From an uncultured Bacillota bacterium (lineage in GTDB: Bacteria; Sysuimicrobiota; Sysuimicrobiia; Sysuimicrobiales; Segetimicrobiaceae), in contig CAWDRG010000010.1 in NCBI GenBank assembly GCA_963804645.1, forward strand, positions 142,815-206,814: 64,000 nt of DNA, in the 5' to 3' direction. Below are positions 1-64,000 of this stretch, in pieces. The first letter of the stretch is position 1. Each line of letters begins with the position of its first letter. Under the pieces are notes generated by a model. The model was not told the DNA's origin. It made no database searches and saw only the letters and a list, made by a program, of their open reading frames with translations. The position numbers were made by a program, and so were the translations under genes.

Positions 1-177
1 TCGAGCAGCCGGGCCCAACCCGCCGGCCTTCGAACCCGAGCGGAGCGCTCATGACCGCGGGGCCGGCAGGGACGGGCGGGCGCGTTCGCGTATACCGCGA
101 TTCCGGCCATCCCGCCACCGTGGCGAAGTCCGGCCGGGACGCGGCCGGCGGCGGTGGGCGGCGAAGGAGGAAGAGCC

Positions 178-1011
178 GTGGCGGAACCGCGCGTGATCTA
201 CCAAGGCGGCCAGGGGACACCGATCGACGCGGACCAGGAGTTCTACGGACGCCTCGCCCGGGACACTGACCGGCGGACGCTGGTCGACAGGTTCGTCATC
301 CCCCGCCGGTCCGGACGGGCCTGGATCGTCCCCGCCACCCACCTGTGTCGCATCGTCGCGAACGAAGGGCCGCAGGTCGGCGACTTGAACCTCTGGAACG
401 CCCATAATCCCCGCGAGCGGTTTTGGGCGTCGCGGACCCGGCAGCTGCATGCCGCCCACGTGACGACGTACGATCGGCTGTGGTCGTGCCTCCCGTACTT
501 GCGCCCGCTCGTGACCATCACGGGCGACAGCGTCGGCTACGGACTTGACGAGGACGGGGCGGGATGCCACGACCTCCTCGGCACCCGCTGCGACCCCTAT
601 GTGCACAAACTGCTCAACGGCGAGGAACTCGACGTCTGCTGTCACTCCAACCTTGTCCGGGCGGTTTCGGTGGCGCCGTACCGCCTCACCGAACTGGACG
701 TGCACGATGTCCTCAACGTCTTTCAGGTCACCGGACTAACCCGCGACGGACGGTACTTCGTGAAACCAAGCCCCGCCCGGCGAGGAGATTTCTTCGAGTT
801 TTTCGCGGAGCTGGATGTGCTCTGCGCGCTGTCGACGTGTCCGCACGGCGACCTTTCCGTGGCGATGTGGGGCTCGGAGCGCGCGGATCCCCTCGACACC
901 TGCCGCCCGCTGGCGGTCGAAGTGTACAGACCGGCGCCGGAGCTTCTCGACGGCTGGACCCCGCCGCGACAGGCCGACTACCGAGGCCTGCACGGGCTGA
1001 CGCCGCCATAA
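178..1011 (+). CDS. DUF1989 / urea carboxylase-associated family protein
   Basis: GPQVGDLNLWN, HDLLGTRC, CCHSNL, DVHDVLNVFQ, CALSTCP motifs; GTG at 178 follows GGAGG. Confidence 0.85.
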   Translation: MAEPRVIYQGGQGTPIDADQEFYGRLARDTDRRTLVDRFVIPRRSGRAWIVPATHLCRIVANEGPQVGDLNLWNAHNPRERFWASRTRQLHAAHVTTYDRLWSCLPYLRPLVTITGDSVGYGLDEDGAGCHDLLGTRCDPYVHKLLNGEELDVCCHSNLVRAVSVAPYRLTELDVHDVLNVFQVTGLTRDGRYFVKPSPARRGDFFEFFAELDVLCALSTCPHGDLSVAMWGSERADPLDTCRPLAVEVYRPAPELLDGWTPPRQADYRGLHGLTPP

Positions 1012-1176
1012 GGAAAGGAGTCCCGGCACGGGGCTGGTAATCCTACCGAGACCGCGCGGGCTGCGCGCTCGCGGCACCGCGGAGCGATCCGCACGCGCGG
1101 CCGGGGCATCCGCCCGCAGGGGACCACGCGCAGGTAAGCGCGAACAGGCTGGTACGTCGGTGGAGGATGGGCGCGC

Positions 1177-1938
1177 ATGAAACTGCGGGAGCGGGTCGCG
1201 ATCATCACCGGATCCAGCATGGGAATCGGCGAGGCGATCGCCTGGGACTACGCGCGCGAGGGGGCGCGGCTCGTGCTTCACTCCCGCGCGCAGGAACGGG
1301 CGGAACGCGTGGCCGGCGCCCTGCGGGCCCAGGGGCACGACGCGGTCGCGATCGCCGGTGACGTGCGCGAGCCGGCCACGGCGGCGCGGCTCGTCGATGC
1401 GGCGGTCGCCCGGTGGGAGCGCCTGGACATCCTGGTCAACAACGCGGGAACGTCCATGATCGGCGCGTCCGAAACGCTGCCCGCCGAAGGGTGGCAGATG
1501 ACGATCGATACCAACCTGTCGGGCGCGTTCTTCTGCGCCCAGGCGGCGGCGAGGGTCATGATCCCCCGCCGGCGCGGCGTCATCCTGAACATCTCCTCGA
1601 TCCTCGGCGAGGTCGGGCTTCCCAAGCGTGCTGCGTACTGCGCGAGTAAGCACGGGCTCATCGGCCTGACGAAGGTGCTCGCCGCGGAGTGGGCGCGGCA
1701 CCGCATCCGGGTCCTCAGCATTGATCCCGCGTACATCAAGACGCCGATGGACGTGCACGATCAGGCGACCGGGGATTACACGGATGCGGACATCGAACGG
1801 CGGACGCCCGCGGGACGCTTTGGGACCGTTGAGGACGTGGCGCGCGCCGCGCTCTTCGCGGCGTCCGACGACGCCGATTACATCACCGGTTCGTGCATCA
1901 CGGTCGACGGCGGGTGGGTCGCCTACGGTGGCTGGTAA
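1177..1938 (+). CDS. short-chain dehydrogenase/reductase (SDR)
   Basis: TGSSMGIG, NNAG, YCASK, VDGG motifs; GGAGG RBS. Confidence 0.93.
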   Translation: MKLRERVAIITGSSMGIGEAIAWDYAREGARLVLHSRAQERAERVAGALRAQGHDAVAIAGDVREPATAARLVDAAVARWERLDILVNNAGTSMIGASETLPAEGWQMTIDTNLSGAFFCAQAAARVMIPRRRGVILNISSILGEVGLPKRAAYCASKHGLIGLTKVLAAEWARHRIRVLSIDPAYIKTPMDVHDQATGDYTDADIERRTPAGRFGTVEDVARAALFAASDDADYITGSCITVDGGWVAYGGW

Positions 1939-1972
1939 ACGCGACGGGCCGGGCCGGACCCGCCACCCTGAA

Positions 1973-2956
1973 GTGACGGAGCCGCGGCTCAGCGCCGCCG
2001 ACCTTCGCGATCTCCTTCGATACATGCTGCTGCAGCGTCTCGCGGAGGAGCGCATCGTCGCCCTCTACCGTGGGGGCATGATCGTGGGCGCCTGCTTCAC
2101 GGGCTACGGCCACGAGGCGACCACGGTCGGCGCCGCCTTTGCGCTCGGCCCCGACGACGTCGCCGCGACCCTGCACCGCGATCTCGGCGCACGGCTGGTC
2201 CTCGGGATGCCACTGCGGTACTACTTCGCGAACTTCTTGGGCCGCGTGGGCTCGCCGACCCGGGGACGGGAAGGCAACCTCCATATCGGCGGCCTGGGAC
2301 CGCGCATTCTCCTCCACACCGATTTCATCGGTGCCAACGTCCCCGTGGCGGCCGGCGCGGCGCTCGCGTTCGCGGTCCGCCAGGAGACGCGGGTCGCGAT
2401 GGCGTTCTTCGGCGAAGGGACGCTGGCTACGGGAGAGTTCCACGAAGGGGCGAATCTCGCCGCGGTGCTGCGGCTGCCGCTCGTCCTTGTCTGCTGGAAC
2501 AATCAATTCGCGTACTCGACGCCGGTCGACCGAGAGGTGGCGGGTCCGATCGTCGATCGGATGGCGGGGTACGGCATGGCCGCCGCGGCCGTGGACGGCA
2601 ATGACGTGCTCGCCGTGCACGCGGCCGCGCGGGAGGCGGTCGACCGCGCGCGTCGCGGTGGCGGGCCCACGTTCCTCGAATGCCGGACGATGCGCATGCG
2701 GGGCCACTCCGAGGCCGACAACGCGACCTACGTGCCTCAGACGCTGCTCGACGAGTGGCGCGGGCGCGATCCCGTGGAGCGCTTCGAGGCCTGGCTTGCG
2801 GAGGCCGGCGTGCTGGACCGCGCCGCCATCGAGCGGGTGCGCGCCGAGGTGCTCGCGGAGGTCGACGAGTCGCTGGCGTGGGCGGAAGCCAGCCCGGCTC
2901 CCGAGGCATCCGAGGTGACCCGCGGCGTCTACTGCGAGGAACGGCCATGGCCGTGA
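1973..2956 (+). CDS. TPP-dependent 2-oxoacid dehydrogenase E1 alpha subunit
   Basis: GHEA, HRD, GEG...FHEG.N...NNQF TPP motif, RMRGHSEAD; start codon inferred (GTG 1973). Confidence 0.9.
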   Translation: MTEPRLSAADLRDLLRYMLLQRLAEERIVALYRGGMIVGACFTGYGHEATTVGAAFALGPDDVAATLHRDLGARLVLGMPLRYYFANFLGRVGSPTRGREGNLHIGGLGPRILLHTDFIGANVPVAAGAALAFAVRQETRVAMAFFGEGTLATGEFHEGANLAAVLRLPLVLVCWNNQFAYSTPVDREVAGPIVDRMAGYGMAAAAVDGNDVLAVHAAAREAVDRARRGGGPTFLECRTMRMRGHSEADNATYVPQTLLDEWRGRDPVERFEAWLAEAGVLDRAAIERVRAEVLAEVDESLAWAEASPAPEASEVTRGVYCEERPWP

Positions 2957-3921
2957 TGACCTATCTGGAGGCCATCACGGACGGCTTGCGCGAGGCGATG
3001 CGGGCGGATCCGTCGGTCATCGTCCTGGGCGAAGACATCGCCGCGTACGGCGGCGCCTTCAAGGTCACGCAAGGCCTGTTCGAGGAGTTTGGGCCGCTGC
3101 GCGTGATCGATACGCCGATCTCCGAGTCCGCGATCGTCGGCGCGGCGGTCGGCGCGGCGCTGCTCGGCATGCGACCGGTCGCGGAAATGCAGTTCGCCGA
3201 CTTCATCGCCAGCGCGTTCAACCAGCTCACGAATGTCGCGGCGACGTCCGCGTACCGCGCCGGGGGCTGCCTGCCACTGGTCGTCCGCGCGCCGTGCGGT
3301 GCCGGGACCCACGGCGGTCCCTTCCACTCGCAATCTGTCGAAGCGTACTTTTTCCACACGCCCGGCCTCAAGATCGTCATGCCGGCGACGCCCGAGGACG
3401 CGAAAGGCTTGCTGCTCGCCGCGATCGCGGACCCGAACCCGGTGCTGTTCCTCGAGCACAAGGCGCTGTACCGGTCTGAGAAGGGCGAGGTCGCCGCCGG
3501 GATGGCGCGCGTGCCGCTCGGCCGAGCGGCCCTCCGCCGCCCCGGCCGCGATGTCACGGTCGTGACCTACGGCATGATGGTGCACCGGTGTCTTGAGGCG
3601 GCGGACGCGGCGGCGGCCGAGGGGGTCGAGGCGGAGGTCCTCGACCTGCGCACCCTCCTGCCGCTGGACGAGGACGCCGTCGGCGCGTCGGTCGCGCGCA
3701 CGAGTCGGGCGCTCGTCGTCCACGAAGACCGGCTGCGGGGCGGGATCGGGGCCGAGATTGCCGCCGCGCTGGGCGAGCGCTTGTTCACCTCGCTCGATGC
3801 CCCGATCCGCCGGATCGGCGCGCCGGACACGCCGGTGCCGTACGCCCCGGCGCTCGAGGCGGCATACCTGCCGGACGTCGACCGGATTCGGACGGCGATC
3901 GTCGAACTGGGGCGCTGGTAG
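2947..3921 (+). CDS. 2-oxoacid dehydrogenase E1 beta subunit
   Basis: LGEDI, DTPISE, EMQFADF, HSQS, DLRTLLPLD; overlaps alpha stop. Confidence 0.93.
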   Translation: MAVMTYLEAITDGLREAMRADPSVIVLGEDIAAYGGAFKVTQGLFEEFGPLRVIDTPISESAIVGAAVGAALLGMRPVAEMQFADFIASAFNQLTNVAATSAYRAGGCLPLVVRAPCGAGTHGGPFHSQSVEAYFFHTPGLKIVMPATPEDAKGLLLAAIADPNPVLFLEHKALYRSEKGEVAAGMARVPLGRAALRRPGRDVTVVTYGMMVHRCLEAADAAAAEGVEAEVLDLRTLLPLDEDAVGASVARTSRALVVHEDRLRGGIGAEIAAALGERLFTSLDAPIRRIGAPDTPVPYAPALEAAYLPDVDRIRTAIVELGRW

Positions 3922-4030
3922 GCGCCGGCACCGCGACGCGCCCCGATGAAACTTCGGAGCGGCGGGAGATCGTAAGAGGACGGTGTGCGGTGCCACGGGA
4001 CCGCACAACACGCACCAGGGAGGTGACGGC

Positions 4031-5155
4031 ATGCGACGATGGATGGTCGTGGGCGTCTTGCTGGCCACGGCGCTGGCACTTCAGGTACCGGGGTACGGAG
4101 CGGCGGGCGCACCTGTCTTGATCGGCGTCACCGTGCCGCTGTCGGGAAGCAGCGCGGAGGCGGGCCAGGACGTCCTCCAAGGGGCGCAGCTCGCGGTCAA
4201 CCAGGCGAACGCCAAGGGCGGTGTACTCGGCCGCCAGATCCAGATCGTCTCCGCGGACGACGCGTGCGACGCGCAGCAGGGCGTCACCGCGGCCCAGAAG
4301 CTCGTCGACGCGGGCGTCGTCGCGGTCGCGGGGGGCTATTGCTCCTCGGCCGCGATCCCGGCCAGCGGCGTGTTCAACAAGGCGGGGGTCGCATTCGTCG
4401 CGGACGCGTCGACCAACCCGACCCTGACGGAGCAGGGCTTCAACAACGTGTTCCGCGACATCGGCCGCGACGACCTGCAGGGGCCGTTCGCCGCGAACTT
4501 CATGCTGAACACGCTGCACGCGCACCGCATCGCGATCGTGCACGACAACACCGTGTACGCGAAGGGATTGGCCCAGGCGACCCAAACGGCGCTCCAGGGC
4601 AAGCCGGGCGTCACGATCGTGTACTTCGACGCGATCACCCCGGGGGATAAGGACTTCAGCGCGGTCCTCACCAAGATCAAGGGCCTCAAGCCCGACGTGC
4701 TGTACTTCACCGGCTACTACGCCGAGGGCGGGCTGATGGCGAAGCAGTTCAAGGACCTCGGCGTGCCGGGACACTTCATGGCCGGGGACGCCAACAGCGA
4801 TCCGGCGTTCCTCCAGGAGGCCGGCTCCGCCGCCGACGGCGATATGATTACCACCGCCCCGATCGCGGCGTTCCTGCCCGCGGCCAAGGCCTTCATCGCC
4901 GCGTACACGGCGAAGTACGGCAAGGCGCCCGGTCCCTACTCGGCCTATGAGTACGACGCGACCAACATCGTGATCGCCGCGATCAAGCGCGCCGGCTCGA
5001 CGGACCGCGCCTCGGTTATCAAGTCACTCGCCGAGACCAAGAACTTCCCGGGGATCACCGGCTCGATCTCGTTCAATGCGAAGGGCGACCGCTCGGGCAG
5101 CGCGTACATGGTGCTGCTGGTCAAGAACGGCCAGTTCACGGCCTATGGCATGTAG
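4031..5155 (+). CDS. branched-chain amino acid-type ABC transporter substrate-binding protein
   Basis: Signal peptide; NAKGGVLG, DDACD, GGYCSS, LivK/LivJ-like. Confidence 0.9.
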   Translation: MRRWMVVGVLLATALALQVPGYGAAGAPVLIGVTVPLSGSSAEAGQDVLQGAQLAVNQANAKGGVLGRQIQIVSADDACDAQQGVTAAQKLVDAGVVAVAGGYCSSAAIPASGVFNKAGVAFVADASTNPTLTEQGFNNVFRDIGRDDLQGPFAANFMLNTLHAHRIAIVHDNTVYAKGLAQATQTALQGKPGVTIVYFDAITPGDKDFSAVLTKIKGLKPDVLYFTGYYAEGGLMAKQFKDLGVPGHFMAGDANSDPAFLQEAGSAADGDMITTAPIAAFLPAAKAFIAAYTAKYGKAPGPYSAYEYDATNIVIAAIKRAGSTDRASVIKSLAETKNFPGITGSISFNAKGDRSGSAYMVLLVKNGQFTAYGM

Positions 5156-5270
5156 GCCGGCGTCGGCCCGCCGGCCGCACGGCACGTCGGCCGCGAGCGG
5201 GACCGGATGACGGACGCGTGGCGGGGCCGCCCGTTTGGGGCGGCCCCGGCGCGCCGCCGGCGGTGATCCG

Positions 5271-6170
5271 ATGGACATCGCGCTCCAGCAGCTGGTGAAC
5301 GGCCTGACGGTGGGGGCGTTCTACGCGCTGGTCGCGCTCGGGTACACCATGGTCTACGGCATCATCCGCCTGATCAACTTCGCGCAGGGCGATCTGTACA
5401 GCGTCGGGGCGTTTCTCGGCCTGTCGCTTCTGGGCCTGCTCGGCGGGCTCACCACGCGCAGCGCGGCGCTCGCGACACTGCTGGGCCTGCTTGGGGCGAT
5501 GGCGCTCACCGCAGTCCTCGGGGTGGTGATCTACCGCGTAGCCTACCGGCCACTGCTGGGATCGCGGCTGTCGATCCTCATCTCCGCGATCGGCGCGTCG
5601 CTGACGCTGGAATACAGTTTGTACCTCATCTACAGCCCGTCGTACCTCGTCTACCCGAACCCGTTCGGGACGGGCGGACCGCCGCTCGGGGACATCGTCG
5701 TCTCCTGGATCCAAATCGTCATCTTCGTCGTGAGCCTCCTCCTGATGGCGGCGCTCTACACCCTGGTCCACCGCACGAAGCTCGGCCTGGCGATGCGCGC
5801 GCTCGCGATCAACCAAGACGCCGCGCGGCTGATGGGGATCGACGTGGATCGCGTGATCGCCATGACGTTCGCGATCGGCGCGTCGCTCGCCGCGTTCGGC
5901 GGCGTCACGACCGGGCTCTACTACGGTCAGATCTCGTTCCTGATGGGCTTCCTGGCGGGATTGAAGGCGTTCACGGCGGCGGTACTCGGCGGCATCGGCA
6001 ACATTCCCGGCGCGATGCTGGGAGGGTTCATCGTCGGCATCGTGGAGAGCCTCGCCACCGGATACATCTCGGGCCGCTGGAAGGACGTCATCACGTTCGC
6101 CGTGCTGATCTTTATTCTGGTCGTACGTCCCCGCGGCCTTCTCGGCGAGCGGGTCGTCGAACGGATGTGA
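5271..6170 (+). CDS. livH: branched-chain amino acid ABC permease
   Basis: QQLVNGLTVG..YALVALGYTMVYGIIRLINFAQG; KAFTAAVLGGIG. Confidence 0.92.
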   Translation: MDIALQQLVNGLTVGAFYALVALGYTMVYGIIRLINFAQGDLYSVGAFLGLSLLGLLGGLTTRSAALATLLGLLGAMALTAVLGVVIYRVAYRPLLGSRLSILISAIGASLTLEYSLYLIYSPSYLVYPNPFGTGGPPLGDIVVSWIQIVIFVVSLLLMAALYTLVHRTKLGLAMRALAINQDAARLMGIDVDRVIAMTFAIGASLAAFGGVTTGLYYGQISFLMGFLAGLKAFTAAVLGGIGNIPGAMLGGFIVGIVESLATGYISGRWKDVITFAVLIFILVVRPRGLLGERVVERM

Positions 6171-7174
6171 CGCGCCGCCAAGGCACGGCAGCCCGTCTGC
6201 GCCTCGGCGCGGCGGTCGCGGTCGGAATCGCGGCGTTGGCGCTGCCGCTGGTCGCCAGCCCGTACGTGGTCGACGTCGCCACGCTCATCTGCCTCTACGT
6301 CATGCTCGGCCTCGGCCTCAATATCGTCGTCGGGTACGCGGGCCTGCTCGATCTCGGGTACGCGGCGTTCTTCGCGATCGGGGCGTATACCACCGCGATC
6401 ATGATGGTCCGCTACCACCAGCCGTACTGGGCGACGATCCCGGTCGCGGCGCTGCTCACGACGGCGTCGGGGGTGGTGATCGGCACCCCCACGCTCCGGC
6501 TGCGCAGCGACTATCTGGCGATCGTCACGCTGGGGTTCGGCGAGATCGTGCGCATCACCGCGACGAACCTGGACTTCACCGGCGGCCCGGACGGCGTGTG
6601 GGGGATCCCGCGGCCCGCGATCGGGTCCTGGGTGCTGAGCAGCGGGACGTCACTGTACTATCTTGGGCTGGTGCTCGCGGCCTGCGTCCTCGTGGTCGCC
6701 TACAACGTGGCGCACTCCCGGCTCGGACGGGCGTGGCTGGCGATCCGCGAGGATGAGATCGCCGCCCGGGCGGCGGGCATCAATACCGTCGTGTTCAAGC
6801 TCAAAGCGTACATGATGGGAGCGCTGCTTGGGGGCATCGGCGGGTCATTCTTCGCGATCAAGCTCACCGCGGTCGACCCCACGAGCTTCACCTTCGTGCA
6901 GTCGGTGAACATCCTCATGGTCGTCGTCCTCGGCGGGATGGGGAGCCTGCCGGGGGTCGTGCTCGGCGCGGCCGTCATCGTCGGGCTGCCCGAGGTGCTG
7001 CGCGCGTTTCAGACGATCCGGGTGCTGGCGTTCGGGCTGGGCCTGATCATCATGATGCTGCTCCGCCCGCAGGGCCTGTGGCCGAGCCGCACGGGAGAGG
7101 TCGCGCGAGAGACCCCGCCGACGTCCCCGCTGCGCCAGCGGCCTCTCGGGCCGCGCGAAGAGGGCGTCCCGTGA
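6167..7174 (+). CDS. livM: branched-chain amino acid ABC permease
   Basis: GLNIVVGYAGLLDLGY, LRLRSDYLAIVTLGFGEI. Confidence 0.92.
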   Translation: MTRRQGTAARLRLGAAVAVGIAALALPLVASPYVVDVATLICLYVMLGLGLNIVVGYAGLLDLGYAAFFAIGAYTTAIMMVRYHQPYWATIPVAALLTTASGVVIGTPTLRLRSDYLAIVTLGFGEIVRITATNLDFTGGPDGVWGIPRPAIGSWVLSSGTSLYYLGLVLAACVLVVAYNVAHSRLGRAWLAIREDEIAARAAGINTVVFKLKAYMMGALLGGIGGSFFAIKLTAVDPTSFTFVQSVNILMVVVLGGMGSLPGVVLGAAVIVGLPEVLRAFQTIRVLAFGLGLIIMMLLRPQGLWPSRTGEVARETPPTSPLRQRPLGPREEGVP

Positions 7175-7971
7175 GCAGCCGGCCATCGACGCCCGCTGAG
7201 GCGGGCCCGATTCTGACCGTCGAGCGGTTGACGGTGAGGTTTGGCGGCCTGCTGGCGGTCAGCAACCTGTCCTTTGATGCGCGCACGGGTGAGATCCTGA
7301 GCATCATCGGCCCGAACGGAGCGGGGAAGACGACGGTGTTCAACTGCATCACCGGATTCCAACGGCCCGCGAGCGGCCGGGTCGTCTTCCGCGGACAGCC
7401 GGTGACCTCGCTCCCGCCCGACCTCATCGTGGCGCGCGGCATCGCGCGCACGTTTCAGATGATTCGCCTGTTCCCCGGTCTCGAGGTGATCGAGAACGTC
7501 ATGATCGGGCTGCACGCCCGAACGCGTGCCGGCACCATTGGGGCAGTCCTGCATACGCCGGGCGAGCGGCGGGAAGAAGCGTGGGTCCGGGAAGAGGCCC
7601 GCCGGTGGCTGGTGTTCGTTGGGCTGGAGCACCGCGCGCGTCACCAGGCCCGAACCCTCGCGTACGGCGATCAGCGGCGTGTGGAAATCGCACGGGCGAT
7701 GGCGACCGGGCCGCGGCTGCTCGTGCTCGACGAACCGGCGAGCGGGATGAACCCGGCCGAGAAGGACGATCTCGCCCGATTGGTCGCGGAGATCCGGGCG
7801 CTCGGCGTCACGGTCCTCCTCGTCGAGCACGACATGGGGGTCGTGATGGGGACGAGCGACCGCGTCATCGTCCTGAACTATGGGACGCAGATCGCCGAGG
7901 GCACGCCGGACGAGGTCCAGCGCGACCCGGCGGTGATCGAGGCGTACCTAGGCCAGGAGGACAACGCGTGA
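7171..7971 (+). CDS. livG: branched-chain amino acid ABC ATP-binding protein
   Basis: GPNGAGKTT, LAYGDQRRVEIARA, LDEP, VEHD, EAYLG. Confidence 0.92.
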   Translation: MSSRPSTPAEAGPILTVERLTVRFGGLLAVSNLSFDARTGEILSIIGPNGAGKTTVFNCITGFQRPASGRVVFRGQPVTSLPPDLIVARGIARTFQMIRLFPGLEVIENVMIGLHARTRAGTIGAVLHTPGERREEAWVREEARRWLVFVGLEHRARHQARTLAYGDQRRVEIARAMATGPRLLVLDEPASGMNPAEKDDLARLVAEIRALGVTVLLVEHDMGVVMGTSDRVIVLNYGTQIAEGTPDEVQRDPAVIEAYLGQEDNA

Positions 7972-8702
7972 CGACGCTGCTCGATGTCCGGGACCTGCGG
8001 ACAGCCTACGGAGCGATCGAGGCCCTTCACGGCATCTCGTTTCACGTCGACGCGGGGGAGATCGTTGCGCTCCTCGGCGCGAACGGCGCCGGCAAGACAA
8101 CAACACTGCGGACCATCTGCGGTCTGCTGGTTCCCCGCAGCGGCACCATCCGGTTCGCCGGCAAGCGGATCGACGGGCTTCAGGCGCACCGGGTCGTGCG
8201 GCTCGGACTCACGATGGTTCCGGAAGGAAGATGGATTTTCGGCGTCATGACCGTTGAGGAGAATCTGCGGCTCGGAGCGTATGTGGAACCCCACGTCCCC
8301 GCGGACGCCCTCGACCGCGTCTTCCAGCTGTTTCCCCGTCTCCGGGAGCGCCGGCGTCAGATCGCCGGAACGCTCTCGGGCGGCGAGCAGCAGATGCTCG
8401 CGATCGCGCGCGCGCTGATGACCAAGCCCCGTCTGCTGCTGCTGGACGAGCCGTCGATGGGACTCGCCCCAGTCATCGTGCGGGTGATGTTACAGACGAT
8501 CGGGGAGATCAACCGGGCCGGGACGACCGTGCTGCTGGTCGAGCAAAATGCGAGCGCGGCCCTTCGGTTGGCCACCCGGGGATACGTGCTGGAAAACGGC
8601 CAGATCGCGCTTGAGGGGACCGGCGCCGAGCTGACCCGTCACGAAGGAGTCCGGCGAAGCTACCTCGGGATACGCGTCTCGCCCGGCGGGCCCGGTCGCT
8701 GA
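7968..8702 (+). CDS. livF: branched-chain amino acid ABC ATP-binding protein
   Basis: GANGAGKTT, LSGGEQQM, LDEPSMGLAP, VEQN. Confidence 0.92.
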   Translation: MTTLLDVRDLRTAYGAIEALHGISFHVDAGEIVALLGANGAGKTTTLRTICGLLVPRSGTIRFAGKRIDGLQAHRVVRLGLTMVPEGRWIFGVMTVEENLRLGAYVEPHVPADALDRVFQLFPRLRERRRQIAGTLSGGEQQMLAIARALMTKPRLLLLDEPSMGLAPVIVRVMLQTIGEINRAGTTVLLVEQNASAALRLATRGYVLENGQIALEGTGAELTRHEGVRRSYLGIRVSPGGPGR

Positions 8703-9177
8703 ACGAGGGAGCGCCGCTCGCGCGCCGTCGGCACCCGATACCCTGCACTCCCGCCGTCATCGGCTCCGCGCGGCAGGCGGTGCCGCGGCTGCGTGCGCGT
8801 CTTTGGAGGTTGTCGCCCCCCGGACTGACGGCCAGCCCAAACGTATCGCCGACATCTCCAAGCCACGAGTCGGCACGACCCCATTGTGAGCGACACCAGG
8901 ACCAATCCTGCAAGAAGCAGCGTGCGCACGTCGGGTCGTCTCCTCGATCCATATCACCGGACGGTGCGCTCGCATCCTCTACGCGACGCGTCCTTCGGAG
9001 GTGCACTCGGGATCCACCGAGAATTTCAAGTCCAGCATCTGCCGGTCGCCGCGTCGAGATACAGACGCCTCCGCGGAAGAAGGAGCGATGCGGGGGCGTT
9101 CGCTTCACTTCCTAAGAACGCAGGCGGCGCGATTCCGCGCACGCCTATCTGGCGGCGAACGGCGAAAGGAGGTACGC

Positions 9178-10014
9178 ATGGCATCCGACGCGTCCGTGTT
9201 TGGCGCGGGGCAGCGCGCGGGAACGGGCACCACGGTGCACTGGCAGGAGCTGTGGCGCCACGAGCTCGAGGCGATGCTCCCGCAGGCCCCGGTGGTGATC
9301 GTCCCGTGCGGCTCGGTCGAGCAGCACGGCCCGCACTGCCCGATGGATGTCGACATCAGCCACACGCAGGCGCTCGCCGTCGCCACGGCGCGCGCGATCA
9401 CCGAATTTCCCGTCGTGGTGGCCCCGCCGATCTGGATGGGGCTCACCCACTACAACATGGGCGAGATCGGCACACTTACGGTCAGCGTCGAGACTTACAT
9501 CGCGCTCGTGTCCGAGATCTGCCGCAGCCTCTGGGCCAACGGATTCAAGCGGATCGTGCTGCTCAACGGGCACGGCGGGAACCGCGACATTCTCCGCGTG
9601 ATTTCGATCAAGCTGGCGGGGGAGGACATCTGGGCGCTGCCGATCACCTACTGGGAAATGGTGCCCGCCGCGATGCGGGCGGCCGCCGACACGGACGGAA
9701 GCAGCGTCGGGCACGGCGGGGAGTGGGAAACATCCCTGCAGCTGTATCTGCGCCCGACGCTCATCGACCGGGCGCGGGCGGTCGCGGACCCGGTCCGCGA
9801 GCCGCGGTTCTCCGACGACGTCTCCGCGTTCACGGGATTTCCCGAGCGGCGGCGCGAGGCCGCGCACGGGGTGATGGGCAATCCCGAGACGGCCTCCGCG
9901 CGCAAAGGTGAAATCCTCTTCACCGCCGCGCGGGATCGGCTCGTGGACGTCTGCCGGCAGTACCATGCGCTGCCCGTCCGCGGCTATCGGGAGTTCGGCT
10001 CGCACTGTCCGTAG
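9178..10014 (+). CDS. creatininase family amidohydrolase
   Basis: GSVEQHGPH..D, NGHGGN, HGGEWETS, GVMGNP; AAAGGAGG RBS. Confidence 0.92.
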   Translation: MASDASVFGAGQRAGTGTTVHWQELWRHELEAMLPQAPVVIVPCGSVEQHGPHCPMDVDISHTQALAVATARAITEFPVVVAPPIWMGLTHYNMGEIGTLTVSVETYIALVSEICRSLWANGFKRIVLLNGHGGNRDILRVISIKLAGEDIWALPITYWEMVPAAMRAAADTDGSSVGHGGEWETSLQLYLRPTLIDRARAVADPVREPRFSDDVSAFTGFPERRREAAHGVMGNPETASARKGEILFTAARDRLVDVCRQYHALPVRGYREFGSHCP

Positions 10015-10061
10015 CGCCGGCGCCCCCGCCGATCGTCGCCGCCCAACGAGGAGGTAGCCTG

Positions 10062-11909
10062 TTGCAGCGCGTCACGCGACGGACGTATTCCGCCGGGCTC
10101 GCGATCGCGATCGGCGTGGCCGCCTGGCTGTATTACAGCTGGAGACTCTCGCTGACGGTCCCGGCCGGCCTCGACCTCTTCGACTTCGCGAACAATTTCC
10201 TGTACGCGGACGACATGCGCCACGGCAACTGGCTGCTGCACGGATGGGTCGTAACCCAAGACCCGCATTGGCTGACCGACGATCTCGTGTATGTAATCGG
10301 CCTCGCCGTACGAGGCTTCGACCCCTCGCTGCTCCATGCCGTCCCGGTGGTCGTCTATACCGTCCTCGTCGGCCTCGCCGCGTGGGCGGCGGTGGCCGGG
10401 CTGAACCTGCGCGCGGGCGAAGGGATCCTGGTCTCGGCGGTGGCCGTCCTCCCGCTCGTCTTCCCGTCTTCCGCGCTCGCCAGCCAGGTCCTGATCGGCC
10501 CGTACCACACGGGCACCACCGCCGCGGCGCTGGGCGCGATGCTCCTCCTCGCGCCGCGCGGCGGCGATGAGCCGCGCGCGGCGCGGATGCGCCGGACCGT
10601 CGCGGGAGGCGCCCTGCTCGCGATCGGCCGGATCGGCGATCCGTACATGCTGACGCTCGGCATCGTGCCGGTGATCGCGGTCGCGCTCTACAGCGCCGTC
10701 GTCTACCGCGCGCGGCCGTGGAGCACGCCGGCGGGCCTTCCGCTCACCGCCGCGCTCGTGGCCTGGGCAGGGGCGGCCGGCGTCCTCGCCCTGATCCCCC
10801 ACCTCGGGGGATTCACGATGCGCGCATCGCTCGCGCCGTTGATTCCCCTCTCCGAACTCGGACCGCGCCTATTGAGCTTTCTCGGCACGTTCTTGGATCT
10901 CAGCGGCGGCGACATCTTCGGGATGAACTTCGGCAGCCTCCTGATCGTGACGCTCGTCCGGCTCGTGTACCTCTGCGCGGCCGCGTGGGCCGTCGCGCGC
11001 GTCCTCGGCGAGCTCCGCCGGGGCACCGAGCGGGACTGGACGACGTCGGTCTTGACCGCGGCTGTCCTCATCTCGGCGGCCGGGACGTTCTTGTACGGCC
11101 CGAGCGACTACCTCGGGACCGAGCACCGGACGCCGGTATTTCTGCTGATGGGCGTCGTGCTCGCGCGCGATCTCGCCGCGCGACACCGGCAGTGGTTTAC
11201 GGATTCCGCCGCGCGGCGGACCACCGGAGCGGCCCTCCTGATCGGCGCGCTGCTCTTCGCGGCGCTTCCGCTCGACGAGCTCCAGCATCCGGCGGGGTTC
11301 GACGATCCGGCGCGGTTCCCGCAGCTGGTCTTGGCGGGATGGCTCGATCAGCACGGCCTGCGGCGCGGGTACGGGCCGTACGATGAGGCGTCGATCATCA
11401 CGGTCGAGACCCACGGCCGCGTCACCGTGCGCCCGCTGATCTCGACGGGCCGCTACGGCGCGCCGCCGCGCAGTACCTGGAGGCTCATCCCCAACATTGA
11501 ACTGATGGCGAACAGCGCCTGGTACGCTCCCTCGGCGGCTGGCACGTTCCTGATCGTGGACGGGCAGGACGTCGACGCGCAGACCGCCCGCGCGACGTTC
11601 GGAGCGCCCGATCAGACTTACCAAGTCGGGCAGTGGCAGGTATGGACCTGGTCGACCGGGATCGTGTGCACCCTCCCCGACGCCACGCCGCAGGTGCGGG
11701 CCGAGGAAGCTGGCGGGACGCCGCCCGAGGGCGCCTCGTGCCGCCGCGCGCAGGGACCCTCGGCGGGCGGATCGCCGCCGGCCCGCCGCGGCGATCGAGC
11801 AGCCGGGCGGCCTACGGTCCCGCGCTCGGTCGGGCAGACGGCGTCCCTCGCGGACGGGGACGTGATTCGAGCGGCAGTCGCCACGGGGCAGATCCGCCCC
11901 CGACGCTGA
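10062..11909 (+). CDS. polytopic membrane protein, possibly GT-C-fold glycosyltransferase-like
   Basis: About 10-12 hydrophobic segments, early loop D..N.FLYADDMRHGNWLLHGW, C-terminal soluble domain; GAGGAGG RBS. Confidence 0.55.
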   Translation: MQRVTRRTYSAGLAIAIGVAAWLYYSWRLSLTVPAGLDLFDFANNFLYADDMRHGNWLLHGWVVTQDPHWLTDDLVYVIGLAVRGFDPSLLHAVPVVVYTVLVGLAAWAAVAGLNLRAGEGILVSAVAVLPLVFPSSALASQVLIGPYHTGTTAAALGAMLLLAPRGGDEPRAARMRRTVAGGALLAIGRIGDPYMLTLGIVPVIAVALYSAVVYRARPWSTPAGLPLTAALVAWAGAAGVLALIPHLGGFTMRASLAPLIPLSELGPRLLSFLGTFLDLSGGDIFGMNFGSLLIVTLVRLVYLCAAAWAVARVLGELRRGTERDWTTSVLTAAVLISAAGTFLYGPSDYLGTEHRTPVFLLMGVVLARDLAARHRQWFTDSAARRTTGAALLIGALLFAALPLDELQHPAGFDDPARFPQLVLAGWLDQHGLRRGYGPYDEASIITVETHGRVTVRPLISTGRYGAPPRSTWRLIPNIELMANSAWYAPSAAGTFLIVDGQDVDAQTARATFGAPDQTYQVGQWQVWTWSTGIVCTLPDATPQVRAEEAGGTPPEGASCRRAQGPSAGGSPPARRGDRAAGRPTVPRSVGQTASLADGDVIRAAVATGQIRPRR

Positions 11910-11925
11910 CAGGGAGGTCGAACCC

Positions 11926-12921
11926 GTGAACCGACAAATCGTGCTTCAGAGCCGCCCGGCCGGGGCGCCGACGCCAGCAAACTTCGCGCTGGTGGAGCGC
12001 CCGATCCCCGAGCCCAGCGACGGCGAGGTCCTGACGCGCACGCTGTGGCTCTCCCTCGATCCCTACATGCGCGGGCGGATGAACGACGCGCAATCGTACG
12101 CGTCCTCGGTGCCGATCGGAGGGGTCATGGTCGGCGGGACGGTCGGCGCGGTCGTCGCCTCGCGTGATCCACGCTTTTCCGCGGGCGACATCGTGCTTGG
12201 CTCCGGAGGCTGGCAGGAGTACGCGGTCCTGCCCGGCGCGAGCCTCCGCAAGCTCGACTCGGCGCTCGCGCCGGTCTCCTTGTTCCTCGGCGTGCTGGGC
12301 ATGCCGGCGATGACCGCCTACGTCGGGCTCCTCGATCTCGGGCGGCCGCGCGAGGGCGAGACCGTGGTCGTCTCGGCCGCGTCGGGAGCCGTCGGCTCGG
12401 TGGTCGGCCAGATCGCCAAGATCAAAGGCTGCCGGACGGTGGGCGTGGCCGGCGGCCCGGACAAGTGCCGCTACGTGGTCGAGACGCTGGGCCTGGACGC
12501 GTGCGTCGATCACCGCGCGCCGGCGCTCGCCGAGGCGCTCGCGCGCGCCTGCCCGAACGGCGTGGACGTCTATTTCGAGAACGTCGGAGGGGCCGTGCAG
12601 CAGGCGGTGTGGCCGCTGCTCAATCAGTTCGCCCGCGTGCCGGTCTGCGGCCTGATCGCCCAGTACAACGACGAGACGCCGCGGCCGGGCCCGTCCATGT
12701 GGTCCGTCCTGAGAAAACGCCTGTCCGTGCGCGGGTTCATCGTGTCGGACCACGCCGACCGGCTGGACGCCTTTCTGCACGACATGTCCGCCTGGGTCCG
12801 CGAGGGCCGCGTGAAATACCGGGAGGATGTCGTCGACGGCCTGGAGCATGCGCCCGAGGCGTTCCTCGGCCTGCTGCAGGGACGCAACTTCGGCAAGCTG
12901 CTTGTCCGCGTCGCCTCATAG
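11926..12921 (+). CDS. NADP-dependent oxidoreductase (prostaglandin reductase/CurA-like MDR family)
   Basis: LSLDPYMRGRM, SAASGAVGSVVGQIAK, YFENVGG, GRNFGKL. Confidence 0.93.
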   Translation: MNRQIVLQSRPAGAPTPANFALVERPIPEPSDGEVLTRTLWLSLDPYMRGRMNDAQSYASSVPIGGVMVGGTVGAVVASRDPRFSAGDIVLGSGGWQEYAVLPGASLRKLDSALAPVSLFLGVLGMPAMTAYVGLLDLGRPREGETVVVSAASGAVGSVVGQIAKIKGCRTVGVAGGPDKCRYVVETLGLDACVDHRAPALAEALARACPNGVDVYFENVGGAVQQAVWPLLNQFARVPVCGLIAQYNDETPRPGPSMWSVLRKRLSVRGFIVSDHADRLDAFLHDMSAWVREGRVKYREDVVDGLEHAPEAFLGLLQGRNFGKLLVRVAS

Positions 12922-13446
12922 CCGCGCGGACGCCTTCGCGCGCCGCCGGCGGTAGAGCTTTCTCGTGAGCAGGATCTGCCCGGTGTGGTAGGCGTCGTGC
13001 GCCGCTTCCCCGAGCAGCAGCTGGATCGCCGAATAGCGCGGGCCCCCGGCCGCGTCGAACGCCTCCGGCGACAGCGCACCTATCGTGGTCTGGAGATCTC
13101 GATGGAGCCGCTCGAGCATCGCCAGCGCGCGGCGAAGCTCCGCGGCGGTCCGGCCCGCACGCGGCCACGCCTGGTTCGTCTGCCGGCTGCGTCCCCGCAC
13201 GCGCTCGAGGACGTAGCGCTTCCAGTACGCAACGTGGTTGATCTGCTCCCACACGGAGTGGACGCCGCGCCCGGGAGTCCACCGCGCCTCCGCCAGCGAT
13301 ACGCCGCGCAGCGCGGCCCGCAGGCCCCGGTGACCCCAGTTGCGCCGCGCGAAGGTGTCCTCGCGAAACCTCACCAGATCGCGCCGCGCGAGCGCGTCCG
13401 TCCTCGGACGCGCGGGGCCCCGCGTGTTGCGCCCTCCCTCGGCCAC
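12916..13446 (-). CDS. DinB family protein
   Basis: HSVWEQINHVAYW and HDAYHTGQI His motifs. Confidence 0.8.
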   Translation of the reverse strand: MAEGGRNTRGPARPRTDALARRDLVRFREDTFARRNWGHRGLRAALRGVSLAEARWTPGRGVHSVWEQINHVAYWKRYVLERVRGRSRQTNQAWPRAGRTAAELRRALAMLERLHRDLQTTIGALSPEAFDAAGGPRYSAIQLLLGEAAHDAYHTGQILLTRKLYRRRRAKASARL

Positions 13447-13460
13447 CGCCGCGCCTCCCG

Positions 13461-14378
13461 TCAGCCGGCGGCCGTCTTGCCGGTCGACCGGCTCAAGTAG
13501 CCCCGCGCCTCCAGGAACCCTTCGATCCGCTCGAGTTGCCGCAGCGTCTCGTCGTCCGCCACGGCCCCCGGATGACGGACGGTCGCGCTGCGGATCGCCC
13601 CGAGCCGCGCCAGCACCGCCTTGCGGAGCGACACGCCGAGTCCCGGCTGAAACTCGAAGCGAATCAGCGGCAGGATCGTGTAGAACAGATCCGCCGCCTT
13701 ATCGATCTCGCCCGCGCGGTGCAGCGTGTACAGACGCACCAGCAGATCCTGGTACACAAATCCCGTCATGATCCCGCACGCGCCGCGTTCGAGCTCCTCC
13801 AGCGCGTACAGGCCGCCGTAGGCGCCGAAGATGCCGAGCGACGCTCCGGCGAGGCTTCGGACCCGGTCGATTTTGGGACCGGTCGGCGGGTCTTCGAGCT
13901 TCACATACTGGACCTGTGTGATCTCCTTATAGAGGCGCGCCAGCAGCGGCGGCGACAGCATGACGCGCGTGGCGATCGGACAGTCGTGCACGATGATCGG
14001 GACGCTGACCGCCTCACCAATCCGCCGATAGTACTCGAAGATCACCTCGTCACTCTGCACCGGGAGCGGGCCGACCAACAGCGCGTCTGCCCCGAGATCG
14101 ACGGCGCGCCGGCTCGCGTGAATCGCGGCGTCGGTCCCGTTGGCAAAGACGCCCGCGACCAGGGTATGCGTGCGCGGCAGGGCCTCGCGGAACAGTCGGA
14201 CGACCTGCTCGCGCTCCGCGTCGATCAGCCGGTCGACCTCGCCCATGACACCGAGAATCGCGAGTCCGTTCACGCCGCGATTCACCATGAACGCGGTCAT
14301 CGTCCGGATGCTGTGCGCGTCGATCGCCCCACGCTCGTCGAACGGCGTCGGTACGATCGGATAGATCCCCGCCAACAT
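13461..14378 (-). CDS. dihydrodipicolinate synthase (DapA-like aldolase) family protein
   Basis: GIYPIVPTPF, LGVMGE, YVKLED Schiff-base Lys; GGAGGG RBS upstream. Confidence 0.88.
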   Translation of the reverse strand: MLAGIYPIVPTPFDERGAIDAHSIRTMTAFMVNRGVNGLAILGVMGEVDRLIDAEREQVVRLFREALPRTHTLVAGVFANGTDAAIHASRRAVDLGADALLVGPLPVQSDEVIFEYYRRIGEAVSVPIIVHDCPIATRVMLSPPLLARLYKEITQVQYVKLEDPPTGPKIDRVRSLAGASLGIFGAYGGLYALEELERGACGIMTGFVYQDLLVRLYTLHRAGEIDKAADLFYTILPLIRFEFQPGLGVSLRKAVLARLGAIRSATVRHPGAVADDETLRQLERIEGFLEARGYLSRSTGKTAAG

Positions 14379-14671
14379 CCGCATCCCTCCCCAACGGCCT
14401 CCGCGCTGTCGATCGCGGCGGCGGTGCGGGCCCACCGAAGTCGTCTGGCCGCACGAGCACCTCAAGCGGCGACCGGCCGGCTCGCGCGCGAACGCGACAG
14501 CGATGGGTATTTGGGTATTATGGTTGAACGCGGTCCGGATCGTCCCCTCCAGCAAGACCGGTCGACGGACGGAGGGGTTCCCGCGGCCGGGGCGAATTCG
14601 AGGGCACGCGGCGACGTGCGCGATCATCCGCACGCCGGCGGCCGTCGGCGTCCGCGTGTCTGTCCACGCTG

Positions 14672-17002
14672 GTGGAGGCGATCGCTGTGGCTCAAGATCT
14701 GCGCCCGCACACATCGCATTGGGGGACGTTCAGCGCGGAGGTGCGGGACGGCGCCATCACGGCCATTCTCCCGTACGCGCGCGACGCCGATCCATCCCCG
14801 CTCCTTCAAAACATCCAGGGCAGCGTCCGGCACCGGACGCGGATCGCGCAGCCGATGGTACGGGCCGGGTGGCTCGACCGGGGTCCCGGACCGGACGCGC
14901 GCCGCGGGGCCGAGCCGTTCGTGCCCGTCGGGTGGGAGACCGTCACCAACCTGCTCGCGGCCGAGCTGCGCCGCGTCATCGACGCCGACGGGCCGCAGGC
15001 GGTCTACGGAGGCTCCTACGGATGGGGCAGCGCAGGCCGGTTCCATCACGCCCAGAGCCAGCTCCATCGGTTCCTGAACTGTCTCGGCGGCTACGTGGGG
15101 TCGGTCAACACCTACAGCATGGGCGCCTCGGCCGTGATCATGCCCCACGTCGTCGGCCTCCACGGCGAACTGACACAGCGGGCGACCTCCTGGCCCCTGC
15201 TCGTCGCCAACACGCAGCTGATGGTCTGCTTCGGGGGCATTCCCCTCAAGAACGCCGCGGTCCAGTCGGGCGGCCTGAGCCGCCATGCCGTGCGCGACCA
15301 CCTGCGCGCCGCGGCCGACCGCGGCGTGGACTTCGTCCTCTTCAGCCCGGTGCGCGACGACCTGCCGGAGTTTCTGCCCGTCGAGTGGCACCCGCTCGTG
15401 CCCGGGACGGACACCGCCGTGATGCTCGGTCTCGCCCACACGCTGATCACCGAGGGGCTGCACGACCGCCCGTTCCTGGACCGCTACTGCGTCGGCTTCG
15501 AGCGGTTCGAGCGCTATGTGCTCGGCCTCGACGACGGACGTCCCAAAACTCCGGAGTGGGCCGCACCGCTGTCGGGGATCCCGGCCGACGCGCTGCGCGC
15601 GCTCGCCCGCCGCATGGCGGGCTCCCGCACGCTCGTCACGGTCAGCTGGTCGCTGCAGCGCGCCGACCACGGCGAGCAGGTGCCGTGGATGGGCGTCACG
15701 CTGGCGGCGATGCTCGGCCAGATCGGGCTGCCGGGCGGGGGCTTCGGTTTCGGGTACGGCTCGGTCCAGGGAGTCGGCGGCCCGATCTACGTGGGAATGC
15801 CGGCCCTGCCGCAGGGGCGAAACCGGGTCGACGCGTTCATCCCCGTGGCCCGGATCTCGGACATGCTGCTGCATCCCGGGGAGATGTTCGACTACGACGG
15901 CCGCCGGCTGGTGTACCCGAGCATCAAGCTGGTGTACTGGTGCGGCGGCAATCCGTTTCACCATCATCAGGACCTCGGCCGCCTGCGCCGCGCGCTCGCG
16001 CGCCCGGAGACCATCGTCGTGCACGACCCGTTCTGGACGTCGATGGCGCGGCACGCCGACATCGTGCTCCCCTCGACGATGACCCTGGAGCGCAACGACA
16101 TCGGCGGCTCGCTGCACGACCCGTGTCTCGTCGCGATGCACCAGGCCGTGGCGCCGTACGCGCAGTCGCGGAACGATTACGATACCTTCACCGCGGCGGC
16201 CGCGGCGCTCGGGGTCGGCGAGCAGTTCACCGAAGGACGCTCCGAGATGGCGTGGATCGCGCACCTGTACGACGGCTGGCGCGAGGGGGTCGCGCAGTTT
16301 GGCGTGCACCTCCCGGTGTTTGAGGAGTTTTGGCGCGCCGGGTTCTTCGAGCTTCCGCAGACGGAAGACTCCAGGATCCTGTTCGGCGCGTTCAGGGACG
16401 ACCCGGAGCGCGCTCCGCTGAACACGCCGAGCGGCCGCATCGAGATCTTCTCCTCGACGATCGACGGGTTTCACTACGACGACTGCGCCGGGCATCCGAC
16501 GTGGTACGAGCCGGCGGAATGGCTCGGATCGCCGGCGGCCGAGCGGTTCCCGCTCGTGCTGGTCGCCAACAATCCCCGGACGCGACTGCACAGCCAGCTC
16601 GACATGGGCGAGTTCAGCCGATCATCCAAGGTCCAGGGACGCGAGCCGGTCCGGATGCATCCGGACGATGCCGCGGCCAGGGGGATCGCGGACGGCGACG
16701 TGGTGCGCCTCTTCAACGACCGCGGCAGCTGCCTCGCCGGGGCGGTGCTGAGCCGCGACGTGCGGCGGAGCGTCGTGCAGCTCTCGACCGGAGCCTGGTA
16801 CGATCCGCTGGACCCGACCGACCCGGGGTCCATGTGCGTGCACGGGAACCCCAACGTCCTCACGCGGGACCAGGGCACGTCGAAGCTGGCCCAGGGCTGC
16901 GCGGGCCAGCACTCGCTCGTGGAGGTCGAACGGTGGGACCGCCCGCTGCCGCCGATCCGCGTGCTGGAGCCGCCGCCGGTGCAGGTGCGCGACGGGCGCT
17001 GA
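14672..17002 (+). CDS. molybdopterin-dependent oxidoreductase, DMSO/TMAO/biotin-sulfoxide reductase family, cytoplasmic
   Basis: SHWG, GGSYGW.SAGRFHH, NTYS (Ser ligand), GGNPFHHHQD, RLHSQ, HGNPNVLT; no Tat signal or Fe-S motif. Confidence 0.9.
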   Translation: MEAIAVAQDLRPHTSHWGTFSAEVRDGAITAILPYARDADPSPLLQNIQGSVRHRTRIAQPMVRAGWLDRGPGPDARRGAEPFVPVGWETVTNLLAAELRRVIDADGPQAVYGGSYGWGSAGRFHHAQSQLHRFLNCLGGYVGSVNTYSMGASAVIMPHVVGLHGELTQRATSWPLLVANTQLMVCFGGIPLKNAAVQSGGLSRHAVRDHLRAAADRGVDFVLFSPVRDDLPEFLPVEWHPLVPGTDTAVMLGLAHTLITEGLHDRPFLDRYCVGFERFERYVLGLDDGRPKTPEWAAPLSGIPADALRALARRMAGSRTLVTVSWSLQRADHGEQVPWMGVTLAAMLGQIGLPGGGFGFGYGSVQGVGGPIYVGMPALPQGRNRVDAFIPVARISDMLLHPGEMFDYDGRRLVYPSIKLVYWCGGNPFHHHQDLGRLRRALARPETIVVHDPFWTSMARHADIVLPSTMTLERNDIGGSLHDPCLVAMHQAVAPYAQSRNDYDTFTAAAAALGVGEQFTEGRSEMAWIAHLYDGWREGVAQFGVHLPVFEEFWRAGFFELPQTEDSRILFGAFRDDPERAPLNTPSGRIEIFSSTIDGFHYDDCAGHPTWYEPAEWLGSPAAERFPLVLVANNPRTRLHSQLDMGEFSRSSKVQGREPVRMHPDDAAARGIADGDVVRLFNDRGSCLAGAVLSRDVRRSVVQLSTGAWYDPLDPTDPGSMCVHGNPNVLTRDQGTSKLAQGCAGQHSLVEVERWDRPLPPIRVLEPPPVQVRDGR

Positions 17003-17053
17003 GCGCCCGCCGCGCTCGCGCGCACGACGGGAGCGCCCCCGCTCCCGCGCCGT

Positions 17054-17854
17054 TCAGCGCACGCCGGCGCGCCCGAGCCCGGACTTGACGAGCTCGATCA
17101 GCGCGATCTCGCTGGTTTCCGACGTGGGCGTGTCGAGCACGATCTCGCCCGCGAACAGGAAGTTGAGGCGGTCGCACACTTCAAAGATCTGGCTGTAGTT
17201 GTGGACGATCATGATGATCGACACCTCGCGGCGGCGGCGCAGCTCCTGAATCAGCGTCAGCACGTGCGCGCTCTCCCGCACGCCCAGCGCGGCCAGCGGC
17301 TCGTCGAGCATCAAGAGTTTGGGAGTCCCCCGCAGCGCGCGGGCCACCGCGATCGACTGGCGCTGCCCGCCCGACAACAGCGCCACCGTGCTGTCCACGG
17401 ACGGAATGTTGATGCCGAGCCCGTCCAGGTACTCCCGCGCCTCCCGCCGCATCCGGCGGTTGTCCAGCAGCGGCACGAGGCCCCACAATCGGGCCTTGAG
17501 TTCGCGGCCAAGGAACATGTTCTGGTACACGGTGAGATCGTTAATCAGGGCCAGGTCCTGATAGACGGTCTCGATCCCGAGCGCCCGCGCGTCCGCCGGC
17601 GAGCGCAGCCGCAGCGGCGCGCCTTCCCACTCGATCGTGCCGCCGTCCGGCTGGTGGAACCCCGACAGAATCTTGATGAACGTCGATTTGCCGGCGCCGT
17701 TGTCCCCGACGAGCGCGAGCACCTCACCGCGCCGCAGAAACAGATTCACATCGCGGAGCGCCGTCACGGCCCCGAAACTCTTGTGGACGTGAACGGCGCG
17801 CAGGATCACGTCCGCGTCGTCCGCCAGCGGACGCACCTCGGGCGGGCGGCTCAT
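17054..17854 (-). CDS. sugar ABC transporter ATP-binding protein
   Basis: GDNGAGKST, IETVYQDLAL, LSGGQRQ, LDEP. Confidence 0.92.
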   Translation of the reverse strand: MSRPPEVRPLADDADVILRAVHVHKSFGAVTALRDVNLFLRRGEVLALVGDNGAGKSTFIKILSGFHQPDGGTIEWEGAPLRLRSPADARALGIETVYQDLALINDLTVYQNMFLGRELKARLWGLVPLLDNRRMRREAREYLDGLGINIPSVDSTVALLSGGQRQSIAVARALRGTPKLLMLDEPLAALGVRESAHVLTLIQELRRRREVSIIMIVHNYSQIFEVCDRLNFLFAGEIVLDTPTSETSEIALIELVKSGLGRAGVR

Positions 17855-18903
17855 CGCGCGCGCATCCGAAACGTCCCGGTCCACACGTTCAGGATCATCG
17901 CCGCCACGATCGCAGCCCCAAGATAGATGTCCGACTGCGTCGCCTGGGCCCCGATCAGCACCAGTCCGTTGTTCAGCGCGGCGACGACGAACGCGCCGAG
18001 CAGCGTCCCGATGGCCGTCCCGGACCCGCCGAACAGCGACGTCCCGCCGATCACCGCGGCGGCGATCGCCTGGAGGGTCAGCCCGCTGCCTCCGGCGATC
18101 GGGTCCGCGGAGGTGTACTGGACGGCGTTGATGATGCCGATCAGCGCCGCCAGCCCTCCGGCGATCATGAAGTTCGCGATTTTCGTACGCTCCACGTGCA
18201 CACCGATCTCCCGGGCCCCGGTCATGTTGCTGCCGGTCGCGATGGTGTGCAGGCCGAACGTCGTCCAGCGCAGGGTCACGGCAACCGCGCACGCGGCGGC
18301 GAACGCCCACAGGAACGGCGTAAACGCGGTGAGCGTGTGGAACGACCACAACGGCGTGGTGGGCGAGTACAGGTTTTCACCGAAGATCGCGTTGAACGGT
18401 TCCTGCACGAGCGTCGCGACCGGCTGGCTGTGGGCGAGGGTCACCGCCAGTCCGGAGACAAAGAACAGCGTCCCGAGCGTGGCGATCAGCGACGGCACCC
18501 GGAAGCGCACGGTGATCACGCCGTTGACGAACCCGATGGCGACGCCGATCAGGAGGCCGACGAACGCCCCGAGGATCAAGGGCTGGCCGCTGCCGGCGAT
18601 CAGGTTCATAACGACCGGGGCGAGCGCGAACGTGCTGCCGGCCGACAGGTCGATCTCGCCGGTGATCATGAGCAGCGTCTCGCCGATGGCGATCAAGGCG
18701 ATCTCGCCGGCGTCGCGCAGCACGACGCTGAGCTCGGCGGTGGTCAGAAACGCGGGATTGCGCGCCTGGAAGTACGCGACCAACACGAGGGCCACCAGCG
18801 CGATGCTGGCTTCTCGATACCGTGCCAGGACGGCCAGCACGGCCCGCGCCGCCGCCCCGAACGGCGCGTCCTGCGGCGTCGGTTCGGGCACGCCCGCGCT
18901 CAT
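17851..18903 (-). CDS. sugar ABC transporter permease (RbsC-like)
   Basis: GEIDLS, IAAAVIGGTSLFGG.G. Confidence 0.92.
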   Translation of the reverse strand: MSAGVPEPTPQDAPFGAAARAVLAVLARYREASIALVALVLVAYFQARNPAFLTTAELSVVLRDAGEIALIAIGETLLMITGEIDLSAGSTFALAPVVMNLIAGSGQPLILGAFVGLLIGVAIGFVNGVITVRFRVPSLIATLGTLFFVSGLAVTLAHSQPVATLVQEPFNAIFGENLYSPTTPLWSFHTLTAFTPFLWAFAAACAVAVTLRWTTFGLHTIATGSNMTGAREIGVHVERTKIANFMIAGGLAALIGIINAVQYTSADPIAGGSGLTLQAIAAAVIGGTSLFGGSGTAIGTLLGAFVVAALNNGLVLIGAQATQSDIYLGAAIVAAMILNVWTGTFRMRAR

Positions 18904-18998
18904 GGACGACCGCGGCCCGTCAGCGTCGCGTCACTCCGCCCGTCGGCGATCTACGCCGCGCGCGCGGGTGGCGAGGACCGGCGATCCATCTCGACGGC

Positions 18999-20087
18999 CT
19001 ACTTGGGCGCCGCCGTCGTGCTGCCCTCGAACCGGCTGGACCCCGACAGGTATGGCCCGACCGTCTGCTTGGTCACGAACCGAAGCCCGGTGTCCGTATC
19101 CGAGGGGAACATCAAGCCGCCGGACAGCTTGTACAGGTACAACTGCACGGCGGGATAAAAGCCCTGCAGGTACGGCTGCTGATCGATCGTGAAGTCCAAG
19201 AATCCCTGGTTGATCAGGGTCAGCGTATCCGGCAGGAGATCGTACCCGCCCCCGGTCACGCCGCTTGCCGCGAGGTTGTACTTCTTCATCACCATCGCGA
19301 CGGCGAGCGTGTCGCTGCCGCCCGTCGCAAACAGGCCCTTCACGGTCTTGTGGCTCAGATAGTAGCTTTCGATCCTCGAGAGCTCCTGTTGGGACTGCGG
19401 CCCCGCGTTGAGCACGTCGTAGGTCACCGGGCTGCCGGCTTCCTTGATGGCGGCGATGTTTCCGTCCAGGCGCGGTTGGAGGTTCAGCGAGCCCGGGGTG
19501 TCGATCGCCAGCATCACGTGGCTGCCCTTCGGCACCGACTTCAGCCAGCGGCGTCCCATCGTCAGGCCCGACTGGTACAGATCCTGGCCCACGTAGGCCA
19601 GGCGCTGGTTCCCGCTGGTCGCCGGGGCGTCCGAGTTGTACGCGACGACGGGAATACCCGCCGCCACCGCGTCGGCAATCGGCTTGTTGAACGCCGTCGG
19701 GTCGACGATCGACACGGCAATGCCGTCGACTTTCGCGGCGGTGGCGGTTTGAATCGCGGAGACCATCTCCGACACGACGGCGTTCTGCGATCCCGTCCAC
19801 TGATAGGAACACCCCAGCATCGCGCACGCGTCCTGGACGCCGTAGATCGTGGGCGTAAAGAACGGGTTCGTGGTGACGTGGTTCACGAACACGAATTTGT
19901 AGGCCTTCTTCGGGAGGTCCGGTGCGGCTAGCGCGGCGGGGACCCCGCTCGCGAGACCCGTCGCGACACCGGCGGCCAGCGCGGCACCGCCGAACCCGGC
20001 CCTGGCCGCAGCGGCAAGCATCCGCCGGCGATTCACCGCCAGTGTGGCGCCCTCGGATTGCGGTCTGCCATTACGCATCCGGTCCAT
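18999..20087 (-). CDS. sugar ABC transporter substrate-binding protein with twin-arginine signal
   Basis: NRRRMLAAA signal; NPFF, YVGQD, IDQQPYLQG. Confidence 0.88.
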   Translation of the reverse strand: MDRMRNGRPQSEGATLAVNRRRMLAAAARAGFGGAALAAGVATGLASGVPAALAAPDLPKKAYKFVFVNHVTTNPFFTPTIYGVQDACAMLGCSYQWTGSQNAVVSEMVSAIQTATAAKVDGIAVSIVDPTAFNKPIADAVAAGIPVVAYNSDAPATSGNQRLAYVGQDLYQSGLTMGRRWLKSVPKGSHVMLAIDTPGSLNLQPRLDGNIAAIKEAGSPVTYDVLNAGPQSQQELSRIESYYLSHKTVKGLFATGGSDTLAVAMVMKKYNLAASGVTGGGYDLLPDTLTLINQGFLDFTIDQQPYLQGFYPAVQLYLYKLSGGLMFPSDTDTGLRFVTKQTVGPYLSGSSRFEGSTTAAPK

Positions 20088-20495
20088 CGCTACACCCCCT
20101 GCGCTCTGAACTGCCACTGCCCACGCGATCGTCACCGCTCGGTCCCGTCGAGATGGCCGGCACACTGCCAGCATCCGCCGAGAGAGCATATGCGACGCTC
20201 CGGACGGCGCCGCCTCCACGCGTGTACTCGTTCGCCGGGTCGGGGTCGCTACCCTGGCCCTCAATCCATCCCGTGGCGGCACCGTTCGGGTACCGGTTGG
20301 CTCATCGGCTCCGGACGTTTCGCGAGCGCGCGATCGACCGCGTGCACGGTTCTGATCGTGCGCGCCCTGGCCGTCGCCCGTCGGCGTCACCCGCGGTCGA
20401 GACTCGGGAAGCGATGCCCACCATGCCCGGTCTCCTCGGTCGTCACGAAACGCGGGCCGTCCTGACGCACGCCTCTATGGGGCTCGCAGCAGGTG

Positions 20496-21200
20496 CTAGA
20501 CCGTGTTCACCAATCGCGGCAAACGCTTGCGCAATCGTTCCGGATCCAGCACCTCCACCACACCCCGTCGGCGGCGCACGAATCCTTCGCGGGCGAGAAT
20601 CCGAAGCCACCGGTTGATGCTCTCCCGCGTCCCGCCCACGAGTTCGGCCAGTTCCTCCTGCGTCAGCCGGGGGGCGCTTACGACGCCGTCCGGATCAAGC
20701 CGCTCCCTATCCCCCACTTGCGCAAGCCGGAGGAGGACCTTCGTCAAGCGGGTTGGACCATCGAGAAACACCGCGTCGTGTGTCAGATCAGTGGTGCGCC
20801 GCAACCGGCGGCTCAATGCGGCCAGCAGGGGAGCGACCGCGTTCGGGTGGCTGCCCAAGAACCTCAGGAGGTCCACTCGCTCCAGGACGAGGAGCTTGGA
20901 GGGGCTCCGTGCCACCGCCGTGGCCGATCGCATGCCACCGTCCAGCAGCGCAAGCTCGCCGAAGAATCCGCCCGATCCGAGCAAGGCCAGGATGACTTCC
21001 TTTCCATCGGGGGAAAGGAGTGTCAATTTCACTTCACCGTCTTGGATGAGGTACAGGGTGGTTCCGGGATCGCCCTCGGAAAAGATCACCGCCCCCTTCC
21101 GATAGGGATGAGACCGGAAGAACGCCGCGAGAGCATCACACTCAGCGCTCGATAATCCGCCAAAAAGGGGCGTCTCCGCGAGAATCATCCGGACGGACAT
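20496..21200 (-). CDS. Crp/Fnr family transcriptional regulator
   Basis: cNMP-binding FGELALLDG..RSATA; HTH LTQEELAELVGGTRESINR. Confidence 0.93.
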   Translation of the reverse strand: MSVRMILAETPLFGGLSSAECDALAAFFRSHPYRKGAVIFSEGDPGTTLYLIQDGEVKLTLLSPDGKEVILALLGSGGFFGELALLDGGMRSATAVARSPSKLLVLERVDLLRFLGSHPNAVAPLLAALSRRLRRTTDLTHDAVFLDGPTRLTKVLLRLAQVGDRERLDPDGVVSAPRLTQEELAELVGGTRESINRWLRILAREGFVRRRRGVVEVLDPERLRKRLPRLVNTV

Positions 21201-21325
21201 TTCCCCTCCCCGCCCTGTCCGGCGTATCTTTCGATGACACACCGCGCGTGACACAAGCACGCGGGTTTCCGGTCGAGACAGGGGCGGTTTCCGAATCTAG
21301 TATCATGCGCCTGCACATCCGTCAC

Positions 21326-21390
21326 CGTGACGGAGATCACACCGCGAGGTGATGTGGATCAACACCAGTTTCCACACGGTCGAGTACGAT
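21326..21390 (+). promoter_or_regulatory. tandem CRP-like boxes plus -10 element (class II/III-type promoter)
   Basis: CGTGA-N6-TCACA (21326-21341), GGTGA-N6-TCAAC (21348-21363), TACGAT (21385-21390). Confidence 0.7.
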
Positions 21391-21422
21391 GGGCACGATC
21401 TCAAACGAAAGGAGGAAACCAC

Positions 21423-21617
21423 ATGCTGCGGTCATGGAAGGCGATAGCAAGCGCAGTGGCGATGCTTGCCCTGGGAACCGCGTGGAGTTTAGCAGCAGGT
21501 GCCGCCGTGGCGGAAGACGACACGCAGATCCTGATGCCACAGACTCCGATGCCCATCCCTGTGAGCCTACCGTCGTTGATCTCTGGCGCTACGGCGTATG
21601 ATGTGCTGCCGCAATGA
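21423..21617 (+). CDS. small secreted protein (64 aa)
   Basis: AAAGGAGG RBS; signal peptide MLRSWKA...AVA|ED; paralogous N-terminus to 22116-22310. Confidence 0.75.
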   Translation: MLRSWKAIASAVAMLALGTAWSLAAGAAVAEDDTQILMPQTPMPIPVSLPSLISGATAYDVLPQ

Positions 21618-22014
21618 GTCCAGACGTTGGCGAGGCAACGCTGCGCCCGCCGCGGCGGGCGCAGCTAGCCCCAACGCCAACAGCGCGAATCTCCGATCCC
21701 CGGAGATTACGGGAGTCGCCTCGATGCTCAACGCTTTGATCACGGCCGCACCCCCTCTTCTCCGCTAGTGGAACAAGTCGCACTCCTACGCTAAGAAGTT
21801 GGAGCGACGTCGGTCTGGACCGCGTCACCAGCTCCTCGCCCAGGTCCCGCTGACCACGTGACATCGAACATGCTGACGTTCCGACGTTCATCGCCGGCGT
21901 CGCCTCGGTGAAACCGGCCTGTGACAACTTCGCAGGCGACCGGCACATCGCTGGACGCCGCGTGCACCGTTGGGTTGGGAACGGATCTTTCTATTCTCGA
22001 CACGGCTGATCCAA

Positions 22015-22079
22015 TGTGCGCAACATCACGTCCGTGTGTGACGCCGGTCAACGTGGCTTTCCGCAGTTTCAAGTACGAT
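22015..22079 (+). promoter_or_regulatory. tandem CRP-like boxes plus -10 element
   Basis: TGTGC-N6-TCACG (22015-22030), TGTGA-N6-TCAAC (22037-22052), TACGAT (22074-22079); spacing identical to 21326-21390. Confidence 0.7.
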
Positions 22080-22115
22080 GATCCCGCAGCAAAAAAACGT
22101 AAGGAGGCGATGACA

Positions 22116-22310
22116 ATGGAGCGGACGTGGAAGGCAGTGTGCAGCGTGCTGGCTCTGGTCACGGTTGGGGCGGTCCTGGCGCTGGCGCCGGGGGCGGCGC
22201 TGGCTGAGGACGCCAGCGCCAATGGCAACGGAATCGGCGTGGCGAGCGGCGGCGTCACCCTCGATCCCGCCACCCAGGTCGGGAACGCGCAGGGCGACCA
22301 CGGGCAGTAA
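22116..22310 (+). CDS. small secreted protein (64 aa)
   Basis: TAAGGAGG RBS; signal peptide MERTWKA...ALA|ED. Confidence 0.75.
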   Translation: MERTWKAVCSVLALVTVGAVLALAPGAALAEDASANGNGIGVASGGVTLDPATQVGNAQGDHGQ

Positions 22311-22750
22311 GCGGGTGGGGCAGCCGGAGATTGCGCAACACGGATGCTCGATCACGCGAATAGGCACAGCCGGGCGGAGTTGGTCTCGTCGCCCGGCTGT
22401 GCCACGTGAGGGCGTCATCGTCGAGAGCACCACCGGCCCCTTGGCCCTTAGTCACTCGCAGCAGCCTGCGGATCGTCCTTCCCGCGTCCACTGAGTATCC
22501 CGGTCGTCGCACCCCGCCGTCCTGCGGACATGCTGGACCCGTACCCCAATGGCGCCGCCACAGGATGGGGTGAGGGCCTGGACAGCGACCCCGGCCCGGC
22601 GAATGAGTGCACCTCGACAGAACCGAGCGGTTGGGAAGCGCTGGATGGTTCGTGTTGGCCGGTACGAGTGTGATGAAGCGGTTGCCCGCCCCACGTCGCA
22701 GGGCGGGCTAGTGTTCGCCAACCCCTCGCGACCCAACCGATCCCTCGCCG

Positions 22751-23563
22751 TCACACGCGGTCGACACGTGGAAAGCGGTCTACGGGAAAGATGTCGACGG
22801 TCGCCGATCGCTGCTGCACCAGCAGCCCGCCGTCGACGACCAGCAGATGTCCGGTGATGTACCGCGCGTCGTCGCTGGCGAGAAACACGGCGGGGCCCCC
22901 CAGGTCGCTCGCGTCTCCGACGCGTCCGAGCGGAATGTTCTCGCCGCGAGCCGTCCGGGTCTCGCGGTTCATCCCGCCGTTATCGATCGAACCCGGGACC
23001 AGCGCATTCACCCGGATTCCGTACGGGGCCAGATCCAGCGCCATGGCGCGGGTCAGCGCCTCCACCCCGCCCTTCGCGGCATCGTACGCCGCGTTTCCGC
23101 GATGCGCGCGGGACGCGCCGCCGCTCGACAGGTTAATGATGACCCCGGCGCCCTTCCGCGCCATGATCTGCGCCGCGGTGAACCCACAGAGAAAGACGCT
23201 CCGGAGGTTCACCGCGATGATCCGGTCCCACCACGCCGCATCGCCGTCCAGAAAGTGGCGCATGGTGTCGACGAGGGCGGCGTTGTTGACGAGCACATCG
23301 ACGGTCCCGAAGCGCTGGACCGCCGTGCTGAACAGACGCTCCACCTGCGAAGCATCCGAGACATCGGCGGCCACCGCGATGGCCGAGCCGCCTGCCGCCG
23401 CGAGCGTTTGGACAACGGCCTCGGCGCCCGCCCCGTTGATGTCGTTCACCACGACGTGCGCGCCTTCCCGAGCAAATCGCTCCGCGATCGCGCGCCCGAT
23501 ACCGCCGGCCGCTCCCGTGACGACCACGGTTTTTCCAGACACCGTCCCGTTCGACGTCGTCAC
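22751..23563 (-). CDS. SDR family oxidoreductase
   Basis: TGAAGGIG, NNAA, YDAAK, VDGG. Confidence 0.93.
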   Translation of the reverse strand: MTTSNGTVSGKTVVVTGAAGGIGRAIAERFAREGAHVVVNDINGAGAEAVVQTLAAAGGSAIAVAADVSDASQVERLFSTAVQRFGTVDVLVNNAALVDTMRHFLDGDAAWWDRIIAVNLRSVFLCGFTAAQIMARKGAGVIINLSSGGASRAHRGNAAYDAAKGGVEALTRAMALDLAPYGIRVNALVPGSIDNGGMNRETRTARGENIPLGRVGDASDLGGPAVFLASDDARYITGHLLVVDGGLLVQQRSATVDIFPVDRFPRVDRV

Positions 23564-24001
23564 GGGAGCGCCAGCTCACCCAGAACGTCGGGGGTCGATA
23601 CTGTCACCGATCCTCCCGGACACCGCGTCCCCAGGCGGCCACCAGCACGCGGGGCACGCTCCAAATCACGTAGCAGGCGTTGTAGCCGATCAAGGCTGCC
23701 AACACGAGCAGCAGGGACGATGGTCAAGTCGCGCACATCCCGCGGTCCTTCAACTTCTTCCAGGTCAGCGGCTGTCTGAACACGTCCCACACCTCCAAGA
23801 ACGCCCCGCGCGTCCAGATGCACCTTCTCTTCCCCCTCATAGGATCCTTGCCTGTGCGTCGTGTCAAGCCGAATCGCGTGTACGTGGGAGACGGCGTTTC
23901 CGTCGACCCGGCTCCGCGGAATCCATACGTCGCCCGATAGACGCAAGAGGGTTCAAGCTGTACGTTCAGGGTGGAAACTAGCGCACGGGTCGCGTGTACC
24001 T

Positions 24002-24088
24002 CCAGCCGATAAGAGCAACCCCCAGCGGCGCGGGGGACGCAAAGCCTACGGGGCCCGATCGTGGGTCAGCCGAGGCTGCCGAAGCTGG
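24002..24088 (+). ncRNA. GEMM-I (c-di-GMP-I class) riboswitch aptamer, A20 variant
   Basis: AAGAGCAACC..GGGACGCAAAGCC..GGGCCC..CAGCCGAGGCTGCCGAA; P1 CCAGC/GCTGG. Confidence 0.85.
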
Positions 24089-24108
24089 GCAATCGTGTCC
24101 GGCTTTTT
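24083..24108 (+). terminator. intrinsic terminator overlapping riboswitch P1
   Basis: AGCTGGGC-AATCGT-GTCCGGCT-TTTT. Confidence 0.7.
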
Positions 24109-24262
24109 GCATTTGTGGAGGAGGAGCTGGAGGAATGACAGCAGGCGGCGTGTTGCGACGGCTGAATTGCCTGGCCAGGCCGGCGTGCCCAGCGCGGGGA
24201 CTGAGTGCCTCGGCGCCGACCGAGTGTCGGCCGTATGCGAAGCGCTGCGGGAGGGATCGACG

Positions 24263-24805
24263 ATGCATGCAAGATCGAAGTCGAAGCTCGCAACCGGCGT
24301 TGTGATCGGGATTTGCGTCTTACTGTGGGCCACTCCTCTCGCCGGTCAAGCCCGGGAAGATTGGCCGATCACGGAGACACAAGGAATACTTGCGACCGTG
24401 GACCTTGCAGGCATGACGGCAACACTCAGTACGCCCGCCGGGCCGCAAGTGTATACGCTGGCATCGATGACCGCCGTGCGTGTGGGTGGGGAAACGGAGA
24501 CCCTCGGTGCGCTGCCATCGTTTATCGGTGCCGGGGCGGTGGTGCTGTCGACGACCGTCGGCGGGGCCGCGATTGCGGGGCGCGTGGATATTCTGGTCTT
24601 CCCTGCGGCCGGGACCGTGGGCACGGATACCGGAGGAGCCACCGGCCAAGAGGGTGGGCCAGGCGGCTCGAGCGGGTCCAGCGGCGCGCGCGTCGGACCC
24701 TGCTCGGAGTGCGGCAGCGCAGCGGGGACGGGTCCAGGCGGAGCCGGTGGCGGCGGCAACCGCAGCGGCAACGGCGGTGTTAATGAAGGCGGCGGTCGGC
24801 CATAA
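24263..24805 (+). CDS. secreted protein with beta-rich domain and Gly-rich tail with CxxC
   Basis: GGAGGG RBS, signal peptide; N-domain clearly paralogous to 37533-39311. Confidence 0.8.
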   Translation: MHARSKSKLATGVVIGICVLLWATPLAGQAREDWPITETQGILATVDLAGMTATLSTPAGPQVYTLASMTAVRVGGETETLGALPSFIGAGAVVLSTTVGGAAIAGRVDILVFPAAGTVGTDTGGATGQEGGPGGSSGSSGARVGPCSECGSAAGTGPGGAGGGGNRSGNGGVNEGGGRP

Positions 24806-25130
24806 CGACGACGCTCGCGAAGACGGTGACATCTGAGGCGATGGCCTCATCGATGAGACATTCACCATTGCGGAGGTCGGTCAGCAAGAGTTCGAGGCGT
24901 TGACGTAGAGGGTACGGGCCGGAGATCTCTTCGACCCACAGAGGCGACGGACTAGTGTCTGTCGCCTCTGGCGCATCGCGAGGTTCGCGCGGCGGCGGCG
25001 CGGCCCCCGCCGCCGCCGTACCCTACCGGCTAGGCGGCCCGCCATATGGGTATGGACATTTTGGCCCCATCGTGGCATTCTACGCTGGACGGTCTTGGAA
25101 GGTCTGACCGAGCCGACTGAGCGCTCGGGA

Positions 25131-25223
25131 CGTTCCTTCCGAAAGAGCAAACCTGGGGCAACCTAGGGACGCAAAGTCACGGGACCCTCGACTGAGGGCC
25201 AGCCGGATTGCCGAGGAGGAACG
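25131..25223 (+). ncRNA. GEMM-I riboswitch, A20 variant, RBS-sequestering
   Basis: AAAGAGCAAACC..GCAA..GGGACGCAAAGTC..CAGCCGGATTGCCGA; P1 CGTTCCTTC pairs with GAGGAGGAACG, which contains the RBS. Confidence 0.85.
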
Positions 25224-25225
25224 GG

Positions 25226-25759
25226 ATGACGCACCGCCCGCCATCCACCGCACGGAGTGTGTTCCTCATAGTCGCGGCTCTCGCGATCGGCGCGATCCCC
25301 CAGTCTTCGTCGGCCCAGATCCCGCCGAGTGCGGGAACCGCGATCGTGCGGACCGGCAGCGCGGCCACCACGTATGAGTATCTTACTTCGGACGAGAACA
25401 AGCTGCTTACCCTGGTCAACGACGTTCGTGCGCAGCATCATCTGGGTCCACTCGCCATGAATCCGTCCCTGCGCCAAGTCGCGCGTGACCACTCCCGGGA
25501 GATGATTCTTCAGGGGTATGTCGGACACGGCTCACCGTCGAACGAATCGTTCCTTGACCGGATGGCGCGAGTCGTCCCGGCCGGCACGCGGGTCGGGGAG
25601 AACGTGGCCGCCGCGCAAACCGCGGAGGCGGCACATGCGGCATTTGTGGCCAGTACCTACCATCTGCAGAACATGCTGACGCCGACGTTCCGCAGGGTGG
25701 GAATCGGCATTGCCACCGCCGGGGACGTTGTGATGGTCACGGAGGATTTTGCCGAGTAG
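25226..25759 (+). CDS. secreted CAP (SCP) domain protein
   Basis: Signal peptide; LVN..R..H.L.PL, ARDHS.EM, GENVA, S..H..NML, VGIGI. Confidence 0.88.
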   Translation: MTHRPPSTARSVFLIVAALAIGAIPQSSSAQIPPSAGTAIVRTGSAATTYEYLTSDENKLLTLVNDVRAQHHLGPLAMNPSLRQVARDHSREMILQGYVGHGSPSNESFLDRMARVVPAGTRVGENVAAAQTAEAAHAAFVASTYHLQNMLTPTFRRVGIGIATAGDVVMVTEDFAE

Positions 25760-25869
25760 CTGGCGTCTAACGCTCGTGGGGGAAAGCGCCCTCCCCATTC
25801 CAGCCTGACGCGTCGCGTTCCCCGGCTCCCGCAGCGCGAGCGTGGCTGCCCGGCGCGCCCGCGCGATTC

Positions 25870-27501
25870 CTACGTCGCCCCGCGCCGAAGATCATGCAGG
25901 TGCTTCATGACGCCGGTGCCGCCCTCGCCAAAGTATCGCGCCATGTCGAGATAGTCCCGATACAACTCCTCATAGACCCGCCTCGCCTGCCCGTCCGGGC
26001 GGTAGATCACACGCTCGGCGCTTCCCATCCGCCTGATCACCCCGGTCATGTCTGTCCCGCCGGCGGCCGCTGCGGCCGCGTAGACCGCCGCACCGACACC
26101 CGACGCGTCCGGCACCCGCGCGGCCAGGATCGGCCGTCCCGTCACGTCCGCGGTGATCTGTAGGAGCAGCGCGTTCCGCTCGGCGAGCCCGCCGCAAGCG
26201 TGCACCCCCACCACGGGCACCCCGCCGGCCTCGAACGTCTCGATGACGCGGCGGGTCCCGTACGCCGTCGACTCGAGCAGAGCCCGATACACCTCTGCCG
26301 GCTCGGTCGTCAGTGTGAGACCCAGCACGGCACCTGAGAGGTCGGCGTCGACGAGCGGCGTGCGGCACCCGTTCCACCAATCGAGCGCGAGGAGTCCCGA
26401 CGCGCCGGGAGCGAGCCGGGCGGCCTCGCCCTCAAGTCGCTCGAACACACCGGCCTCTCCATAGCGTGACGGCACGCTCGTCCGCACGAACCACTGGAAG
26501 ATGTCTCCCACAGACGCCTGCCCCGCCTCGTACCCGAACAGCCCGGGCACGATGCCGTCCTCGACCACGCCCGAGATCCCGCGGACCGGCCGGCGCTGAC
26601 CATCGATCATGAGATGGCAGGTGGATGTCCCCATGATCATAACGAGGTGTCCCGCCTCGTGCACGCCGAGCGCCGGCACCGCGGCGTGGGCGTCGATCAC
26701 GGCAACCGCTATCGGCGTGCCCGCCCGCAACCCGGTGCGCGACGCCCACGGGGCCGCGAGGCCGCCGGCCCGCGTGCCCACGGGACGCGGATCACGGCCC
26801 AGCGCACCGCGCAGGCCAGCGAGCCCGGGATCGAGCGCGCGCCAGAACTCTTCCACCGGGTACCCCGCGTCCTTCTGCCAGTGGGCTTTGTAGCCCGCCT
26901 GGCAGGCGCTCCGCGTTTCGGCGCCGGTCAGCTGCCACACGAGCCAGTCGCCGCCCTCGATCCACCGCGCCATCGCGCGCGACACGGACGCTGGCGCCTC
27001 AGCGAGCACCTGCCACCCCTTGGCCCACATCCACTCAGAGGACGTCTTGCCCCCGTAGAGCGCCAGAAACTCTCCGCCCGGCTGCGCGGCCATGGCGTTG
27101 ATGCGATCGGCGTACGGCTGCGCCGCGTGGTGCTTCCACAGCTTGGGCCACGCGTGCGGCTCAGCCTGAAACTCCGGGACCAGGCACAATGGGGTGCCGT
27201 CGGCGGTGGCGGGCAGCACGGTGCACGAGGTGAAGTCGATCCCGATCCCGACGATGTCCTCCGGGCGTCCCCCGGCACCCACGGCACGCAGCAGCGTGTC
27301 CGCCGCCTCGAGCCAGTCACCCGGATGCTGCAGCGCCCAGTCCGGCGGCAGGCGGTCCGCCCGACCCGGCAGCGTCCGGTCGAGCACGCCGTGCGGATAC
27401 GCGAACGACGCGGACGCCAGCACCCGGCCGTTGTCGACGTCCACCAAGACGCCGCGCGCGGACTCGGTCCCGAAATCGATGCCGACCGCGTGGCGGCTCA
27501 T
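25870..27501 (-). CDS. araB: ribulokinase (FGGY family)
   Basis: GIDFGTESAR, WALQHP.D, KLWKHHAAQ, IDAHA, MGTSTCH, LDWWNG.R. Confidence 0.9.
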   Translation of the reverse strand: MSRHAVGIDFGTESARGVLVDVDNGRVLASASFAYPHGVLDRTLPGRADRLPPDWALQHPGDWLEAADTLLRAVGAGGRPEDIVGIGIDFTSCTVLPATADGTPLCLVPEFQAEPHAWPKLWKHHAAQPYADRINAMAAQPGGEFLALYGGKTSSEWMWAKGWQVLAEAPASVSRAMARWIEGGDWLVWQLTGAETRSACQAGYKAHWQKDAGYPVEEFWRALDPGLAGLRGALGRDPRPVGTRAGGLAAPWASRTGLRAGTPIAVAVIDAHAAVPALGVHEAGHLVMIMGTSTCHLMIDGQRRPVRGISGVVEDGIVPGLFGYEAGQASVGDIFQWFVRTSVPSRYGEAGVFERLEGEAARLAPGASGLLALDWWNGCRTPLVDADLSGAVLGLTLTTEPAEVYRALLESTAYGTRRVIETFEAGGVPVVGVHACGGLAERNALLLQITADVTGRPILAARVPDASGVGAAVYAAAAAAGGTDMTGVIRRMGSAERVIYRPDGQARRVYEELYRDYLDMARYFGEGGTGVMKHLHDLRRGAT

Positions 27502-27508
27502 GCCCTCG

Positions 27509-28924
27509 TCAGGCGAACACCCTGTAGTCGATCCCGAACATCTTCGCGGCCCACACGAGCTCGTCGACGTAGTCGCCGTACACGCCGTGGATGTGGTTGC
27601 TGTCGTACTCGGACAAGAACACGTCCGGGGCCACCCGGAAGCGTGCGAACGCGTGGGGCCACGTCGGGCTCGTCGCGGCGGCCTTGGCCTGCGCGACCAC
27701 CGGAGGGAACTCGACGAACTCTCCCGGCACGATCGCAAGCCAGTACCGGCCCCGCCGACGCGCCAGCCGCGCGAGCGTGACCGGGCCAGGCGCCGCGATG
27801 TGCATCACCGACGCGCCGCCGGCGGGAAAGTAGATGTCCGCGGGATACAGGCTCACGCGCGACAGGTTCACCGCGGGGTCGAGGGACTTACCCGCGAAGT
27901 ACGTCGCGTGCTCCCCGGAGTTGCACAGGTCCCAGACGTCGTCGGCCGCGTCGTAGTGCCGCACGTCCGCGAACAGCACGGGGGTCCCCGCGATGTGCTT
28001 GAAGATCTCCATCGTCAGGGCGCCGTCACTGTCCGCCTCGGTCGCGCACACGATCGGATCGTGCGGACCCTCCCAGTCGTACGGGTCGTTGAGCAGCGCC
28101 TCGGCCACATCCATCGTGGCGAAGAAGTTGGTCATCTCCGGCTGGCCCTTGATCCCGCAGAACGCACACCGCCACTCATCGAGGATCTCGCGCACCGCCA
28201 GGTAGGATTTCAGCTGGCGGCGGAGGAGCGCGGGCGTCAGCCGCTTGCCGTCGTAGTGGATCGCCGCTCCGTGCCGCTCGAGCCACGCGATCCCCGCGTC
28301 GGCGCGCGTGTCGGCCATCGCGTCGGCGCGGCGGACGATCTCAAACTGATCGATATGCTCGATGTCGATGCCGAACTCGCGCCGCCACTGATCGAGCGCG
28401 GGCACCGCCGTGTACATGCCCATCGAGCGGCCGCCGATCAGTCCGTAGACCTCGCCGCGGAGGCGGTTCTTCGCGACCGCCGGCCGCAGAAATCGCAGCA
28501 CGCGCTGGAACACCGCGTCGTCCCCAATGTCACCCGAGATCCGCCCGCAGAACACCCCGATCTGGTCCAGGCTGCCGGCCGCCGCGAGCATCGCTACCAA
28601 CCCCGGATACGTGGGGTTGACGTTGCTCAGCAGGAGTAGCGGGTGCGGGACAAACTCCGCGGCGATCGCGGAGAAATGCGGAAACGCCCAGATGCCGTAG
28701 TTGAAGACGACCGCCTCGACCTCCTGCGCCGCCAGGTACCGCCCCTCGCGCTGCGCGAGATCGGTGGTCCACACGATCTCCCGGCCGGCGACCACGTCCC
28801 ATCCGGCCTCGCCGAGCCGCGCGGCCAGGCGCGCCTGGAACTGTTGCGTGAGCGGCAGGAGTTCGCGGTGCATGTGCGGCCGTCCATCCGAGAAAGTCAG
28901 AATCCCGACCTTCGGCCGTTTCAT
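27509..28924 (-). CDS. L-fucose/D-arabinose isomerase family protein
   Basis: GGRSMGMYT, GIKGQPEM, EALLNDPYDWEG, ATEAD.DGALTM, FADVR, TSPTWPHAF, SNHIH. Confidence 0.85.
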   Translation of the reverse strand: MKRPKVGILTFSDGRPHMHRELLPLTQQFQARLAARLGEAGWDVVAGREIVWTTDLAQREGRYLAAQEVEAVVFNYGIWAFPHFSAIAAEFVPHPLLLLSNVNPTYPGLVAMLAAAGSLDQIGVFCGRISGDIGDDAVFQRVLRFLRPAVAKNRLRGEVYGLIGGRSMGMYTAVPALDQWRREFGIDIEHIDQFEIVRRADAMADTRADAGIAWLERHGAAIHYDGKRLTPALLRRQLKSYLAVREILDEWRCAFCGIKGQPEMTNFFATMDVAEALLNDPYDWEGPHDPIVCATEADSDGALTMEIFKHIAGTPVLFADVRHYDAADDVWDLCNSGEHATYFAGKSLDPAVNLSRVSLYPADIYFPAGGASVMHIAAPGPVTLARLARRRGRYWLAIVPGEFVEFPPVVAQAKAAATSPTWPHAFARFRVAPDVFLSEYDSNHIHGVYGDYVDELVWAAKMFGIDYRVFA

Positions 28925-28962
28925 TCGTCACCCCCGTCAAGACGGCTCGCGCCCGGCTTGCG

Positions 28963-29820
28963 TCAGCCCTTGATGCCGGTCGTCGTGATCCCCTGCGTGA
29001 AGTAGCGCTGGAGCAGGAAGAACGCGAGCAGCGCCGGCGCGGTGGCCATCACCGCGGAGGCCAGCGGCGGGCCGAACGCCGGGGCCGAGCCGCTTGTGCC
29101 CGCCTGGGCACCCATGTACTGTGCGATCCCGACCGGCAGCGTGCGGGCGCGGTCGCTGCTCGTCGCGATCAACGGCCACAGGAAGTTGTTCCACGAGCTG
29201 ACGAACGTCAGCGCGGCGACCGCGGCCATCGCCGGACGGCTCAGCGGCAGCACCACACGGGCAAAGACCTGCAGGTCCCCGGCCCCGTCGATCCGCGCGG
29301 CCTCCTCGAGCTCGGCGGGAATACCCAGGAAAAACTGCCGCATCAAAAAGACGCCGGTGACGTTTGCGGTCGTCGGTAGAATGAGCGCCTGGAACGTATC
29401 GAGCATGCGGACCTGCGCGAAGATCAGAAACAGCGGAATCACGGTCACCTGGATCGGCACGAGCAGCATCGAGATGATGACGTCGTAAATGATGCCGCGG
29501 CCGGGAAAGGAAAACCGGGCCAGCGCGTAGCCCGCCATCGCATCGATGGCGACGACGATGGCGGTCGCGACGACCGCGACAACGACGCTGTTGGCCATCC
29601 AGCGGAGGAACGCGTACTTCGCGAGGACCCGCTGGAAGTTTTCCAGCGTCAGCGTCTGCGGGATCCAGTGGGGCGTGGCCGACAGGATCTGCCCCTCCGG
29701 CTTGAGCGCGGTGGACACCATCCAGATGATCGGGGCGACGGCGATGACCACGATCGCGACCTCGGCCGCGTACATCAGCACCGCGGCGACCTCGCGGCGG
29801 ACCGTCCGCCGCGAGGTCAC
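28963..29820 (-). CDS. carbohydrate ABC transporter permease
   Basis: ELEEAARIDGA EAA motif, WNNFLWP. Confidence 0.92.
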   Translation of the reverse strand: MTSRRTVRREVAAVLMYAAEVAIVVIAVAPIIWMVSTALKPEGQILSATPHWIPQTLTLENFQRVLAKYAFLRWMANSVVVAVVATAIVVAIDAMAGYALARFSFPGRGIIYDVIISMLLVPIQVTVIPLFLIFAQVRMLDTFQALILPTTANVTGVFLMRQFFLGIPAELEEAARIDGAGDLQVFARVVLPLSRPAMAAVAALTFVSSWNNFLWPLIATSSDRARTLPVGIAQYMGAQAGTSGSAPAFGPPLASAVMATAPALLAFFLLQRYFTQGITTTGIKG

Positions 29821-30722
29821 GCCGAGACCTCCGACGGCAGCAGCCGCTGCTGCAGCCACGCCAGCAGCAGCAGCAGCGCAAACGTGACGTACGCGATCGC
29901 CGACCCGTACCCGAGCTTGAACGTCTGAAACGCCTGGAAAAACAGGTATTGCACGAGGGTCAGCGTGGCCGTGCCGGGGCCGCCGCCGGTCATGACGTAT
30001 ACCTGGTCGAAGACCTGGAACGTGTTAATGATGGTCAGCATGACGACGACGAACGTCGTCGGACGCAGCAGAGGGATCGTGATGTGCCGCAGCACCTGCC
30101 AGGCGCCCGCGCCGTCGATCCGCGCCGACTCCTCGAGCTGCGGCGGGATGTCCTGCAGGCCGGCCAGGAAGATCACCATGTTGTAGCCGATGGTCCACCA
30201 CACGGTGGTCAGCGCGATCGCGGGCATGGCCGCGATCTGACTGGACAGCCATGGGATCGGGCCGAGGTGGACCTTGGCGAGATAGTAGTTCAGCAGCCCG
30301 AAGTTGCTGTCAAGGATCCACGTCCAGAGAATGCCGACGACGGCCGACATCATCGCGTACGGCGCGAAGATCAGCACCCGCGCCGCACCGCGGCCGGCGA
30401 TGGGCCGGTTGAGGAGCAGCGCGAATGCGAGTCCGAGTACGATCAGCGTGGGCGCCGTGAGGAAGAGGAAGTAGAACGTGTTCGCGACCGATGTGAAGAA
30501 CAGCGGGTCGTGGACGAGCGCGCGGTAGTTCGCGAGTCCGACGAACTTCGGCGAGCCGACGATGCTCCACGACGTGAAGCTCGTCAGGAACCCGCCGACG
30601 ACCGGACCGAACCGGAACAGGACGAAGACAACGAGATACGGCAGCAGAAACAGATACGGCGTAAATGGGGACCCACCCCCCACGAGGCGGTGCCCGTGTG
30701 CGCGCTGAGGCAGGACCTTCAT
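29817..30722 (-). CDS. carbohydrate ABC transporter permease
   Basis: FVGLANY, LAGLQDIP..LEESARIDGA, FQVFDQVYVMT. Confidence 0.92.
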   Translation of the reverse strand: MKVLPQRAHGHRLVGGGSPFTPYLFLLPYLVVFVLFRFGPVVGGFLTSFTSWSIVGSPKFVGLANYRALVHDPLFFTSVANTFYFLFLTAPTLIVLGLAFALLLNRPIAGRGAARVLIFAPYAMMSAVVGILWTWILDSNFGLLNYYLAKVHLGPIPWLSSQIAAMPAIALTTVWWTIGYNMVIFLAGLQDIPPQLEESARIDGAGAWQVLRHITIPLLRPTTFVVVMLTIINTFQVFDQVYVMTGGGPGTATLTLVQYLFFQAFQTFKLGYGSAIAYVTFALLLLLAWLQQRLLPSEVSA

Positions 30723-30778
30723 CGTCGACGAGACGGCCCGGAGGTTCCGATGCCTCCGGGCCGCCGAACCGGCTCCGA

Positions 30779-32077
30779 CTAGGGTGCCGCCAGAATCGCG
30801 TTGACCCGATTCCGCAACTCCTGCGTCACCTGCGCGACGGGCACGTCTCGCACCAGCGCGGCCTGCGCGGCCACCACGATCGGGCTGGGCGCCGCGGATG
30901 AGTACAGCTGCGCCGACTGCGTGACGTCGGGCAGCATGATCTCATACGCCTGCTCCTCCAGGAACCCCCTGCGCCCCGGAAGCGCCCGGAATGCGGCCGA
31001 GGTCCGGGCCGACAGCAGCGCCGGCAGGTTGCCGGAATTGCCCCATTCCTGGTCATGCTGCACGATCCACGTCGCCAGGGTGAGCGCGGCCTGCTCGCGC
31101 GCCTTGTCGTTCTGCTTGGGGATCGTCAGCAGGTGGCCGCTTCCCCACGCGGCCGGTGCCGCGAAGACCCGCGGAAACGTCGTGGTGTCCCAGTGGAGTC
31201 CCTTGACCGTGTTCAGACCGGGAATCTCCCACGGGCCGTCGATCAGCATCGCGACATGCTTCGTCACGAAGTCCTGGTACGGGTTCGTCTCGCCGACGGG
31301 GACGACGTGGTACTTGAACACGAGGTCCTGCAGCCACTGCCACGCCGCGTTCGACTTCGCGTCGCTGAACGCCGTACGGGTGAAGTCCGGCGCGATGAAC
31401 GGGTCGCCCTGCTGGGCGAGCAACGCGTACCACATATAGAACCCGTGGTGGTTGTTCATCATCCCGACGCCGTACTGCGTGATCGTCTTCGGGTCGAATC
31501 CGGGATCGTCGGGATGGCGGCCGGCGGCGTCAACCGTCAGCTTCTTCGCCGCGGCAACGAAGTCGTCCCCGGTCGTCGGCAGCTTGGCGGGATTCAGCCC
31601 CGCCTGCTTCCACATGTCCGTATTCACGTACACGGCGTGCATGTGCATGTCCAGCGGGATCGCATACTGCGTCCCCTTGTAAAACGTGCCCTTCCAGGCG
31701 ACGTCCATGAAATCCGACGCCTTGAACCCGGCACCCGTCACCATGGAGCCCATTGGCTCCAGAATGCCGAGCGTCGAGAACTGGGAGATGTCCTGGGAGT
31801 GCATCCCCATCAGATCGGGGGGCTGCCCGGCCCGCACCGAGGTCAGCAGCTTGTCGAACAGCGGCGTCCACTGCAGCGTCGTGAGCGTCACCCGAATATC
31901 GGGGTGTTCTTTATTGAACTGATCAACCATCTGGTGCATCACGTCGCCGTCGGGTCCGGTCCACCCACCCCAGAACGCGAGGTCCATGGGCGCGGCGGCC
32001 CGCGCTGGGGGCAAAGACGGCGCCACCACGAACGAGACGAGCACCAGGCACAACGCGAGACTCCATAGGCGTCGCAT
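30779..32077 (-). CDS. carbohydrate ABC transporter substrate-binding protein
   Basis: Signal peptide; WGGWTGPDG, FNKEHPDI.V, YAIPLD, IDGPW. Confidence 0.9.
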   Translation of the reverse strand: MRRLWSLALCLVLVSFVVAPSLPPARAAAPMDLAFWGGWTGPDGDVMHQMVDQFNKEHPDIRVTLTTLQWTPLFDKLLTSVRAGQPPDLMGMHSQDISQFSTLGILEPMGSMVTGAGFKASDFMDVAWKGTFYKGTQYAIPLDMHMHAVYVNTDMWKQAGLNPAKLPTTGDDFVAAAKKLTVDAAGRHPDDPGFDPKTITQYGVGMMNNHHGFYMWYALLAQQGDPFIAPDFTRTAFSDAKSNAAWQWLQDLVFKYHVVPVGETNPYQDFVTKHVAMLIDGPWEIPGLNTVKGLHWDTTTFPRVFAAPAAWGSGHLLTIPKQNDKAREQAALTLATWIVQHDQEWGNSGNLPALLSARTSAAFRALPGRRGFLEEQAYEIMLPDVTQSAQLYSSAAPSPIVVAAQAALVRDVPVAQVTQELRNRVNAILAAP

Positions 32078-32302
32078 CGGCTACCCTCCGTGTGAATGCA
32101 TCCGTCCGGCGCCCGCGCACCCAAGCCAAACGCCGCGACCGGAGGCGGTCTCTCATGCCGCCTCAATATAAAGGCTAGCGCCTCCCGAACCGGGCGCACT
32201 ATCAGGCGCAGGCCCGATATTGGCACACCCCTGGGTCGGCCCGGAAGGAGGCGTACCCCGCCCGCCAAAGGACTCCCGCCGGGCCCGACAGAAGGTGGCG
32301 GC

Positions 32303-34264
32303 GTGCCGGTCGTGCGATGGGAAGACCTCATTCCGCGATGGAGCGGCGCGGAACCGTTCGGCGAGGTCATCGGTCACCACCCAAGCGTCGTCTGCGGGCC
32401 GCTCGCCGTCGGGCTGTGGGCGGCGCCGGCGCTCGCGTCCGCGGACGTGGGCTCCGGAACGGACGGACGCGACCTCCTCGTCGCCTGTTGGGACGCGTGC
32501 TTCGAGGGAGGTGTCTACCGCTTCCGAGGCCTCACCGCGGAGCTGAACGTCGAGGGGCCGGCCGAGCGCATTCCCGGCCTCTTTGGAAACGTCGATTCCG
32601 TGCCGCTGAGCGCCTCGTCTGCGCTGCTCAGCGTGACGCGGGACCGCCCCGAGGTCCTGCTGCGACAGGGAGGCTCTGCCGGGGAGCCGGCGGCCCTCGA
32701 GCTCGAGATCCTATGGGTGCGCGGTCCCGAGACGCTGCACGTCGTCAGAGCCTGCGACCTCGACGGCGACGGCATGTGGGACCTCCTGATCGGGACGGAC
32801 GATTGGACGGACTACTGGCCGGACCGGCGCGAGTGGAACGATCCAGACTATCGCCCGTACGACGCGGGCGGCGGGTGGCGCGGGGGACCGCTCCGGGGCC
32901 ACGTCTACGCGGCGCTCAACAGCGGCACCAACGAGCGGCCCCGCTTCGAGCGGGCGCGGCCGCTCGTGTGCGGGAGCCAGGCCTTGGAGGTGTACGGGGC
33001 TGCGGCGCCCGCGTGGGCGGATTTTCTGGTGTGCGGACGGCCGGACCTGGTGTGTGGAGATTTCCTCGACCAGCTCTGGTTTTTCCGGCACGTCGGCGGT
33101 CTCGCGTTCGATCCGCCGGTACCGGTCCTCGGCCCGGACGGTCGTGCCCTCAAGCTCCCGCAGAACATCCACGTGCCGATCGCCGTGCCGAGCGTCGACG
33201 GACGCGACGGACATTCGCGTCCGCCGGCGCTCCTGGTCGGCGCGGAGGACGGACTGGTGCAGCGACTTGCTCCATTGTCTCCAGCGGCGCGGACGCCAGC
33301 GTACGCCATGCCCGGGCCCGTGCTTCAACCCTGGCCCCCGCTCCACCCCGGAATCGTCCCGGTCCCGACGGTATGCGACTGGACAAACGGCGGCGGCCGG
33401 GACCTCATTATCGGCACCGGCGGAGGATGGCTGCGTTGGTATCCTGACCTGGGCGGCGATCCCGTGCGTCGCCACGGAGAACCGCTCACACTCCGGACGG
33501 CATCGCGTCCGATTCGGATACAGGCGGGGCACAACGGGTCTATTCAGGGACCCTCCGAAGCGAAATGGGGCTACCTGTGTCCCACCGCCGCAGACTGGGA
33601 CGACGACGGTCGCGTGGAGATCTTGGCGAGCGACGTGATGGGCCGCCATCTTCTGTTTGCTCGCACGGGTGACCCCAGCGTCCTGGAGGAACCGGTGACG
33701 CTCCGCTACGGCAGCACGCCACTGCGTACCGCTTGGCGGGTACGCCCGGCGGTCACGGAATGGGGCGGCGCTCGCGGCGATCGACGATACGTGTGCGTGG
33801 ACAGCGACGGTCTGCTGGTCGATCTGGCTCAGGCCGGCCTGGACCTCCTCTCAGACAAACGCGTGCTCCGGTACGCGGACGGCGTCCCCATCGCGTTCAC
33901 GGAGGACGGCGGCGGAGGCCTCGGTCGCGTCAAGCTCGCGGTCTGCGATTGGACCGGTTCGGGACTCGGCGACCTGCTGGTGGGAACGCACGCGCGGGCA
34001 TCGGTGCCTCCTGGTCTCTCGGGCGCACCCCGACACACGCACGGACAGGCAACGGTGCTGCTGCTCGAGAATCTCGGGACGCCCGGGCACCCGACGTTCG
34101 GACGGCCCCGCCAACTCTGCTATCGTGGAGCGCCGGTCCGGTACGGCATGCACGCATGCTCACCCGCGCCCGCGGACTGGTTCGGACGGGGCGTCCTCGA
34201 TCTGGTCGTCGGTGCCGAAAGCGGAACGCTCGTACTGTTGAGGCGGGAGTGGCTCACCTGGTAG
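32303..34264 (+). CDS. FG-GAP/VCBS-repeat beta-propeller-like protein
   Basis: Repeated D.DGDG..DLLIG / DW...G..DL.VG motifs; no signal peptide seen; start uncertain. Confidence 0.7.
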   Translation: MPVVRWEDLIPRWSGAEPFGEVIGHHPSVVCGPLAVGLWAAPALASADVGSGTDGRDLLVACWDACFEGGVYRFRGLTAELNVEGPAERIPGLFGNVDSVPLSASSALLSVTRDRPEVLLRQGGSAGEPAALELEILWVRGPETLHVVRACDLDGDGMWDLLIGTDDWTDYWPDRREWNDPDYRPYDAGGGWRGGPLRGHVYAALNSGTNERPRFERARPLVCGSQALEVYGAAAPAWADFLVCGRPDLVCGDFLDQLWFFRHVGGLAFDPPVPVLGPDGRALKLPQNIHVPIAVPSVDGRDGHSRPPALLVGAEDGLVQRLAPLSPAARTPAYAMPGPVLQPWPPLHPGIVPVPTVCDWTNGGGRDLIIGTGGGWLRWYPDLGGDPVRRHGEPLTLRTASRPIRIQAGHNGSIQGPSEAKWGYLCPTAADWDDDGRVEILASDVMGRHLLFARTGDPSVLEEPVTLRYGSTPLRTAWRVRPAVTEWGGARGDRRYVCVDSDGLLVDLAQAGLDLLSDKRVLRYADGVPIAFTEDGGGGLGRVKLAVCDWTGSGLGDLLVGTHARASVPPGLSGAPRHTHGQATVLLLENLGTPGHPTFGRPRQLCYRGAPVRYGMHACSPAPADWFGRGVLDLVVGAESGTLVLLRREWLTW

Positions 34265-35021
34265 GCTGCGCGCCGCGCGAGAAATCGCGAAACCGCGAGC
34301 GCCCGCGGATCGCTGCGGCCCGGTCCTCGCGGCCGGGCGTGAGGCCACGGGAGATGCCGGCGCTGCCGGGCACTCGTCGAAACGGGTCATACCGACTGGC
34401 AGACTGAACGGACGCACCTACCCAACGCGCGCTCAGGACATGGTGCCGGGCCCAACCAACCTGGATCGGACCGTGGGCAACGCTGATCATGGCGGCGGAT
34501 ACCCAAAGACGTTGAGGCGCCGGTGCCCAGTCCCCGATCATCGGAACTTGGGGAGACTGGGCGAATCGGACACTCAAAGAAGTCCGCGGCAGCTTGGCGA
34601 ACACCCTGTCGACGCACGAACGCCGCGGCCTAGACGTAGGGGATGGCACATGCGCGCGCGAACAGGGCTCCAGTAAGTTCGCCCCAGCCGCCCCCTGGAA
34701 GGCGCCGTGCACGACGCTCCCAACGTGTCCGCTCACCCACGCGAGTTATCTCGCCCCAGGCAAAGTGGTCCTGCTGCTGCTCGTCGCGCATGCCGTGGCG
34801 GTCGTTCTGCCCGACACGCTGCGCCGCACACGCGGCCGCAACTTGGGAATCCACGCTTAACCCTAGGCAAAAATATTTGAAATTTTGAGAGCGTCGCAAG
34901 TTGCGTGGGTCCCGAGAGTCGACTGGGCTCACAGATCGGTATCGTGCGGTTGCCAGGCCCTGAACGCCGGCCGGCCTTCAAGCACAACACGTCTCCCGCT
35001 CCCCACCGGCGGAGGGGCCGA

Positions 35022-35411
35022 TCATGCGTAGCTCTGCTCTGCGATGAGCCGGGTAGGGTAGCCGAGAATGGTGCGGACGGTCCTGGCGTCTTTGGCAACG
35101 TAGACGAAAGCGTCGCCGTCGATCTGGTACTGGCCGGTCCACCCGATGGTGAAACTGGTGGCCGTATCTTCCACCTGCACTGGCAGAGGATCGCCCTCGC
35201 GGGCCACCGGCGTGGCGAGTTGATCGGCAGGATCCAAGACCCAGGCGTCGCCCGTCTCGGAGGAGAAGAGGACGAGTGGCCCGACGGTGATGATCCGACT
35301 GTCGTAGTCGGCGGCGCGGCGTTGAATGTACTGCACTTCGTCGGCGAGCCGCCACCTCGCTCCGTCCACCAACCTGGTCTCGTGGCCCTGCTTGCGCGAT
35401 CGCCGAGCCAT
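35022..35411 (-). CDS. hypothetical protein (129 aa)
   Basis: Globular-looking composition, divergent from 35464 gene, RBS-like GAGGTGG. Confidence 0.6.
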   Translation of the reverse strand: MARRSRKQGHETRLVDGARWRLADEVQYIQRRAADYDSRIITVGPLVLFSSETGDAWVLDPADQLATPVAREGDPLPVQVEDTATSFTIGWTGQYQIDGDAFVYVAKDARTVRTILGYPTRLIAEQSYA

Positions 35412-35463
35412 GCGCGTGTGTCCACCTCGGGTCCTATCTGCGGCGCGGGAGGGACCGATCCCG

Positions 35464-37083
35464 ATGGAACGATTCTACCAATTGTTTGGCAAGTTCCTCG
35501 TGTTTGTCTACCATTGTTTCGATCGCATCGTGATCAACGGCTACTTGACCGGCCTGATGCGCCCGGAGAATGCGGTGTATTTTTTCCGAGACGTCCTGGG
35601 ACGCCGCGCCATCACCAAAGAGGTGCTGCGGCAGCGGACCACCGATTACGCCCACTGGGTCGAGGCCTACGCGCGGAATCACCATGTGCCCATCGAGTGG
35701 GCTGCGAAGGGGGTCCGGAAAGAAGACTATGTGCGGCCGAGGCTGCGCCGGATGGAACGTGCGCACCGGTATGGGGTCTACTTCATCTTCAAGAGCATGG
35801 AACAAGGCCTGACGTTTCGTTCCATCATGCCCAAGTTTCCCACTGCGGATCCCGATTACCGCATCCTCCGCCCGCACCGGAGCCGCTTCACGCACTACTA
35901 CTTCTACCTCCGGGACCACATCCTTGGGCCGATGGTGGTGCGGGTCGCCTCGTTCGTGCCGTTTCATACGACCTACTACCTCAACGGGCACTCGTTCATC
36001 GAACAAGAGCTGACCCGAGTCGGGCTCGCCTTCCGCAAGGACGATAATGCGTTTCTGGCCGTCGCAGATCCGACCGCCCTCCAGGCGGCCGCCGATCGCC
36101 TGAGCCCAACCGTCATTCAGCATCGGCTTGACTACTGGACCCTCGTGCTTGGCCCGAAGTTTTCTCGACGCGAACGCCAAGCCATGATGCTGCGCCGGTT
36201 CTACTTTCTCCAACAGGTCGAATACTGCCGAAACTTCATCTTCAAGCGGTGCTTCCCGATCCACACGCTTTTTGAGCGGTCCTGCGAGCTCGGCCTCAGC
36301 CAGTTGACCGCGCACCAGCTCTCCGAGGTCTTCGGCCTACGCCTGACCAAGCGGCTCAAGGGGAAGTTGCACACCACGCTCGAGCAACTCGCACAAGGCC
36401 ATCATATCCTCCGGATCTATTGCAAGAGCGCCTTCCTCCGGCAGTACGAGAAGTTCGCCATGTTCCTGCGCAACGAGCTCTGCTCCAATAACCTCGCCGA
36501 CTTCCAGCTGAAGAAAGGCCTCGCGCATCTGGGCGCCGTGCGGGAGACGTTTCTCGCCATCACCGACCGCTTCGCCGACGCGCAGGCGCAGTGGCTCAAC
36601 GTCCACGTGGAGTTTCCACTCCTCCAACGCGTGGCGCTCCCGATTCAGGTCGGTACCGCCAAGGTGCCGGGCATCAAGATTCACGACGCCCGCATGATCC
36701 GCCTCATGGAAGTGCTGCTGGACGGGCGCACCATCATCGGTGGTCAGCGGGCGACAGAACTGCACCAGGCTGTCGTGACTCGATTCCATCTCTCCGCCGA
36801 GCGGTACGGGCTCAACCAACTCCGGTACGACCTCCGCAAGCTCCGGGCGCATGGGCTCCTCCAACGGGACGGCCGCCGCTACGCATATCGCCTGACCGAC
36901 AAGGGGCTCCGCGTCGCTCTTCTCTTCCTGCTCTTCCATCAGCGACTCTGCGGACCTCTCGCTCACAGCCTCTTTCATCACCGGCCCGATCCCAAGACCC
37001 AGCTCAACAGTCCTCTCGAAGCGGCCTACCACAAAGCCGATGCGGCGATTCAGGACATCATTCAGCTGTTGCAGGCTGCTTGA
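35464..37083 (+). CDS. uncharacterised putative transposase/Rep-like protein with C-terminal winged helix
   Basis: FDRIVINGYL N-terminus, RQYEK...LRNE motif, C-terminal YDLRKLRAHGLL.R....Y.Y.LT..G wHTH; GGGAGGG RBS. Confidence 0.65.
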   Translation: MERFYQLFGKFLVFVYHCFDRIVINGYLTGLMRPENAVYFFRDVLGRRAITKEVLRQRTTDYAHWVEAYARNHHVPIEWAAKGVRKEDYVRPRLRRMERAHRYGVYFIFKSMEQGLTFRSIMPKFPTADPDYRILRPHRSRFTHYYFYLRDHILGPMVVRVASFVPFHTTYYLNGHSFIEQELTRVGLAFRKDDNAFLAVADPTALQAAADRLSPTVIQHRLDYWTLVLGPKFSRRERQAMMLRRFYFLQQVEYCRNFIFKRCFPIHTLFERSCELGLSQLTAHQLSEVFGLRLTKRLKGKLHTTLEQLAQGHHILRIYCKSAFLRQYEKFAMFLRNELCSNNLADFQLKKGLAHLGAVRETFLAITDRFADAQAQWLNVHVEFPLLQRVALPIQVGTAKVPGIKIHDARMIRLMEVLLDGRTIIGGQRATELHQAVVTRFHLSAERYGLNQLRYDLRKLRAHGLLQRDGRRYAYRLTDKGLRVALLFLLFHQRLCGPLAHSLFHHRPDPKTQLNSPLEAAYHKADAAIQDIIQLLQAA

Positions 37084-37216
37084 GCGGGACTCGGTGCGCC
37101 CTTCTTGAAATCTTGAAGTGCTTCTGTCGAGGAAAGAGCGGCTAAGAATCTATAGACCACGAGCATTTCAAAGCGTATATTTTGGGTGGATAGGAGAACA
37201 CGGGGCACCTGGACCT

Positions 37217-37304
37217 CCAGTCGATAAGAGCACCCTCCGATCGCGCGGAGGACGCAAAGCCACCGGGGCCCAATAACGGGACTAGCCGGGGCTGCCGAAG
37301 CTGG
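37217..37304 (+). ncRNA. GEMM-I riboswitch, A20 variant
   Basis: TAAGAGCACCC..GGACGCAAAGCC..GGGCCC..TAGCCGGGGCTGCCGAAG; P1 CCAG/CTGG. Confidence 0.85.
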
Positions 37305-37325
37305 ACGCAACCGTCCAGCTTCTTT
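37299..37325 (+). terminator. intrinsic terminator overlapping riboswitch P1
   Basis: AGCTGGACG-CAAC-CGTCCAGCT-TCTTT. Confidence 0.8.
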
Positions 37326-37532
37326 GATTTGGGGAGGCTAGTCGGAGGCGCGCGGTGCGTGGGCTACTAGCCCGGCAAGATCGCGTAAGCACTGTGAGGC
37401 AGGAATGGGGGCGAGAATAAATTAGGGACAACGAGTCGGCTCGCGTGACGAATGATCGACCAATTACCCAAACCCGAGGCTGGGGGGACTCGGGCGCGCT
37501 AGGGAGGTTGGGACGCACTGGAGGAGTGGGTC

Positions 37533-39311
37533 ATGCAAGCAAGATCAAAGCTCCAGATGGTAATCATCGTAATACTTGGGATTTCTCTTACACTGTGGGG
37601 CATTCCCCTCGCGGGCCAAACACAGGAACCCCCATCAATCACTCGGACTGAGGGAATTCTCGCGTCCGTAGATCTTGCAGGCATGACGGCGACGCTCAAC
37701 ATCCCCGCCGGGCAGCGCGTGTATGAACTGACGTCGGTCACCGATGTGCGCGTTGGCGAGGAGACAGAATCCATCAATGCACTGGCAACATTCGTCGGCG
37801 CGGCAGCGGTTGTGCTGTCGACCAATGTTAACGGTACCCAGGTTGCTGGGAGCTTGGACATCTTGGTCTTCCCCGTAGCCGGGACCGTGGAAGCTACCCT
37901 AGGAGCGGGGACGGAATACGGCGGCCCTCCTCCTGTTAGCGGTAGTCCGATTGTAAGTAACACGACGCGCGGCACTACCACTGGCGGCGGCGCTACTACT
38001 GGCGGCGGCACTACTACTGGCGGCGGCACTACTACCGGCGGCGGCACTACTACCGGCGGCAGCGGCAACAAAGGTGGTTGGGGCGGCTTTGGCGGTTGGG
38101 ACTATTTCCGCGGTTGGGACCATTTCCGCGGTTGGGACCACTTCGGCGGTTGGGGCCGCTTCGACGGTCGGGACCGCTTCGGCGGTTGGGATCGCTTCGA
38201 CGGTCGGGACCGCTTCGGCGGTTGGGATCGCTTCGACGGTCGGGACCGCTTCGGTGATAGGGACCCCTTCGGCGGTTGGGACGGTCGCGGCGGTTGGGGC
38301 GGCGTTGGGCCGTGTGCAATCTGCGATGATGCGCACGGGCTCATCCCTGACCCTAACCCTAAGGGCGGTAATCACAACGGCAAGGATGGCGGCAAGGGTT
38401 ACGATGGCGGCGGTAAGGGCGGCAGCCACGACCCCGGCTACGATGGCGGCGGTAAGGGCGGCAGCCACGACTCCGGCTACGATGGCGGCGGTAAGGGCGG
38501 CAGCCACGACCCCGGTTACGATGGCGGCGGTAAGGGCGGCAGCCACGACCCCGGCTACGATGGCGGCGGTAAGGGCGGCAGCCACGACCCCGGCTACGAT
38601 GGCGGCGGTAAGGGCGGCAGCCACGACTCCGGCTACGATGGCGGCGGTAAGGGCGGCAGCCACGACCCCGGTTACGATGGCGGCGGTAAGGGCGGCAGCC
38701 ACGACCCCGGCTACGATGGCGGCGGTAAGGGCGGCAGCCACGACCCCGGCTACGATGGCGGCGGTAAGGGCGGCAGCCACGACCCCGGCTACGATGGCGG
38801 CGGTAAGGGCGGCAGCCACGACTCCGGCTACGATGGCGGCGGTAAGGGCGGCAGCCACGACCCCGGCTACGATGGCGGCGGTAAGGGCGGCAGCCACGAC
38901 CCCGGCTACGATGGCGGCGGTAAGAGCGGCAGCCACGACCCCGGCTACGATGGCGGCGGTAAGGGCAACTACGGCGAGTCCATCGGCGAGCACGGATACG
39001 GCGGTGGCGATGACTACGGCAAGGGGTACGACGACAGCGGCCGTGACGGTGGCGGACATGATCGCGGCCACGAGAATGGCGGCCGTGACGGCGGCGGGCA
39101 TGATCGCGGTCACGAGAACGGCGGCCATGAGAACGGCGGTCACGAGAATGGCGGTCATGAGGGCGGCGGCCATGAGGGCGGCGGCCATGAGGGCGGCGGC
39201 CATGAGGGCAGCGGCCATGAGGGCGGCGGCCACGAAGGCGGCGGCCATGAGGGCGGCGGCCATGAGGGCGGCCACGATGGCGGCGATCACGACTGCGGTG
39301 ACAGAGGCTGA
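37533..39311 (+). CDS. secreted protein with long Gly/Asp/His-rich tandem-repeat tail
   Basis: GGAGGAG RBS, signal peptide, N-domain paralogous to 24263 gene, several repeat blocks. Confidence 0.85.
38094..38290 (+). repeat. 18-bp coding tandem repeat (GWDHFR/GRDRFG-type hexapeptides)
   Basis: Visible periodic cggttgggaccatttccg / cggtcgggaccgcttcgg units. Confidence 0.85.
38399..38965 (+). repeat. 39-bp coding tandem repeat ([13 protein letters not shown]), about 14 copies
   Basis: Near-identical units tacgatggcggcggtaagggcggcagccacgaccccggc. Confidence 0.95.
39105..39275 (+). repeat. 15-bp coding tandem repeat ([10 protein letters not shown])
   Basis: ggcggcggccatgag units. Confidence 0.9.
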
Positions 39312-39581
39312 TGTAACGGAATCATCCTTGCGAACATGACAGTTGAGGAGGTGGTTAAGGAAGAGCCTGATGGAGCGGGATCTTCGGACTACCGAGGCGA
39401 TGGGTGGATCGATCCCCGTCGCCTCAGTGTATGTTGTTCGGGATGGCTGAGGCCGATTCTCTGAGGTCTTCTGCGCATCTCGTTCCGAGTAGACCGAGCG
39501 CGCCCATACCCCCGCGCATTTGTGCGGCATTTGCGATGATCACGCGCTTTCCCTGAGCCAAAAGCTTGTCGGCCACACCTC

Positions 39582-39902
39582 GTGTCCGCGATCGATGCAA
39601 TCGGCACCCCGGCCTTTGCCCTAATCGGGATGCAGCTGGCTCAGGATCAAGGCATCCCGGTCCCGGGCGTGCTGCTGATGGGAATCATCAACGGGACCGG
39701 AGGCGGCTTACTGCGAGATGTCGTCGGCGGCGACGTACCCGCCGACCTACGGCCCGGGCAGTTTTCTTCCCTGTCCTTGCTGGCGGTATGCGTGCTGTTT
39801 CAGGCACTGACGCGTGAATTTCGCGTATTCGCTACCCAAGCGGCACTCATTACCGTTGCAGCGTACTTCGTCATTCGGGTCTTGACCGTGCGGGTCAACT
39901 GA
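39582..39902 (+). pseudogene. C-terminal fragment of TRIC/UPF0126 membrane protein
   Basis: DAIG..AFALIG, GIINGTGGGLLRDV motif; N-terminal repeat absent. Confidence 0.7.
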
Positions 39903-40059
39903 CAACCACGTGCGGTGCTGAAAGAACCGCCGTAAGAACACGTCGCCGCGGACACCATGCCGGCAGCTTGAGGGAGTTCGCTCTTCCGATGGAAGGAGTT
40001 ACAGGAATCAAACCGGAAATCCCGGGCACAAAAAACTGTGAAGTGTCGGGAGGGTGCTC

Positions 40060-40455
40060 ATGCCGGACACGCCAGACGCCGGGATGATCCATCTCCGTAG
40101 TCGTTACTCCGTGCAAGAAACACTGGCACGGCTCGAGTCGATCCTGCAGTCTCACGGTCTCACTATTTTCTGCCGCGTCGACCACAGCGGGGCGGCTGAA
40201 AAGGTCGGGCTGAAAATGCCCCCGACACAGGTGCTCATCTTCGGCAGCCCCAAAGCGGGCACGCCTCTGATGATTGCGTCCCCCACCCTTGCCATCGATC
40301 TCCCGTTGAAGGCGCTGGTCTGGGAGGATGCGGGTGGCACGGTTCGGATCACCTACAACAGCCCCGAATACCTGCAGCAGCGGCACAACATTCCCAGCGA
40401 CCTTGTCAAGAACATCGCCGGGGCCGGCGCCCTCCTCCAACAAACTGCCGACTAG
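40060..40455 (+). CDS. DUF302 domain protein
   Basis: VDHS..A.KVGL.M..TQVLIFGSPKAGTPLM..AIDLPLK.LVWED. Confidence 0.9.
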   Translation: MPDTPDAGMIHLRSRYSVQETLARLESILQSHGLTIFCRVDHSGAAEKVGLKMPPTQVLIFGSPKAGTPLMIASPTLAIDLPLKALVWEDAGGTVRITYNSPEYLQQRHNIPSDLVKNIAGAGALLQQTAD

Positions 40456-40559
40456 CCTCCGCTATGTCCGTCACCTCCCGTGCCGACACTTTCGGCCCGC
40501 TCCCATGGTTACCGCGCTGCGGCGTTTCAGTTGCTCCCCCTGGGTGCGTGAGTTCCTTA

Positions 40560-41586
40560 GCCCAGGCCACCTGCTATCACCCGCTGCTGCTGTTCAACCG
40601 GGAGGGCGATTGTCTGGCGGTGAAGCTGCGGCCCGGGAACGTCCACAGCGCTGAGGACTGGGACGCCGCGCTCCTGCCGGAGATCGAGCGGCAGCAGAAG
40701 CAAGGCAAGGACGTCGTGGTGCGGGCCGACGCGGGCTTCACCAAGCCGGAGCTGTACGAGGTCCTGGAGAAGCGCGGCGTGAAGTACGCGATTCGCATTC
40801 CCTTCAACGACACACTGGAGCAGGCTGTCGCGGAGTTGCTGACGAGGCCCGTGGGGAGACCCAGTCACAAGCCGGTGGTGCGGTATACGAGCTTCCGCTA
40901 CGAAGCCGGCAGTTGGAAGATCGCGCGACGGGTGGTGGCGAAGATCGAGTTCCACTGCGAAGAACTGTTCCCCCGAGTGGGCTTTATCGTCACAACCCTG
41001 GCGACGGATAGCCGGGGAGTGGTGCGGTTCTATAACAAGCGCGGGACGGCAGAACAGTGGATCAGGGCCGGCAAGGAGGCGGTGAAGCTGACGCGGCTGA
41101 GCTGCCACCGCTTCCGGGCGAACGAGGTGCGGTTGTGGCTGAGCGTGATCGCGTACAATCTGGGAAACTTGTGGCGCCGGCTCGGCCTGCCGAAGCGGCT
41201 CGACACGTGGTCGCTGACAAGTCTGCAGCAGCGGTGGATGAAAACGGGCGGCCGGCTCGTGAAGCACGCCCGGTACTATTGGCTGTTGCTGGCGGAGGAA
41301 CACCTGACCCGGCGGCTGTTCGGGGCGATCCTGCGACGGCTGGAGGCGGTGCCGGGGCCTGCGGGATAGCGCAGGCCCTCGCTCGTTGCAGCCACCTCGG
41401 GCGGCAAGGGGGCCGAGAATGGGGCAGTGTCCGAGAAATCGAATGGGGGTACGTCCGTACCAGGTGGGAAAGGGCGCGGGAGGATCAAACAGGCTTTCGC
41501 GGGTGGCTGCTGGACGCGGGCCAGCCCGAAGGTCGGATCGGAACCTCTCGTAGGAGGACCTCGGAAACGCAAAACGGAAATTCCCG
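40560..41586 (+). mobile_element. IS1380-family element, 5'-truncated transposase (to 41369)
   Basis: CYHPLLLFN..GDCL..KLRPGNVHSA, VRADAGF, FYNKRGTAEQWI; N-terminus missing; putative right end GGAAATTCCCG near 41586. Confidence 0.82.
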
Positions 41587-41612
41587 ATTAAAACGCGGGG
41601 GGGTTGAGTGAC

Positions 41613-42530
41613 ATGAAGAGACCGGAGAGGACAACGCGCTTGACACGGCGAGATCTGTTCCAGACGTCCGCGGTAGTCGCAGGCGCCGCGGCTGTGGCCC
41701 GGTGGGGCGGCGCGCTGGCGTTCCCGCGGATGGCCGAGGCGCAGGCTCCATACTTCCAGAGCTCCAACAATATAGTTTTCGTCGACAAGTGTCAGAGTCT
41801 GCAAAACCTGACGTTATCCCTGCAGGCCACGAGGGACTTGATCACGCTCGGGAATAATGGATTTTCGTTGCAGTTGAATTGCTATCCGCAGACCCATCCC
41901 CAAGCTACCTATCGGAACAAGCCGCTGATTTGGATGCAGTACGTCATGGCCGTACAAAGCAACTCGATTCTGTGGGGGATCCAGTACTTTTCCGCGGTGA
42001 AGGGTTTCGGCTTTAGCCCGAGCCCAAATTACGTCTCATTCGCCTCTGCCCCGTCGAATCGGGTGCCGGCAGGCTCGGTGATGAAGATTGCGCTCGACAC
42101 TAAGGCCAACGGCAATGTGACGCAGGTGAAATTCAGCATCCAACGTGTTCCGTCTGTGGCGGGCCTTACCGGTCCCAAGGGTAAGGTTTCCAGCCACACG
42201 TTCACGTTCCCGTCTAACGCCTTGTGCGCGATCTATGGCTTCCAGGTCAATCTCGTAGGACCGCCTAGCGGCACCCACACCTGCAAATTCACGTCAGCAG
42301 ATGGGTTCCTGAACTACTCGGTGTCCTCAGGTACGCTTGCGGTACCGGCCGGACGCCTTCCGGTTCTTCCGGGCGCACAGGGCAAGAACACCTGCGGCGG
42401 CCCTCAACCCATCACGGCCGAAACGTCCAATGTGTACTACGCCCAACCCCTAACGGCCTCCAGCAATCCGATGGGCCAGGAATTCGGCCTCGCGGTTCAT
42501 TCACCCCGGCCACCGAAACTGTCGAAGTAG
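41613..42530 (+). CDS. Tat-exported hypothetical protein
   Basis: LTRRDLFQ twin-arginine signal, AEA cleavage site, beta-rich mature region. Confidence 0.75.
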   Translation: MKRPERTTRLTRRDLFQTSAVVAGAAAVARWGGALAFPRMAEAQAPYFQSSNNIVFVDKCQSLQNLTLSLQATRDLITLGNNGFSLQLNCYPQTHPQATYRNKPLIWMQYVMAVQSNSILWGIQYFSAVKGFGFSPSPNYVSFASAPSNRVPAGSVMKIALDTKANGNVTQVKFSIQRVPSVAGLTGPKGKVSSHTFTFPSNALCAIYGFQVNLVGPPSGTHTCKFTSADGFLNYSVSSGTLAVPAGRLPVLPGAQGKNTCGGPQPITAETSNVYYAQPLTASSNPMGQEFGLAVHSPRPPKLSK

Positions 42531-42666
42531 ATTCAAAGCTACCTCGATGATCTGAACTTACGACATATTGCCTTCGACGATTGTGGGTGCGGAATGAATT
42601 CGCTTTGATAATTGTCCTGCTCGGTTGGAAGTGAGACAAACCCGGCCGTAATTGGGTGAGGATTTC

Positions 42667-43664
42667 CTACCCTCCCGCGACCTCAATTTTTCCCTCATCC
42701 TTCCAATAGCTCTGCCGGACCGTCAGGCCATGCTGGAGCTTCTGCCGTCGCTCGGCCAGCCGTGCTTCCGGGTCACCGCGATAGTAGTCGACCGGTCGCA
42801 GATAGCGTAACGCCGAATGCGGCCGGCGGTGATTGTAGTAATTGTCCCAGCGCGTCAGCGCAGCGACCGCCTTCCCGTAGTCGGTGATGTCTTCGTTGAT
42901 CAATCCCTCCTCTCGGTGTGTCCGGTGCAGACGTTCAAGGCGTCCGTTCGACTCAGGATGTGCGACCCGGGTTCGGATATCGCCGGCTCCAGCGAGCGTC
43001 ACGAACGTTCGCCATTCGCGGCTGATGAACTGGCTTCCATGATCATGCACGAGCTGCGGCTCACCGGGGCGACGGGTCGAGAGTGTTTCCAACGCCTCTT
43101 GCACCGTCAACATCACCAGATCTGCGTGCATCGTCATGTTGAGGTTCCAATGGACGAGATACCGACTGTACCCGTCGAGGATGTCGACGAGGTAGTACCA
43201 GCGCGGCTTGACGTACAGGTACATCAGGTCGATGTGCCACACTTGATCTGGCCGGTCCGGCGGCACCGGCCGCCGCAGCGGATCAGACGCAAGCGGAGGA
43301 CGGCGCGCCAGCAGGTCGGCCGCCTGCAACACTTGATACACTTGGCCTGGCCGCAGATACGCGAGATCTCGATCCACCATGTCCCAGGCCAGGCGCTTGT
43401 AGCCCATCAACGGATGTGCACGCGCGAAGTCGCACACGGCCGCGCGTTCCGTCGGTGTCGGCGGTAGACCTGGCCGACGCCGCGGCGTGCGAGCGTCCAC
43501 CAGGCGATCGCGCTCGGCTCGGTCCTTCCATCGATAGTAGGTCGCATGCGACACGTCGAGTTGGTCCAACACATCGCGGACAGAAGCTCGCTCACGGTCC
43601 CGATGTGGTGCACGGTGTCCAAGAGGCGCTGCTTCTCCTCTGCCGCGTAATGTCGATACGGCTT
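42667..43664 (-). pseudogene. IS3-like OrfB DDE transposase (rve core) with 1-nt frameshift near 43600
   Basis: WHIDLMY, DGYSR, HDHGSQF, PESNGRLERLHRT, YYNHRRPHSAL. Confidence 0.85.
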
Positions 43665-43681
43665 CTATGGCCAGAGCCCTT

Positions 43682-45276
43682 ATCTGTTGAGGGACCCCGC
43701 CGTCAAGAGGGACCGTGTAACGATTTAGAAGCTATTCCCCCACCGATCGCGACCGCGGCAAAATGTGCAGCGTCCGACGGGACGATCAAAGCCGTGTCCC
43801 GAGAAGCGTTGGCAATTTCTCGCAGCCGAGTTTCGATGTCGAGATTCTGTGGAGGAATTAGGCCCGGACAATCACCTCCCGGAAAGACCGCGGAGATAGG
43901 AAGTCTGCGCCAGGGTGCCCAGCCTTATCTGGGTGCGCGGAGGTATAGCCTCCGGCGACATGATGAGTGATAGGTGCAACCCTGGAGCGGGCTGCGGCCG
44001 CATCCATCTTTTCGGGATGTCCACGGACAAGCCGTGGCGACATGGGCTTACTGGGAGCTGGCCGCATCCCATCTGGTGATCTCGGGCAGAAGCGCAGTAA
44101 TCCCATCTTCAGGCGATCTCTGAGGCCGGCTGTTCGAACGACGGAAGGACGTTCACATCGACGGGCGCGAAGGCGCTTTCTCCCAAATTGCGAAGGATGT
44201 GGTGTGCACGGCGACAGATCTTGCGCGCGACCGACAGACATGCCCGCTTGTGGTTGAGGCGTTCTTTGACCTTCTGGTAGTAGCTACGATCAGGGGCTGT
44301 ACGCCAAGCGGCGCATTGTGCGGCTTCGTACAGCGCCCATCGAAGCGCTTCGGGCCCCTGGCGAGAGAGATGGCCTGGAGGACGCTTGTCGTCCGATTCG
44401 TAGACGGTGATGTCCAGCCCCGCATACCGCACTGCATCATCCGAGGACGAGAATCTGATACAGTTTCCGAGCTCAGCCCAGATGAAAACGGCGGTAATGT
44501 CGCCGACCCCGAACAGGCGCTGCTTGAGGGCGCGGCAACCTGGCTGCAGCTTTGCAAAGCGCACGAGGTAGGCATCAAGGGGCATGAGCTGGCGGTCGAG
44601 ATGCTCCATCACCTCAAGCCCCGTCGTCACAACTCGCCGCCCGGCGGCTGAAAGGTCAGCTGCGGCGAGCTGCTCCCGTCCTTGTGTCGTGGTGAGTCGG
44701 ATGCTTGGTATTCCCTGATGGAACAGTTGCGCTTGGATCCGCTGCTGCCACTCTCGACGTTCATCGGCCACTGACTTGCGAAGCCGGACTAGGGTGCGAA
44801 TCTCCAGCGCGTGCTCCGGAGGGAACCACGATTCCGGGAGACGTCCAGTGAGAAGCAGCTCCACCATGTGGTCGCAATCACGGCGGTCGGTCTTGGCCCG
44901 CCGCTTCTTTCCCCTGAGAGCCGCAGTGTCTGCCGGCTCAGCAAGATGGGCAGTCAAGCCTGCCCGTGAGATTTCCTCCGCGATGAAGCGCCATCCCGTG
45001 GTGGCCTCGAGCGCAAAGTGCGCATCGCGGCCCTTGAAGGGCACGAGGAATTCTCGTACCGTTTCCCTCAGTCCAGGAGCGATGCGACCCCGTTTGATCT
45101 CGCCGGTCTCGGTGTTCAACCACTTGAATGTGATCTGCTTCCTATGCACGTCGAATGCACCTATAATTTCCATTGGGACCTCCTCGATAGCTCCGCCCGT
45201 ATCCTGGGCTTCAGCACGTGCTTTGTGCTTGAGCCGAGGGGGCCCCTCTCTCTCAGGGAGTCCCTCTACATGTCAT
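43682..45276 (-). mobile_element. IS110 family (IS1111-type) element
   Basis: Subterminal IRs TGTTGAGGGACCCC / TGTAGAGGGACTCC, shared AAG at both junctions, long non-coding region downstream of tnp. Confidence 0.88.
44109..45173 (-). CDS. IS110 family recombinase/transposase
   Basis: DEDD: AFDVHRK, LEATTG, KTDRRD; YAGLD....ESD Ser motif. Confidence 0.93.
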   Translation of the reverse strand: MEIIGAFDVHRKQITFKWLNTETGEIKRGRIAPGLRETVREFLVPFKGRDAHFALEATTGWRFIAEEISRAGLTAHLAEPADTAALRGKKRRAKTDRRDCDHMVELLLTGRLPESWFPPEHALEIRTLVRLRKSVADERREWQQRIQAQLFHQGIPSIRLTTTQGREQLAAADLSAAGRRVVTTGLEVMEHLDRQLMPLDAYLVRFAKLQPGCRALKQRLFGVGDITAVFIWAELGNCIRFSSSDDAVRYAGLDITVYESDDKRPPGHLSRQGPEALRWALYEAAQCAAWRTAPDRSYYQKVKERLNHKRACLSVARKICRRAHHILRNLGESAFAPVDVNVLPSFEQPASEIA

Positions 45277-45562
45277 CTTTTTTGAGCTGCAGCGTCTCGA
45301 CGCTGAGCTCGGCGACGACCGTGCGTAACCGCACGATCTCGTCCTTGAGATACGCTTCCGTCGCGCTCGGCTTGCGGCCGCGCTTCTTGGCGCGTAGTGC
45401 CTCGAGCGCGCCGGTGCGCGCTTGCTTCTCCCATTCGTAGAACTGCGTGGGTGCGATCTGATGCCGGCGGCAGACGTCGCTCACCGGTTGCCCCGCCTTG
45501 CGGGCTTCGTCCAAGATCTGCAGCTTCTCTTCGGCTGTCCACTTCCGTCCGTTGGCTCCCAC
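45277..45562 (-). CDS. IS3-like OrfA HTH protein (last codons separated by the IS110)
   Basis: RKWTAEEKLQIL, VSDVCRRHQI..TQFYEW, ending LKK at the IS110 junction. Confidence 0.85.
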
Positions 45563-45646
45563 CAGCCACCCCCCGCCTCATCGAGTCTACCTCCGCTCGG
45601 TGACGCCGGGAAGGGCGGAACCCTCACCCAATTTTCAGCGCTTTTG

Positions 45647-47631
45647 GTAGAGTAAGGGGTCAGCGCGCCGTGCGGCTCGTCCGTCAGGCAATTCAGCCCT
45701 ATCCACCTCCGTCGGTGGCCTGCAAGCCCATGCCGTGTTCCGGTCGCACACGTTTCTGATCCCTTCTCATCGAACCGGACGTGCGGAGTTGCCGCATCCG
45801 GCTCTCGGACTGAGTTCACACCAGGCTCACGAAATTACCACACGCTCGACGGCGTGAGCGGGTGCAGACCGCACTCCCGGTACAGGCGTCGGTTCGGAAA
45901 CTGTCGGGTGCCCCGGCCACTGATCTTATGCCGTCGCACAAGGAATCGTCGGAGCCGATCCGTCACGTACCGGTCAACTTGCCGGTACGTCTTGGTCACT
46001 GTCCCGTAGCTGAAGAAATGCTGCCAGCCTACGAGCAGCCGATTGAGGTGTGTAATCACCTCGTCCATCGGACTCTGATTGTGCGGACTCAGATAGCGGT
46101 GGACATCCTGTCGCAGTCGCCGAACGCCAGCCTTGGAAGGCGCTGCACCCAAGTACCGCCAGCCGTTCTTCCGACTGTACATCGGTCCAAACGTGTACCC
46201 CAGGAAGTCAAAGCTCTCTCTTCGCGCGTTTACCACCCGGGTCTTCTCCTCGTTCAGCTCCAGCTTGATCCGCCGCATGAGATCCCGGGTCGCCGTCAAA
46301 GCCTCTGCGGCCGTGCCGCGACACAAGATCACCAAGTCGTCGGCATAGACTTGCACGCGAGCCTGGAGCTGCTGCTCATACCGTTGCTGCCATGCCAGCA
46401 GAAACCGGCGCATGTATAGCAGAGCGAGCAGCGGACTGATCACTCCGCCTTGCGGGGTCCCGCGATGACGATGGTTCCCGCCACTTCGTCGTGGCCGTCC
46501 GCGGTCATCCGGCTCAACCACCGGCGCCTGCAACCAAGCCTTGATCAACGCCAGCACCTTGCCGTCGCTGATCCGCCGGGCTACACAGCGCATGAGCTCC
46601 GCGTGCGGGATCGTCTCGAAGTACTGTCGTAGGTCGGCGTCCACCACGTCCGTGTATCCCGCCTTGACGTCCGCATGCACCTGCTTGACTGCTCCCAGTG
46701 CCGACCGCTTGGGGCGGTAACCCCAAGCATTGTCTGGGAGATCGGCTTCGAAAATTGGACCGAGCACGAGAAGCGCCGCCGTCTGGATGACCCGCGTCCG
46801 GATCGTCGGTATACCTAACGGACGCAAACTCTTGCCGTCCGCTTTCAAAATCTCGACGCGCCGCACGGGGTCCGCGCGATAACTCCCCTCCTGAAGTTCT
46901 CGTTGGATCTCCCGCAAGAACGACTCCACCCCGGCCGCCTCGATCTGCTCGAAGGTCACCCCATCCACGCCCGGCGCGCCAGCGTTCGCCCGCGCCCGGT
47001 GGTACGCGTGTTCCAGGATGTCCCACCGAGAGAGCTTGTCGTACAGGGTGTAGAAGCGAAACTGTGGCTCCTTCTTCGCCTTGGCGTACAGCCGCCGCTG
47101 GAGGATCCGAATCCGTTCCGGAGTTGCTAGGCTCATCGCCAATCCCCGATCATCTCGCCTCCATTGGACAGCACCTCAGAACTGAGGCCCCTTCCCTCCG
47201 CCGGCTTTCGCCGGACTCATCGGTACTACGCGCCTCTCCGCCATCTCCGCCCAACAGGAGCCCAAAGCTCCTGGACCTCGTCCTGGCCGGAGACTTCCCG
47301 TGTTGCGCGGTCCTCGCTCTCCCTGCGTGCCGCCTCCACTACCCCGGCGAGACGCTCAGGGCTCCGTCGGGTTCATCTCCTGAGCGCAACGGCCTTCCCC
47401 GAATGAGAGGCGGGTCGGCTCTCGCATCCGTTATTTCGGGGCCTGCTTAGAGTCTCGCTACGCGCTGCAGCCCGCAGGGTTGCAGAGTCTGACTTATTCA
47501 GACTCCTTTCCGGAGGGCTTCACCATGATCCGTTGCCAGATCACCGTGCCTCCGTAGCTACCGAGGCGTCCCGACAACTCCTCGGGCGGGACCTTCCCCC
47601 GCTAGAGGACTCGCGCCTTTTCACGGCGCTC
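45647..47631 (-). mobile_element. group II intron
   Basis: Domain V GAGCCGGATGCGGCAACTCCGCACGTCCGGTTC, 3' end CTTACTCTAC, 5' end GAGCG; removal restores the IS terminal repeat. Confidence 0.9.
45835..47142 (-). CDS. ltrA: group II intron reverse transcriptase/maturase (no endonuclease domain)
   Basis: [38 protein letters not shown], domain X. Confidence 0.95.
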
Positions 47632-47924
47632 TCTCACTTCGCCGCGGGCAATACATTGTCTCTCGCATCATGTAGGCCGGACCATCACGGAATTACACAA
47701 TTAACGCTCATTCTTGCGTGGGTCGCGTGGCTGCAACTCGGTGCGTCGTCCGGTACGGCGCAGACGGACTCTGACCGGGCGAGTGCGGGTTTTGTCTTGC
47801 AACTCCGCGCTGCTTTTTTCACTCCTCGGACGCGTATCCTCTTCACACTCATTGACCAGGGGTGGACAGCAGCTGTTCACGGTGTGGACAAATGGTCCCA
47901 AACGGGTATGGTATAACCCTTGAC

Positions 47925-48478
47925 ATGCAGCGCACCTTCGCCACCCGGCTGTCGCGGGATGCCACGCGGGATCCCCTGCTGGAGGCGTACGCCGCGCTCT
48001 ACGGGCGCGCGGAACGGACGCTTTTTGCCCGGTTACGCGCCGGCGGGCCGCTCGCCGCGACCAAGCGCGAGTTTCTCGGTCGCTTCGGCCTCACGGCCCG
48101 CCAGTTCAACGCCCTCGCGGCGAGTGTGCGCGGCAAGATCACGGCGATTCAAGCACGCCGGCCGCGGCTCATCACGACCCTCGAGCGCCGCCTCGAACGG
48201 GCGCGACAGGTCCTGGCGACGATGCCCGAGGGGACCAGCGCGTATCACCAGAAACAGCGGCGGCTTGGAGCCCTCCAGCAGCGCCTCACCGCGCTGAAGG
48301 AAGAAGAAGCCGTGGGGGCCGTGCGCCTCTGCTTTGGCTCCCGGCCGTTGTTCCGCCGGCAGTTCGCGCTGGCGGCGAATGGCTACGTCTCGCACGACGC
48401 CTGGCGCCGCGCGTGGCGCGCGGCCCGCTCCAGCCAGTTTTTTGTGCTCGGCTCGAAGGACGAGACAGCCGGCTGCCA
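47925..48478 (+). pseudogene. tnpB: TnpB-related (IS200/IS605/IS607 accessory) protein, 5' part
   Basis: FGLTARQFNA, LCFGSR.LFR.QF, FFVLGSKDETAGC; cut by IS110 at 48478. Confidence 0.8.
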
Positions 48479-50046
48479 TATCTGAGAACGCTGCGCCCGT
48501 CAAGCCCCCCGTTCGAACGGGCGGACACCATTTTTTCTGCGCCTACCGGCATATTTGGGCACACGTCCCCCCGCGACGAGGCGGTCAAGGATCGCGAAGC
48601 GAGCCGAAGGCCTCGTCCTTGACGGCCGGGGGAGCGAGGGGTAAGGATTCCCGAACCGGTAGGCGCCGGGTCCCACGCACCGGCCGCGTTCGTGATCTTG
48701 ATGCTTATGCTCTGCTGCTCACCTCACTCGTTGGTTCAGGTGCCCAAACACGCTCGAATCACCACGTCCATTTGCCTCGGTCTCGATCGCGTCGATGAGT
48801 CATATCTTCGCCCTTGCGAGCTGCATGAGGGTGTCCCGAAGGCGTGTCGCAATCAGGGCTACGAGCCTCGTGGGCTCATGGCAACCGCGCGCTTACGCCT
48901 TCGTGGACGCGATGACCCTGCGCTTGGGCTCCTGGTATGTTTCCTCCTTTGTCAGAATCCAATATGTGGCCTCCGCCAAGTGCCGGGCTACGGCTCCGAT
49001 GGCGGTCTTATGATTCTTGCGCTGACGTACGCGAGTATAGAGCTGACTGACATGACGTTGCGGCCAATCCACTCGATGCTGACCGACCACTTCGGCTGCT
49101 TCCGTGTACGCCCATTTGAGATAGTGGTTGACATCAGGGCGCCGTCGGCCGATCCGGATCTTGTCCCCACTCGCGTGGACACGCGGGGTGGTGCCAGCGT
49201 ACGTTGCGAGATGCGCGGCGTCAGGAAAGCGGCGCACATCACCCACTTCCGACAGGATCACGATACCCAGGATGAACCCGACGCCTGGCAAGCTCCTCAC
49301 CCGCTCCAGTGCCGGCATCTTCGTGAAGACCTCGCGCATGCGATCTTCAAACGCCGTAATCTGCTCATCCAACCGATCGAGCTGCTCCAACAGTTGCTCA
49401 GTGGCGAAGCGGGCGTGCGGCGGAAGTTGCGCGAGTCTGTCGTTGAGGAGCACCCGGCCCTGCCGACCAAACAAATCGCTGAGGCCCGTCACCATCAGTG
49501 CGTACTTGGCAAGCGTGGCATGGATCCGGTTCTTGAATCGTGTCCGCATCCTGACCAGTACCATGCGGGTCCGCGGCAGGTCCCGTTGGTCGCGCATCTC
49601 GGCAGGGGGAATCCAAACTGTCGGAAGGGTCCCGCTACGTTGCAGATTGTTCAAGCTGCGTGCGTCCAGCTTGTCCGTTTTATTGATCATGCCAGACATC
49701 AGTTTGGCTTTGCGAGCGTGCACCAAACGGGGGACCATACCCGCCGCCTCGATCTCATCAACGAGCCAGTACCAATTTCCCACTGTCTCCACGGCGACCG
49801 ACGAACCGGGCGTCCATTCCTTCAAGAAGGTCCGAATAGCGCCGCGATCGTGAGGCAGCCGCGTTTCTCGCAGCAGCTCTCCGGTTGGCCCTACTACCGA
49901 AACCCAGCCATTTCGCAGGACCAGTAGCAAGTGACCGGCGCGCTCAATAGAATCAGCCGATTCGTCTGATCGCCTGCCGCACGGCGTTTTTGCATTCGCG
50001 GACGCGGCTTGCGTTCCAACGTATCTTGTGCTATTAATTAAACAAG

Positions 50047-50433
50047 ATGACTCGAGGACGGCTGCGACTCGATTACGAGGCGCCGCAGGGCGAGGAGGCG
50101 GCGCGCCTGCGCCAGCGGAAGCGCGCCTTGGTCCAGCGATTTCATCTGCCCGAGGCCCTCGACACCATGTTGCCCGGGTCCCTGACCTTGAGCCATGTGC
50201 GGTGCGGAAAACCGAACTGTCACTGCGCGACGGGCGACGGCCATCCCAACTGGACGCTCGGGTATATGCTCGACCGGAAGCCCCGCGTCCAGCACATCCC
50301 GCGCGCGTGGGCAGACGACATTCGGGCACGGGTGGACGCGGGGCGGGCATTTCAAGATGCCGTGCGCGAGGTGTTGGCGACCAACGTGCAGTTGCTCGTC
50401 CTGGCGCGCAAGCAACGGCGGAAGGCCCCGTAG
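50047..50433 (+). CDS. small Zn-finger-like IS accessory protein (DUF6788-like)
   Basis: MLPGSL....[13 protein letters not shown] motif. Confidence 0.75.
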
Positions 50434-50435
50434 CG

Positions 50436-51695
50436 GTGGGGCGGCACGAGATCGAGGCCTACGTCGAGAAAATCTTCGATTGGTCGGCGCTGCTGACCCG
50501 TCTGCCGGACGGGCGACGGCACCCGCAGCACTCGTGCCAGAAGGTCTTCGCCGCGGTGTTCTGGGGCGCGGTTGGGCGGATCCCGAGCTTCCATCAGTTG
50601 GAGTATGAGTGCAGAGCCGGGGGGCTGCGTCATCGCATTGGGCCGCTCAGTGAGGACACGCTGCGCTACACCCTCGAGCGCGTGGCGCCTGAGGCAGTGT
50701 TCGCGCTGGGCTGCGAAGTCGCGCGACGGCTGAAGCGCAATGGGGTCCTGCGCACGGATGCCGCGCAAGGCTTGATCGTGGCCGCAGTGGACGGGATCGA
50801 GCTTTGTCAGTCGTTCGTCCGCTGCTGCGACAGGTGTTTGGAGCGGATCGTAGACCGCCTGGTCGATGGCGTGCAGCAGACGGCGGTGCAATATTATCAC
50901 CGCATGGTGGCCGTCGTTATTGTCAGCACCGCGTTTCCGATTCCGCTGGGGATTCGGTTCCAGGCGCCGGGCGAAGGCGAAGTCCCGTGTGCGCGTGCGC
51001 TGCTGGAGGAGCTCGTGGAGCGGCTGGGCCCGCGGTTCGTGGACGTGCTGGTGGGGGATGCGCTCTATCTGGGGAAACCGTTCATCGACGCCATCGAAGC
51101 GCTCGGGCTCGATTGGGTGTGCAACATTAAAGACAATCAGGCCGAGTTGCTGGCGGAACTGGAGCGCCGGCTGCCGGGGGTGGCGCCGGGCGAGGTGCGC
51201 ACACCTCACGCCGCGACGCAGTGCTGGCATGTCCCCGATGTCTCATGGTTGGCGGGAGACCGGTCCGTGCGCTGCCTCAAGGAGGTGCGGCAGGAGGCGC
51301 AGACGCGGCTCCGGGTCGAGGGCGAAGGGGGGCACCGGACGCGGCGCAAAACGGTGGTGTGGGAAGAGAGCCTGAACCTGTACGCGAGCAACCTTGATGT
51401 GCTGGCGTGTTCCCCAACCGGGCTGGCGGCGCTGGGGCGCTCTCGGTGGCGCATTGATACTGAAGTCTTCCAGACGCTGACGAAAGAGTGCCAGCTCAAG
51501 CATCCGGCGGTGCACCAGCAGCACGATCAAGCCTTCATGGTGCTCACCATGATTCGCATTCTGGCCTATACGCTGCTGCTGGTCTTCTTTCATCGCCAGG
51601 TGCTGAGTCACGCCCGCCACACGCCGCCGACTCTCTGCCAGGTTGCGACCCAAGTCGTCCCAGCGTTCGCCCAGGTGCACCCCGACTCGAGTTGA
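50436..51695 (+). CDS. DDE transposase
   Basis: LPDGR N-domain, [27 protein letters not shown]. Confidence 0.85.
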
Positions 51696-52026
51696 CCGGC
51701 AGCGCCGGGATGCCCAGGTCCGGAGTCGCGACTCGGACTCTTCGGTCCTCTCTCCGTCATCAGGTCCCACCGTTCCCGTTCGCTCACTCGTGCAGCTGCG
51801 AATCTACCGCCAGACTGTTCGACAGCTTGTATGCCGCCCCGAGACCAGCAGGCGTCTGGCTTCCCCCTGTCCATTTGCGAAACCGCTGTACCGAAACCGC
51901 GCTATAGTGCTTGTGCGCATCCAACGCGATATACTCCATTTGCTGCGCCTCCTCTTGTACCCGAGATCGCCTCTTGCGGTACGAGGGTACCACCGTACCC
52001 TCGGAGGCGCAGCGTTCTCATACCAT

Positions 52027-53109
52027 CAGGGCTGCGTCGCCACGGTCGACCCGAACGGCACGATCACGCTGCGGCTGCGCCTGCCGAATGCGTGCGCCAG
52101 CAGCGGCAAGCACGTGGTGCTCGCCGGGCTGCGCTTCCGGTACGGGCACCAGGCGGTCGTCGCCGCGCTCGGCCGCCACCTCTCCCCCGACAAGACCAAC
52201 TGGGAAGCCCTCTCCTGGCGGTTTGTGCGCGACCGCAAGGGATGGCGCGTGCTCGCCACGGTGTCGGTGCCCGGCGGCACGAGACGGAGCGTGGAGCACC
52301 TCGGCGTGGTCGGCGTGGATCTCAACGCGGATCACCTCGCGGTGACGGACGTGGACCGGTTCGGCAATCCGAGCGCCGCATTCCGCGTGCCGTGCCCGAC
52401 GCGCGGCAAGCGCCATCACCAGGCGCTCGCGATCCTCGGCGACGCGGTGGGCCAAGTGGTCACGTATGCCTGTCTCCAACAGAAGCCCATCGTCGCGGAA
52501 CGGCTGCAGTTCGACGCGAAAAAGGCGGAACTGGAGCGGCGAGGCGCCCGCTACGCCCGCATGCTATCGGGCTTCGCCTACGCCACGTTCCACGCGATCC
52601 TCGGGGCGCGCTGCTATGACGCGGGCATCGCCCTCCGGCACGTCAACCCCGCGTTCACGTCCGTGATCGGCGCGCACACCGTCGCCGACCGCTACGGCCT
52701 CTCCCGGCACCACGCCGCCGCCTGCGTCATTGGGCGGCGGGGCATGCACCTCGCCGAGCGGCCTCCCCGCCGACTGGGCGACCACGTCACCGTCCCCCTG
52801 CCCGTGTGGAATCGGGGGACGCATGTATGGTCGTTCTGGCGGCAGGTCGCGCGGCGGGAAGCGGCGCTTCGAGCGCACGGACGGCCGGGCCCCCCCGGGA
52901 CCCGATCCTCGCTGGCACCAGCTCCGGGATCGCGACGGAGCGCGGCTCAGCCTGGGATCCACCGCACCAGCGGGTCGTCTGCTCCATCTGCCGGTGGAAC
53001 TCCGGCACGCGAATCGCCAGCAGCACTGTTCGGCTGGCGTCTGGGGACACGTCCCATATGTCCCCCAGAAGTAGGAACGGTGGCTTATGTATGTTGCGAG
53101 TGGGGGTAA
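52027..53109 (+). pseudogene. tnpB: TnpB-related protein, 3' part with RuvC-like motifs
   Basis: GVDLN, IVAERL.F, VNPAFTS, SRHHAAACVIGRRG. Confidence 0.8.
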
Positions 53110-53353
53110 CCCCGAGCCCCACATCAGGCCGTTTTTCCGCGTTAATATACCGTATAGTAGACGGAGGGTCGGGGCGACGCCAGAGACGACGGGTGACGAA
53201 GACCGGTGAGCGCGAGCCCGGTCCATCATCGGCGCTCCGCGGTGTCGTGGCCCTCCTTTCGTGATCAAGGTGGTTCGACGAAAAACGTCCTGGCGTTCGC
53301 CGCCGTAGTTTGGGTGAGTCGAAGTGGGTACGTCTGCTCTGGGGAGGATCGAT

Positions 53354-53548
53354 ATGGCGAAGGTGTATCTACTCAGTTGCCGTGAAGCCGGCGTTGATTG
53401 CAACTTTGAGGTCCGGGGTTCAAGCTTGGAAGAGGTCTTGCAACTCTGTGCTGATCACGGTATCAAGGAACACAACATGATGGCGTTTGGCCCTGAGTTG
53501 TATACGAAGTTGCGACGTTGTGTGAAGACCCTGGAGGAAGGGACATAA
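53354..53548 (+). CDS. DUF1059 small metal-binding protein
   Basis: CREAGVDC.FEVRG...EEVL....DH...EH; GGAGG RBS. Confidence 0.85.
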   Translation: MAKVYLLSCREAGVDCNFEVRGSSLEEVLQLCADHGIKEHNMMAFGPELYTKLRRCVKTLEEGT

Positions 53549-53829
53549 CGGCCGAGAAACTGAGGCGGTCGGTGCGGACCAACCGACCGACGCACGTCCG
53601 TTCCGGGCTGGCTTGCCCGCACTCACTCCAGCCTCATCCTCTCCGCAGCGCAGTACCAGGCTCTCGTGGCCGAGGAGCCGCCGCGCCTCGTCGACACCCG
53701 CGCGCCGCCACGCGGCAACCCGCTTCGTGAGGAAGAACGCCTCGACGGCCTCATTCAGGGGATGACCATAGGCTTTTTCTGCGGCTTGCGCGTCGGACGG
53801 AACGGCTGAAACCCGCGTCGCGATTGGGT

Positions 53830-53877
53830 TGGCGGGCCCGGGGTGATTCCCACACCCGACCAGAGGCTTAGGAGTCC
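53830..53877 (-). repeat. degenerate tRNA-Arg(CCT) 3' fragment (att-like direct repeat)
   Basis: Near-identical to 59542-59589, with mismatches mainly in the T-loop. Confidence 0.8.
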
Positions 53878-54125
53878 GCTACGCCGTCACGACTCGAGGC
53901 GACCAGCGATGAATCCGCTGGCGTATGACCTGGCGGCGGCCGTGAAAGCCTTCCGGTATTGGGACGCGGCGACGGAGGAGGTCCTGGGCGCACCCACGTC
54001 CTCGTCGAAACTCGAGGCACTCGCACGTGGGCTCCGCGACGCCCCGGCAACGGACGACCCAACCACCCGTCGTACGGGATCCGTTCCAGCCTTTCCGGCG
54101 TTGTGCTCGAAATACTCTCTCCGCC

Positions 54126-55379
54126 TTACCCCGTCGTGTTCCAGTGTTCTGTGCCGCAGACCGCCTCGCCAGTGGCAGCTCCTTGATGGGGAATCGCTCC
54201 CGTCTCTATCAACCGGTACAGTCGATCGAGCCGATGCATCACGACCGACCACGCGTACTGCTGCGTGACCGTCCGCCGAGCGTTGACGCCGAGACGCTCC
54301 CGCCGGTCAGCGTCGCGGAGCAGCGCGACAGTGGTGTTAGCGAAGGGCGCGACCCCGTCGGCGATCTCAACATCATGTCCGGGATGCACGTCCAATCCCT
54401 CGGCCCCGATCGATGTGGACACGACAGGTTTGCCCATTGCCATTGCCTCGAGGATCTTGAGGCGGGTGCCCGAGCCAACACGTAGCGGAACGATGACAAC
54501 CGTCGCGTGTGCGAGGTGGGGCCGCACATCAGGGACTCGGCCTGTCACGTCGACGCCCGAAAGGCGTTCGAGGGCTTTGACCTCCGGGCTGGGACCGCGG
54601 CCGACGATCGACAGGTGCACATCGGGGATCGCCGCCCGGATGCGGGGAAGAACGTCGCGGCAGAACGATACCATCGCATCGACGTTCGGGTGATACGTGA
54701 AGCTCCCCGTAAACACCAGGCTGTGCGGCCGGCAAACGACCGGCTCGGGAGAGAATTCCTCGGGGTCCACGCCGTTTGGAATGACGGAGATGTGCACGCC
54801 GGGCACCAGACGCCGCAGCGCCTCGGCATCCGGGTCTGACACCGCAAGGCACTCGTGAAACTGGGGGATGATCCGGCGCTGGTAGGCAGACAGTTTGAGC
54901 ACGTCGCTCCAGAGCAGCGCCCGCCGCCATCCTGGCGGCATATGCCTGACGAGCCGTTGAAACAGGATCGACTCGACGTTATGCAGGTCGAGGATTCTCG
55001 TGACCCCCCGCGCGGGCAACGCCACATGCGCCGTACGCAGGTTCTCCACCTGCACGACGTCGAATTGCTGGCGTTCGATGAGCGCGGAGAACTGGGCCTC
55101 GAACGCGGTCGAGCTCATGATCGCGCGATAGTACGGCGTCGAAGAGAAGAGGTTCGCAATGTGCACGTGCAGTGGGCGCCGGGTCTCGGGAATCGGCACC
55201 GTAACGACGGCCCGACAGTAGGGCGCGATCGTCGAAACCTCGTCACGCTCGCGCTCGTCGGTACCGGTCAGGAGCGTCACGTCGTGGCGCTGGGCGAGGT
55301 GACGCAGCAGATGGAAGGTGCGGAGCCCGCCGCCTGACGATAGGGTTGGCGGCTTGGTCGTGACCAGCAGTACGCGCAT
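54126..55379 (-). CDS. glycosyltransferase family 4
   Basis: DLHNVES, VIPNGVD, GSGTRLKILEAMAMGKPVVST. Confidence 0.92.
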   Translation of the reverse strand: MRVLLVTTKPPTLSSGGGLRTFHLLRHLAQRHDVTLLTGTDERERDEVSTIAPYCRAVVTVPIPETRRPLHVHIANLFSSTPYYRAIMSSTAFEAQFSALIERQQFDVVQVENLRTAHVALPARGVTRILDLHNVESILFQRLVRHMPPGWRRALLWSDVLKLSAYQRRIIPQFHECLAVSDPDAEALRRLVPGVHISVIPNGVDPEEFSPEPVVCRPHSLVFTGSFTYHPNVDAMVSFCRDVLPRIRAAIPDVHLSIVGRGPSPEVKALERLSGVDVTGRVPDVRPHLAHATVVIVPLRVGSGTRLKILEAMAMGKPVVSTSIGAEGLDVHPGHDVEIADGVAPFANTTVALLRDADRRERLGVNARRTVTQQYAWSVVMHRLDRLYRLIETGAIPHQGAATGEAVCGTEHWNTTG

Positions 55380-55691
55380 CAGAGCGCCTCGGCTCACCTC
55401 CCCCCAAAGTCGTCGTGCCCACATCGAGCGGGGTCTAGACAGTACCCTTCCTTCTATGAGGGCGCTGCTGTCAAGCCCCTGAATTGCTCACACATCTCGC
55501 GCTAACTGCAAAACACTGGCGGCCTGTCTCGCGGGTTCGGGCTAGATGCCTCGAACCACCTTCTATCCGTGCTGGCCACACTGAGCCAGACACCTCATTC
55601 CATGTTCGCTTTGCGGCGACGTAGTGGGTCACCGGGTAATGCCCGGCAAAGGGTCGCGGTCACACGCGCGCCCGGATGAGAACCACCCTAA

Positions 55692-56973
55692 GGCGTCGTC
55701 AATAAACAAACTTTACAGAAGAACATTGGTTACGTATACTGCTGAGTGTGACCGTCCTGCAGGCACTCAGACAGAAGGTCGCCGCTCTGTGGCCGCATCT
55801 GGATGAACGCGCCCGCCGCTTGTTCGCGGCGAGCGAAGCGCGGCACCTCGGTCGTGGGGGCGTGACGCTGGTTAGTCGTGCCTGTGGCCTGTCCCGCGTT
55901 ACGATCACGAAAGGCTTGCATGAACTCGACGCGCCGGCCTTGCCGCCCGGTCGGGTGCGCCGCCCGGGCGGTGGGCGACCGAGCTTGGTGGCGCGCAATC
56001 CCGATCTGCCGCGGCGGTTGGAGGCGCTGGTCGAACCGCTCGCCCGAGGCGACCCGGAATCGCCGCTGCGGTGGACCAGCAAGAGTACGCGCATGTTGGC
56101 CGCCGAGCTCGCTGCGCAGCACCATCCGATCAGCCATGAGAAGGTCGCGCAGCTGCTGCGACAATTGAATTACAGCCTGCAGGCGAATCGGAAAATGGAG
56201 GAGGGGGCCGATCATCCGGATCGCGACGCGCAGTTTCAGTATATCAACGAGCAGGTCCGCCGCGCGCTCGCGGCGCACCGGCCGGTCATCTCGGTCGACA
56301 CGAAGAAGAAAGAGCTGCTGGGCAATTATCAGAATGGCGGGCGGCAGTGGCGGCCCGTGAAGGTGCCGGCCCGTGTGAAGGTGCATGATTTCCCGGGACC
56401 GAGCGTTCCGCGTGCCTATCCGTATGGGATTTACGACCTGGCGCGCAACACCGGGTTCGTCAATGTGGGCATCGATCACGATACCGCGCGTTTGCCGTGG
56501 CGTCGATCCGCGGGTGGTGGCGCGCTGAGGGCCGCCGGCTCTACCCGCAGGCCCAGCGCCTGCTGATCACGGCCGATGGCGGCGGCAGTAACGGCTACCG
56601 GCTGCGCCAGTGGAAACTCGAGTTGCAGCGCTTCGCCGACGCGGCGGGACTGACCATCATGGTGTGTCACTTTCCGCCCGGCACGAGCAAATGGAACAAG
56701 GTCGAGCACCGGCTGTTCTCATTCATCTCCACCAATTGGCGCGGCGAACCGCTGCGGGATTACGAGACCATCGTGCGGTTGATTGTGAACACGACCACGG
56801 CGAAAGGGCTCACGGTCCGGTGCCGATTGGACCGGCGCCGCTATCCGGCCGGTCGGAAGATCTCCGCCAAGGAGATGGCGGGCGTCAACCTCACACCGCA
56901 GTCATTTCATGGCGAGTGGAACTATCTCATACGGCCACATGCAAATCTGTAAAGTTTGTTTATTGACGAAGCC
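55692..56973 (+). mobile_element. ISAzo13-family element; transposase 55748-56952 frameshifted near 56487
   Basis: 28-bp IRs GGCGTCGTCAATAAACAAACTTTACAGA / TCTGTAAAGTTTGTTTATTGACGAAGCC, TAA TSD; GDPESPLRWTSKS, SVDTKKKE, ADGGGSNG, PPGTSKWNKVEHRLF. Confidence 0.92.
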
Positions 56974-57041
56974 TAAGTTCCCACGATGGCGGCGCTTCCA
57001 ACCGCTGCCGCCGTGGGGGCACCGCAGGCCCCGACCGTCGA

Positions 57042-57263
57042 TCAGATGTGCGTGAGGATCGGCCGGTGCGTGGTCATCATACACAGATTGTGGCCGGCGA
57101 CCGTGATGCAGTCAACGCACGTCACAGGGGCTTCCGGGGAAGATTGATAGCAGAACTCCGGCACCACCCTCCCGCGGCCGCCGCCCGCAGCGCGGCGCGC
57201 ATCGCCGCGGCGCCCAACGGCGGGGGACAGTGCGCGCTCGGCGGTGAACCCTGGCGTTCTCAT
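57042..57263 (-). CDS. putative RiPP precursor peptide (PGFTAE leader, Cys-rich core)
   Basis: AAAAGGAGG RBS; MRTPGFTAERAL...GRVVP|EFCYQSS...CVDC...LCMMTT; last gene of protease operon. Confidence 0.65.
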   Translation of the reverse strand: MRTPGFTAERALSPAVGRRGDARRAAGGGRGRVVPEFCYQSSPEAPVTCVDCITVAGHNLCMMTTHRPILTHI

Positions 57264-57288
57264 CGTGGGCCTCCTTTTGGATGAACCC

Positions 57289-58222
57289 CTAGCGATCGAT
57301 ATAGGGCGATAGCTTCGTAACCAGAAACGGAAATTCCTCGGTCACGTCCACGCGACAAAAGAACTTCTCGACGACATCGGTGCTGCGGTTCCGGTACGAG
57401 AACACCACGTCTACCACGTTGCGCGTCCCGCTCAGGGGTGAGGGGACGACGTCCACGCCGATCAGCGACGCGTTGCGTTCGAACGCTTCAGCGGCGTTGG
57501 CATAGATGGCCGGATAGCGGACCGCGAGATAATTGAGCGCACGGTGCTCGTCGGTCGCCCCGGCGTTATCGGCCATCAGCATGAGGCGATCGAACAACTC
57601 CTCTGCCGCCGGAGCGAACGCCTTGGCGGATGTCTTCTCGCGCCTGGGAATGGCCTTCATCAGCACATCACGATCGAAGGAATAGAGTTGATCGAAGGCC
57701 ACAATCGGGACCATGCAGCCCGTTGCACACTTCCGGCCCGGCCATGGGACCCCGAACGCCGATCAGGCAATCGAGATCCATGGGACTCGGCGTGGGGCGC
57801 AGCGCTTCCACCAGCAGACCGTAGTCCGCGAGCTCGCGCGGGACCACGATGTAGGTGTCGAGACCTTCAATCGTCATCACCCAGCACAGCTGGCGGACCA
57901 AATACCGATTCTCCGCCCGCGACAGCACCGCGTGAAGGGCTTGCCGATCCGTCAGCCCGCCTGTGTCCGTCCTGCCCGTGGCCTGGGCAAATTCTTTCTC
58001 CGTCGAAATTCTTGGAAAACGAGGCGCAATCCGGCCGAGCGCGTATACGTAGTGGGGTGCCGCGACATCCGCGCCGTTGGACCCTTGCACCGTGCCGCAC
58101 GTCGGACACGCCTGCGGGGCGAGCGGGCGTACCGATGACCCAGCAGACGTCGCTGGCACCGGGGCATCACTCCCGCCGATTGATACAGTCGCCTCTGACT
58201 CCTTCACTTCCGGGTGGTCCAT
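57289..58222 (-). CDS. cyanobactin PatA/PatG C-terminal DUF-like stand-alone protein (apparent +1 frameshift at ~57715)
   Basis: VYALGRI.PRFP..S.EKEFAQ, ENRYLVRQLCWV.TIEG, CNGL|MVPIV.FDQ.YSFD, ADNAGATDEHRALNYLAVRYP, EKFF.RVDVTEEFPFLVT. Confidence 0.85.
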
Positions 58223-58317
58223 CGCGATTTGCCTCCCCCATCGAAGTTAGCGAGGCGCTCTGCGAGCGCCGGGCAGTAGTCCCTGACCGCACAGGCTCCG
58301 CTGGCGTGGTCAATGCA

Positions 58318-58521
58318 CTATCGTGAGAAGCGCATCCACCGATTGAGCGTCGCGGCGCGCTTCTCGCAGCCGCCGCACGGCTTGATGCCCATCGCATACG
58401 TGACTCGTTTGATCGCGTCGCCCAGACCGATTTCCTCCTCGATGAGGAACCCCGGCAGCCGCACCCGATGTGGCTGTGGCGGCGGAGCGTCCCTCGGGGG
58501 CTTGGTGCCTTTCTTCCTCAT
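58318..58521 (-). CDS. small CxxC protein (67 aa) coupled to the protease
   Basis: ATGA overlap with protease stop; VRLPGF...EIGLGDAIKR.T...GIKPCGGC..R. Confidence 0.75.
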   Translation of the reverse strand: MRKKGTKPPRDAPPPQPHRVRLPGFLIEEEIGLGDAIKRVTYAMGIKPCGGCEKRAATLNRWMRFSR

Positions 58522-59429
58522 GACACTCTCCTTTCGTGCCGTGTCGCGGCCATCATGTGATACGCGCCCCATGCATCGAGCACCGGCGGCGCGATCGCTC
58601 GCCGCCTCGGCATCCGCGCCGCGGTCACGGCCAGTTTGATCTGTGCCGCACTCGCGGCGGGAAACTCGGACCAGAGCAAGGCGACGGCACCCGTCACGAA
58701 CGGCGCCGCCGCGCTTGTCCCGCTCACCGTCTGCTGCGTGCCGTTGGTCCCGAGGCTGGTAATGCGGTCCCCCGGCGCGCTCAGCCCCCTGCTGCCGATC
58801 GAGGCGCCCAGGTTCGATTCGCGGAGGATCCCGCCGTGCGCGTCGCAGGCGGCCACCGGGATGACCCACGCATGGCGGGTGATGGCGGAACTACCCACCA
58901 TGCCCTGATTCCCCGCCGCCGCCACGATCAGGGTGCCGTGATGGGCGGCGTAATCCAACGCCTGTTCCACCGTACACTCGTCCCTGGGCGATGGTTGCAG
59001 AAATCCGGCACTGAGGTTGATGACGCGCGCCCCCGCGTCGACGCTGTCGACAATGGCGCGCGCCAGCGTTTCGGGAGTCGCACCCGGCATTTGACCGTTC
59101 CCATTCAGGACTTCCGCAAAGATCGGGCGCAGCAACAGCGTGCACCCAGGACAGATCGCCGGCGCCACGGACTCTCGCCGGGCAGACAGGACGCCCGCCA
59201 CGAATGTCCCATGCCTACACGCGGCGCTGCCGGCCATGCGGCAGGCGCCCAGGGGTTCTCCCGGAAGCTCACGGATCGATGCGCCGGTCAGATCTGGGTG
59301 CGTGAGATCTACCGGCCCGTCGACGAGGGCCACCGTAATCTCGCGCCGACCCTCGCTGCGGCGCATCAAGGCGGGGAGTCGGACCACGTCCAACGCGGTC
59401 ATCTCGCCGGCACCAGGTCCTTTCGACAT
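58518..59429 (-). CDS. S8 subtilisin-like protease, cyanobactin PatA/PatG-like
   Basis: Triad VDGPVD / HGTFVAG / SGTSAAAP; AICPGC, AAAGNQG; no signal peptide; start at 59429 or 59402. Confidence 0.88.
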   Translation of the reverse strand: MSKGPGAGEMTALDVVRLPALMRRSEGRREITVALVDGPVDLTHPDLTGASIRELPGEPLGACRMAGSAACRHGTFVAGVLSARRESVAPAICPGCTLLLRPIFAEVLNGNGQMPGATPETLARAIVDSVDAGARVINLSAGFLQPSPRDECTVEQALDYAAHHGTLIVAAAGNQGMVGSSAITRHAWVIPVAACDAHGGILRESNLGASIGSRGLSAPGDRITSLGTNGTQQTVSGTSAAAPFVTGAVALLWSEFPAASAAQIKLAVTAARMPRRRAIAPPVLDAWGAYHMMAATRHERRVS

Positions 59430-59541
59430 CGATGCGTATCCACCGGATTTTGCGCCTGCGCCATTTCGACTCATCTTCGGCGCAGACCTCCACAATCGTG
59501 GGGGAGGAATCACGGGCCTCATTTGGAGGGCGTGATTTACA

Positions 59542-59589
59542 TGGCGGGCCCGGGGTGAATCGAACACCCGACCAGAGGTTTAGGAGACC
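59542..59589 (-). tRNA. partial tRNA-Arg(CCT): anticodon loop to CCA only (att-site remnant)
   Basis: Minus strand GGT-CTCCTAA-ACC-TCTGGTC-GGGTG-TTCGATT-CACCC-CGGGCCC-GCCA; no D-arm or 5' acceptor strand. Confidence 0.85.
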
Positions 59590-59855
59590 GATAGGCGCAG
59601 ACACACAAGTGCCCCAGTACAAATTATTGCTTTTTGACTCGAGAGCTCCCTTCGTAAACGACATCCGATCTTACACCCTCTTCACCCCCATATCTCCACC
59701 GTCGGCCGACAGGTAGGTACCCCTTCGCGGTCTGGCGCGCATCCTTAGCGAGGAGCCCGGTGATGCTGACAGCATTCTTGAGCTTGCGCGCACCAATCGG
59801 CCAGAGAAGATGGCCGGTTGGTGCGCGAATTCAATACTATGCCATCGGAATCAGT

Positions 59856-60350
59856 TCAACTAATGACAAAACCCAGGCCCACCGCCGTCTCCAGTGTGGC
59901 GCTCGCCGCGTGTAACGAAACGGACCAGGTCTGGTCCCCGACAATCCCGTCCACGGTAATTCCGCCCCAGGCCTGAAACGCTTCGACGCACGCCTTCGTA
60001 TGTGGCCCAAAGTTACCGTCGATCCCCTGCGGAGTCGTGATCCACTGCCCAGCGGCACCATTCGTGAGCAGTGTCTGCAGGCGGGTCACCACCGCTCCGG
60101 TTGATCCCACTTGAAGTGTCGGCATCGGGCCGCCATCCGGCAAGGCGGCCCAGGTCAGCGGCCCGACAATTCCATCAATCACCAGGCCCGCGCCTTGCTG
60201 GAATAGCTTCACCGCCGCCTCCACCTGCGCGCCGAATACCCCGTCAACCGTCAGCCCGAGGTCCGGCGTTCGGCGCAGCGCGCGCTCCAACCGCCTGACT
60301 GCGTCGCCCGTCGCACCCAAACTGATTGTGGGCTGTCCTGGATTAGCCAT
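59856..60350 (-). CDS. peptidoglycan-binding domain protein (two PG_binding_1-like repeats)
   Basis: G.TG.AV..L...L, DG.FG....A.V..FQ...G..DGIVG..TW twice; GAGGAG RBS. Confidence 0.88.
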   Translation of the reverse strand: MANPGQPTISLGATGDAVRRLERALRRTPDLGLTVDGVFGAQVEAAVKLFQQGAGLVIDGIVGPLTWAALPDGGPMPTLQVGSTGAVVTRLQTLLTNGAAGQWITTPQGIDGNFGPHTKACVEAFQAWGGITVDGIVGDQTWSVSLHAASATLETAVGLGFVIS

Positions 60351-60683
60351 GATCTCCTCGATGAGAGTTTTGTTTTGGCTTTTCGACTCAGCCTCAGTGT
60401 ACACTTGAGCGCCTTGCGTTGGGAGATTCCACCCCGGTTCGCCCAGTCCGTTCCGGACGGGTCCCAGAACAGCCGTGGGTCATCGGCTTCTAGGAGGGGG
60501 CGCAGAACGGCTCCTCATGGCGGGCCGGGCGGAAACAGGCCCAAAACCTGGACAGGAACTTTCGTGAAAGGGGATTCGAAGAATCAAGACGTAAATCCTA
60601 TTTGTCGCGTGCATCTTACGAAAAATCTATCCGGAAATTTCCTCGATGAGACCGTACTTCCTGCAGCGGCGACGGGGGCTGAC

Positions 60684-62504
60684 ATGGCAACGATAGAAGG
60701 CTACGCGTCCGCAGTATCGGCGGCGCCTGGAGACAACGTGAACTTTTGTGTCCGGTCCGACGCGGCCCACAGCGCCTTTACGTTGGAGATCTACCGTCGG
60801 GGAGCCTCCGATCAACTTGTCCAAACCTGCAGCGGGACCGCGTTTACGCCCGGCACCCAAGACGATGCGAGCCTTGCGCTCGCCGGCTGCCAGTGGCCGG
60901 CGGCGGCCGGGTGCCAGATCACCGTCCCTGCGAGTTGGGCGAGCGGATACTACGTCGGGAAGATCACGTCTGTCGACCAGATCGCGTGGGCCCCGTTCGT
61001 CGTGCGCGCGGCCGCGCCGGGCGTGAGATCCAAGATTCTGGTCAAGATGAACGATACCACCGCGCAAGCATACAATGCGTGGGGCGGGCGCAGTCTGTAC
61101 ACGACTGGTCCCTTCACTGGTCGGGTCTCGTTCGATCGGCCGTATGCGTCCCCAGACCCGGCCACGCTGAATAATCTGAACCTCTACGAACAGTACCAGC
61201 TCCCGTTTGCCCAGTGGGCGGACGCGCACGGGGTGGACGTCGAGTACTGCTCCGCGGTGGATCTGCATACGAACCCGGGGCTGCTCGAGAACTACCGGCT
61301 GCTGCTCAGCTTCGGGCACGATGAATACTGGTCGTGGGAGATGCGCGACCAGGTGGAAACATTCATCGCGAATGGTGGCAACGTGTGTTTCTTCTGTGGC
61401 AATACATGCTACTGGCAGGTCCGGTTTGACTTCAGCAGCGGCGGGCGCATCATGATGTGCTACAAGGAAACCGACATCGGCTTCCCGGATCCCGATCGAC
61501 AAGACCCGCAGCGGATCACCGTCCGCTGGGCGGAGGCGCCGCTCCTCCGGCCTGAGAACTCGATGACGGGCGTGGCCTACCGGAACGGTGCTGGCTGGTG
61601 GAACGATCCCATCGACCTCGCGAAGCGCGACCGGGGCTACACGGTGGCCAACTCGGCGCACTGGGTCTTCCAGGGTACCGGGCTGTCCGACGGAGATGAG
61701 TTTGGCAAAGGCACGAGCGTCGACACCACCATCCTCGGCTATGAAACCGATGCCGCGCTAATCACGCCGGGCAGCACGTCTCCCATGGTGCTCGGCACCG
61801 ACGGCACCCCGAAGAACTTCGTCGTCTTGGCGACGGCGGACCTCACCGACTGGGGTCCCGGCGGACAGGCGGGGCACGCGACGATGGGATTGTATCAGCG
61901 CAACGGGACCGCGTTCACCGGCGGGACGGTGAACTGGGCGGGCGGCCTCAGCTTGGACGCATCGTGGACACCTGTCGATCAAATCACCAGCAATCTCCTG
62001 CGCGGGCTCGCTGATGCGCGTGTACCGGGTCTTGGGATCGCCAACGCGGGCTTCGAACTGTGGGCGAACGGGCTCCCCGCCGGGTGGACGCTCGAGGGCG
62101 CGGGCAGCGTGTCGCCGGAGGCCGCCGCCCCGGATCCCAACTTCAGCGGCATCCACAATGACGGCGGCGGTCACTTCAGCTTGAAGGTCGACGGGACCGC
62201 AGGAGAAACGTGGATCAGCCAGTCTGGCATCCAGTGCGCGCTCGGGGACACGTACGGCATCGGCTGCTGGGCCAAGGCGTCCAACCCTGGGGCGACTATT
62301 CGACTGCAGACGACCGACACCTGGGTAGATTTTGTCACCGCCGCGCACACGGGGAGCGGAAACTGGGAGTACCTATTCGCGGTGGGCTCGGCGCAAGGAA
62401 CGAAAGGTCTCGTTCCAACCCGTGCGAAGATCCAGGTCGCGGCCGGAGTCCAGGCATGGTTTGACAGCCTCGTCGTAGTTGCGATTCCAGGCCATCCCAA
62501 ATGA
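60684..62504 (+). CDS. N,N-dimethylformamidase beta-subunit-like protein with C-terminal CBM-like domain
   Basis: IEGYAS..S, W.SGYY, T.QAYN.WGG.SLY, VSFDRPY, GHDEYWS, GNTCYWQVR, LGYETD; C-terminal NAGFE.W. Confidence 0.82.
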   Translation: MATIEGYASAVSAAPGDNVNFCVRSDAAHSAFTLEIYRRGASDQLVQTCSGTAFTPGTQDDASLALAGCQWPAAAGCQITVPASWASGYYVGKITSVDQIAWAPFVVRAAAPGVRSKILVKMNDTTAQAYNAWGGRSLYTTGPFTGRVSFDRPYASPDPATLNNLNLYEQYQLPFAQWADAHGVDVEYCSAVDLHTNPGLLENYRLLLSFGHDEYWSWEMRDQVETFIANGGNVCFFCGNTCYWQVRFDFSSGGRIMMCYKETDIGFPDPDRQDPQRITVRWAEAPLLRPENSMTGVAYRNGAGWWNDPIDLAKRDRGYTVANSAHWVFQGTGLSDGDEFGKGTSVDTTILGYETDAALITPGSTSPMVLGTDGTPKNFVVLATADLTDWGPGGQAGHATMGLYQRNGTAFTGGTVNWAGGLSLDASWTPVDQITSNLLRGLADARVPGLGIANAGFELWANGLPAGWTLEGAGSVSPEAAAPDPNFSGIHNDGGGHFSLKVDGTAGETWISQSGIQCALGDTYGIGCWAKASNPGATIRLQTTDTWVDFVTAAHTGSGNWEYLFAVGSAQGTKGLVPTRAKIQVAAGVQAWFDSLVVVAIPGHPK

Positions 62505-62599
62505 GTCGATCGGCGGTGAGCACGCTGCCGGCCGGTCACCATAGAATGGGGCGAGCGGCCACGTCGGCCCTGGTGGAGCGGGTACGTGCCCGCGACTGA

Positions 62600-62795
62600 C
62601 GCTGCATACGATTGCCCCCCGTGTCGATGTACGCGTTTTCGTCGGGCTTCGTGACTCCTTGAGAAGAAAACTGGCCCCCGACCCAGTCCGTCGCCTCGAG
62701 GAGGCACACGCTGGCGCCCATGGCCGCCGCGCGTAGCGCCGAAGAGACCCTACCAAAGACTGGCACCGATCACGATCACATACAGTAGCTCTCGA
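62600..62795 (-). pseudogene. N-terminal remnant of FAD-dependent oxidoreductase
   Basis: Broken VIVIGAS..G|VSSALRAAAMGASVCLLEATDWVGGQFSSQGV..PDE; frameshifted and truncated. Confidence 0.6.
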
Positions 62796-62964
62796 TAACG
62801 TCCGGGGATCGCCGCGTCGTGGCTGGCAAAAAAGCGAGTCCCAATCCAAACAGCTCGGGAATGAATTGACGCACTCGAGACCAGGCCGGCCTCCCAACAA
62901 TCCTCATGGGCGAGCCCGGGGCGACGAACCGCGTGGGACCGGCACCAGTCCAGCCCGCGAGGTC

Positions 62965-63762
62965 CTATCCCAACCATTCCCAGAGTCTCGATGCGAGTTC
63001 TGCGCCCACCCAGCCGAGGCAAAGCCCGCCGACGACTTCAGATGTCCAATGATCACCCAAATAGACCAACGACGCCATCAGAGCGACGATAATGCCGGTT
63101 GCGAGTCCAGGCATCCGCCGAAGAGCCGTCCCCGCGATGAGCCCTACGCGCGCAGCGTGCCCCGACGGAAACCCGAACGGCGCGATGTCCACCCACTCAA
63201 GCATCTGTCCAAACGATGCAGCGTGCAGCAACTCACGGAAGATAAGGGCAAGCACGCCGAAGCCTGCGCCTGCGGCGGCCAGCAGCAGTAGCGCACGATC
63301 TCTGCGTGGCTCCGCGACAAGTAGGAGCAACAGCGCGACGCCCACGAGTCCGATCACGACGATGTGCGTCACGCCGAGCGCGCTGAGCACCGCAAACGGA
63401 GCATCCGGGGCGCGAATGAAATGACGCTTCAGCGAGTCCGGGGGCCCGGGATGAACGATCGCATTCTGGAGCACGACCGTCAGTCCGCTGATAGCCGCGG
63501 CCCCGACGGACAGCCACAGCGCCGCGCGACCGTAGCGCTTGAGTTCGAACAACAGGAGGACCAGGCCGATCGCTCCCAGAGCTGGGATGACCGTTCCCGC
63601 GTTCCCGAGGAAGACGATCATGGCGGTCGGGACGTCTAGCGCCGGCGCGGCCCGCTGTACCCAAAGCGTGATGGCGCGGTCGATGTGTGCCACCGCCGGT
63701 ACATTCCCCGTGACGGTACCCGCGATGAACAGCGCCCCGGCGATCGCGATGCGGACCCACAT
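62965..63762 (-). CDS. PAP2-family membrane phosphatase-like protein
   Basis: GFPSGHA and SLVYLGDHWTSEVVGG motifs; several TM helices. Confidence 0.8.
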   Translation of the reverse strand: MWVRIAIAGALFIAGTVTGNVPAVAHIDRAITLWVQRAAPALDVPTAMIVFLGNAGTVIPALGAIGLVLLLFELKRYGRAALWLSVGAAAISGLTVVLQNAIVHPGPPDSLKRHFIRAPDAPFAVLSALGVTHIVVIGLVGVALLLLLVAEPRRDRALLLLAAAGAGFGVLALIFRELLHAASFGQMLEWVDIAPFGFPSGHAARVGLIAGTALRRMPGLATGIIVALMASLVYLGDHWTSEVVGGLCLGWVGAELASRLWEWLG

Positions 63763-64000
63763 GGTGACAGGCTTCGAGGGATGCCGATCGCTTCCTCGGG
63801 TGAAAGTCAGCCCCGCAGCCTAAGAAACGCTTGATAACCCTGCGTTTCAGACGCCCCGCGAAGGTGATCGTATCGCTGCGGTCATGCAGAGAACCCAAAA
63901 TAATACACCCCCTCCGTCGCGTTCGTGAAGCAGTCCGGACTCGGCCCATCTGCCTCCGGTTCGACCCGACGTGGCAATATGGCGACGACTACCCGGAGAA

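Follow-up and report, generated by a model that had tools for sequence, protein, structure and literature searches.

The maturation of cyanobactins is the closest described parallel to the genes reported here. Precursors of the PatE type have an N-terminal G(L/V)E(A/P)S and a C-terminal AYDG-type recognition sequence, and PatA-like enzymes cut after the N-terminal one (PMC10885120). No function has been assigned to the C-terminal DUF of PatA and PatG since the structure was solved in 2014 (Mann et al. 2014, PMC4259220), and it is without one in a cyanobactin paper of 2025 as well (PMC12639078).

In PatA and PagA the S8 protease is fused to the C-terminal DUF, whereas in the cassette described here the two are encoded by separate genes, both in the window and in the related loci, usually with a gene for a 60-70-aa CxxC protein between them. 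Judged from sequence, the cassette is a widespread, unnamed and putative peptide-processing system related to the cyanobactin leader protease.

Organization of the locus

The initial annotation described four genes in the window (the whole stretch of DNA that was analysed, 64,000 nt): a stand-alone PatA-type protease, a small CxxC protein, a stand-alone DUF and a Cys-rich peptide. All four are found where it placed them, on the minus strand (Table 1).

Table 1. Features of the cassette and its immediate surroundings, in window positions
Feature	Position	Strand	Remarks
ISAzo13-family transposase	55748..56952	+	two overlapping frames; context only, outside the cassette
73-aa precursor-like peptide	57042..57263	-	homologues P0001, P0002; leader profile match
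Stand-alone cyanobactin-type DUF protein (PatG_D + PatG_C)	57289..58222	-	Pfam; two frames in the record
67-aa CxxC protein	58318..58521	-	ATG overlaps S8 stop codon (ATGA)
PatA-type S8 serine protease	58518..59429	-	Pfam Peptidase_S8 E 7.8e-28; ~294-303 aa
tRNA-Arg(CCT) 3' fragment	59542..59586	-	45 nt, anticodon loop to CCA; just upstream of the protease gene

The S8 protease

The S8 open reading frame spans 58518-59567. The start used in Table 1 is the ATG at 59429, as taken in the initial annotation, and an alternative ATG at 59402 aligns with the N-termini of relatives. The protein scores 98 bits against Pfam PF00082 (cut-off 21.8). D28, H64, N165 (oxyanion) and S230 are invariant in all 58 aligned proteins, the window copy included, and the triad is thus intact, as had been claimed. 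C54, C62, C84 and C87 are kept in at least 90% of the same alignment.

The top four PDB sequence matches are 4h6v, 3zxx, 3zxy and 4h6w (E 8e-32 to 4e-29), the last of which is deposited as "N-terminal cyanobactin protease". Ordinary subtilisins rank below these among the PDB sequences, at E 1e-21 or weaker. PatA/PagA are the nearest relatives among solved structures (E about 1e-31), which bears out the PatA-type assignment. The protein stays below the cut-off of NCBIfam TIGR03895, the PatA/PatG family cyanobactin maturation protease (97.2 bits vs 421), and it covers only positions 1-179 of this 606-position model of a fused S8 and DUF. The best reading of the gene is a split-off PatA-type protease, predicted to be cytoplasmic.

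The stand-alone DUF

The DUF gene lies on the minus strand as annotated, but the annotation did not notice that the record has it frameshifted. PatG_D (PF18047, E 1.3e-25, 90.5 bits, cut-off 27) and PatG_C (PF18065, E 8.5e-35, 119.7 bits, cut-off 25.9) are split over two frames, 57668-58222 and 57289-57714. The break is one extra C at 57715, which is missing in all ten aligned relatives and also in a 1,902-nt contig of the public run X1, which differs from the window by seven other letters. Since the frame break is absent from this independent contig, the window cassette is probably intact in nature. Split DUF open reading frames are also found in four relatives, and a long-read assembly error is suspected, with only one record title naming MinION. 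The X1 contig, near-identical to the window, comes from a peat metagenome.

The fold was predicted for an intact DUF homologue, that of locus L016 (pLDDT 79.6). At E <= 0.001 this model matches a single PDB entry, 4uvq, the PatG DUF (Foldseek E 2.7e-14; TM 0.64/0.75 over 271 columns, 21% identity). Thus both Pfam domains exceed their gathering scores, and the fold, taken from this homologue, is that of 4uvq. A single-sequence phmmer search of PDB sequences with the intact DUF missed PatG-DUF and brought up just one spurious match, to a repeat protein (E 0.0012), and neither DUF open reading frame matches TIGR03895 at E <= 0.01. The link to PatG-DUF is therefore one of Pfam and fold, not of single-sequence search. 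The stand-alone DUFs are 54-80% identical to one another across phyla, with 32 invariant columns and a mean column identity of 58%. They differ from PatG-DUF by a disordered N-terminal addition of ~55 residues, which has a CxxC (C40-x-x-C43).

The small CxxC protein

The 67-aa protein had been called coupled to the protease, in keeping with the overlap of its start and the S8 stop. It displays the motifs R-L-P-G-F, G-L-G-D and P-C-G-G-C. Ten residues are invariant in 50 sequences: L21, P22, F24, G31, G33, D34, C48, C51, R54 and N59. In all related loci that have it, the gene is placed between S8 and DUF, except in L077, where it follows the DUF gene. An AF2 model (pLDDT 78.8) displays a strand-helix-helix-strand order, with the CxxC opening helix 2. 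The protein belongs to no Pfam or NCBIfam family, and none of the 50 members has a meaningful Pfam E-value. An ESM Atlas search finds solely "hypothetical protein" clusters. Comparison of the model with the PDB gives a best Foldseek E of 5.9 and a best VIA-align wide Z of 2.3. The L-P-G-F motif is common to this protein and the leaders of the peptides.

The window peptide and the leader family

The peptide is composed of the leader MRTPGFTAERAL (M-R-T-P-G-F-T-A-E), a Gly/Arg-rich linker, RVVPE and a core with four Cys. A strong ribosome binding site, AGGAGG, is found 7 nt before its ATG. Two homologues, P0001 (96% identical, with V-V-P-Q) and P0002 (65%), both keep the frame and the four Cys, so the gene stands as first described. 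A leader profile finds the window peptide as its sole match in the 5.3-Mb genome (E 4.1e-8). The homologues, the ribosome binding site and the profile match argue against a chance open reading frame in G+C-rich DNA, and this reading was rejected. A 198-nt metatranscriptome contig spans 57093-57290, which is weak evidence, as DNA can occur in such libraries.

Across related loci the leader has the consensus M-x-x-PGFTAE-x-SL...Y...V-x-P-Q over ~35-40 aa, ahead of variable cores; the Tyr sits 15 residues past the Pro. The window leader departs from it by Ala for Ser at +7 and Arg for Tyr at +15, and its boundary residue is Glu where the consensus has Gln. A tblastn search with the window peptide matched in only one of 80 loci. 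The cores are too variable for such a search, and the family was recovered by motif and profile. A strict filter yields 175 leader open reading frames in 71 of 80 loci, 1-10 in each; three evident false positives were dropped, leaving 172. The leader profile expands the family to 6,483 clusters at 50% identity. No family name was obtained from NCBIfam with 131 leaders or from Pfam with 37 full-length precursors, where only chance-level single matches appear (E >= 0.019).

The motif [V/I]-x-P-[Q/A/S] is found at a median of 32 residues past the leader Pro in 141 of the 172 open reading frames, and in 136 of 150 independent representatives. The regular expression demands the Pro, and its 100% frequency is by construction. 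The initial annotation had the peptide released after VVP. Given the consensus V-x-P-Q (V-V-P-E in the window), the cut would more likely follow the residue after the Pro.

Cysteine makes up 12.8% of the cores and 0.8% of the leaders. Past residue 30, the number of Cys is even and non-zero in 167 of 175 open reading frames, odd in six and zero in two; among the 150 independent representatives, 120 are even, 25 odd and five zero. Of the two products first proposed, disulfide- or metal-bound, the even numbers favor paired cysteines, which would be the disulfide form. Cys spacing in the core is highly variable between paralogs, some cores extend to as much as 283 and 425 aa, and a conserved C-terminal recognition motif is absent from the 172 precursors.

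Distribution and comparison with described systems

Eighty related loci from many phyla were fetched via the DUF; these relatives are not independent, and p-values computed for the boundary motif and the Cys counts overstate their significance. S8 is found in 72, the CxxC protein in 61 (by tblastn) and the DUF in all 80 (tblastn finds PatG_D in 79), together with 1-10 small open reading frames. The leader open reading frames lie downstream on the DUF strand in 152 of 172 cases, and 58 of the 80 loci have one whose start is no more than 400 nt from the DUF stop. Thus precursors with a conserved leader and a variable core adjoin the putative processing enzymes, as in loci for RiPPs.

In an all-against-all clustering of 2,393 open reading frames from the 80 loci (6-kb flanks), only S8 and DUF recur. 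Any further family is present in at most 7 of 80 loci, and clusters 4-7, each of them found in 4 to 7 loci, are the precursors themselves, judged by representative open reading frames. The cassette is minimal, as first proposed: S8, DUF, the small CxxC protein and leader open reading frames are all that recurs.

Enrichment of the leader near the protease and DUF, the prediction by which the initial annotation asked to be judged, holds in the 80 loci and also in 245 genomes that were not chosen for the cassette. Two of the latter are positive with the leader profile: one of 94 from the phylum of the window (the window genome itself) and one of 151 from an acidobacterial order. Their three leader matches all adjoin a gene of this DUF type. 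Two other genomes of the acidobacterial order have PatG_C, with different DUF types. One (G235) has a 667-aa S8-DUF fusion and lacks the PGFTAE leader; the other has S8 followed by a separate DUF open reading frame of a different sequence type, which we take to be the classical cyanobactin type.

The likeness to PatA/PagA extends beyond S8, to the same DUF (PatG_D, PatG_C; fold 4uvq), to proteins that are apparently cytoplasmic and to a cluster without a transporter; the boundary V-x-P-Q is also shaped like the PatA site G(L/V)E(A/P)S as given in PMC10885120. There are differences. The initial annotation noted split domains and missing partners, and both points are upheld: the Pfam scan of the window and the 6-kb flanks of the 80 loci show no PatG-type second protease or macrocyclase, no YcaO-type heterocyclase and no prenyltransferase that recurs. 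The precursors are not of the PatE type; they have another leader, long Cys-rich cores and no C-terminal recognition sequence, and V-x-P-Q only resembles the N-terminal site. The spread over many phyla is a further difference.

Loci for class II bacteriocins and lanthipeptides are similar in that several precursor genes share one leader ahead of divergent cores; a locus of the cassette has 1-10 such paralogs. However, the cassette has no double-glycine motif, its protease is S8, and neither a C39-peptidase ABC transporter nor an immunity gene is recurrent in its loci. In the literature searched, which leaves out most subscription journals, no paper was found on the peptide or the CxxC protein; with no family name either, this agrees with the view of the system as undescribed. 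One candidate paper, PMC11118758, proved unrelated in content.

Genomic context

The tRNA fragment corresponds to the last 45 nt of the tRNA-Arg(CCT) genes of contig C9, with one base different in the anticodon-arm stretch. Its 28-nt 3' end is identical to C9:7516-7543 and C9:5494-5521 and has one mismatch to C9:6376-6403; ARAGORN places tRNA-Arg(CCT) at C9 6376-6448 and 7516-7591. Contigs of other organisms align over these 45 nt only and then diverge. The fragment is a possible att-type remnant.

The ISAzo13 transposase lies directly downstream of the peptide gene. Its two frames match Pfam DDE_Tnp_ISAZ013 (E 4e-63, 7e-63) and cover positions 2-238 and 242-387 of the 387 in NCBIfam transpos_ISAzo13. 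Several other IS elements are within 15 kb of the cassette. Pfam matches of neighboring genes in the window are to transposases, a glycosyltransferase, a PG-binding protein and a DMFA2_C protein, and the mobile-element matches past 30 kb are confined to rve, IS110-type, DDE and ISAzo13 transposases plus the reverse transcriptase of a group II intron. G+C in 1-kb bins is 0.61-0.73 before 35 kb, mostly 0.66 or more, and 0.59-0.67 past it, except for three bins at 0.67-0.72. The window end is the contig end, and any island border beyond it lies outside the data.

DUF and leader together are found in one of the 94 genomes of the phylum and in none of the 93 others, nor in any of the six of the same genus. 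Its closest relatives, with 87% identity over PatG_C, are acidobacterial. This rarity, the acidobacterial relatives and the flanking tRNA fragment and IS elements indicate that the window cassette was acquired horizontally into a mobile-element-rich region. The initial annotation went further and had it on a tRNA-integrated island. The 45-nt repeat of a tRNA 3' end, the run of IS elements, the lower G+C and the absence from 93 relatives agree with an island. However, neither ARAGORN nor Rfam finds an intact tRNA in the window, and no phage-type integrase family is matched by Pfam among the 30 non-overlapping open reading frames of at least 110 aa kept past 30 kb.

Proposed mechanism and alternatives

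With moderate confidence we favor a leader-dependent "split PatA" cassette that trims the leaders from disulfide-paired linear peptides, the window copy being a horizontal acquisition. The substrates of S8, the CxxC protein and the DUF would be the small proteins whose genes follow directly. S8 would most probably remove the leader at or next to V-x-P-Q and so release a linear core of variable sequence, with its cysteines paired as disulfides. The DUF and the CxxC protein may play accessory parts, by holding on to substrate or protease or by assisting thiol chemistry. The genes with their homologies and co-occurrence are observed, as are the motifs of leader and boundary and the even numbers of Cys; from these we infer the cleavage and its exact site, the disulfides and the roles of DUF and CxxC protein. 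PatG-DUF did not bind the precursor PatE in NMR titrations (PMC4259220), and a leader-binding role for the DUF here would be without precedent in PatG-DUF. A complex prediction with S8, DUF and the first 51 precursor residues of L016 gave a median of 0.66, against 0.00 for unrelated partners and 0.62 for a control with the DUF replaced. Counting against this reading is that no export signal is seen by eye in the three proteins or the peptide and that no conserved transporter is nearby, so that no site for disulfide formation is evident.

These same points bear on an unlikely alternative, a sorting or pro-protein system in which the PGFTAE leader is the targeting or pro-sequence of Cys-rich secreted proteins, S8 is their pro-peptidase, export is encoded elsewhere and no further modification takes place. 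Cargoes vary greatly in length, some having 199-425 aa and one pentapeptide-like repeats, and cores of up to 425 aa are more in line with a pro-protein than with a classical RiPP; folding in an oxidising compartment would agree with the even Cys numbers, and no modifying enzyme is conserved in the neighborhood. However, genes for membrane or transport proteins do not recur around the cassette in the 80 loci, S8, DUF, CxxC protein and leader peptide have no hydrophobic N-terminal stretch as judged by eye, and the nearest homologs of S8 and DUF are RiPP enzymes. It is similarly improbable that the window copy is a decaying remnant of a horizontally acquired cassette. The extra base, V-V-P-E in place of V-V-P-Q, the loss of the conserved Tyr and the adjacent ISAzo13 and other IS elements would fit decay. 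Against it, the X1 contig lacks the extra base, split frames also occur in four relatives, where a long-read assembly error is suspected, the S8 triad and the CxxC protein are intact, and the peptide frame is open and covered by an RNA-library contig.

Cysteines might instead serve metal handling, the core Cys and CxxC motifs binding metal in metallothionein- or metallophore-like products without disulfides; we regard this as quite improbable. CxxC is present in all three proteins (S8 C84-x-x-C87, small protein C48-x-x-C51, DUF C40-x-x-C43), and the G-I-K-P-C-G-G-C of the small protein resembles the metal-binding motif G-M-x-C-x-x-C. However, core Cys spacing varies strongly between paralogs, and even numbers fit pairs, though the Cys of CxxC metal sites pair too; the lack of a PDB match for the predicted fold of the small protein also speaks against metal, if not decisively. 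The least probable is head-to-tail macrocyclisation, with the lone S8 acting like PatG to give cyclic disulfide-rich peptides. S8 is homologous to cyanobactin subtilases, some of which are transamidases (PMC10885120). However, the 172 precursors have no conserved C-terminal recognition motif, none of the best 60 PDB matches of S8 is named a macrocyclase domain, the top four being cyanobactin protease entries, and S8 at ~290 aa has about the length of solved A-type protease domains (282-307 residues). This length would leave no room for the PatG macrocyclase insertion.

Wider significance

The split-PatA reading can be extended, tentatively and with clear doubt, to the suggestion that the cassette is the minimal form of a new and very large class of ribosomal peptides. 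"Split PatA" would then mature thousands of hypervariable, disulfide-knotted linear peptides in many phyla, the DUF and CxxC protein would represent the functional core of the cyanobactin DUF (leader or protease docking, oxidative folding), and new peptide genes would be swapped in by recombination at the conserved DUF 3' end. In this cassette the DUF stands alone, is very strongly conserved and comes with only two partners and an evident family of substrates, so that its role could be tested with one peptide and three small proteins. Should the products prove to be stable peptides rich in disulfides, soil and freshwater bacteria would offer a large reservoir of natural scaffolds that is still untapped. 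The window copy itself is of smaller value, being a single horizontally acquired cassette with one peptide gene. In relatives that have extra peptide genes, these are preceded by remnants of the conserved DUF 3' end.

The four-gene cassette

From 59429 down to 57042 the minus strand carries four genes arranged head to tail, which encode an S8 protease, a 67-aa CxxC protein, a cyanobactin-type domain of unknown function (DUF) and a 73-aa peptide. The cassette described in the initial annotation is real, with two corrections: the DUF frame is broken, and the tRNA is a fragment. The longest S8 ORF is 58518-59567; the initial annotation used the ATG at 59429, and an alternative ATG at 59402 matches the start position of relatives in the alignment. 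PatG_D (E 1.3e-25) is found in ORF 57668-58222 and PatG_C (E 8.5e-35) in ORF 57289-57714. The peptide displays the leader M-R-T-P-G-F-T-A-E-R-A-L, a Gly/Arg-rich stretch, V-V-P-E and then four Cys, and its gene is the only peptide gene in the window. A metatranscriptome contig of 198 nt spans 57093-57290, approximately the peptide gene; it is a weak hint of transcription, since DNA can occur in RNA libraries.

Locations of cassette genes and mobile elements in the window, with examples of DUF 3′-end remnants from related loci (L numbers)
Feature	Location	Strand	Remarks
S8 protease	58518-59429	-	Pfam Peptidase_S8, E 7.8e-28
67-aa CxxC protein	58318-58521	-	ATG overlaps protease stop codon (ATGA)
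Cyanobactin-type DUF	57289-58222	-	Pfam PatG_D and PatG_C, in two ORFs
73-aa peptide ORF	57042-57263	-	AGGAGG 7 nt upstream
ISAzo13 transposase	55748-56952	+	directly after peptide gene
rve-type transposase	between 42.6 and 57 kb		Pfam/NCBIfam/Rfam scans
Two IS110-type transposases	between 42.6 and 57 kb		flank group II intron
DDE_Tnp_1 transposase	between 42.6 and 57 kb
Group II intron	45838-47604	-	D1-D4 RNA 47460-47604 (86 bits); reverse transcriptase/maturase ORF 45838-47142
DUF 3′-end remnants	L002:8087-8167; L003:7462-7542; L050:7023-7316; L080:6463-6822

Cassette proteins

The best PDB sequence matches of the S8 protease are 4h6v, 3zxx, 3zxy and 4h6w (E 8e-32 to 4e-29; next 5e-21), of which 4h6w is deposited as 'N-terminal cyanobactin protease'. 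The score against NCBIfam TIGR03895 is 97 bits, below the cut-off of 421. All 58 aligned sequences keep the Asp, His and Ser residues and the oxyanion Asn, and C54, C62 and both Cys of C84-x-x-C87 are each at least 90% conserved.

In an alignment of 60 intact DUF proteins, column identity averages 58% and 32 columns are invariant; the N-terminal part carries a CxxC (C40, C43, at least 90%), and C114 and C167 are invariant. The AF2 model of the DUF from L016, an intact homologue locus, has a pLDDT of 79.6 with residues 1-54 disordered, and its sole PDB fold match at E <= 0.001 is the PatG DUF, 4uvq (E 2.7e-14, TM 0.64/0.75, 21% identity).

The CxxC protein (50 sequences) has invariant L-P-x-F, G-x-G-D, C-x-x-C, R and N, and is modeled by AF2 as strand-helix-helix-strand (pLDDT 78.8), with the CxxC at the beginning of helix 2. 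An hhalign comparison pairs its R-V-R-L-P-G-F-x-x-E-E with M-P-G-F-T-A-E of the leader over 15 columns (probability 58.5%, E 9.6e-5), which suggests that the two may share a docking motif. A conserved CxxC is present in all three proteins (S8 C84-x-x-C87, DUF C40-x-x-C43, small protein C48-x-x-C51; alignments A2, A3, A5). A Segetibacter record labels both the CxxC protein and the peptide 'hypothetical protein', and a Pseudanabaena DUF carries either that label or 'cyanobactin maturation protease PatG family protein', depending on the source.

Related loci in other genomes

A one-genome-per-species scan gave 296 pattern matches, 140 of which encode a PatG_C relative; the best 80 of these (65-87% identity) were kept with 6-kb flanks. 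They belong to Acidobacteriota, Planctomycetota, several proteobacterial classes, Cyanobacteriota, Chloroflexota, Actinomycetota, Verrucomicrobiota, Nitrospirota and others. In tblastn with the window proteins, S8 is matched in 72/80 loci, the CxxC protein in 61, PatG_D in 79 and the window peptide in one, several misses falling at contig ends. Thirteen loci have S8 and DUF without a CxxC protein match (L035, L039, L045, L050, L053, L055, L056, L057, L064, L065, L070, L071 and L079); going by record titles, several are cyanobacterial, among them L035, L045, L050, L053, L055, L057 and L065. In the cyanobacterial ones, S8 directly adjoins the DUF, and PGFTAE-type peptides are still present.

When the 2,393 ORFs from these loci that reach 90 aa are clustered all against all, two real genes recur, the DUF in 80 loci and S8 in 72, and no others. 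Two more clusters, covering 69 and 27 loci, have representatives whose coordinates place them over these two genes on the opposite strand or in another frame. The remaining clusters cover at most 7 loci, and clusters 4-7 (4 to 7 loci each) are precursor ORFs, judged by representatives. No transporter, YcaO, prenyltransferase, radical-SAM or oxidoreductase family is recurrent among these ORFs within the 6-kb flanks.

Leader peptides

Small ORFs downstream of the DUF have a common N-terminal leader. A strict leader filter kept 175 of 190 candidates, spread over 71/80 loci with 1-10 each; at least eight of the rejects look genuine by eye, and dropping three evident false positives left 172. Most (152/172) are downstream on the DUF strand, with 15 upstream and 5 on the opposite strand, and 58/80 loci have a leader ORF whose start is no more than 400 nt from the DUF stop. 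The consensus of 141 aligned leaders is M-x-x-P-G-F-T-A-E-x-S-L, a Tyr 15 residues past the Pro, then V-x-P-Q; neither the leader Pro nor the Ala of T-A-E varies, and the Phe is at least 90% conserved. A [V/I]-x-P-[Q/A/S] motif, whose Pro was required by the search pattern, is found in 141/172 ORFs and ends a median of 32 residues past the leader Pro.

Cores have a median length of 44 aa and are rich in Cys (12.8% vs 0.8% in the leader). Cys counts after residue 30 are even and non-zero in 167/175 peptides, odd in 6 and zero in 2; over whole peptides (n=172) they are even in 147, odd in 24 and zero in 1. Some 'cores' are long, up to 425 aa.

The leader profile was also searched in genomes not selected for the cassette, 94 of the window's phylum and 151 of an acidobacterial order. 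It matches one genome in each set: the window's own, and an acidobacterial genome of 6.7 Mb (G094) in which both matches lie within 2.5 kb of a DUF gene. PatG_C is found in 3/151 genomes of the acidobacterial order, and the two without a leader match have other DUF types. One encodes a 667-aa S8-DUF fusion, and the other has an S8 with a separate DUF ORF after it, of a different sequence type that we take to be the classical cyanobactin type. In these genomes the leader thus goes with this stand-alone DUF subtype. A leader not enriched near such proteases would have refuted the initial annotation; this was not observed, all leader matches in the 245 genomes being beside a DUF.

Against 1.84 billion cluster representatives the profile matches 6,483 proteins at E <= 0.001, of which 214 reach E <= 1e-10. 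Among the best 150 of the 6,483, almost all matches are at the N-terminus, P-G-F-x-A is present in 148 and the boundary motif in 136; 120 have an even number of Cys, 25 an odd number and 5 none.

Possible function and its alternatives

Comparative evidence (homology, co-occurrence and leader linkage) supports the initial reading of the cassette as what appears to be an undescribed minimal cyanobactin-like peptide-processing system. A literature search that covered only a minority of subscription journals found no paper describing a stand-alone DUF cassette or a PGFTAE leader. Going beyond gene content, motifs and co-occurrence, we infer that the S8 protease would remove the leader, most likely at or beside V-x-P-Q, to release a linear core whose cysteines would pair, and that the DUF and CxxC protein may be accessory. 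The V-x-P-Q boundary resembles a PatA-like site; PatA-like enzymes cleave their substrates after G(L/V)E(A/P)S, and PatG-like enzymes cleave before AYDG and cyclise (PMC10885120). In the 172 precursors no conserved C-terminal core motif was found, and PatG-like cyclisation is highly improbable. Metal-binding products are very unlikely, and a pro-protein or sorting system is an unlikely reading; no export signal or transporter was seen for the cassette. According to PMC4259220, the PatG DUF has a novel fold, NMR showed no binding to PatE and the role of the domain is open; a 2025 paper (PMC12639078) still refers to it as a domain of unknown function.

Another alternative is that the window's genome carries a decaying copy. 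The two DUF ORFs are one gene: both domains are in one frame in relatives, and the window has an extra C (CTG-C-ATG) at 57715, absent from 10/10 aligned relatives. Contigs from four public runs were compared with window 57000-59600. One contig, from run X1 (1,902 nt, depth 5), covers 57000-58779 with 7 other letters different, and its only gap is the missing base at 57715; a nearly identical DNA in which the DUF gene is intact therefore exists. Split DUF ORFs are also found in four relatives, where long-read assembly error is suspected, MinION being named for only one record. Because of the intact X1 contig and these split ORFs we lean, on one contig, towards assembly error or strain variation in the window, and decay is unlikely. 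The nearby ISAzo13 transposase is also broken, with model positions 2-238 in one frame and 242-387 in another, overlapping one; this second frame break, less than 2 kb from that of the DUF, fits assembly indel errors or real decay.

Possible exchange of peptide genes

Sixteen of the 80 loci contain 19 extra PatG_C-like pieces; 17 are partial and come from the 3′ end, the other two are complete second copies, and in 12/19 a leader ORF follows within 400 nt. In addition, public-run contigs coincide over the DUF 3′ end (57328-57390) and then diverge. Both observations suggest that peptide cassettes may be swapped by recombination at the conserved DUF 3′ end. In the window no DUF 3′-end remnant was found.

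Genomic setting

PatG_C is found in 1/94 genomes of the window's phylum, this one, as is the leader; six same-genus genomes have neither. The nearest DUF relatives are acidobacterial (87% identity over PatG_C). It is well supported that the cassette was acquired horizontally into a mobile-element-rich region. In 1-kb bins, G+C past 35 kb is 0.59-0.67, except for three bins reaching 0.67-0.72, and before 35 kb it is 0.61-0.73, mostly at least 0.66.

The more specific proposal of a 'tRNA-integrated island' is only partly supported. In its favor are the run of insertion sequences, the lower G+C, the absence from relatives and a tRNA 3′ fragment at 59542-59586(-), which corresponds to the 45 nt from anticodon loop to CCA at the 3′ end of tRNA-Arg(CCT), differing at one base in the anticodon-arm stretch. 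However, ARAGORN and Rfam detected no tRNA in the window, and Pfam matches none of the 30 retained non-overlapping ORFs past 30 kb, each 110 aa or longer, to a phage-type integrase family. The last 28 nt of the fragment are identical to one tRNA-Arg(CCT) gene on C9, another contig of this genome, where two such genes and a third 3′ fragment are in tandem within 2.1 kb (C9:5494-7591). The 3′ ends of these copies are identical to the window fragment or have one mismatch, and the array may be a repeatedly used integration site.

Beyond the tRNA fragment, at 59856-62504, two divergently arranged ORFs encode a protein of 182 aa containing two PG_binding_1 domains and one of 709 aa with a DMFA2_C (N,N-dimethylformamidase beta-like) domain. 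Three c-di-GMP-I-type riboswitch aptamers (+), at 24004-24083, 25137-25216 and 37219-37299, are above Rfam gathering scores.
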